In this document: positions 1-32,000 of the stretch, piece by piece
Layout: each line of letters begins with the position of its first letter
How positions within the stretch are numbered: position 1 is the stretch's first letter
Source of the DNA: Aquifex aeolicus VF5
GTDB taxonomy: Bacteria; Aquificota; Aquificia; Aquificales; Aquificaceae
NCBI RefSeq assembly: GCF_000008625.1
Contig: NC_000918.1
Location: 510,001-542,000 of the forward strand
DNA: 32,000 nucleotides
Reading direction: 5' to 3'
The notes under the pieces: generated by a model
Seen by the model: only the letters and a program-made list of their open reading frames with translations
Database searches by the model: none
What the model was told of the DNA's origin: nothing
Program-made: the position numbers and the translations under genes

Positions 1-75
1 TTGAAGTGCCGGAGCTTTTGACTTTTTCTTCCTCTTTTCCCTTCCGTACTTAACTAACTGGTTGAACGTCGGCAT
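1..75 (-). CDS. rpsL: 30S ribosomal protein S12, N-terminal 25 codons (gene continues beyond window start)
   Basis: The minus-strand frame is open to the window edge. ATG at 73-75, with GGAGG (82-86 on minus) 6 nt upstream. The translation MPTFNQLVKYGREKRKKKSKAPALQ matches the conserved S12 N-terminus (MPTxNQL..GR). Confidence 0.8.
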   Translation of the reverse strand, partial: MPTFNQLVKYGREKRKKKSKAPALQ

Positions 76-103
76 TCGCTTCCTCCTTTTAAGGCAAATT
101 ATT

Positions 104-133
104 AGTATATCAAAATGCTAAAATTAAAGGCAA
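104..133 (-). promoter_or_regulatory. candidate sigma70-type promoter for rpsL
   Basis: On the minus strand: -35 TTGCCT (133-128), 18-nt spacer, extended -10 TGaTATACT (112-104). The start codon is about 30 nt downstream. Confidence 0.3.
116..124 (+). promoter_or_regulatory. candidate extended -10 promoter element for lpd
   Basis: TGcTAAAAT lies on the plus strand about 37 nt upstream of the lpd ATG. There is no good -35, as expected for an extended -10 promoter. AGGAGG SD at 149-154. Confidence 0.3.
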
Positions 134-160
134 TTAAAACCCCTTTTCAGGAGGAGCTTC

Positions 161-1558
161 ATGGAGTTTGACTTAATAATCGTGGGTGCGGGTAGTGGAG
201 GTTACGAGGCGGGGCTTTACGCCTTCAGAAGGGGAATGAAGGTAGCCTTCGTGGAACTCTCTCCGGAGACCGTGGGAGGAAATTGCCTCAACAGAGGTTG
301 CATCCCTTCAAAGTACATGAGGCACGGGGCTTACCTCCTTGACAAGTTTCAGAAAATGGAGCAATACGGAATAATTTCAAAGGGTTACGACATAGAGTAC
401 AAAAAACTCAAAGAGGGAAGGGATAACGTCGTAGTGACCATAAGGGAAAACTTTAAGAAGTTCGCCCAGCAACTCAGAATTCCCATATACTACGGCAAAG
501 GAGTTTTAAAGGATCCAAACACTGTGTTCGTGGAAGGACCAGAGGAAACTCTGAAGGCTAAGTACATCCTCGTGGCTACTGGATCCTCTCCTACCTCTGT
601 CGGGAACCTCGTTCCGGACGGAAAGTACGTTATAGACACAGATCAGATATGGGAAATAGATTACGTACCAAAGAAGGTTCTAATAGTCGGGGGCGGAGCA
701 GTAGGGGTTGAGTTCGCATACATATTCAGGAAGTACGGAAGTGAGGTTGTTCTGGTAGAGATAAAAGACAGACTCCTTCCCACTCCCGATATCCCCGAGG
801 ACAGCGGGAGGTACCTCGCCAGAAAGTTAAGGGAACTGGGAGTTGATATAAGGACGAGAACTTCTGTGGAGAGCTGGGAAAAGACTCAGAACGGAGTAAA
901 GGCAAAGCTCACGGACGGGAGCGAGGTTGTAGCGGACTTCATCCTCCTCGGTGTAGGAAGAAAACCAAACACCAAAGGAATAGGCCTTGAGGAACTCGGT
1001 ATAGAGATGGACGAGAGGGGATTCGTAAAGACGAACGAGTACGCCCAAACGAACATTCCAAACATATACGCCTGTGGGGATATAACCTCTCCCTTAATGC
1101 TGGCTCACAAGTCTATGTACGAGGGTAAAATCGCCGTTTCCCACATACTTGGCGAGAGGGACTGGAAGAAGAACGAGAGGATAATTCCCAAGATTATTTA
1201 CTCCGCACTGGAAGTGGCATCGGTCGGCCTCACTGAAGAGCAGGCGGAAGACGAAGACATAGAAGTAAGGGTGGGAGTAGCTTCTTTCGTTTCAAACCCC
1301 AAAGCCATGGACGACGGAGAGAATGAGGGATTTGTAAGGATAGTGGCGGACGACGAGACTGGTGAAATACTCGGATGTCACATAGTCGGTCCACATGCGG
1401 GAGAACTCATACATCAGGTAGTTCACATGATAAAGGACGGAAAAACCGTGGAGTTTGCTTCAAAGACTATGTACTCCCACCCATCACTTTCGGAAAACAT
1501 AGGAATAGCTTCCTCGGAGGTTTATTACGGACCTATATCGTGGGTAAAAAGGCGGTAA
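161..1558 (+). CDS. lpd: dihydrolipoyl (dihydrolipoamide) dehydrogenase, class I pyridine nucleotide-disulfide oxidoreductase
   Basis: FAD motif IVGAGSGG; redox-active disulfide GGNCLNRGCIPSK; NAD motif VGGGAVGVE; C-terminal HPSLSE motif. 465 aa with a strong SD. Confidence 0.9.
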   Translation: MEFDLIIVGAGSGGYEAGLYAFRRGMKVAFVELSPETVGGNCLNRGCIPSKYMRHGAYLLDKFQKMEQYGIISKGYDIEYKKLKEGRDNVVVTIRENFKKFAQQLRIPIYYGKGVLKDPNTVFVEGPEETLKAKYILVATGSSPTSVGNLVPDGKYVIDTDQIWEIDYVPKKVLIVGGGAVGVEFAYIFRKYGSEVVLVEIKDRLLPTPDIPEDSGRYLARKLRELGVDIRTRTSVESWEKTQNGVKAKLTDGSEVVADFILLGVGRKPNTKGIGLEELGIEMDERGFVKTNEYAQTNIPNIYACGDITSPLMLAHKSMYEGKIAVSHILGERDWKKNERIIPKIIYSALEVASVGLTEEQAEDEDIEVRVGVASFVSNPKAMDDGENEGFVRIVADDETGEILGCHIVGPHAGELIHQVVHMIKDGKTVEFASKTMYSHPSLSENIGIASSEVYYGPISWVKRR

Positions 1559-1621
1559 AACTTGACACCACTCATTGTTTATTCAAAGGGAATACTCATA
1601 TTTCCTAAAGGAGGTAAGTAA

Positions 1622-2716
1622 ATGGCCGTTCAGGACGTAATAGAGGCTCTCAAGAAGGAAACCCTTGAAGACGTAGGTATAAATCAAAACCTAGCACAGC
1701 TCGTAAAAGACATAAAAATGGTGGGAAATGTTCTCACGATAGTCTTTGAACCCCCAAAGCAGGGACTTGAAGACATTATAAGAGCAAAGGTTATAGACGC
1801 CTTAGGTAACCTTCCCGAGGTTCAAAAAATTGACGTGAAGTTTGTAAAACCTCAGGCTCAGATTCCCGTAAAGCAGCAAGCACCCCAGCAACAGCAAACC
1901 CCACCGCCCCAAACGCAACAACCCATGTTCACGAGGAAAAAGGTTCCCGGAGTAAAACACATAATAGCGGTTGGAAGCGGTAAAGGAGGAGTTGGAAAGT
2001 CTACGGTTGCTGCAAACCTCGCGGTAGCCCTCTCACAACTCGGCTACAAAGTGGGACTCCTTGACGCGGACGTTTACGGTCCCAGCGTCCCCACACTCTT
2101 CGGGCTCAAGGGTGAGAGGGTAACAGTAGACCAGTTCCAGAGAATTATCCCCGTTGAGAAGTATGGTCTCAAAATTCTATCAATAGGCTTTATGCTCCCC
2201 TCTGAAGACACTCCCATAATTTGGCGTGGTCCCATGCTCATGAAAGCTCTAACGGAGTTTCTCTTCAGCACCAAGTGGGGAAATCTAGACTTCCTCGTTA
2301 TGGACCTGCCTCCGGGAACGGGTGACGTTCAGATAACCCTCGCTCAGAACGTGGAACTTACAGGAGCAGTGGTTGTGACCACTCCTCAGGACGTTGCCCT
2401 TGCGGACGTGAAAAAAGCTGTTTCAATGTTCAGAGAGGTAAACATTCCCGTCCTCGGAGTTATAGAAAACATGGCTTACTTCATATGTCCGAGTGACAAA
2501 CAGAAATACTACATATTCGGAAAGGGCAAAGTGGCGGAGTTTGCAAACGCCTATGGGCTTAAAATACTCGGCTCAATACCGATAGACCCCGAAGTCGCGG
2601 AAAAGTCCGATAAAGGTGAACCAATAGTTATATCTCACCCCGACTCGGAAGTTGCAAAGGCATTCCTTAGCATAGCCAAAGTTTTGAGCCAGGTTGTAGA
2701 AAGTAAAGTAAATTAA
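1622..2716 (+). CDS. mrp: Mrp/ApbC/NBP35-family P-loop ATPase (Fe-S cluster carrier) with N-terminal DUF59-like domain and Q/P-rich linker
   Basis: Deviant Walker A GSGKGGVGKST; LDADVYGPS; MDLPPGTGD; ENMAYFICP. SD AAGGAGG upstream. Confidence 0.9.
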   Translation: MAVQDVIEALKKETLEDVGINQNLAQLVKDIKMVGNVLTIVFEPPKQGLEDIIRAKVIDALGNLPEVQKIDVKFVKPQAQIPVKQQAPQQQQTPPPQTQQPMFTRKKVPGVKHIIAVGSGKGGVGKSTVAANLAVALSQLGYKVGLLDADVYGPSVPTLFGLKGERVTVDQFQRIIPVEKYGLKILSIGFMLPSEDTPIIWRGPMLMKALTEFLFSTKWGNLDFLVMDLPPGTGDVQITLAQNVELTGAVVVTTPQDVALADVKKAVSMFREVNIPVLGVIENMAYFICPSDKQKYYIFGKGKVAEFANAYGLKILGSIPIDPEVAEKSDKGEPIVISHPDSEVAKAFLSIAKVLSQVVESKVN

Positions 2717-2736
2717 TCTAAAAAGGAGGTTGTAAA

Positions 2737-3957
2737 ATGTTCAGAACGAAAGCCGGCAAAAAAGTAGTTTACGTTGACCATATAGCTACAACACCGGTAG
2801 CGGAAGAAGTTCTTGAAGCTATGCTCCCTTACTTCAGGGAGAAGTTCGGTAATCCCACATCTCTCCACAGCTTCGGACAGGAGGCAAAGAAAGCGGTAGA
2901 AAAAGCCAGAGAACAAGTTGCACAGCTCATAAACGCAAACATCCCCGAAGAGATCATATTCACATCCGGAGGAATAGAGGCTAATAACCTTGCGATAAAA
3001 GGTATAGCAAAGGCTTACCAGAGGAGAGGAAAGCACATAGTTACCACGGAAATAGAGCACCACTCCATCCTTCACCCTTGTAAAACCCTAGAAAGAGAAG
3101 GCTGGGAAGTTACGTACTTAAAACCCGATAAGTACGGCTTAATAGACCCAGAGCAAGTTAGAGAAGCGGTAAGGGAAGACACCGTCCTCGTTTCCATAGG
3201 GCATTCCAACAGGGAAATAGGAACTATTCAAAACATAAAGGAACTCGTAAAGGCGGCAAAGGAAAAGAACCCCAAAGTTATATTCCACACGGACGCCGCA
3301 CCTTCTCTCGGACACTACCCCGTTGACGTTCAGGACTGGGGAGTAGACGCTGCTTCTTTTACCGCACACCTCATGTACGGTCCCAAGGGAGTGGGAGCAC
3401 TATGGACCAGAAAGGGCGTTAAGGTTAAGCCCCTGATAGAAGGTGGAACCCAGGAAAGAGGAGTGAGGGCGGGAACGGAAAACGTCCCCGGAATAGTTGG
3501 TTTCGGAGCCGCAGCAGAACTTGCCATGAAGGAACTCGACGACAGGATGAAGAGGCTCTCCCACTACAGGGATAAACTCAGAAAGGGACTGGAAGAAAAG
3601 GTGGATTACATAGAGTTTACAGGACATCCAACTCAAAGACTTCCCCACCACCTCTCAATAATCGTACACTTCGTGGAAGGTGAGGCTATGCTCCTGAGAC
3701 TTGACCTCATGGGCATAGAAACTGCTTCAGGTTCTGCGTGCGTATCCTTGGCACTCAAGCAGTCACACGTTCTCACAGCTATAGGTATCCCTAAAGAAGT
3801 TTCAAACGGTTCGGTAGTGTTCTCCTTCGGTAGGGAAAATACGGAAGAAGATGTGGACTACATACTCGAAGAGTTCCCCAAAGTTATCAACTGGCTCAGG
3901 GAAGTTTCTCCCTTCAATCCAGAGAACTGGGAAAAGTACGTGAAATCCAGAGGATAA
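2737..3957 (+). CDS. nifS: NifS/IscS-like class V aminotransferase-fold protein (cysteine desulfurase-like, atypical active site)
   Basis: VYVDHIATTP, GNPTSLH, IIFTSGGIEANNLAIKG, TTEIEHHS and the active-site loop ASGSACVS all align to IscS/NifS. However, the PLP-lysine position reads AHLMYGPKG (see findings). Confidence 0.85.
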   Translation: MFRTKAGKKVVYVDHIATTPVAEEVLEAMLPYFREKFGNPTSLHSFGQEAKKAVEKAREQVAQLINANIPEEIIFTSGGIEANNLAIKGIAKAYQRRGKHIVTTEIEHHSILHPCKTLEREGWEVTYLKPDKYGLIDPEQVREAVREDTVLVSIGHSNREIGTIQNIKELVKAAKEKNPKVIFHTDAAPSLGHYPVDVQDWGVDAASFTAHLMYGPKGVGALWTRKGVKVKPLIEGGTQERGVRAGTENVPGIVGFGAAAELAMKELDDRMKRLSHYRDKLRKGLEEKVDYIEFTGHPTQRLPHHLSIIVHFVEGEAMLLRLDLMGIETASGSACVSLALKQSHVLTAIGIPKEVSNGSVVFSFGRENTEEDVDYILEEFPKVINWLREVSPFNPENWEKYVKSRG

Positions 3958-3968
3958 AATAAAACTTT

Positions 3969-6315
<2,347 letters not shown>

Positions 6316-6320
6316 TTACG

Positions 6321-7421
6321 ATGTTTGAAAAACAAGAAGTAGAACAGAAAAAAGAATTAAAGATCCTTGAAATAATAAAGGAAGCAATAGAACTTGGGGC
6401 AAGCGATATACACCTCACCGCAGGCGCACCACCCGCGGTCAGGATTGACGGTTACATAAAGTTTTTGAAAGACTTTCCGAGACTGACTCCGGAGGATACA
6501 CAAAAGCTGGCTTATTCAGTTATGTCAGAAAAACACAGACAGAAGCTGGAAGAGAACGGACAGGTGGACTTTTCCTTCGGAGTGAGAGGAGTTGGAAGGT
6601 TCAGGGCTAACGTTTTTTACCAGAGGGGTTCGGTAGCAGCAGCGTTGAGATCCCTTCCCGCTGAAATTCCTGAATTTAAAAAACTGGGACTTCCCGATAA
6701 AGTTCTTGAACTCTGTCATAGAAAGATGGGGTTAATTCTCGTTACAGGTCCTACGGGGTCGGGTAAGTCTACAACTATAGCTTCTATGATTGATTACATA
6801 AACCAAACTAAGTCCTATCACATAATAACGATAGAAGATCCCATTGAGTACGTTTTTAAGCACAAAAAGTCTATAGTGAACCAAAGGGAAGTGGGTGAAG
6901 ATACCAAAAGCTTTGCCGACGCTCTCAGGGCAGCTCTCAGAGAAGACCCGGACGTCATATTCGTCGGTGAGATGAGAGATCTGGAAACCGTTGAAACCGC
7001 ACTCAGGGCTGCGGAAACGGGACACCTTGTTTTCGGAACACTTCACACCAACACGGCTATAGACACCATACACAGGATAGTGGACATATTCCCCCTGAAT
7101 CAACAGGAACAAGTAAGAATAGTGCTTTCTTTTATCTTGCAAGGAATTATTTCTCAAAGGCTTCTACCTAAAATTGGAGGCGGCAGAGTTCTTGCATACG
7201 AATTACTTATTCCCAACACAGCTATAAGGAATCTAATAAGGGAAAACAAACTCCAGCAGGTTTACTCCCTTATGCAAAGCGGTCAAGCCGAAACGGGAAT
7301 GCAGACCATGAACCAGACCCTTTACAAGCTTTATAAACAAGGTTTAATAACCTTGGAAGATGCTATGGAAGCCTCTCCCGATCCAAAAGAGCTTGAAAGA
7401 ATGATTAGGGGAGGCAGGTAG
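6321..7421 (+). CDS. pilT: type IV pilus retraction ATPase PilT (twitching motility protein)
   Basis: GASDIHL; Walker A GPTGSGKSTT; Asp box/Walker B DPDVIFVGEMRD; His box TGHLVFGTLHT; AIRNLIRE motif. 366 aa. Confidence 0.9.
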   Translation: MFEKQEVEQKKELKILEIIKEAIELGASDIHLTAGAPPAVRIDGYIKFLKDFPRLTPEDTQKLAYSVMSEKHRQKLEENGQVDFSFGVRGVGRFRANVFYQRGSVAAALRSLPAEIPEFKKLGLPDKVLELCHRKMGLILVTGPTGSGKSTTIASMIDYINQTKSYHIITIEDPIEYVFKHKKSIVNQREVGEDTKSFADALRAALREDPDVIFVGEMRDLETVETALRAAETGHLVFGTLHTNTAIDTIHRIVDIFPLNQQEQVRIVLSFILQGIISQRLLPKIGGGRVLAYELLIPNTAIRNLIRENKLQQVYSLMQSGQAETGMQTMNQTLYKLYKQGLITLEDAMEASPDPKELERMIRGGR

Positions 7422-8647
7422 TGCCTCTTTTCAAGTACAAGGCCGTAACTCCTGAAGGAAGAGTAGTTGAGGGGCAGGGGGAGTTCCCTTCAGTTTTAGA
7501 ACTTTACGAAAGGCTCAGTGCCCAAGGATTGACACTTATTTCTTACAAAACGATAAAGGAAGAAGTCAAGAAAGGGTTTGAGATAAACATTCCTTTACCC
7601 TTTGGTAGTGTATCGGAAAGGGATTGGTCCCTTTTGTGCAGACAGCTTTCCGTTCTCGTGGGAGCCGGCGTAAGCATAGTAGAGGCTATAGAACTCGTCG
7701 CCGAGCAAATGCAAAACAAGAAGTTAAGAAAAGCACTTATGGAAACGGCAAAGGATATAGAGGAAGGAAGTTCCATACACGATGCCCTTGCAAAGAGAAA
7801 GAACATATTCCCCGAATTTCTTATAAACCTTGTGGAAGTAGGGGAAGAGACGGGTGAACTTGATCTCGTTTTAAGAAGGGCAGCGGAGTATTACGAAAAG
7901 ATAGCGTTTATAAAAGGGAAGATAAAGAGTGCGTCCTTTTATCCGACTTTTGTTATGATCTTTGCAACGGCTATAGTGTGGTTCATTCTGACCTTCGTAG
8001 TACCCAAATTTGCCGAAATTTATAAGTCTTTAGGTGGAACACTTCCCGCTCCTACACAGCTCTTAATAGATATCTCATTAACGCTCCAGAGGAATATTCC
8101 CTACATCTTAGGTACTCTACTGATTTCGGTAGCGGTATTCCTTTACTTTTACAGGACAAACCTGAAGTTCAGGGCTTTAATTCACAGAATTTTACTTAGA
8201 TTGCCTGTTTTTGGAGGGATATTTAAAAAGGGTGCCTTTGCAAGGTTTGCAAGAACTATGGCAACGCTTTTTGCTTCAGGTGTTCCCCTTGAAAGAGTTC
8301 TGGAAATCTCCGGAAGGGTTGTAGGTTTTATTCCTATAGAAAAGGCCCTTAACGAAGCAAGAAAAGAAGTTTTAGAGGGTAAAAACCTGTGGATGGCACT
8401 CCAGAATACTGAAATGTTTCCCAAAATGATAATAGCTATGGTAAGGGTAGGTGAGGAAACAGGACAGATGGATCAGATGCTGAACTCCATAGCGAACTTT
8501 TACGAAGAAGAGGTGGACAGGAGCATAGAGGGACTTGTTGCTCTCATAGAACCGGCGTTGATAGTAATTCTCGGAGTGATTATAGGTGCTATACTCATAG
8601 CCCTATACCTGCCTATATTCAACATCGGAAGTTTCATAATCAGGTAA
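7421..8647 (+). CDS. pilC: type IV pilus assembly platform protein PilC (T2SS protein F family)
   Basis: Two T2SSF repeats ([12 protein letters not shown] and [12 protein letters not shown]) and 3 TM segments. GTG start overlaps the pilT stop by 1 nt. Confidence 0.85.
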
Positions 8648-9428
8648 TCCTCTTGTATATAAGGTCTAGAAGGTATCTGAGTTCTTGGCTTTCCTTGAAA
8701 ATTTCTTTTTCTTTTAGTTCTTCGTATAGTTTTTTTATTTCTTCTTTTAAACATTCTCCGAGTTTCTCGTAAAATCCATCTTTGTCAAGGTAGTCGTCAA
8801 CCATTTGAAAGAGTAAGCCTACTTTTCTGCCAATACTTTCCATCTCCTTGAGTTTTTCCCTTCTCTTCGCTACCACAGCTCCGCACATAAAGCAAGCTTC
8901 AAAGAGTGCCCCTGTTTTTTTTACACTGACCTCGTAGAGGTCCTCATACCCCTTTATGTCAAGAACCTGTCCCCCTACCATTCCGTTAGAACCTGCCTTT
9001 TGAGCGATAATTTTGTTTATCTCAAGTATCTCTTCACAGGAAAGGGTTTTGTAATTTTCCCTTTGTGATAGGACCTCAAAGGTGTAAGTCAGGAGTGCAT
9101 CTCCCGCAAGGAGTGCCATCGCTTCTCCGAACTTTATGTGGCACGTAGGGAGGCCTCTTCTCCAGACATCGTTGTCCATACAGGGAAGATCGTCGTGTAT
9201 AAGGGAGTAGTTGTGAATGAGTTCTATACCAGAGCCAACGGTTATAGCATCATCTTCATTCCCTCCGAGAGCACTTGCGACCGCAACCGTAAAGAGGGGT
9301 CTTATCCTCTTTCCCTTTTGTAAGGGATAGTACTTCATAGCTTCTATTAATTCTTCTGGACCTTCGGGTTTCAGGATTTCATTAAGTCTTTTTTCTATTT
9401 TTTCTTTCCAGGTTTCTATCCTTTCCAT
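8640..9428 (-). CDS. ispA: short-chain trans-polyprenyl diphosphate synthase (FPP/GGPP synthase)
   Basis: First Asp-rich motif [17 protein letters not shown] and second Asp-rich motif FQMVDDYLD. 262 aa. Confidence 0.85.
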
Positions 9429-9441
9429 AAGGCTTTTAAGT

Positions 9442-10167
9442 TTAAAGTAAAACTTTTTCTAAGTGAAGGCCCTGAGGCGGAGCGGTGTAAGGAGAGTTTC
9501 CCTTTCCTTGGAGTAGTTCCTCCAGTACTTCTTCCGAATAGAGTCCCAAGGAAATCTTGACGGCCGTTCCCACGATTCTTCTCACCATATACCTCAAAAA
9601 ATGAGAAGCCTTTAGCCTTATTTCTATTAGAGGGTATTCCACATTCAAACTTACCTCTTCAAGGTTTATTACTGTGTTCCTTTCCTCTTCCAATTTTGTA
9701 AGAGCTCTGAAGTCGTGAGTTCCTTCAAACTTCTTAAGGATATTTCTAAGGACTTCCGTATTTATTTCCCTTTTTACCTGCCATGAAAAAGGATAAAGGA
9801 AGGGATTTCTCACTTCTGAGTTCCATATCTTATACAGGTAAACCTTCCCTTTTACGGAATAGCGTGCGTTGAATTCTTCGGAAACTTTCTTAACCGCGTA
9901 AACTCCTACGTCTTTGGGAAGAATTCCGTTTAGGGCTTTTAGCAATTTTTCCTCTGGAAAGTCCTTCTGGGTTTTGAAGTTTGCAATGTAATCTAGAGCG
10001 TGGACACCGGAATCGGTTCTGCAGCAGCCTGTCACTTTAACGTCTTCACACAGAATTTGGGAAAGAGCCTTCTGAATTTCTCCCTGAACGGTTCTTAAGT
10101 TCGGTTGAACTTGCCATCCGTAAAAGTTTGTACCAACGAAAGCGAGGCGAAGGAGGTAATTAGGCAT
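9442..10167 (-). CDS. truA: tRNA pseudouridine(38-40) synthase
   Basis: [20 protein letters not shown]-terminus; catalytic [10 protein letters not shown]; RYMVRRIVG. Confidence 0.9.
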
Positions 10168-11122
10168 GCTTTTTCAGTTCTTCCTTTATCCTCTCTATAG
10201 TTTTCACGGGAACGGGATCGTAACCATAGAGTTCTGCAAGGAATACACTTACCCAGTCCGCAAGGTGCACCAGGTAAAGACTTCTCGCAAGGTAAGAGTT
10301 TCCTTCTCCTTTGAGCATTATCGGAACTACTCCGAAATCCTCCAGAATTTTTTTCGTTATATCCACCCTCAGCTTTACCCTGTGGTGGTCCTTTTCGTCG
10401 AACATCAAAAGGTAAACGAACTTATTTCTGAGTTCAGGATTGCTCCAGCCCATGACTTCGTTGTGGTGCATCTCGGGAAGAATGGTAAAGTAAGCAGGGG
10501 ATTTTGAGTTTTCGTTTATCTGTCCTTTCCACCTTTCCGCTATGTGGGCAGTTAAAGGCGTGGAGTAAACCACTGGAATGTATCCGTAAATCCTGTTCGC
10601 TATTTCCTTGCCTTTCTGTTTTAAGCTTTCAAGGTTTTCCTTGAGGTTCTCCTTTGCATCTTCAAGCTCGTCTTTATCAACTCCGAGGAGGTTCAGAACT
10701 TTGGAGAGCATAAACCCGAGGGAGTATCTTGGTTGAAAACCCTTTGGAACCTCGTAAATCTCGCAGCCCTCTTCCTTTGCCCTTTCCATTAACTTGCCGT
10801 TTGAAGTAATACATAAGGGCTTTATTCCCCTCCCTATAGCTTCCTCAAAGTTGGAGAGGGTTTCTTCAGTATTACCGCTGTAGCTGATACAAAAAACGAG
10901 ATAGTCCCTATCTACAAAGGGAGGAAGTGTGTAGTCTTTCACTACAAAAGTGGGTTTATTAAAACTTCTGTGTTCCAGCCACTTGCTCGCAAAACTTCCT
11001 ATTATTCCGCTCCCTCCCATTCCGCAAAAGACTATACCTTTGTAGGGGGTGAGGTCCTTAGCTATGTCTTCCCACTCAAACTGGTTGTAAAATCCCTCCA
11101 CCACTTTGTAAACTTCTTCCAT
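10160..11122 (-). CDS. SIS-domain bifunctional phosphoglucose/phosphomannose isomerase (PGI/PMI family)
   Basis: About 320 aa. FCGMGGSGIIGSF and ISYSGNTEET SIS motifs; C-terminal PEMHHNEVMGW motif. The length and layout match the short archaeal-type PGI/PMI rather than classical Pgi. Confidence 0.7.
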   Translation of the reverse strand: MEEVYKVVEGFYNQFEWEDIAKDLTPYKGIVFCGMGGSGIIGSFASKWLEHRSFNKPTFVVKDYTLPPFVDRDYLVFCISYSGNTEETLSNFEEAIGRGIKPLCITSNGKLMERAKEEGCEIYEVPKGFQPRYSLGFMLSKVLNLLGVDKDELEDAKENLKENLESLKQKGKEIANRIYGYIPVVYSTPLTAHIAERWKGQINENSKSPAYFTILPEMHHNEVMGWSNPELRNKFVYLLMFDEKDHHRVKLRVDITKKILEDFGVVPIMLKGEGNSYLARSLYLVHLADWVSVFLAELYGYDPVPVKTIERIKEELKKHA

Positions 11123-11155
11123 GGGAAAAATTATAAGGGGAAAGAAGAGAAAAGA

Positions 11156-13126
11156 TTAAACTTCTTCTACGGGAGTCTTTTGTATTTCTTCTACCGCCTT
11201 TAGGAGTGCGAGTCCGGACTTGTGGAGAGAGTTCTGTCCCAGTATGCCTATGAGTCTCAGGAGAGAAAGTTCGTTTAAGAATGTTTCGTGGTCAAGTCCC
11301 GTCATCTTTTCTACTTCCTCAAACTGTTTTGGGAGAATCCTCACCTTTTCTTCCTTTACGTAAAGGTTTCCTACCTTGGATATGGCTTCCACAATTCTGT
11401 ACATGAAGGGGTTTACAGGGTTGCCGAGTCCTTCGGGAACGGAGGATACAGCTTCCTTTATGAGTTCTCCTGCCTTTGTGAGAACGAGTCCTTCATTAGG
11501 AAGGACGTCCAGAAATCCTCTTGCCTGAAGTTTTTCAACCGCGAGGTGAACTTCCTCTTTCATAACTTCGTCGAATTCCTTGAAGAGTTCACTCAGGAAC
11601 ATTCCCGCTTTTGGTATCTTATGGAGAACCATGAGTTCAAACCTTGTGAGGTGTGGCTTTCTCTTTATGGTGTATGCGAGCTCAGAGTACAGCCTTCCGC
11701 TGTCAGTGGGTGCTCCCGTTCTCACGAGTACCTCATCTACAGCCTGCTTGTACCACTCGTAATTGGGGGCCATAAACTCCCTCTTTGTTATTGTGATAGC
11801 CTTAACACCGGTGGCGGTGATATCCCTTATTCCGTGCTTTTCAAGGTCCTCCAGAACTTTTTTGCCGTGCTCCGTGGGAACGTAATAAAGTTCTCCCTTT
11901 TCTGTGAGCTCAGTCGTTATTAAGTCAAAAGACTCAAGTGAATAAAGGGCTTCCGTAACCAGATCCATCATCTTCTTGTACCACTCTCCGCCCTTTTCGT
12001 AGAAGTGTTTGAAAAGCTCTTCAACGGTTTTTAGTTCCTGGAATTTTTTCTTTATTTCTTCTTTCTTCTTGTAATTAAAGTCCTGATTTATCTTCCTTCC
12101 GTAGTATTCAACGAGGTGTTTGTACTCCTTTAGGGGTCTCAGTAGCATTTCCCTGACTATTTCCTCTTTAGTGGGTAAGGGTCCAGCCTGTTCCTGGTGT
12201 TTCTTGAGGAGTTTGTCTATCGTTTTCAGTATTTCTTCCTCAAAGACTTCAAGGTTGAAGGTTCTGTAGAAGGGGTAGCTCTTCTTTTTCCAGAGTTTGT
12301 AAACTTCGAGGAGTTTTTCGCCTGCGGGAAGAAGGTTTCCTTGGTCGTCAAAGAGTCCGAGCGCGTACATAACTTCTTGTCCCGCTTCGGGAAGTTTTTG
12401 TATTCCCTCGTCAAGGGCGGTTACGAAGTCCTCCAGAATGTCTTCCGATATAAGTGTGTCTAAACTGAAGGGCATAACCCTCAGGGTTTGCTCCACCGCC
12501 TGACCGAGTCCCGTCAGGGCGTATACGTCGGAGTTGGGAACTGAAAAGGCTATGAGTCTCATGGACTCAAGGAGCAGGGGAAAGTGTTTTCCTTCAGGGA
12601 GCATACTCTTTTCTGCGGGACCAGGAGGCATCTTCCTTATATATTCCGCAAGCTCCCGTGAGATTTCCAGTTTAGGCGTTATCTCGTTGTAAATTTCGTA
12701 AACGGCTTTTGCGTATTCATTTACGGTCTTTATCTTTCCTTTCTTTTCCACTTCCACTTCTTCTAAAAAGCCCCTTTCCATTAGGGCGTGCTCTATCTTC
12801 TCTCCCGGTCTGCCGTCGTTGAGGATTGTGGAGTGTATCATGCTGATTATTTCCGAGCCTATCCACCTGAAGTGCTCGTCCCAGTTCTCTGGGTGCGGAA
12901 TGTAACCCTTGTCTATCATCTCGTGGAGGAGGTTCACGAGAGCCTCACCCCAGTAGGTAAGGGTGTACTCGAGGGGTTTTTCAAGCCTCACTAAGTTCTG
13001 AAACTCAAGTTCTAAGAAAACTTCTTCTTCTCTCGTTTTTTCCGCAACCTTGTAAGTAGGTTCTCCTCTTTCTTTTGCTTCCTTTACAGCTAGGAGTGCC
13101 AGAGCGTGTTCCCTCATTATAATCAT
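11156..13126 (-). CDS. hypothetical 656-aa protein made of repeated winged-helix-like modules (last gene of prefoldin-like operon)
   Basis: Long ORF with an ATGA overlap to the upstream gene. It has repeated '(L/P)T..G..hh' wing/helix signatures (TLTYWGEALVNLL, ALTGLGQAVEQTL, LLPAGEKLLEVY, VPTEHGKKVLEDL, LVLTKAGELIKEA, LHKSGLALLKAVEE). Confidence 0.85.
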   Translation of the reverse strand: MIIMREHALALLAVKEAKERGEPTYKVAEKTREEEVFLELEFQNLVRLEKPLEYTLTYWGEALVNLLHEMIDKGYIPHPENWDEHFRWIGSEIISMIHSTILNDGRPGEKIEHALMERGFLEEVEVEKKGKIKTVNEYAKAVYEIYNEITPKLEISRELAEYIRKMPPGPAEKSMLPEGKHFPLLLESMRLIAFSVPNSDVYALTGLGQAVEQTLRVMPFSLDTLISEDILEDFVTALDEGIQKLPEAGQEVMYALGLFDDQGNLLPAGEKLLEVYKLWKKKSYPFYRTFNLEVFEEEILKTIDKLLKKHQEQAGPLPTKEEIVREMLLRPLKEYKHLVEYYGRKINQDFNYKKKEEIKKKFQELKTVEELFKHFYEKGGEWYKKMMDLVTEALYSLESFDLITTELTEKGELYYVPTEHGKKVLEDLEKHGIRDITATGVKAITITKREFMAPNYEWYKQAVDEVLVRTGAPTDSGRLYSELAYTIKRKPHLTRFELMVLHKIPKAGMFLSELFKEFDEVMKEEVHLAVEKLQARGFLDVLPNEGLVLTKAGELIKEAVSSVPEGLGNPVNPFMYRIVEAISKVGNLYVKEEKVRILPKQFEEVEKMTGLDHETFLNELSLLRLIGILGQNSLHKSGLALLKAVEEIQKTPVEEV

Positions 13127-13422
13127 TTGCCTTCACCTCCGAACATTTTTAATTCATCCTCTATGAGTTTTTGGGCTTCTTCCTTGCTCACTTCCACGTA
13201 AAGTTTCCCCACGAGGTAGTAAAACTTCCTGTTTGAGTCAAACTTCTCAAGGGCTTCCTTTGCGAGCTTCAGCTCTTTCTCCATTATATCCCTCTCAAGG
13301 GCTTCCAAAAGCTCAATTGCTTCCTTTACCTTTTCCTCCCTTATGTAGCCCTCTTCCGCTCTGCTCCTTTGCTCAAGGGCTCCTTTTAAAAGGTTTGTTA
13401 TGGCTTTTAATCTCTCAAGCAT
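13123..13422 (-). CDS. prefoldin-beta-like coiled-coil protein, C-terminally short (99 aa)
   Basis: GGAGGTG SD 7 nt upstream. About 60-residue heptad helix, then the beta-hairpin-like KFYYLVGKLYVEVSKEEAQKLIEDEL, which resembles the prefoldin beta core (vYk.vG.vlv.v.keea...l). Confidence 0.6.
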   Translation of the reverse strand: MLERLKAITNLLKGALEQRSRAEEGYIREEKVKEAIELLEALERDIMEKELKLAKEALEKFDSNRKFYYLVGKLYVEVSKEEAQKLIEDELKMFGGEGK

Positions 13423-14143
13423 CTTTCTTCACCTCCGTCCAGCCTGCTGTTTTTTTCTCGGAAGGAACGTAAATAACACTTCTCGGTCTGATATCAAGTC
13501 GGTAAAGTCTCCTTATTCTGTTTCTTATCTCCTTGTCCCCCCAGAACCAGAAGAGTCGGCCTCCGAAGGGGGCTGTGGTCCAAAAGCCTACTCTTAAAGG
13601 GATTTCCCAGTTTTTCATTTCAGAGAGGAGGTTTTTATGGAATATCTCACCTATCGGGTGGTCACGAACGAGCGTAAGTTCCGCGTGGGCGAGGGCTTCC
13701 GCGTAGGAGTGGCATGCGGACCTTAGTTTCTCGTAGTTATTTGCTTTAACTTCAAACTCCGCTACACCCTCAAACACTTCACTCTTGAAGTAGTCCTTAA
13801 AATCCTTCCTCTTCAAGTCGTAAACTTCTACCACCTTTTCCTTAATCCCTTCGGAAGACAGGTAAACCTTTTCGGGAACTTCTATACTTTCTATAAACTC
13901 TTTTTCCGCTTCAAATACCATTTTTTCTATTTCCCTCACGAATTTTCTGAGGGAGGTTCTTTTGTGCCTTTTTACGTAGTTCTTTACCTTCGTGTTTAGA
14001 GCTTTGTCCTTTTTCAGGAAGTAGTAAACGAGAGCGTCTTTTATAGCCTCTTTTATTTCACTTCCGGGAATGAATTTCTTACCGTTTTCTTCGGGAAATT
14101 TCTTAGAAGAGAGGAGAACGGGACTCCATGCAAGCAACTTCAT
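13415..14143 (-). CDS. hypothetical 242-aa protein with Cas RAMP-like motifs
   Basis: GGAGG SD and a 4-nt overlap with the upstream gene. N-terminal WSPVLLSS...[17 protein letters not shown] (compare RAMP tPl.iG...IPGSSlKGalR); glycine-rich [15 protein letters not shown]; C-terminal AGWTEV. Confidence 0.8.
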
Positions 14144-14829
14144 TTGAATTCCTCCAGTGCGGTGTTTGCCTTTTCTGAAATATCTATGTCAAAAAGGGCT
14201 ATCGTGGGAAGGAGCCAGGACACCCTGAAGCGGTTGTCCTTTTCTCTAGTCTTTCCGAAGTAAGCGAGGGCTACCCTTCCGAAGCCCGCCATCTTTTCTA
14301 CCTTCTTAGCTCTTTCAAGGAAATCCCTGGCAACCAAGGGAAGTTTTTTGTAGGGGAGCGGAAGGCTTTCTCTTCCCCTTTGTTTGTAGAATTCCGTAAT
14401 GACACCCACGCTCTTTAGGTTGTTGGCGAGCTCATGGAGTCTGTGTTTTTTGAAGAACGCCATCAAGAGTGTTGGGGCGGGGGTTCTCAGAATTTCAAGA
14501 TTTTCTTTTCCTTCTCTCAGCTCCGCTACTATATAGGCCACACCCTCACTCGTCTCTATGTGGGCGAATAACTTTTTATTCTCTGGAAGTTCAAGGAGTA
14601 TTTCTTCTATTTCATACGTAGCCCCTCCCTCCTCCCACTTATCCCCAACCTCCCTGCCTGCTTGTGAAGCAAAAAAGGTTCGAACGCCGTTTTTCTTTCC
14701 GAGTATCAAGTCAAAGCCCCACCTTCTCAAATCCTGTATTGTAAACTCCCTTTCCTTCTCAGGTTGTCCCAATGTTTCAAAGACGAGTGTGTTTAGGGCT
14801 ATCTTTTCTACGAGTTCCTTTTTATCCAT
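14140..14829 (-). CDS. hypothetical 229-aa soluble protein
   Basis: GAGGTG SD. Overlaps both neighbours. No family recognised by eye. C-terminal G-rich segment [13 protein letters not shown]. Confidence 0.8.
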
Positions 14830-15361
14830 TTAGGCTCACCTCTTCGTTTATGCGTGCCATCAGGTAATTCGCGGTTATTTCAAGGGCAAACACAAAGAGC
14901 GTTATCACCGCAGCTCCCCAGAAAGCACCCTCAAAGTAGTTCCCTATGGTAAGAGCTCCGAGGAGGTCAAACTTAGAAAGGAGCATTATGATGAGCATGA
15001 GTGTGAAAATTCCGTAGTAAGCGTACCTGTAGTAATCAAGTCCCGCAAGCCACAGGGCTAAAAGTGCAGGAATGGATAGGTTTTCGGTTCTCTCTACTGG
15101 TTCGTTTGTTTTTTTTGCAAGTTCTCTTCTGTCTATTTCTTTGTTGGTGAGAAAAGCTTCCGCGGTAATTACAAAACTCCCGTAACCGAAGAGGAGTTTA
15201 TTTGCAAACACAAGAGCCCCCAGAAATCCGAGTAAAAACGCAAAACCTTCGGGTGTTAGTACTACGAGGAGAGTTGATACGAATATCCCGGTAAAGGCGA
15301 AAAAGAGAAGTGTCGCAAAGAGTATTACAAGTATCCATTGGGATACACTTTCAGCCTTCAT
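14822..15361 (-). CDS. hypothetical polytopic membrane protein (about 5-6 TM)
   Basis: AGGAGGAG SD and an ATGA overlap. Long hydrophobic stretches are separated by a charged loop ([20 protein letters not shown]). Confidence 0.8.
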
Positions 15362-15855
15362 TTACTCTCCTCCTTTTTCTCTTCCTTCTTTTCCGTCTGT
15401 TGTTTTTCCTTAACTCCGTAAGTGAAGGGGTGAACAACCGTGTATATGTCCTGTGAAAGTGGGTGCGTGTATGTGAATGTGGCGACTACGAGGTCCCCAA
15501 CTTTCAACTTTTCCGTTCCCTCTTTTAGCTTTAGCTCAACTATGGCAACGCTGAGAGGTGGAATTGTAACGTTTGCGGGAATGTTTGAAAGAACGTATCC
15601 CTTTTCTTTACTTTCCTTTCCAGGGGTAAAAACAAAGGCCTTTTCGGTAATTTTTATTGGGAGTGTTCCGGGATTGGATATGGTGTAGGCTATAAGGTGT
15701 TTCTCCTTATTATAGGTAGCACTCAGAACTATGGGGGAGCCGGGAATGTTTTGAAATTGTTTGAGGAGTTTTGAAGAGGTAAAGTAAGAGCCGACCCCAC
15801 CTCCCACGAGGAGGCCAGCCAAGGCTATCATCGTTCCTATCACAAAGTACCTCAT
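15358..15855 (-). CDS. hypothetical membrane-anchored protein with beta-rich ectodomain and K/E-rich tail
   Basis: GGAGGAGG SD. N-terminal TM anchor MRYFVIGTMIALAGLLVGGGVGSYF, then a beta-strand-patterned domain of about 110 aa, then the [17 protein letters not shown] tail. Confidence 0.8.
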   Translation of the reverse strand: MRYFVIGTMIALAGLLVGGGVGSYFTSSKLLKQFQNIPGSPIVLSATYNKEKHLIAYTISNPGTLPIKITEKAFVFTPGKESKEKGYVLSNIPANVTIPPLSVAIVELKLKEGTEKLKVGDLVVATFTYTHPLSQDIYTVVHPFTYGVKEKQQTEKKEEKKEESK

Positions 15856-16304
15856 TATTTTTTAGCCTCCTCCTGTCCAACTTTTCTTACTTCTTCGAGA
15901 AGTTCTTCAATTTTGTTGTAGAGATCGGCTATCGCTTCCTCAAGTGCCCTCCTTAGAGCTTCCAGAGCTGCTATTTCCTTTCTTATCCTGTCTACCGCCT
16001 CGTCGTAGCTCATTACCGCGGATATTCCCGTTCCTATGCTCATTATCACCTCGTCAACGCCTTCACTCTTTGCCTTTATCTGTGCGGTAGCTCCTACGGG
16101 TATGAGCACTTCTTTACCCTTTCCGAGTTCCTTTAAGCTTCTTAGAGTAGCTTCTGCGGTTCTGAGGTCCGTTATGGATTGATTGATAACGGAAATTTCA
16201 GCCCTGAGGGCTTCAATGTTAGCCATGTAACCCCTGAGCTGTCTGTTTAGCTCATCCATTTTTTGCTCAGGAGTTTTTTGAACTTCCTTCTTCTCTTCTG
16301 CCAT
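15855..16304 (-). CDS. pfdA: prefoldin alpha subunit-like protein (archaeal GimC-alpha type)
   Basis: Coiled coil, then a double beta-hairpin core KEVLIPVGATAQIKAKSEGVDEVIMSIGTGISAVMSYDEAV, then a second coiled coil, as in archaeal PfdA. The ORF track starts at GTG 16313, but GGAGG (16314-16318) sits 9 nt upstream of ATG 16304, which I prefer. Confidence 0.8.
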   Translation of the reverse strand: MAEEKKEVQKTPEQKMDELNRQLRGYMANIEALRAEISVINQSITDLRTAEATLRSLKELGKGKEVLIPVGATAQIKAKSEGVDEVIMSIGTGISAVMSYDEAVDRIRKEIAALEALRRALEEAIADLYNKIEELLEEVRKVGQEEAKK

Positions 16305-16340
16305 CTTACCCACCTCCTATTAAGGTTTACATATAATTTT

Positions 16341-16368
16341 ATTATATTCCTTTTAAAAATTTTTGCAA
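16341..16368 (-). promoter_or_regulatory. candidate sigma70-type promoter of the prefoldin-like operon
   Basis: On the minus strand: -35 TTGCAA (16368-16363), 16-nt spacer, perfect -10 TATAAT (16346-16341). This gives a leader of about 30 nt to the ATG at 16304. Confidence 0.45.
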
Positions 16369-16374
16369 TAATTC

Positions 16375-16404
16375 TTATCATAAAACTTTATAAAATTGTA
16401 TTAA
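16375..16404 (+). promoter_or_regulatory. weak candidate promoter for mnmG
   Basis: TTATCA (16375-16380), 18-nt spacer, TATTAA (16399-16404), in the AT-rich divergent spacer. Confidence 0.2.
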
Positions 16405-16456
16405 GACTTTGTCCCATACACTATTTTGCTAAAGAGGCTAAATTCTATTAATTGCG

Positions 16457-18310
16457 ATGGCTTGGGTAGTTGACGAGTTTGACGTGGTAGTTATAGGAGG
16501 CGGACACGCTGGGATAGAGGCAGCCCTTGCGGCAGCGAGAATGGGCGCAAAGACAGCGATGTTCGTTCTGAACGCGGATACCATAGGACAGATGTCCTGC
16601 AACCCCGCAATAGGAGGAATAGCAAAGGGAATAGTGGTAAGGGAGATAGACGCCCTCGGGGGAGAGATGGGAAAGGCTATAGACCAGACGGGTATTCAGT
16701 TCAAGATGCTGAATACGAGAAAGGGAAAAGCAGTCCAGTCTCCGAGAGCTCAGGCGGACAAAAAACGCTACAGGGAGTACATGAAAAAGGTATGTGAAAA
16801 TCAGGAAAACCTTTACATAAAACAGGAAGAAGTTGTGGACATAATAGTGAAGAACAATCAAGTTGTGGGTGTAAGGACGAACCTCGGAGTTGAGTACAAA
16901 ACGAAAGCGGTTGTCGTGACTACGGGAACCTTTCTGAACGGCGTTATATACATAGGCGACAAGATGATACCCGGGGGAAGGCTCGGAGAACCGAGAAGCG
17001 AAGGGCTTTCCGACTTTTACAGGAGATTTGATTTTCCCCTAATACGCTTTAAGACTGGAACGCCCGCGAGACTTGACAAGAGAACCATAGACTTTTCCGC
17101 TCTAGAAGTAGCTCCCGGAGACGACCCGCCCCCTAAGTTTTCCTTCTGGACCGAGCCCGTGGGCTCTTACTGGTTCCCTAAAGGAAAAGAACAGGTAAAC
17201 TGCTGGATTACGTATACGACTCCCAAAACCCACGAAATTATCAGGAAGAACCTCCACAGAACGGCCCTTTACGGCGGTCTCATTAAGGGAATAGGACCAA
17301 GGTACTGCCCCTCAATTGAGGACAAGATAGTGAAGTTCCCCGACAAGGAGAGACACCAGATATTCCTAGAGCCCGAAGGTCTGGACACAATAGAAATATA
17401 CCCGAACGGACTCTCCACTTCTTTACCCGAAGAGGTCCAGTGGGAGATGTACCGCTCAATCCCCGGACTTGAAAACGTAGTCCTAATCAGACCCGCTTAC
17501 GCCATAGAGTACGACGTTGTTCCGCCCACAGAACTTTACCCAACTCTTGAGACGAAAAAGATAAGGGGTCTCTTCCACGCGGGTAATTTCAACGGAACTA
17601 CGGGATACGAGGAAGCAGCAGGTCAAGGAATAGTGGCGGGAATAAACGCAGCCCTCAGAGCTTTCGGAAAAGAGCCCATATACCTGAGAAGGGACGAGAG
17701 CTACATAGGCGTTATGATAGATGACCTCACGACTAAAGGAGTTACGGAACCCTACAGACTCTTTACCTCCCGTTCTGAATACAGGCTGTATATAAGGCAG
17801 GATAACGCAATACTTAGACTAGCAAAGCTCGGAAGGGAACTCGGACTCCTCAGTGAGGAGCAGTATAAACTCGTAAAAGAACTCGAAAGGGAAATAGAGA
17901 AGTGGAAGGAGTTTTACAAGAGCGAAAGGGTAAGCGTTGCGGTGGGAGGAGACACGAGGAGTTACAGCGTTGCCACACTAATGACCATGAACTACACCCT
18001 TGACGATGTAAAAGAGAAGTTCGGATACGAAGTGCCCCAGCACCCTTACGTAAAAGAAGAAGTGGAAATCCAGCTAAAGTACGAGCCCTACATAGAGAGG
18101 GAGAGGAAATTAAACGAAAAGTTAAAGAAACTTGAAGACACGAAAATACCACCCGACATTGATTACGACAAAATCCCGGGTCTTACGAAAGAGGCGAGGG
18201 AAAAACTTAAGAAATTCAAACCCATAACCGTAGGTCAGGCCTCCAGAATTGACGGAATTACGCCCGCAGCGATAACGGCACTACTCGTTTACCTCGGAAA
18301 GTTAGACTGA
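16457..18310 (+). CDS. mnmG: tRNA uridine 5-carboxymethylaminomethyl modification enzyme MnmG (GidA)
   Basis: DVVVIGGGHAGIEAA FAD motif; SCNPAIGG; GPRYCPSIEDK; YAIEYD; C-terminal GQASRIDGITPAA. Confidence 0.95.
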   Translation: MAWVVDEFDVVVIGGGHAGIEAALAAARMGAKTAMFVLNADTIGQMSCNPAIGGIAKGIVVREIDALGGEMGKAIDQTGIQFKMLNTRKGKAVQSPRAQADKKRYREYMKKVCENQENLYIKQEEVVDIIVKNNQVVGVRTNLGVEYKTKAVVVTTGTFLNGVIYIGDKMIPGGRLGEPRSEGLSDFYRRFDFPLIRFKTGTPARLDKRTIDFSALEVAPGDDPPPKFSFWTEPVGSYWFPKGKEQVNCWITYTTPKTHEIIRKNLHRTALYGGLIKGIGPRYCPSIEDKIVKFPDKERHQIFLEPEGLDTIEIYPNGLSTSLPEEVQWEMYRSIPGLENVVLIRPAYAIEYDVVPPTELYPTLETKKIRGLFHAGNFNGTTGYEEAAGQGIVAGINAALRAFGKEPIYLRRDESYIGVMIDDLTTKGVTEPYRLFTSRSEYRLYIRQDNAILRLAKLGRELGLLSEEQYKLVKELEREIEKWKEFYKSERVSVAVGGDTRSYSVATLMTMNYTLDDVKEKFGYEVPQHPYVKEEVEIQLKYEPYIERERKLNEKLKKLEDTKIPPDIDYDKIPGLTKEAREKLKKFKPITVGQASRIDGITPAAITALLVYLGKLD

Positions 18311-19191
18311 TGGATTTGTTAGATGCTTGGGATTACTTCATAAACGAGGTTAGAAAATTTTTCAAAGAGAAGGGCTACACCGAGGTCTCCACCCCCCTCC
18401 TTCTCGACTTTCCCAACTTAGACTCAAACGTAGAGCCCGTAAAGGTGGAAGTTCTGGAAAGGGGAGAGAATAAAGTAAAGTGGCTTCACACGTCCCCCGA
18501 ATACTCTATGAAAAAGCTCCTTTCCCGCTACAAAAGGGATATATTCCAGATAACAAAAGTCTTCAGGAACAACGAGTGGGGTAGGCTTCACAGGATAGAG
18601 TTTCACATGCTCGAGTGGTACGCTGTAGGTTGCGACTACCTTTACTTAATAGAGGAGCTCAAACAGCTCCTCAATAAACTCTTTGGCTTCAAAGAATTTG
18701 AAGTTATTACGGTGGAGGAAGCCTTTAAAAGGCACTTCGGGGAGGGAATTCCGCAGGAAGAAAGCAGTATGAAAGAACTCCTTGAGAGAAAGGGTATTGA
18801 TTTTTCAGAGGACGAAGACTGGGAAACGCTTTTCTACAGGGCTTTTATAGAAGTTGAGAGGCATTTAGGTTTTAATAGACCCACTTTTTTGATAAACTTC
18901 CCGGAAAGGCTGTGCGCCCTCGCAAAAGTAAGAAACGGATATGCGGAGAGGTTTGAACTCTTTATAAAGGGAATAGAACTCGCAAACGGCTGGACCGAGG
19001 AGACCAACCCTGAGGAAGTGAGAAAAAGGCTTGAGAGGGAAGCAAAAAAGAGAAATCTTCCCTTGGACGAGGACTTTATAAAGGCTCACGAAGATATGCC
19101 CGAGTGTGCGGGATGCTCCCTCGGTATAGACAGGCTCTTTTCCCTCTTTTTAGGAAAGGAAGAACTTGTCAGCGAATTCTTCCGAGCTTAA
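18310..19191 (+). CDS. epmA: EF-P lysine lysyltransferase (PoxA/GenX, truncated class II LysRS paralog)
   Basis: Class II aaRS motif 2 FRNNEWGRLHRIEFHMLEWY and motif 3 GCSLGIDRL. 293 aa with no anticodon-binding domain. TGATG overlap with mnmG. Confidence 0.8.
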   Translation: MDLLDAWDYFINEVRKFFKEKGYTEVSTPLLLDFPNLDSNVEPVKVEVLERGENKVKWLHTSPEYSMKKLLSRYKRDIFQITKVFRNNEWGRLHRIEFHMLEWYAVGCDYLYLIEELKQLLNKLFGFKEFEVITVEEAFKRHFGEGIPQEESSMKELLERKGIDFSEDEDWETLFYRAFIEVERHLGFNRPTFLINFPERLCALAKVRNGYAERFELFIKGIELANGWTEETNPEEVRKRLEREAKKRNLPLDEDFIKAHEDMPECAGCSLGIDRLFSLFLGKEELVSEFFRA

Positions 19192-19942
19192 CGGATATCT
19201 TTTGAGCGCTTTCTTTCAGTATTTCCTTAACCCAGCCCGTTAGGTCTTCTTTGGTCATCCTGTAGGAAGGGGCAACGATGGTGACAGTGTAGTTTACTTT
19301 TCCCGCATAGTCGTAAACCGGGGCGGCAGCACTTACAACTTCCTCCTCGTACTCTTCCAGGTTAAGGGCGTAACCCTCTTTCCTGATTTTCGGGAGTTCT
19401 TTCAGGAGTTCTTCGGGTGTTTTGGTGTGGGGGGTGTGTCTTACCCACTTTACGGTTTTAAAGTAGTTTTCGAGTTCCTTTTCGTCAAAGTGAGAGAGGT
19501 AAATCTTTCCGGAGGCGGAAGCGTAAAGCGGGAGAACCCTCCCGTATCTCGAGAGTATCATCACTTCCCTTTCTACTTCGCTCTTTTCTATGTAGAGAAC
19601 CTCGTAAGAGACTCTGGTCGTCAGGTAAACGTTTTCCTTTACCTTCTTTGCCACCTCCTCGAGGATGGGTTTTGAAGCTTTCTTTATGTCTAAGTGCTTC
19701 AGGTAAGATACGCCGAGTTCAAAGTTCTTTATGCCGAGTCTGTAGAGTTTATTTTCCTCGTCAAAGGATATCCACTCGGACTCCAATAAGAATGTGAGTA
19801 TCTTCTGGAGCTTCTGTCTGCTGATTCTGAGTTCTTCCTGGAGCTTTTCAAAGGTATATGGTTTTTTCTCAAGGAGGAATAGAACCTCAAGGGCAAGGTG
19901 TACGTTCTGGATTATGTATATATCCTTATACTGATGTTCCAT
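19169..19942 (-). CDS. IclR-family transcriptional regulator
   Basis: N-terminal wHTH (LEVLFLLEKKPYTFEKLQEELRISRQKLQKILTFL) plus an effector domain of about 170 aa typical of IclR. 257 aa. Confidence 0.8.
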   Translation of the reverse strand: MEHQYKDIYIIQNVHLALEVLFLLEKKPYTFEKLQEELRISRQKLQKILTFLLESEWISFDEENKLYRLGIKNFELGVSYLKHLDIKKASKPILEEVAKKVKENVYLTTRVSYEVLYIEKSEVEREVMILSRYGRVLPLYASASGKIYLSHFDEKELENYFKTVKWVRHTPHTKTPEELLKELPKIRKEGYALNLEEYEEEVVSAAAPVYDYAGKVNYTVTIVAPSYRMTKEDLTGWVKEILKESAQKISVKLGRIR

Positions 19943-19955
19943 AAGTCTAAATTTT

Positions 19956-19968
19956 AAAGTTAAACTTT
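19956..19968. promoter_or_regulatory. 13-bp perfect palindrome AAAGTT-A-AACTTT, candidate operator
   Basis: It lies in the 33-bp divergent spacer between the IclR-family gene and the GT39 gene. It is short and AT-rich, so chance occurrence is possible. Confidence 0.25.
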
Positions 19969-19975
19969 TTTCCTG

Positions 19976-21418
19976 ATGTTTGGACTTGCCTTACTGATAA
20001 ACACTTTCTTTTTAGTTTTCAGAGTCCTTTACGTGCTTTTTTACCCCGTAGACCTCTCTCCGGAAGAGGCCCAGTACTGGGACTGGTCGAGACACCTTGA
20101 CCTCAGTTACTACTCTAAACCTCCAATGGTAGCCTACATGAACTTTTTGTCAACGCACGTCTTTGGAAATACAGAACTCGGAGTCAGGATAAACGCCATA
20201 CTTCTTTCTTTTCTGCTTTCCCTGATTACCTACTTCTTTGCCAAGAAGCTATTTTCCGAAAAGGTAGCATTTGTAGCCTCAGTTGTTCCCAATTTATTCA
20301 CAGGATTTTCAATAAACTCAGTCCTCTTTACAACAGATTCCCCTCTCATTTTCTTCTGGGCACTTTCTGTAATTTCCTTCTACTTTGCGATAGAAAAAAA
20401 TACCTTGAGCCTATGGATTTTGACGGGTGTTTTTTCGGGTCTTGCGTTCCTGAGCAAATACCCCGCTGTATTCCTCCTTCCCTTAGGGATTCTCTACCTT
20501 TATCTCACGAAAAAGGAACTTTTAAAAGATTTAAAGATATTCTCCTCTGTTCTGGTAGCCTTTTTAATTGCCCTTCCCGTTCTCATATGGAACGCAAAGC
20601 ATGATTTTATCTCCTTCAAGCATGTCAGCAACCTGGCACAAAAGCACGCCCACTTCCCGAACTTTTCTACCTTTTTTGAGTACTTGGGAGGACAGGTTTT
20701 ACTGCTCTCGGTCATTCCCTTCTTCTTCGTTTTATACGGTTGGGTAAGAACTTTTAAGGAAAGAAACAAAAGACTTATATTTTTAACCACTTTCTCCCTG
20801 CCGGTTTTCCTGTTTTTTGCTTTTCTTTCTCTGAAAAAGAGGGTTTACGCTAACTGGGCTGGGTTCGGATACTACACGGCTTCAATACTCTTTGCCTACT
20901 ACTTTTTAAAATCACCTAAATCTTTGAAATTTCTAACCTTAATCCTCTCTGCATTTTTAACCCTTCTCTTACACTTCACACCTTTGTTTGATTACCTCGG
21001 CTTGAGAAATCTCCTTCCTCCCAAAAGGGATCCCGCAAAGTTATTAGTAGGCTGGGAAGATCTCGGAAAGGAAGTTGGAAGGTTTTACACGGGGAAAGAA
21101 CTTATATTCTCAACCGCTTACCAGATTTCCGCGGAGCTCGCCTTTTACGTTCCGGGAAATCCGAGAACTTACGTTTTTCACGTAAACAGGTACACCCAGT
21201 ACTACCTCTGGAGGGAAGGACTGAAAAACTTCAAGGGTAAAGATGCCGTATTCGTGAGCTACGGAGGCGTCCCGAAGGAAGTTATGAGAAGTTTTGAAGG
21301 AAAAGAGTTTTTAAAGGAAGTGAGGGTGGTGTGGAGAAACCAGGTTGTAAGAAAGTTTTATATTTATAAACTGAAAAACTTTAAGGGCGAGTTTTATGAA
21401 AATCCCAAGGGGTATTAA
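19976..21418 (+). CDS. GT-C fold glycosyltransferase family 39 (ArnT/PMT-like) membrane protein
   Basis: 480 aa with about 10-12 TM. N-terminal loop YPVDLSPEEAQYWDWSRHLDLSYYSKPPM is typical of ArnT/PMT_2 enzymes. Confidence 0.8.
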   Translation: MFGLALLINTFFLVFRVLYVLFYPVDLSPEEAQYWDWSRHLDLSYYSKPPMVAYMNFLSTHVFGNTELGVRINAILLSFLLSLITYFFAKKLFSEKVAFVASVVPNLFTGFSINSVLFTTDSPLIFFWALSVISFYFAIEKNTLSLWILTGVFSGLAFLSKYPAVFLLPLGILYLYLTKKELLKDLKIFSSVLVAFLIALPVLIWNAKHDFISFKHVSNLAQKHAHFPNFSTFFEYLGGQVLLLSVIPFFFVLYGWVRTFKERNKRLIFLTTFSLPVFLFFAFLSLKKRVYANWAGFGYYTASILFAYYFLKSPKSLKFLTLILSAFLTLLLHFTPLFDYLGLRNLLPPKRDPAKLLVGWEDLGKEVGRFYTGKELIFSTAYQISAELAFYVPGNPRTYVFHVNRYTQYYLWREGLKNFKGKDAVFVSYGGVPKEVMRSFEGKEFLKEVRVVWRNQVVRKFYIYKLKNFKGEFYENPKGY

Positions 21419-22250
21419 GATCATCTTGAGATGGGTTGTCACTCTTTACATTTATGGCTTTATCCTTTACCAGATAACGCCCTTTTCTTACTTTGAAACC
21501 TACATTCCCGAAGAGAGACTCGCTCCCAAGCCTTACGTTGAAAGGATTTTTTACCTTTTCGGCGTAAAGTCAAATGAGTACCCGTCAAAAGAGGTTCTTG
21601 AATTCTTAAAAAGCATGGACGTGGATCTCGTTTACGGATTTTTTCCTTTTGAAGATTACGGGATATTTAAGAATTCTTTAAAGGCTCCGGAATGTCACTT
21701 AATCTACACCTCGGAAATTTCTACTTTTCACAGGATTTTGAACTTTCTTTTTGATTACGTTCCCAAAAAGATAACGGGGAATGAAACGAGAACCTTTCAT
21801 TACTTCATTAAGCCTAAGTTAGGCAAGTGCAACGTAATAGTTCAGGACGTTTACCTTTCACCAAACTTTTTAGACTTCAAACTTGATCACTCTAGAAACA
21901 TGGTTTACAAAAGGCTCTGGGAGGATTTACAGCTGGAACAGAACGTAATTACAAACGGGAGGAAAAGCGTTGACGTTTACGCTTACTCAACGAAAAGTAT
22001 GTATTATCCTAGCGAAAGCACAATATACCCCTTTAAACTCTACGCAAAGAGTAACGAAGAAAAAACCTTAATAATCGTTTACAGGGACGGAAAAGTTTAC
22101 AGGATTTACGACGAAAGGAGCACAGTTTTGAAAATTAATAAACCCGGAAAGTACTCCGTAAAGATACTCACTTACGCCTTTTCGTGGGAGGGGTATTACT
22201 TCGGCCTCAGGACGATTGCTTACTCCGCACCGATAACCCTTTTATATTAA
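21396..22250 (+). CDS. hypothetical protein with N-terminal TM anchor
   Basis: 284-aa ORF overlapping the GT39 3' end by 23 nt. TM segment IKIILRWVVTLYIYGFILYQI. No recognisable motif. Confidence 0.65.
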   Translation: MKIPRGIKIILRWVVTLYIYGFILYQITPFSYFETYIPEERLAPKPYVERIFYLFGVKSNEYPSKEVLEFLKSMDVDLVYGFFPFEDYGIFKNSLKAPECHLIYTSEISTFHRILNFLFDYVPKKITGNETRTFHYFIKPKLGKCNVIVQDVYLSPNFLDFKLDHSRNMVYKRLWEDLQLEQNVITNGRKSVDVYAYSTKSMYYPSESTIYPFKLYAKSNEEKTLIIVYRDGKVYRIYDERSTVLKINKPGKYSVKILTYAFSWEGYYFGLRTIAYSAPITLLY

Positions 22251-22256
22251 GTTAGA

Positions 22257-22823
22257 ATGAAAGTTGTGAGGGCTTTTGTTGGTTTTTTCACGAGCAAATC
22301 CATAAACGAGGTAGCGGAAAGGATAAAAAAGGAAGTGGATTTAAAAATTATGGGAAAGTGGGTGGAACCCCAAAACGTCCACATGACGCTCCAGTTCCTC
22401 GGGGACATCACAGAAGCCCAAGCTATAGAGGTGATTAAAAATTTACAGGAAATCTCAAAGAAGAACATACCCTTCAGGATTAAGTACAAAGGTCTCGGCG
22501 TATTTCCCGACGTCAAAAGACCGAGGGTCCTCTGGATTGGTGTATCGGAAGGGGCAAACAAGTTGACAAATCTCGCAAAGGAAGTGGCAAGACTAAACGC
22601 AAAGAAGGGTATTATCCCGAAAAATTCTAAGAACTTCGTTCCCCACGTTACGATATGCAGGATAAAGTCCTACGACAGGAAAACCTTAAACGAACTCCTC
22701 AGGAAGTACAGAACAGTTGAGTTTGGTGAAGACGAGGTAAACAAGATAGCCCTCATTTCCAGTACACTCACGTCCGTGGGACCCATATACACGGTGGTTG
22801 AGGAGTTTTACCTCGGAGGGTGA
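22257..22823 (+). CDS. thpR: RNA 2',3'-cyclic phosphodiesterase (2H family, LigT/ThpR)
   Basis: Two HxT/S motifs (HMTLQFLG and HVTICR) at the canonical spacing. 188 aa. Confidence 0.85.
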   Translation: MKVVRAFVGFFTSKSINEVAERIKKEVDLKIMGKWVEPQNVHMTLQFLGDITEAQAIEVIKNLQEISKKNIPFRIKYKGLGVFPDVKRPRVLWIGVSEGANKLTNLAKEVARLNAKKGIIPKNSKNFVPHVTICRIKSYDRKTLNELLRKYRTVEFGEDEVNKIALISSTLTSVGPIYTVVEEFYLGG

Positions 22824-22825
22824 AT

Positions 22826-23821
22826 ATGGTCACCTACAGGTCTGCGGGAGTTGACATAGACAAGGCGAACGAGTTCGTGAAGTTCATAAAAGAAAAGGTA
22901 AAAAAAGAGTTTAATCTGGAAGAATTCGGAGGATTTGCGAGCGGTTTCCCGATAAAGGGTTATAAAAAACCCATTCTCTTTTCCACAACAGACGGCGTAG
23001 GAACGAAACTCAAAGTAGCACAGGCTGTGGGTGTTCACAATACCGTGGGAATAGATCTCGTTGCGATGAACGTAAACGACCTGATAACCACGGGGGCGGA
23101 CCCCTTCATATTTCTGGACTACATAGCCACGGGAAAGCTGGATCTTGAAGTTATGAAACAGGTAATGGAGGGGATTATAAAGGGCTGCAGGGAGGGAGAG
23201 GTAATTCTCGCAGGCGGTGAGACTGCGGAGATGCCCGGATTTTACCCGGAAGGGGTTTACGACCTTGCAGGCTTTTGCGTTGGACTTTGTGAGGAAGATG
23301 AAGTAATTACGGGTAAAGAAATAAAGCCCGGGGACCTTCTTTTAGGACTTCCTTCTTCTGGATTTCACAGTAACGGATACTCTCTCATAAGGAAAGTTCT
23401 TGAGATGAACAACGTTTCCTATGAGGATTACGTGGAAGAGCTCGGCAAAAAAGTGTGGGAAGTTTTACTCGTCCCCACGAGGATATACGTAAAGGAAATT
23501 AAAAAACTTAAAAAGAATGTAAAAATTAAGGGGATAGCCCACATAACGGGCGGAGGAATTCCCGAAAACCTGATAAGGATACTTCCCGAGGGAACAAAGG
23601 CTGTAGTTTACAAAAAGAACATTCCACAAAACCCCGTGTTTTCCTGGATTCAAAGACTCGGAAATGTAGAGGAAAGGGAAATGTTCAGGACCTTTAACAT
23701 GGGCGTGGGAATGATAGTTATTCTGGACAAAGAAGAGTTTGATAAGGCAAGGGAGTTAATACCGGAGTCCTTTTACTTGGGTGAAATCCTTGCGGGAAGA
23801 AAGGAAGTGGAAATCCTGTAG
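22826..23821 (+). CDS. purM: phosphoribosylformylglycinamidine cyclo-ligase (AIR synthetase)
   Basis: YRSAGVDIDKAN; TDGVGTKLK; DLVAMNVNDL; HITGGG. The ATG at 22826 is 6 nt after GGAGG (22815-22819). The ORF-track GTG at 22820 abuts the SD. Confidence 0.9.
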   Translation: MVTYRSAGVDIDKANEFVKFIKEKVKKEFNLEEFGGFASGFPIKGYKKPILFSTTDGVGTKLKVAQAVGVHNTVGIDLVAMNVNDLITTGADPFIFLDYIATGKLDLEVMKQVMEGIIKGCREGEVILAGGETAEMPGFYPEGVYDLAGFCVGLCEEDEVITGKEIKPGDLLLGLPSSGFHSNGYSLIRKVLEMNNVSYEDYVEELGKKVWEVLLVPTRIYVKEIKKLKKNVKIKGIAHITGGGIPENLIRILPEGTKAVVYKKNIPQNPVFSWIQRLGNVEEREMFRTFNMGVGMIVILDKEEFDKARELIPESFYLGEILAGRKEVEIL

Positions 23822-23952
23822 CCCGTCTTTCTTTCGCTCTTTTGCTTTTGTTTAAAGTGGTAATAAGCGTAAGCCATAACTATAAAGAAAAAAATTAAGG
23901 TTGCTATCCTTACCCACCTCTTGAAGCGGGCGTACTTAAACTGGTCCGACAT
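23773..23952 (-). CDS. possible small (59 aa) single-pass membrane protein
   Basis: From the internal ATG at 23952 the product is MSDQFKYARFKRWVRIATLIFFFIVMAYAYYHFKQKQKSERK...: a TM helix flanked by basic residues. It fills an otherwise unusual 156-bp gap, but has no SD and overlaps the purM 3' end. Confidence 0.3.
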   Translation of the reverse strand: MSDQFKYARFKRWVRIATLIFFFIVMAYAYYHFKQKQKSERKTGYRISTSFLPARISPK

Positions 23953-23977
23953 GGTTTTTATTTTAGAATAAAGACCC

Positions 23978-24436
23978 ATGTTTAGTATGACCGGTTTCGG
24001 AAAAGGAGAAGCAGAAAGCGAAAACTGGAAAGTCACCGTTATGATGCGTTCCCTTAATGGGAAGGGACTGGACGTATCCCTGAGAATGCCACCCTTCTTA
24101 ATGCCTATGGAGCTTGAACTAAAGAACGAAATAAAGAAACACCTTCGCAGGGGAACGGTAACGGTTTACATAGACCTTGAACAAAAAGTGGTAAAACCAC
24201 CCATTGACGTTGAAAAATTAAAGGCGAACGTTGAGATGTTAAGGGAACTCTCAAACTCCGTTGGACTTTCTCCCACCGACGACAAAATCCTTGACTACGC
24301 TTGGAGGTATTCGGAAAAAGCGGAAATAGAACTGGACGAAGAACTTAAAAATGTCGTAATGGAAGCCCTGAGGAAGGCTATACAGGAACTCCTTGAGAGC
24401 AGAAAGAAGGAAGGGGAGCACTTAAAAAAGATTTAA
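23978..24436 (+). CDS. yicC: YicC-family protein, N-terminal (YicC_N) part; the reading frame is interrupted
   Basis: MFSMTGFGKGE...SLNGKGLDVSLRMP...RRGTVTVYIDLE is the canonical YicC N-domain. The ORF stops 2 codons after an A_AAA_AAG heptamer. Confidence 0.85.
   Translation: MFSMTGFGKGEAESENWKVTVMMRSLNGKGLDVSLRMPPFLMPMELELKNEIKKHLRRGTVTVYIDLEQKVVKPPIDVEKLKANVEMLRELSNSVGLSPTDDKILDYAWRYSEKAEIELDEELKNVVMEALRKAIQELLESRKKEGEHLKKI
24424..24430 (+). other. in-frame A_AAA_AAG heptamer at the yicC frame break (candidate -1 recoding site or homopolymer indel)
   Basis: The zero frame reads tta aaa aag att taa. Shifting -1 after AAG reads gat tta acg gag..., which continues into the YicC C-domain ORF. 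Confidence 0.4.
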
Positions 24437-24465
24437 CGGAGAGGATAAGGAAAATAGAAGAAATC

Positions 24466-24825
24466 GTGAACGTTCTGGACAGGAAGAAGGAGGAGTTCAA
24501 GGAAAGGATAAAAGAGAGAGTTCTGGAGAGGGCAAAGGCACTGAACCTTCCCGAAGAACACCCGACGGTTTTAAACGAACTCATGTTTTTGCTTGAGAAG
24601 TACGACGTTAATGAGGAAGTTCAGAGACTGAAAGCTCACGTAGAACGCTTTAAAAAACTCCTTGAGAGTGAAGGAGAAGTTGGAAAGAAGCTTGAATTTC
24701 TTGCACAGGAGATGCACAGGGAAATAACTACTCTTGGGAACAAAATTCCCGACTTTTCCGAGTACACGGTTGAAGTCAAAGCTGAGATTGACAAGATAAA
24801 GCAACAGGCTGCAAACGTGGAATAA
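24466..24825 (+). CDS. yicC: YicC-family protein, C-terminal (DUF1732) part, in the -1 frame relative to the N-terminal part
   Basis: EKYDVNEEVQRLKAHV...VGKKLEFLAQEMHREITTLGNK...QQAANVE matches the conserved YicC C-terminus. The frame is open upstream to 24430. Confidence 0.85.
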   Translation: MNVLDRKKEEFKERIKERVLERAKALNLPEEHPTVLNELMFLLEKYDVNEEVQRLKAHVERFKKLLESEGEVGKKLEFLAQEMHREITTLGNKIPDFSEYTVEVKAEIDKIKQQAANVE

Positions 24826-24836
24826 CTTTTATCCTT

Positions 24837-25613
24837 ATGAGGCTTGACAAGTATTTGACCGACAAGGGTATAGTCCCCTCACGGGAAAAGGCACAGGCGG
24901 TAATAATGGCGGGACAGGTGCTCGTAAACGGAAAAGTAGTTGACAAACCCGGATACAGATTAAAGGGGAACGAAAAGGTAGAGGTAAAGGAACTCCCCAA
25001 ATACGTTTCCAGAGGCGGGGAAAAACTTGAATGGGCGATAAAGAGGTTTTCCTTAGATTTAAAGGATAAAGTCGTTCTGGACGTTGGTTCTTCCACAGGA
25101 GGCTTTACGGACTGCGCCCTTCAACACGGGGCGAAAAAGGTTTACGCGGTAGACGTCGGAAGGGGACAAATGGACTACAAACTAAGGCAGGACCCGAGAG
25201 TAGTACTCTATGAGGAAACGGACGCAAGAGAACTCTCAGAAGAACACGTTCCCGAAAAGGTTGACCTCATAACCTGTGACGTTTCCTTTATATCCTCCAC
25301 GAAAGTTCTTCCAAACGTATTTAAGTTCTTAAAAGAAGACGGACTCCTTTTAGTTCTTGTAAAGCCCCAGTTTGAACTCTGTCCGAGGAAAGTAAAAAAG
25401 GGAGTAGTCAGGGAAAAAGAACACAAGAGGGAAGCCCTGCAAAAGGTAGTAAACTTCCTAAAAGAGAACGGCTTTAGAATACTCGGAGTTATAAAGTCAA
25501 AGCCGAAGGGCACTAAGGGAAATGAGGAATTTTTCGTTTTGGCTGGGAGAAAAGGGGAGGAAGTAAACTTATCCGAGGCGATAGAGAAAGCCCTTGAGGA
25601 GGTAGTGGATTGA
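24837..25613 (+). CDS. tlyA: TlyA-family rRNA (cytidine-2'-O)-methyltransferase (hemolysin A-like)
   Basis: N-terminal S4 domain (MRLDKYL...SREKAQ) followed by an FtsJ-like SAM fold (VLDVGSSTGGFTDC, DVSFIS). Confidence 0.85.
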   Translation: MRLDKYLTDKGIVPSREKAQAVIMAGQVLVNGKVVDKPGYRLKGNEKVEVKELPKYVSRGGEKLEWAIKRFSLDLKDKVVLDVGSSTGGFTDCALQHGAKKVYAVDVGRGQMDYKLRQDPRVVLYEETDARELSEEHVPEKVDLITCDVSFISSTKVLPNVFKFLKEDGLLLVLVKPQFELCPRKVKKGVVREKEHKREALQKVVNFLKENGFRILGVIKSKPKGTKGNEEFFVLAGRKGEEVNLSEAIEKALEEVVD

Positions 25614-26590
25614 GGCGTTTTTTAATCCTCCTGTACGTGTTCCTTGTAAGTTCAGTTCTCGGCTTTATAGCCTTTGAGATATTCACACCCCTTTACGTTC
25701 CAAAGAAAACCGTTGAAATAAAGTACGGGACTCCCGTTCCGGAAATAGCCCAGATTTTAGAAGAAAATAAAGTTATAAAGAACAAGTACTACTTTCTCAT
25801 ACTCCACGCCTTTAAGAGGGGAAAGCTGGAAGCGGGCGAGTACGAGTTTGAAGGGTGGTTGAGCACGTACGACGTTTACAAAATCCTTGAAGAGGGAAAG
25901 GCAAAACTCTACAAGGTTACTGTAAAGGAAGGTTACGACGTATTTGACATAGCAAAAGTTCTGGAAGAAAACGGAATTTGTAAAGAAGAAGACTTTTTGA
26001 AGTACGCCCTTTCGGAAGAGGTTGCGAGGAAGTATAACTTGAGCGTGCCCTCCATGGAGGGTTTTCTCTTTCCGGATACATATTACCTTTCCAGGAATAT
26101 GCACCCCTTAAAGGTTATAGACATTATGTACAAAAACTTCCTCGAAAAAACGGAAGAAATGAGAATGGAACTGAGGAAAAAGCACATATCTCTGGAAACC
26201 TGGGTAACGGTTGCCTCAATGGTCGAAAAGGAAACCCACCTGGATGAAGAAAAACCCCTTATAGCAGCGGTGATATACAACAGGCTGAAAAAAGGAATGA
26301 AGCTCCAGATAGACCCTACCGTTATATACGTTGCGAAAAGAAGAGGTATATGGAAGGGGGAACTCTACAAGAGTCTTTATAAAATAGACGACCCTTACAA
26401 CACTTACATGTACTACGGACTTCCGCCGGGACCAATATCTAACCCCGGACTTTCTTCACTAAGGGCAGCGCTCTACCCTGCGAAGGTAAATTACCTGTAC
26501 TTTGTAGCAAAACCCGGATACAAGGGACACCTTTTTGCTGAAACTTACCTTGAACACCTCAGGAATATGAGAAGGGTAGGAAGACGCTAA
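25610..26590 (+). CDS. mltG: endolytic murein transglycosylase MltG (YceG family)
   Basis: N-terminal TM anchor; EGFLFPDTY; catalytic ASMVEKE; VIYNRL; [16 protein letters not shown] start overlaps the tlyA stop. Confidence 0.85.
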
Positions 26591-28125
26591 AGCTCAAAAA
26601 GGTCCCTCGTTATTATTGTGTCCCTTCTGTAAACTTCCCTTTCTGTAGGGTAGTCCTTCCTGTAGTGTACTCCCCTGCTTTCCTTTCTCATGAGTGCTCC
26701 TTCAACGGTGCAAAGAGCCACGAGGAGTATGTCGTAAAGTTGCCTGTTTTGCGGTGTAGGTTCCCAGTGTTTTGCCTGTGAAAGCACACTAAGAATTCGT
26801 TTTTTTACGTAAGTTAACCCCTCTTCGTCCCTTTCAAGACCTACGTAATTCCACATGAGTTTTTTTAGCTCTTCTATACCCAAGTTCGGCTTATCACTTC
26901 CTGCTCTCTCAGAGCGAAAGTTCACTTTTGAGGGTTTTAAAATTTTTAAATCTAAGTAAACCTGATAGGCTGTCCTGTGACCGAAAACCACACCTTCCAG
27001 GAGAGAGTTGGAAGCGAGTCTGTTTGCCCCATGAATTCCCGTACAACTGCACTCACCCACCGCGTACAAACCTTGTATTGAGGTTCTTCCTCTGTCGTCT
27101 ACCTCTATACCGCCTATATAGTAGTGGGCTGCTGGGATAATAGGCACGGGCTCTCTGTAGGGGTCGTACCCTCTTTCCCTTAAAAAGCTGTATATAGTCG
27201 GGAAACGCTCCTCTATCTTAATACCCTTTTGTGCAACGGGTCTCAGGTCTAAGTAAACCTCCCTTCCCCGTTTTATCTGGTTATATATAGCTCTTGCAAC
27301 TTCATCTCTCGGGAGGAGCTCGTTTACAAACCTCTCTCCCCTGTCGTTCACGAGAATTGCACCCTCTCCCCTAACCGCCTCGGATATCAGTAAGTTCGTT
27401 CCCTTCAGGACCGTGGGGTGGAACTGGACAAATTCGGGGTTCTTAACGGTAGCCCCCATTCTGAAAGCGATTCCTATCGCATCTCCCCTGACTTTCTTAG
27501 GGTTAGAAGTGTAGTAGTACATAGACGCGGCACCGCCCGTTGCCAGAATTAGGAGGGGTGTGCGTATGAACTTTAGACTACCTTCTTCGGAGTAAATTAC
27601 CCCCTGAACCCCATTCTCCTCAATTATTATTTCCTGAAGTTCTCCGTGAAGGATTTTTATTCCTAGTTCTTCCGTCTTTTTCAAGAGTTTCGTATATATC
27701 TCCCTTCCCGTGTAGTCTTTTACTTTCAACACTCTGGGTTTTGAGTGCCCTCCCTCCAGAGTAGTCTCGTAAAATCCGTTTTTCTTATCAAAATCTACAC
27801 CCCATCTTTCTAAATCAAGTATCCTGAAGATGCCTTCGTAGGTTAGGAGTTTTGTATGGAGTTCGTGGTTTAAGTACCTTCCGGCCCTCAGGGTATCACA
27901 GTAGTGAAGGTAAGGGCTGTCATCGGGGAGCACTGCAGCGGCTATCCCACCCTGGGAATAGTAAGTGTTCCCGATACCTCGCGTTAAGATTAGAGGTTCA
28001 ATCCCGAGTTCTTTTAGAGAAATTGCGGTAGCAAGACCTCCGATACCGCTCCCGCATATTAGAACTTTCGCTTCTTCTTCAGGTAAAAGAGAAGTATCAA
28101 ACCTTAGAAAGTAGTTCATTCTCAA
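26587..28125 (-). CDS. nadB: L-aspartate oxidase
   Basis: FAD motif [10 protein letters not shown]; SQGGIAA; RGEGAIL; [26 protein letters not shown]. The start is TTG at 28125, or alternatively ATG at 28119. Confidence 0.9.
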
Positions 28126-29083
28126 GAATTTTTAGTATAACCTCCGTGAGTTTTTGAGGGTCGTGTCTCACAAAATCTCCGCTTTCTCCTATCAGGTTCT
28201 CCGCATAAACGGTTATGCCTTCTCTTCCTATTCTTCCGACATCCGGAGTCACGGGTTCCTGATTCTGCTCCAGGTATTTCTTTAAAAGACCGTTTGAGGG
28301 CATCTGTGTATTTACAACTGCAACGTCAACGAGGTCTATACCCGAGAACTTCAAGAAAGTGTCTATATGATCCCACGCGGTAAAGTTGTCCGTTTCACCA
28401 GGTTGGGTCATAACGTTTACGACGAAAACCTTCAAAGCTCTGCTTTCCTTCACCGCTTCCCTTATCTGGGGAACTAAGAAGTTGGGGAGGATGCTCGTAA
28501 AGAGACTGCCTGGACCTATTATTATGAGATCCGCTTCCTTTATCCTTTCTATCGCCTCCTCGGGAGCTTTCGGGTTTTTTGGTTCGAGCCATATATTTAC
28601 TACTTTGTGGCCCTTCTTTCCGTACTCCGTTATTTCCTCTTCTCCCTTAATGACTTTTCCGTCGTCAAATTCCGCGACGAGGTTTACGTTTTCGTAGGTG
28701 GAGGGAATTATATCCCCTTTGGTCTTTAGAATTTTAGAAGTTTCTTTTATGGCTTTCAGAAAGCTTCCCGTGATGTCCGTAAGGGCAGTAAGAAATAAAT
28801 TCCCAAAGGCATGACCTTCCAGTCCGTCTCCCTTAAACCTGTACTGGAATAGCTTTTGCATAAGTTCTTCCGCGTCCGAAAGGGCTACTATGCAGTTCCT
28901 GATATCCCCGGGAGCGGGTATGTTGTATATCTTCCTGAGCCTTCCCGTGCTTCCCCCACTGTCTGCAACGGTAACGATGGCGGATAGTCTACCTATGCTC
29001 CTTCCAACTTCTATTTTCAAACCTCTAAGAAGGGAAGAAAGCCCGGTGCCTCCTCCTATAGCAACTACGTTTACCTTTTTCAT
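28097..29083 (-). CDS. YvcK/CofD-like (UPF0052) gluconeogenesis factor family protein
   Basis: [18 protein letters not shown]; [13 protein letters not shown]; [12 protein letters not shown]. Confidence 0.85.
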
Positions 29084-29592
29084 ATTATCCCCTCAATAAG
29101 GATTTTAATCTCCTGACCTCCGAGTTTAACACTTATTTCTCTATAGTAACCTTCTTTACTCTTTTCTCCGTAAATAATTTCCAGATTTTTGTACTTCACC
29201 GCCTTCAGTCTTTTACCTTCCAGTATTATTTCTTTTCCGTCTCGGGAAACCAGGGTAACAGTTTGGTTGCATTCTTTTATCCGATAATCGCCGGGAAAGT
29301 AACCGTAAATGAAGTTACTGGGTAATTCGGGAAGTTCAAAACACACACCTTGAAAGCAAAGTAAAGAAGTGTCAAAAATTACAACATCTCCCGGTGTTTT
29401 TATTTTTTCATCGTATCCGTTTTTCTCAAATACAAAGGGAATTCTCAGAATGGGAGTTTTTACGTAGCCGTACAGTTTTGCTTTCTCGGGCGGCTTTTGG
29501 AAAACTCTGTTTAGTATTTCTTTGGGTTTCGGGCATATCTTGGGAGCACAGGAAATTATTAAGAGCAAAATAAAGGGAATTAATCTAATCAT
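29080..29592 (-). CDS. putative lipoprotein, function unknown
   Basis: Signal peptide with lipobox [15 protein letters not shown]. 170 aa. Overlaps hisD and the yvcK-like gene. Confidence 0.7.
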
Positions 29593-30865
29593 TTTTCCTC
29601 ACTTTCACCGCAAGGGCATGGGCAGTGAGTCCTTCCGCTTTCGCTATTGCCTCCGCCTGATTTGCCACCCTTTTGAAGCCTTCTCTGGAGACGTAGAGAA
29701 CGGAGGACCTCTTTATAAAGTCGTAAACTCCGAGAGGGGAGAAAAACCTTGTACTACCACCTGTTGGAAGTGTGTGGTTTGGACCGAGGACGTAATCACC
29801 CAAGGGTTCAGTGGTGTAGTCTCCGAGAAAAATTGCTCCCGCGTGTTTTAGCTCCGGAAGGAGCGCCATGGGTTCCCTTACCATGACTTCAAGGTGTTCT
29901 GGAGCTATGTAATTGGCAACCTCGCAGGCGTGGTAAAGGTCCTTCACCAGAAAGATTGTTCCGAATTTCTCTAGGGATTTTTGAGCTATTTCCTTTCTTT
30001 CTAATTGAGAAAGAAGTCTTTCCACTTCTTCCTTTACCTTATTTGCAAGCTCTTCGGAGGGAGTGAGAAGTATGGACGCCGCGAGTTCGTCGTGCTCCGC
30101 CTGAGAGAGCATGTCCGCGGCTACCCAAGTGGGGTTTGCCCTTTCGTCGGCTATAACGAGGACTTCGGAAGGTCCTGCAATCATGTCTATGTCAACGGTC
30201 CCAAAGACGAGTTTTTTCGCAAGCGCCACGTATATATTTCCCGGACCCACTATCTTGTCAACCTTAGGTATTTTCTCCGTTCCGTAAGCTAGTGCACCTA
30301 TCGCCTGAGCTCCGCCGACCTGAAAAACCCTGCTCACTCCCGCTATGTATGCTGCTGCTAAGGTGTACTTGTTCGGTTTTGGTGACACCATTATTATTTC
30401 TTCCACTCCCGCCACGGATGCGGGCACCACGTTCATTAAAACTGTTGAGGGGTAAGCTGCTTTCCCGCCGGGAACGTAAACGCCCACTTTTTCTAAAGGA
30501 ACTACCTTCTGACCGAGTATTATCCCCTCCTCTTCTTTGAAGAAGGAGTTTTCCAATTGTTTTTCGTGGAATACCCTGATCCTGTTTTCTGCAAACTCAA
30601 GGGCTTCCCTCACTTCAGGTTCTATTTCTTCGTAAGCTTTTTCAAGTTCCTCAAAGGGAACTTCCATGTTCTCGGGTGTCAATTCTACTCCGTCAAACTT
30701 TTTCGTGAACTCTATAACAGCCCTGTCCCCCTCTTCCCTTACCCTTTTCAGAATTTCCTTTACGCTCTTTTCGTACTCCTCTTCCAGTATCTCTCCCCTC
30801 TTTGCGAGGTACTCAAGCCTCTCGTTGAGTTTCCAGTCTTCCTTTCTCAGGTCCTCAATCCTCAT
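29585..30865 (-). CDS. hisD: histidinol dehydrogenase
   Basis: [15 protein letters not shown]; GGAQAI; GPGNIYV; [11 protein letters not shown]; SQAEHD. 426 aa. Confidence 0.95.
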
Positions 30866-30875
30866 AATATGGATT

Positions 30876-31319
30876 TTAAGGTTTAATTACTGCAAGGTAA
30901 ACGAGGAAAAGAGAAACGATTACAACAACGGGAAAAGCGACGTAATTAAACCTGTCGTAAACGGAGTAAGCCTTTTCACCTCTCTTTGGAACGTAAAAGT
31001 TGACCAAGTAGAAGTTTATAACCTCTAAGGGAAGTATTACGAGGAAAACCAAATACATCTTAAGCCTTAACCATTCGGGAATATTGCCTAAAAGCTTTAC
31101 CATGTAAAGTCCAGAAATCAGTGCTGTAAAAAAGCCAAGTATTTCCAAGTTTGTGAGTATTCTGTAAAACTTTCTCAGCTCTTTCTTATTACAACCCGTT
31201 TCCTTATAGTTTGCGTATTCCATGAATATCCCGAATGAAGCGGAAGAAGAAGCCCAAATAAACAGCCCGATTAAGTGTAAGAACTTTGCCTCTAGGTAAT
31301 CAATCATTTCCTTTTCCAC
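30876..31319 (-). CDS. hypothetical integral membrane protein (4 TM)
   Basis: 147 aa with four hydrophobic helices. Overlaps the upstream RND gene by 16 nt. Confidence 0.6.
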   Translation of the reverse strand: MEKEMIDYLEAKFLHLIGLFIWASSSASFGIFMEYANYKETGCNKKELRKFYRILTNLEILGFFTALISGLYMVKLLGNIPEWLRLKMYLVFLVILPLEVINFYLVNFYVPKRGEKAYSVYDRFNYVAFPVVVIVSLFLVYLAVIKP

Positions 31320-32000
31320 TCCATTAGCTCGTAAAGAACGGGGAGTAAGAATAAACTCAGAGGAAGTCCCGAGGCTATACCGCCTATTACCGCTATCGCA
31401 AGGGGTTTTCTCTGTTCGGAGCCCGCGGTAAGCCCGAGAGCGACGGGAAGGAGTGCGGAAACCACGGTTATCGTTGTCATGAGTATAGGACGGAGTCTCT
31501 CACGCCTAGCTTCAAGAATAGCCTCCCTTACCGCGTAGCCCTCTTTTCTTAGCTGTATTATCCTCTCTATAAAGAGAACCGCGTCCCTCACTATAATTCC
31601 CACGAGGAGTATTATCCCGAAGTAAGAAGAGACGTTCAGGGAGGTGTCCGTCAAGTACATAAACCCAAAAACTCCGAGGGCGCTTAAAGGAACCATTAAA
31701 AGAACGGTAAAGGGGTGCTTTAGACTCTCAAAGAGGGAGGCCAGTATCATATAAACGCCTATTAAGGACATAGCCAAAGAGAGCACAAAGCCCGAAAAGG
31801 CTTTCTTGAACTCCTTTACCCTTCCAGCGGTGTCGTAAGTGTAGCCAAAGGGCAGGTTTTTCTTTAGCCAGTCTTCCACAAGAGACCTCGCGGTCGCAAG
31901 GTCAATCCCCTCCAGATTTGCGTAAAACACGAAGGAGTACTGCCTGTTGTACCTGGTTAGACTGAAAGGTCCTGCTTCAATTGAGAAGTCTATTAGTTCC
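31304..32000 (-). CDS. RND (AcrB/HAE1-type) efflux transporter, C-terminal portion (gene continues beyond window end)
   Basis: The frame stays open upstream of the ORF-track GTG through nt 32000 (ELIDFSIEAGPFSLTRYNRQYSF-VFYANLEG...). The C-terminal TM bundle has typical RND segments (RERLRPILMTTIT, GGIASGLPLSLFLLPVLY). Confidence 0.8.
   Translation of the reverse strand, partial: ELIDFSIEAGPFSLTRYNRQYSFVFYANLEGIDLATARSLVEDWLKKNLPFGYTYDTAGRVKEFKKAFSGFVLSLAMSLIGVYMILASLFESLKHPFTVLLMVPLSALGVFGFMYLTDTSLNVSSYFGIILLVGIIVRDAVLFIERIIQLRKEGYAVREAILEARRERLRPILMTTITVVSALLPVALGLTAGSEQRKPLAIAVIGGIASGLPLSLFLLPVLYELMEWKRK

Follow-up and report, generated by a model that had tools for sequence, protein, structure and literature searches.

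The canonical archaeal prefoldin is an alpha2-beta4 hexamer that hands its clients to a group II chaperonin, a partner that to our knowledge is absent from bacteria. A different type is the gamma-prefoldin (gamma-PFD) of M. jannaschii (PfdA2, MJ0648; PDB 6vy1). This protein assembles into filaments both in vitro and in cells, and lethal heat shock induces it 26-fold. It has been described as a unique M. jannaschii chaperone that self-assembles, without interaction with alpha or beta subunits (PMC11117396). In the E. coli tLST island, YfdX1, YfdX2 and HdeD form a cell-envelope stress module, and each of them is needed for heat resistance (PMC8290217). Csm5, a protein of 290-400 aa with a RAMP fold, is a subunit of the crRNA-guided type III-A (Csm) effectors. 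The families PF03673 (UPF0128) and PF04458 (DUF505) are catalogued without an assigned function, and a literature search returned nothing on UPF0128, DUF505 or their genomic linkage.

These are the known systems closest to an operon of Aquifex aeolicus. The operon contains both prefoldin families of the canonical complex (PF02996 in g1, PF01920 in g6), a Csm5-like RAMP, and clear full-length members of UPF0128 (g4) and DUF505 (g7), together with two membrane proteins. The module to which it belongs appears to be undescribed in the literature. It ties a CRISPR-like RAMP outside CRISPR systems to a filament-type prefoldin and membrane proteins in heat-loving microbes.

Operon structure

The seven genes are chained on one strand by overlapping stop and start codons. 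The window analyzed is a 32,000-nucleotide stretch of A. aeolicus VF5 (NC_000918.1, positions 510,001 to 542,000), and the coordinates below refer to it.

16341-16368, minus strand: candidate sigma-70-type promoter, TTGCAA-16 nt-TATAAT (consensus match only)
15855-16313, minus strand: g1, predicted gamma-prefoldin orthologue (PF02996, TIGR00293, PDB sequence match 6vy1)
15358-15855, minus strand: g2 (TM1), bitopic membrane protein by hydropathy
14822-15361, minus strand: g3 (MEM), polytopic membrane protein by hydropathy
14140-14829, minus strand: g4, UPF0128 protein (PF03673, TIGR00703)
13415-14143, minus strand: g5, compact Csm5-like RAMP, 242 aa (AF2 fold and profile)
13123-13422, minus strand: g6, predicted mini beta-prefoldin (PF01920)
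11156-13126, minus strand: g7, DUF505 protein, 656 aa (PF04458)

An earlier note on this DNA had described seven translationally coupled open reading frames, and they are all present, spanning 11156-16313 with successive overlaps of 1, 4, 8, 4, 8 and 4 nt. The Shine-Dalgarno (SD) sequences that it reported are also there, as a GGAGG, GGAGGTG or GAGGTG motif 5-10 nt upstream of every start codon. The mechanical list of reading frames begins g1 at a GTG at 16313 (152 aa); the ATG at 16304 (15855-16304, 149 aa) has the better placed SD, AGGAGGTG. The near-consensus promoter of the note agrees with the consensus at 10 of 12 positions and is the best such site within 10000-17000, but shuffled sequence yields promoter-like matches at least as often, which leaves this promoter plausible and unproven. 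The 143-nt region that holds it also lies upstream of mnmG/gidA, which is transcribed divergently. The operon ends with g7, and after a 33-nt gap comes a PGI/PMI-type isomerase gene (10160-11122). This gene lacks an SD, and a TATAAT of its own lies immediately upstream. The single promoter-like site and the seven overlap-coupled frames predict one transcript and roughly stoichiometric products. Since seven genes are chained in this way and six of them are co-conserved elsewhere, the arrangement is not due to chance, and it is confirmed as real.

Proteins of the operon

The composition of the operon matches no characterized system. The earlier note knew of no pathway, CRISPR-Cas subtype or defense system of this kind, and Pfam, NCBIfam and PADLOC profiles and the fold search agree with it. 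Profile searches assign families to g1, g4, g6 and g7, while g2 and g3 receive none and g5 falls below the cut-off.

By sequence, g1 is orthologous to the M. jannaschii gamma-prefoldin, which forms filaments. It has the full-length PF02996 architecture (98 bits, E=3.7e-28) and scores 96.5 bits against TIGR00293 (cut-off 53.9), as expected from the earlier description of it as prefoldin-alpha-like. However, it is not a generic alpha subunit. Its best PDB sequence match is 6vy1, the M. jannaschii prefoldin alpha 2 (110 bits, 47% identity over 131 aa), which has the same length (about 150 aa) and the same full-length PF02996 architecture, whereas the canonical alpha subunit 1fxk_C gives 52 bits and 30% identity, and assignment as a canonical alpha subunit was rejected. 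The same is true of all 35 module-linked prefoldins, which are nearer gamma-PFD (median 50% identity, 118 bits) than canonical alpha (47 bits). In contrast to the M. jannaschii protein, the g1 orthologues are bacterial and common across Aquificota and further taxa from vents; a mini beta-prefoldin gene usually comes after them, and g1 itself shares its operon with UPF0128, RAMP and membrane proteins.

The g6 protein was noted earlier as a truncated beta-prefoldin, and this holds. Its residues 49-91 align to positions 29-71 of the 106-position PF01920 model (29.9 bits, gathering score 27.6), which implies a truncated C-terminus. Judged by this alignment, g6 is a beta-prefoldin with the N-terminal helix and beta-hairpin but, unlike canonical beta-prefoldin, without the C-terminal coiled-coil helix, and it scores 15.6 bits against the NCBIfam beta model TIGR02338, far under the cut-off of 73. 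The g6 and g1 families are related by hhalign (E=2.4e-4). In most loci that have a mini-beta gene, it lies directly 3' of the gamma-PFD gene, and its product is often only 50-66 aa long.

Hydropathy bears out the single transmembrane (TM) helix proposed for g2 and the polytopic character of g3. In g2 an N-terminal TM helix (residues ~3-23) is followed by a beta-rich domain of some 120 aa, and the protein ends in a Lys/Glu-rich tail; it and five orthologues belong to no Pfam, NCBIfam or PADLOC family. The g3 protein is predicted to cross the membrane four to five times and has a charged loop around residues 63-94. A family search with g3 gave no match, and hhalign detected no relationship to DUF308 or UPF0114. 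The g2 gene is directly 5' of g3 at every locus that has both, and the g3 family is directly 5' of UPF0128 in four metagenome-assembled genomes (MAGs) labelled WOR-3 or Thermotogota.

The g4 protein is a full-length UPF0128 member (353 bits to PF03673, 382 bits to TIGR00703), cytoplasmic and mildly basic; the family has a median pI of 8.7. UPF0128 forms about 133 clusters among 5.8 billion proteins, and bacterial and archaeal members are 50-65% identical. The AF2 model of g4 is confident (pLDDT 95.8), and a search of PDB and BFVD (viral) structures gave nothing above TM 0.25; its best matches to Pur-alpha and Whirly-like structures stay under TM 0.3. The predicted fold is without a solved relative.

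Fold and profile identify g5 as a compact, non-CRISPR relative of Csm5, in line with the earlier proposal of a RAMP-like protein. With its AF2 model (pLDDT 79.5, pTM 0.82), Foldseek returned exclusively Csm5 chains as top PDB matches (probability 1.0), the best being 6ldn (E 6.0e-5) and 6o7e_Y (TMq 0.60, E 6.4e-5). The sequence match to Csm5 models is weak (27.8 bits to TIGR01899, under the 38.3 cut-off), but the g5 family profile picks up bona fide Csm5 proteins, so remote homology is seen in both directions. With 42 representatives among 1.84 billion, the family is very small, and like UPF0128 it is mildly basic (median pI 8.7). Conserved basic residues of g5 are R184, K204 and R207. At about 240 aa, g5 is shorter than Csm5; it also differs in lying outside CRISPR-Cas loci and in having UPF0128 as its fixed partner. 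Cas10, Csm2-4, Cas6 and a CRISPR array were never seen with it.

The g7 protein matches PF04458 with 844 bits and is acidic (pI 5.4). The multi-winged-helix structure claimed for it earlier draws its support from weak matches to HTH_45, HxlR and HTH_67 and from weak internal repeats (residues about 40-81, 186-241, 368-439 and 511-586), and on these grounds g7 is probably built of several winged-helix-like modules.

Conservation and genomic context

The conserved unit consists of six genes, and the Aquifex gene order is lineage-specific. Eighty UPF0128-anchored and 71 RAMP-anchored loci, two overlapping sets, were examined. The 80 UPF0128 loci include RAMP in 44, gamma-PFD in 35, mini-beta in 34, MEM in 29 and TM1 in 26. 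The six families (g1-g6) lie side by side on one strand, and at least eight arrangements of them occur, which points to selection for co-expression and not to synteny by inheritance. The neighborhood conservation at issue in the earlier note therefore extends over several phyla and many orders, with the exception of DUF505. That family adjoins the module only at four loci, those of the Aquifex lineage and two unrelated MAGs, and is solitary in Desulfurobacterium, Persephonella and another member of Aquificaceae; it is a lineage-specific addition to the Aquifex operon.

The module is anchored on the UPF0128-RAMP pair and not on prefoldin, which gives UPF0128 a context beyond its Pfam entry. In the reciprocal RAMP-anchored scan, UPF0128 is immediately 5' in 35 of 41 loci. 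The pair stands alone at nine loci, often with gaps of 0-20 nt. UPF0128 is solitary at 20 of the 80 loci, many of them archaeal, suggesting that its primary function is independent of the chaperone and membrane genes. Other sub-modules found apart are UPF0128-TM1-MEM and DUF308-UPF0128.

Hosts of the six-family module are labelled Aquificota, WOR-3, Thermodesulfobacteriota and Campylobacterota, phylum labels that may carry binning errors. MAGs from a small number of vent studies supply many of the loci. Named hosts are hydrothermal-vent or hot-spring organisms. Each of the three Aquificota families has the module, in a stable housekeeping context, and the genes flanking it are housekeeping genes. 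Outside Aquificota it is patchy, with signs of horizontal transfer between phyla, and no plasmid or phage copies were found. A strong consensus CTTGACA -35 box is present in 21 of 60 upstream regions, and the histone-fold protein DUF1931 is a recurrent neighbor.

YfdX (PF10938) neighbors the UPF0128-anchored module in 18 loci and a DUF308/HdeD-like protein (PF03729) in eight. For example, Methylomarinovum has the order DUF308-UPF0128-YfdX, and in several lineages UPF0128 is directly 3' of a small polytopic membrane gene, either MEM or DUF308. The tLST shares the YfdX and HdeD families, but it lacks UPF0128, RAMP and prefoldin and has sHSP20, ClpK/ClpG, FtsH and DegP instead. Its link to the module is one of neighborhood only, and neither YfdX nor an HdeD-like gene was found in the Aquifex window. 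These neighbors are a functional lead that goes beyond the first interpretation of the operon.

Proposed function and alternatives

We tentatively suggest, with a probability of about 0.38, that the Aquifex operon is a version of a thermophile-restricted UPF0128 module for thermotolerance and proteostasis, which may protect proteins at the cytoplasmic membrane and envelope and in this way help cells withstand heat. The link to heat is made through guilt by association with gamma-PFD and YfdX/HdeD. In this scheme g1 would polymerize via its beta-hairpins into filaments, and the protruding coiled coils would hold non-native proteins. The hairpin and single helix of g6 could insert into or cap the beta-sheet spine, setting filament length or linking the filament to partners. 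The inner-membrane pair g2 and g3 would localize the assembly, and in sister genomes periplasmic YfdX and the HdeD-like membrane protein may join or replace them. The basic UPF0128-RAMP pair would be the invariant cytoplasmic core that docks on the membrane component; its RAMP fold suggests that it may bind single-stranded RNA, such as mRNA/nascent-chain complexes at the membrane. The DUF505 protein of Aquifex would be an added acidic scaffold or regulator. However, a proteostasis function leaves the Csm5-like RAMP and UPF0128, the most conserved component, without an obvious task; UPF0128 is frequently solitary, and no CIRCE-type heat-shock operator was found upstream of the operon.

A less probable alternative is that the core handles nucleic acid, with UPF0128 and RAMP binding, protecting, processing or localizing a specific RNA, or single-stranded nucleic acid generally, at high temperature, and the prefoldin, membrane, DUF505 (winged-helix) and DUF1931 (histone-fold) genes acting as accessory partners. 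No other sub-unit is as widespread or as tight as the UPF0128-RAMP pair, both families of the pair are mildly basic, g5 is homologous to a subunit of RNA-guided effectors, and the neighbors include DUF1931 and, in three lineages, HTH-containing DUF505; the cross-domain identity of UPF0128 suggests a conserved universal ligand. However, UPF0128 has no recognizable nucleic-acid-binding fold, a putative His/Glu ladder in g5 is not conserved across the family, DUF505 is acidic, and no CRISPR array, conserved non-coding RNA or Rfam match was found in the window. Nor would this reading explain why the linkage to membrane and periplasmic proteins persists. Small membrane proteins are common defense effectors, and g2 and g3 could be membrane-disrupting effectors of an as yet undescribed system, anti-phage or abortive-infection, that arose from type III CRISPR-Cas and in which the RAMP and winged-helix proteins sense nucleic acid. 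The Csm5-like RAMP and the patchy distribution outside Aquificota, with its signs of horizontal transfer, fit such a system, as do AAA_16, PLD and DUF87 defense-like genes about 2-3 kb downstream of the module at one locus. Nevertheless this origin is very improbable: PADLOC yields only coiled-coil noise and weak Csm5/Csm3 matches, the other type III components are missing, no effector domain with enzymatic activity, such as a nuclease or ATPase, was found, and UPF0128 evolves at the pace of a core gene, which is atypical of defense genes. The stable contexts in Aquificota and the lack of plasmid or phage copies also speak against it.

Aquifex is known for mixed-function operons, so that fortuitous packaging of unrelated genes, with cooperation only within pairs such as g1/g6, g2/g3 and g4/g5, has to be weighed as well. 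The separate occurrence of sub-modules, the usual location of DUF505 elsewhere in the genome and the self-assembly described for M. jannaschii gamma-PFD are all compatible with it. We regard it as improbable, since re-assembly of the six families in so many orders is a classical signature of selection for co-expression, and in Aquifex the overlaps between stop and start codons lead to the same conclusion.

Organization of the operon

Seven overlapping genes of A. aeolicus form a translationally coupled unit. All seven minus-strand open reading frames proposed in the earlier note were recovered in the ORF listing at identical positions. The junctions, read base by base, are stop/start overlaps of 1, 4, 8, 4, 8, and 4 nt, and each ATG has its own Shine-Dalgarno (SD) sequence (GGAGG, GGAGGTG, or GAGGTG) 5-10 nt upstream, so that the chaining described in the note is accurate. 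The products are a gamma-prefoldin (g1, gPFD), a single-TM protein (g2, TM1), a polytopic membrane protein (g3, MEM), a UPF0128 protein (g4, U128), a Csm5-like RAMP (g5), a mini beta-prefoldin (g6, mini-beta or miniB), and a DUF505 protein (g7). For g1 the mechanical ORF list begins at GTG 16313, but the SD is better spaced from the ATG at 16304.

Features of the operon region
16368..16341, minus strand, putative promoter TTGCAA-16-TATAAT, a sigma-70-type consensus match
11156-16313, minus strand, genes g1 to g7
10160-11122, minus strand, PGI/PMI-type isomerase gene, the next gene 3' of g7

The promoter that had been proposed for the operon is the top sigma-70-type match between positions 10000 and 17000, but shuffled sequence gives matches of this class at least as often. 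The isomerase gene is separated from g7 by 33 nt (11123-11155). It lacks an SD sequence and has its own TATAAT 8 nt ahead of its ATG, which suggests a separate promoter and a leader that is very short or absent. The unit ends at g7. The genes on either side of the operon have housekeeping functions (mnmG, a class II aaRS-like gene, truA, a polyprenyl synthase, purD, and type II/IV secretion).

Conservation of the gene neighborhood

Six of the seven families form a module that is conserved across phyla and anchored on the UPF0128-RAMP pair. A scan for UPF0128 in one genome per GTDB species gave 136 loci. The best 80 of these were retained, and their neighbors were found by ORF calling, tblastn, and iterated HMMs. 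The named hosts come from hydrothermal vents or hot springs. Bacterial hosts include all three Aquificota families, WOR-3, Thermodesulfobacteriota, Calditrichia, Campylobacterota (Nitratiruptor), and Methylothermaceae, and archaeal hosts include Archaeoglobaceae and Thermoproteota. Among the best 80 of the 136 loci, UPF0128 is adjoined on the same strand by the RAMP in 44, a gPFD-like gene in 35, mini-beta in 34, MEM in 29, and TM1 in 26. DUF505 accompanies UPF0128 in only 4 of these 80 (5 of the 81 scanned if the solitary copy in locus L001 is counted). The seven genes had been presented as one system, and six families are indeed kept together across phyla, but DUF505 is mostly found elsewhere.

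The gene order is fluid. An arrangement census found the one gene set in at least eight different orders, examples of which are listed below. That the gene set is retained through repeated reshuffling argues strongly for selection for co-expression. The flanking genes in other genomes are housekeeping genes, syntenic within families.

Arrangements of the module (L numbers are loci from other genomes or metagenomes)
U128-RAMP-gPFD-miniB-TM1-MEM: Desulfurobacteriaceae, WOR-3
U128-RAMP-gPFD-miniB-YfdX-TM1-MEM-DUF1931-UPF0114: Persephonella
gPFD-U128-RAMP-miniB: L037
gPFD-U128-RAMP-PfdB-TM1-MEM-DUF1931: L085
YfdX-TM1-MEM-U128-RAMP: WOR-3, L058
U128-RAMP-TM1-MEM: L018
gPFD-TM1-MEM-U128-RAMP-miniB-DUF505 (Aquifex order): L002 and L003 only

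Scanning in the reverse direction, with the RAMP as anchor, gave the same picture. A shallow RAMP alignment found no loci, while a broader one found 71 metagenome loci. UPF0128 lies immediately 5' of the RAMP in 35 of the 41 loci with enough upstream DNA, and gPFD lies just 3' of it in 30 of 62, in a set that is not independent of the UPF0128-anchored one since several of its contigs belong to the very assemblies that supplied MAG loci. One metagenome contig (L090:1016-5587) has about 3 kb with four ORFs separating UPF0128 from the RAMP, a pair that elsewhere is nearly always contiguous. On an Aquificota contig (L085:11889-14693), an AAA_16/SH3 ATPase and a PLD-DUF87 protein lie about 2-3 kb 3' of the module; the pair has the look of a defense system and was judged to be unrelated to the module.

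Some of the upstream regions have a promoter-like element in common. Among loci L004-L081, a conserved AAAAAACTTGACA -35 box is present upstream of the module in 21 of 60 regions (L023, L034, and L047, for example), 50-95 nt before the first gene, and is followed about 17 nt further on by an AT-rich -10 element. The box is far commoner than in shuffled sequence (20 loci for the 8-mer, versus at most 11). Together the two elements make a promoter of strong consensus type, which fits high expression. No locus was found to carry the CIRCE operator (TTAGCACTC-N9-GAGTGCTAA, with up to 5 mismatches) upstream of the module.

Prefoldins

The first gene encodes an ortholog of gamma-prefoldin. The earlier note described g1 as prefoldin-alpha-like, and the alpha-class models do match it at full length above their cut-offs (PF02996, 98.3 bits against a gathering score of 23.2, model positions 1-119 of 120; TIGR00293, 96.5 bits against a cut-off of 53.9). 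However, by sequence comparison it is nearer to gamma-prefoldin than to canonical alpha subunits. Among solved structures the nearest relative is 6vy1 (110 bits, 47% identity over 131 residues), the gamma-prefoldin (PfdA2) with which Methanocaldococcus jannaschii forms filaments, while the canonical alpha subunits 1fxk_C and 2zdi_C score 52 bits (30% identity) and 42 bits. The same preference is found in all 35 module-linked prefoldins. [quoted passage not shown]

The g6 product is a truncated beta-type prefoldin, as had been thought. It matches PF01920 at 29.9 bits (gathering score 27.6) over model positions 29-71 of 106 only, and scores 15.6 bits with the NCBIfam beta-subunit model TIGR02338, below the cut-off of 73. 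Since the match is partial and just 8 residues follow it, g6 is a beta-prefoldin without the C-terminal coiled-coil helix. It thus differs from the beta subunit of canonical alpha2-beta4 prefoldin, in which two coiled-coil helices flank one beta-hairpin. The orthologs are frequently only 50-66 aa long.

The RAMP protein

The fifth gene encodes a homolog of Csm5 outside CRISPR. The RAMP-like character suggested for g5 is borne out by an AlphaFold2 model (pLDDT 79.5, pTM 0.82, from an alignment of 8 sequences only), whose leading Foldseek matches in the PDB are all Csm5 (best E values 6e-5 to 7e-4, TMq 0.48-0.60, most at probability 1.0). At the sequence level the signal is weak. The Csm5 equivalog TIGR01899 gives 27.8 bits, under its cut-off of 38.3, over model positions 100-176 of 364 only, and in PADLOC the Csm5 models match at E of about 1e-6, with Csm3 also weak. 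A family profile searched against 1.84 billion representatives retrieved only 42 proteins. About 30 are family members of roughly 240 aa, and the weakest matches are proteins of 290-400 aa that pass the Csm5 equivalog model. Since the profile reaches true Csm5 and the family is tiny, g5 is one of a very small group of compact proteins that branched off from Csm5.

The locus does not resemble one for a type III-A (Csm) effector, in which Cas10/Csm1 and Csm2-4 occur together, with an array nearby. NCBIfam and PADLOC searches of the seven products found no Cas10/Csm1, Csm2, Csm3, Csm4, or Cas6 apart from the weak Csm3/Csm5 matches of g5 itself, and neither a CRISPR array (TRF) nor an Rfam match was found in the 32-kb window. 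There was no tblastn match to the RAMP on phages.

The positions that remain conserved in the family are aromatic, glycine, and basic residues (R184, G186, W188, F200, W201, K204, R207, G234, and W235). The conserved segment P182-L-R184-x-G186-x-W188 ... F200-W201 ... G234-W235 may represent the RAMP glycine-rich loop near the C-terminus. A possible metal-binding ladder (H145/E149/H153/H162) was discarded; it is conserved in the closest homologs and lost across the 70-member family. The family is mildly basic, as is UPF0128 (median pI 8.7).

UPF0128

UPF0128 is a small, well-conserved family with a predicted fold that has no solved structural relative. The g4 protein matches PF03673 (352.7 bits, gathering score 21) and TIGR00703 (381.6 bits, cut-off 155.4) at full length. 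In a set of 5.8 billion proteins it has about 133 clusters at 90% identity, and identity is 50-65% between Aquifex, other bacterial phyla, and Methanocaldococcus. A model built from 65 sequences has a pLDDT of 95.8 and a pTM of 0.90. Foldseek found nothing in the PDB at E<=0.001 (TMq <=0.19), and over the PDB and BFVD together TMq was <=0.23, with TMt <=0.28 (PDB) and <=0.39 (BFVD). The matches with the best E values (PilM, IclR-LBD, and Hsp70-like fragments) and those with the highest TM scores (small fragments such as Pur-alpha and SsgB) were treated as noise. The UPF0128 profile had no match among PDB sequences; sequence searches of the PDB gave nothing useful for g4 and g7 and only weak Csm5 matches for g5. 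No relationship to the RAMP was seen with hhalign, and tblastn found no UPF0128 on plasmids or phages.

Membrane proteins and heat resistance neighbors

The membrane segments expected for g2 and g3 were recovered. The g2 product consists of a single TM helix at the N terminus, a beta-rich domain, and a tail rich in Lys and Glu, and g3 has 4-5 TM segments. Neither belongs to a family in Pfam, NCBIfam, or PADLOC, and ten TM1/MEM orthologs had no Pfam family even at E<=10. With hhalign, no relationship could be detected between MEM and DUF308 or UPF0114, or between TM1 and YfdX. An NPG motif in the beta domain of g2 is reminiscent of a WHy/LEA_2 domain, for which there was no HMM support.

In other genomes, UPF0128 is found with gene families that also occur in a heat resistance island. 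Unlabeled neighbors were clustered and scanned against Pfam. YfdX (PF10938, with a signal peptide) is near UPF0128 in 18 loci. An HdeD-like DUF308 membrane protein and the histone-fold protein DUF1931 (PF09123) are each near it in 8, and UPF0114 is in 5. In the thermophilic gammaproteobacterial methanotroph Methylomarinovum tepidoasis (L084:6418-8646), the arrangement is DUF308(HdeD-like)-UPF0128-YfdX, and neither the RAMP nor prefoldin is present. In Calditrichia and Methylothermaceae MAGs the order is DUF308-UPF0128, the two genes being 4-17 nt apart, and in MAGs labeled Thermodesulfobacteriota, Desulfobacterales, and Deltaproteobacteria a YfdX-DUF308 pair is divergent from UPF0128. UPF0128 is repeatedly right beside a gene for a small polytopic membrane protein, either MEM or DUF308.

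YfdX and HdeD (DUF308) are the families of the module for cell-envelope stress in tLST, the E. coli heat resistance island, in which YfdX1, YfdX2, and HdeD are each needed for heat resistance (PMC8290217). The Methylomarinovum triad shares both families, but the Aquifex window has neither; HMMs built from related loci found no YfdX, DUF308, DUF1931, or UPF0114 in it. By neighborhood, then, UPF0128 is tied to a filamentous holdase that is induced by heat, and also to a heat resistance envelope module. DUF1931 and a UPF0114/YqhA-type membrane protein are also found repeatedly at the 3' end of the module, after MEM, in Hydrogenothermaceae and one Aquificaceae (L023, L027, L039, L056, L085, and others).

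DUF505

DUF505 is an accessory component outside the core of the module. The 656-aa g7 protein is 100% identical to the DUF505 protein known from A. aeolicus, matches PF04458 over the entire model (844 bits, positions 1-622 of 622), and is acidic (pI 5.4). The multi-winged-helix character ascribed to it in the earlier note is tentative. Matches to HTH_45, HxlR, and HTH_67 are all sub-threshold, with faint HxlR matches in homologs, and internal repeats among four segments are weak (best hhalign E 2e-4). A relationship to DUF1931 was not supported by hhalign. The gene is solitary in Desulfurobacterium thermolithotrophum, Persephonella, and another member of the Aquificaceae. In an archaeal MAG (L057) it adjoins UPF0128 in the order wHTH-U128-DUF505-x-gPFD-miniB, and in a Kapaibacterium MAG (L064) it is divergent from U128-RAMP-YfdX. 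Three independent juxtapositions of two families as rare as UPF0128 and DUF505 suggest a functional link. Beside the solitary DUF505 of Persephonella sp. KM09-Lau-8 (L157:8259-9662) are an IS605 OrfB/TnpB gene (Cas12f-like TNB) and an RHH antitoxin-like gene.

Possible function of the module

The module may be a thermophile-specific, membrane-associated device for thermotolerance and proteostasis, a reading to which we assign a probability of about 40%. Gamma-prefoldin filaments would act as a holdase, the hairpin-bearing mini-beta would modulate or anchor the filament, and TM1 and MEM, with or without YfdX and HdeD-like proteins, would link the assembly to the envelope. It is similarly tentative, at somewhat less than an even chance, that UPF0128, a non-CRISPR Csm5-type RAMP, gamma-prefoldin with a capping mini-beta, and the membrane pair make up one thermophile-specific machine, an unrecognized determinant of life at high temperature.

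The chief weakness of the thermotolerance model is the job of the UPF0128-RAMP core, all the more so as UPF0128 is frequently alone in archaea. The module could instead be a complex that handles RNA or other nucleic acids, to which the chaperone and membrane proteins are accessory, which we consider the less likely reading. Chance packaging of independent gene pairs is improbable, given that gene content is kept through repeated reshuffling. The Csm5 homology of g5 brings to mind a defense system derived from CRISPR. Such an origin has even less to recommend it, since the module evolves slowly, sits in a stable housekeeping context, and has neither effector enzymes nor mobile copies.

As far as the evidence goes, the composition of the module is not that of any known kind of system. 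Pfam, NCBIfam, and PADLOC searches of all seven proteins gave no catalogued system, which agrees with the earlier note's statement that it matched no characterized pathway, CRISPR subtype, or defense system. In PADLOC-DB 2.0 there was only coiled-coil noise for g1 and weak Csm5/Csm3 matches for g5, and nothing for g2, g3, g4, or g6. No open-access paper was found on UPF0128, DUF505, or the gene combination, and an older subscription paper (on hyperthermophile-specific COGs, for example) could mention some of the genes. An apparent DUF505 in Haloferax papers proved to be DUF5059, found through word-start matching.

Reverse gyrase aside, we know of few gene systems specifically tied to thermophily. 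The present module is well conserved and is confined to archaeal and bacterial hosts of vents and hot springs. If the module is one functional unit, gamma-prefoldin, which is in wide use as a nanomaterial scaffold, would gain its first cellular and genomic context and testable partners. The RAMP would be a rare Cas7-family protein working outside CRISPR immunity, either an exaptation or a relic of a pre-CRISPR ancestor of type III effectors, and would bear on the origin of their subunits. UPF0128 would be a high-confidence target for structural and functional work because its predicted fold lacks a solved relative. There would also be a tie to the YfdX/HdeD envelope module behind the extreme heat resistance of food-borne E. 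coli.

Other features of the window

Two further observations concern the plus strand. A YicC-like endoribonuclease is present as two ORFs, 29 nt apart, so that either the gene is split or a normally single gene contains a frameshift or stop. Elsewhere, an ORF with no Pfam family at E<=1e-5 lies between genes for a PMT_2-type glycosyltransferase and a LigT-like 2',5' RNA ligase/phosphoesterase.

23978-24436, plus strand, YicC-like N-terminal region, 152 aa
24466-24825, plus strand, YicC-like C-terminal region, 119 aa
21396-22250, plus strand, 284-aa ORF without a Pfam family

Follow-up and report, generated by a model that had tools for sequence, protein, structure and literature searches.

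The window analyzed here, a 32-kb stretch of the Aquifex aeolicus VF5 genome, raises the question of what a protein resembling a subunit of CRISPR effector complexes does in an operon that contains no other cas gene. Of the 1,590,791 bases of the genome, 1,551,335 belong to the larger of its two contigs. The gene in question, presumably aq_755, is located at positions 13415–14143 on the minus strand, starts with ATG and codes for a protein of 242 aa, which a preliminary description of the window had characterized as a RAMP-like protein, possibly recruited into a non-CRISPR operon.

Relationship to Csm5

We found that the 242-aa ORF is a true Csm5 derivative. Three motifs had been quoted as evidence of RAMP likeness; they are present in the translation in the order stated, and the likeness was above chance. 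The Csm5 profile TIGR01899 matched residues 13–82 (E value 1.7e-6, 27.8 bits with a cut-off of 38.3), six PADLOC Csm5 models matched at E values from 4.5e-7 to 2e-5, and all ten Foldseek matches at E≤0.001 came from structures of type III-A Csm complexes or from Csm5 crystals. The predicted structure, modeled from 44 homologs (pLDDT 95.6), has the core RAMP/RRM fold of the Cas7-group RAMP superfamily. Its best match among 48,161 chains was Thermococcus onnurineus Csm5 (6mur_F; Z score 16.7, rmsd 2.8, 224 of 242 residues aligned); four Csm5 representatives scored between 14.5 and 16.7, the next chain 8.1, and other Cas7-group chains 6–8. Besides, a TM score of 0.85 was obtained between the model and a 387-aa RAMP cluster in the Atlas, and hhalign aligned the family of short proteins with canonical Csm5 at a probability of 98.6 (E value 8e-16), starting at template column 88–100. 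By sequence profiles the resemblance is consistent if weak: PF03787 did not match the 242-aa protein in a profile search, TIGR01899 matched only 8 of 44 family members at E≤0.01, and neither Pfam nor NCBIfam has a model for the family. In a tree with midpoint root and a small outgroup, 46 short and 13 canonical Csm5 sequences were separated by a branch with 100/100 support.

The N-terminal capping domain of Csm5 is deleted in the short family, while the RAMP core, a helical subdomain and a thumb-like hairpin are retained. The distance between the β1-loop and the PG motif is 19 residues, compared with 92–127 in 13 canonical Csm5 proteins. Residues 45–175 had been regarded as a helical insertion, a view that the model does not bear out: core strands and a hairpin at 92–129 lie in this region, which is part of the Csm5 body in the alignment of 224 residues, and the true difference is a deletion of approximately 75–105 residues near the N-terminus. 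In solved complexes, the capping domain has been reported to block the filament formed by Csm2 and to contact target RNA, and the conserved RNA contacts of Csm5 to be made by the β1-loop, α1, the thumb and the β3′-loop (PMC10289348). Two of these elements are altered. The HIGxG-type β1-loop, found in 12 of 13 canonical sequences, is absent from the short family, and the Gly of the α1 KG motif (13/13 canonical) is Glu in 37 of 44 short homologs, with the following Arg surviving in 6; α1 of the Aquifex protein looks more canonical than that of most family members. Conservation of the IPGS, G-loop and GW positions had also been expected. It holds for PG, for R-x-G of the G-loop and for the terminal GW, which are kept across the 44 homologs (R184 in 42, G186 in 44, G195 in 36, G234 in 43 and W235 in 41), and it fails for the Ser of IPGS, kept in only 6. 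The G-loop and terminal strand typical of the RAMP superfamily are thus both present, the second Gly being placed further out than in canonical Csm5.

Other positions are conserved only in the short proteins, including S146 (43/44), E155 and P220 (42/44 each), W188 (41/44) and F200, W201 and R207 (39/44 each). Conserved basic residues include K45 (38/44) and K204 (37/44), and the median net charge is +4 versus +6 to +32 in canonical Csm5. With the deletion, the motif changes and these new conserved positions, the family has lost the parts that serve the Csm complex and has gained a new set of conserved residues, which we assume to form one binding surface. In comparison with Csm5 (6MUR, chain F), the short proteins share the fold, the order of motifs, PG, R-x-G and the terminal GW; they differ in length (about 240 versus 315–400 aa), in the missing capping domain and in the altered β1-loop and α1 crRNA motifs. 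In addition, no short copy examined was part of a csm operon, and the short form is present without Csm1–4. Several features that identify Csm5 are accordingly lacking, i.e. a TIGR01899 score above cut-off, the capping domain, the HIGxG/KGxxR crRNA-contact motifs and linkage to csm1–4.

Distribution and independence from CRISPR

Short Csm5 is a distinct family of about 240 aa and not a one-off. Of 151 Aquificota genomes, 50 have a single copy, which is near full length in 47 of them and partial in 3. The family is also represented in 7 of 151 Deinococcota, among them Thermus islandicus and Oceanithermus profundus, as well as in Thermodesulfatator; all of the named hosts are thermophiles. Full-length members have 229–261 aa, typically about 240, and dN/dS values of approximately 0.03–0.1 in six measurable pairs indicate purifying selection. 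A search at 50% representatives yielded no fused or longer forms, and one pattern scan of viral contigs yielded no copy. In Oceanithermus-like genomes, open frames of 412–416 aa suggested a fusion; this was rejected because the 164-aa gene upstream is in another frame, and the long frames were ascribed to the GC-rich DNA.

Neither a CRISPR array nor an Rfam RNA was found in the 32-kb window, profile searches revealed no other cas gene among the ten ORFs of 8640–16313, and genome-wide searches for RAMP, Cas6 and Cas10 proteins gave no further match inside the window. The lack of an array and of other cas genes nearby, asserted in the preliminary description, was therefore confirmed. This is true of the locus but not of the genome, which is not free of CRISPR: a type I-B set and a complete type III-B set with its own Cmr1 and Cmr6 are present at C1:245–263 kb, 260 kb from short csm5, as its only CRISPR systems, and short CRISPR arrays occur elsewhere. 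No Csm1 above cut-off was found in the A. aeolicus genome. We also observed a stand-alone cas6 that is intact and flanked by yidC and an HhH-GPD gene (G000:C1:106547–107290, minus strand), as well as a cas6 remnant interrupted by two TAG stops (C1:649198–649764, plus strand).

Across genomes, the presence of short Csm5 is independent of Csm1 and of cas loci. Csm1 was found in 25 of 50 carriers and in 38 of 101 non-carriers (Fisher p 0.16, computed on kin that are not independent). Three carriers that are 99% complete (G002, G044 and G063, two of them in 70–90 contigs) had no PF03787 match at all. Another carrier, G027, was negative by TIGR02578 and was considered as free of type III, but four RAMP genes were then found in it and it was dropped. 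Among 80 metagenome loci, which form 55 clusters at 90% identity and are in many cases on short contigs, no neighbor matched a panel of I-B, III-A and III-B proteins. Repeat arrays were located near only 2 of 101 short Csm5 loci, one of them an array of a type I-E locus. The whole family thus shows recruitment into non-CRISPR operons, no copy examined being in a cas operon.

The operon and its partner genes

In A. aeolicus, short csm5 is the fifth of seven overlapping genes on the minus strand. The operon begins with a prefoldin alpha subunit (15855–16313; TIGR00293 above cut-off), followed by a 165-aa protein with an N-terminal hydrophobic segment and without family match (15358–15855), a 179-aa hydrophobic, probably multi-pass membrane protein without Pfam match (14822–15361), a 229-aa UPF0128/TIGR00703 protein (14140–14829; PF03673, E value 9.6e-106), short csm5, a 99-aa prefoldin-beta-like protein (13123–13422; PF01920, E value 5.6e-7) and a 656-aa DUF505 protein (11156–13126; PF04458, E value 8.9e-254), all on the minus strand. 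Short csm5 overlaps the UPF0128 gene by 4 nt and the prefoldin-beta-like ORF by 8 nt, and the 165-aa and 179-aa proteins co-travel with the operon. DUF505 showed weak winged-helix/HTH matches below cut-off in the profile search and has no solved relative by sequence. The prefoldin alpha gene (archaeal-type) and the truncated beta-like gene, whose products have 58–99 aa and recur in Aquificota loci, form a pair that is conserved across many Aquificota, usually right after short csm5.

A sigma-70-like promoter candidate is located 28 nt ahead of the operon (16341–16368, minus strand; 10 of 12 positions matching, 16-nt spacer). The number of promoter matches in the upstream region is at chance level (8 versus 7.1 by chance), and a −35/−10 pair is found at the same position in many relatives. 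In most short Csm5 loci the leaders are approximately 25–40 nt, and the operon leader is too short for a guide RNA. A dyad of the type TTTAG-N5-CTAAA overlaps the −10 box in seven loci of one family (promoter regions of L016, L022 and L056); this Desulfurobacteriaceae-type dyad matches essentially only the operon promoter and is a possible operator. Heat-shock regulation through a HAIR-like box was considered and rejected, as genome-wide counts were at control level and the A. aeolicus window has no such box; no heat-shock operator was shared by the operons. A near-perfect inverted repeat resembling HAIR (HspR) does precede the operon in one Aquifex relative, some 75 nt before position 6167 of locus L059 (G016:C12:19080–19098).

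Two genes accompany short csm5 most regularly. UPF0128 and short Csm5 co-occur in 46 Aquificota genomes (exceptions 4 and 3) and are adjacent in 40 of the 46; of 60 metagenome loci that include DNA on the upstream side, 50 likewise have UPF0128 as the upstream gene. Three Deinococcota carriers lack it. DUF505 is found in 49 of 50 Aquificota carriers, mostly unlinked, and in 7 of 7 Deinococcota carriers it lies within about 0.5 kb upstream of short csm5 in the same operon. Both partners were detected in the control genome of Methanocaldococcus jannaschii and DUF505 in that of Thermotoga maritima, the UPF0128 gene of M. infernus has no short csm5 neighbor, and Methylomarinovum has UPF0128 with neither short Csm5 nor DUF505. 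Given this wider occurrence of the partner genes, short Csm5 appears to be an add-on to a UPF0128/DUF505 module that is itself more widespread. In G061, a complete genome without UPF0128 and short Csm5, DUF505 is split into two ORFs (L103:4891–6842, plus strand), which is consistent with decay of the module.

The remaining neighbors are variable, and many of them are chaperones or quality-control proteins. They include prefoldin alpha, the downstream neighbor in 29 of the 70 metagenome loci that include DNA on that side, YfdX (sometimes in tandem), DUF308 (the HdeD family), DUF1931 (a histone-fold doublet), DegP, BON and rhomboid plus NfeD-like proteins. No HNH or PD-(D/E)xK nuclease and no Cas5, Cas7 backbone or Cas10 protein was found among recurring neighbors, and no PADLOC model fits the partner genes. 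In one metagenome lineage the commonest downstream gene codes for a member of the NifB/NifX family (PF02579) that contains a His/Glu-rich stretch (L191:6690–7088, plus strand, and 31 similar ORFs); it is a close same-strand neighbor that mostly follows directly. In some relatives the operon is followed by DUF1931 (L051:11174–11623, plus strand) and UPF0114. Oceanithermus-type operons contain, between DUF505 and short csm5, a conserved 164-aa protein with weak HTH matches (L082:995–1489 and L047:6487–6984, both plus strand), and rhomboid and NfeD-like genes then follow in some of them.

It was proposed in 2006 that COG1851, found through the gene context of an A. aeolicus RAMP, is itself a putative RAMP unlinked to cas genes; the neighboring RAMP was named as COG1853/COG5551 (Cas6-type) without a locus tag (PMC1462988), and the proposal was repeated in 2011 (PMC3150331). 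UPF0128 is present once in A. aeolicus, away from all three cas6-like genes of the genome. If COG1851 is UPF0128, as we assume, the 2006 locus is therefore probably the short csm5 locus. That work, like ours, started from an A. aeolicus RAMP and its neighbors; it differs in that no Csm5-derived family was described. UPF0128 is the candidate for a second, Cas5-like RAMP in the operon; the 2006 assignment was not confirmed, nor was it refuted, by fold, Atlas or profile comparison. The UPF0128 model (pLDDT 96.6) is a strand-rich α/β protein with many invariant residues; its best Z score in the structure search was 5.1, the top 50 included no Cas chain, Foldseek gave no match at E≤0.001, Atlas TM scores were ≤0.32, and comparing its profile with that of the short Csm5 family yielded a probability of 0.1. 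Only residues 118–229 or so resemble small α/β sandwiches. A predicted complex of short Csm5 and UPF0128 scored 0.01, which is evidence neither way.

Possible function of short Csm5

These observations seem to point to exaptation, a CRISPR part given a new job. We suggest that a type III-A csm5 gene was copied once out of a CRISPR locus and then lost its capping domain, and that the cap-less protein may have been kept as an accessory subunit of the thermophile UPF0128/DUF505 module. It would be non-catalytic and would work without crRNA and without Csm2, Csm3 and Cas10. The retained RAMP-thumb body, together with W188, F200, W201, K204, R207 and R219-P220, may bind cellular single-stranded nucleic acid, most likely RNA, and the protein would couple this ligand to DUF505 and UPF0128 in the way Csm5, which binds the 3′ end of crRNA, couples crRNA to host nucleases. 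It has been shown that Csm5 recruits PNPase and RNase R and that, on its own, it does not cut RNA and stimulates PNPase (PMC9762709), so an adaptor role would need no new chemistry. The exchangeable neighbors suggest heat or protein-quality stress as the likeliest setting. We give this reading, a guide-independent nucleic-acid-binding adaptor or subunit of a thermophile stress module, a probability of roughly 0.4. A fuller version is more doubtful, in which cap-less Csm5 would contribute RNA binding to a UPF0128/DUF505 complex specific to thermophiles; under heat stress and without guide RNA, this complex would protect or turn over RNA or link it to chaperones.

Several findings weigh against parts of this adaptor model. 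The degenerate β1-loop and α1 motifs and the median charge of +4 argue against strong RNA binding, and the partners are not obligatory, as Deinococcota without UPF0128, Methylomarinovum and the unlinked DUF505 genes indicate. In favor of the stress setting, YfdX1, YfdX2 and HdeD have been described as a necessary envelope module within a known heat-resistance island (PMC8290217). YfdX, DUF308 and DegP of that island also occur beside short csm5 in several genomes, YfdX once or twice, but the island gene list names no RAMP, UPF0128 or DUF505 and only the neighbors are common. Against this setting, YfdX is described as periplasmic, whereas short Csm5 should be cytoplasmic; moreover, the commonest downstream gene of one lineage belongs to the NifB/NifX family rather than to heat-stress genes, and a shared heat-shock operator was not detected.

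The loss of HIGxG, the replacement of the crRNA-contacting Gly by Glu and the lower net charge would also fit a pure protein–protein adaptor or co-chaperone that binds no nucleic acid and uses its conserved Trp and Phe residues to dock a partner or an unfolded client. That the new conserved residues are largely aromatic and that chaperone-type neighbors recur agrees with such a role. We consider it possible if rather doubtful, as the basic residues R184, K204, R207 and K45 are highly conserved too, the RAMP body and the thumb-like hairpin are intact, and DUF505, the most constant partner, has winged-helix-type matches. This alternative shares with the nucleic-acid-binding adaptor the main claim, domestication away from CRISPR. 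A connection with guide RNAs is harder to maintain. HRAMP of Haloarchaea and ARAMP of Asgard archaea are array-less type III derivatives (PMC8730458, PMC12669027), and by analogy short Csm5 and UPF0128 might bind a small guide RNA encoded elsewhere, with DUF505 as the large subunit of a defence or regulatory effector. The proposal of COG1851 as a cas-unlinked RAMP (PMC1462988), the tight coupling of short csm5 and UPF0128 and the patchy distribution across phyla are in line with this view, and the systems have in common a type III-derived RAMP encoded without array or adaptation genes. However, HRAMP has Cas5 and Cas7 homologs and both systems typically have nucleases and are predicted to act in defence, whereas the short Csm5 locus has one recognizable RAMP, no nuclease among recurring neighbors and chaperone-type or uncharacterized genes around it. 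It is not accompanied by Cas5, a Cas7 backbone or Cas10, arrays, repeats and Rfam RNAs are lacking nearby, most leaders are short, PADLOC has no model for the partners, and the stable single copy under strong purifying selection is unlike defence genes, all of which make such an effector improbable.

Still less probable is an orphan subunit acting in trans on a host type III complex, for example as an alternative Cmr/Csm cap or a brake. A. aeolicus does have a type III-B locus and arrays, and its stand-alone cas6 at 106.5 kb illustrates that orphan cas genes occur there. But the genome has a complete Cmr set that includes Cmr1 and Cmr6 and has no Csm, some carriers lack type III RAMPs altogether, the occurrence of short Csm5 shows no association with Csm1, and the domain that contacts Csm2 is gone; the absence of copies in the viral contigs scanned points in the same direction. 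Finally, the score below the TIGR01899 cut-off and the missing PF03787 match might suggest a decaying cas relic or a chance resemblance, an idea refuted by the full-length fold match, the 47 intact near-full-length copies of constant length and the low dN/dS.

Searches of the literature on aq_755 or a stand-alone Csm5 in Aquifex returned nothing; most subscription journals lie outside their coverage, and an earlier description is possible. Searching the 2025 classification (PMC12669027) by keyword brought up HRAMP and ARAMP, and neither Csm5 nor stand-alone subunits turned up. For annotation pipelines, our results mean that short Csm5 should not count as evidence of type III-A. The adaptor model is directly testable, as the protein is small and the operon is present in the cultured Thermus islandicus. 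It would offer a first handle on UPF0128 and DUF505, two long-unexplained families of thermophiles, and on the retention of an archaeal-type prefoldin alpha in Aquificota. In the reviews consulted, derived class 1 systems (HRAMP, ARAMP and array-less I-E) have kept several Cas subunits and are read as defence; if the model is true, a lone Csm5 without its complex-specific domain would clearly exemplify how a piece of a CRISPR effector can be exapted for ordinary cell biology.
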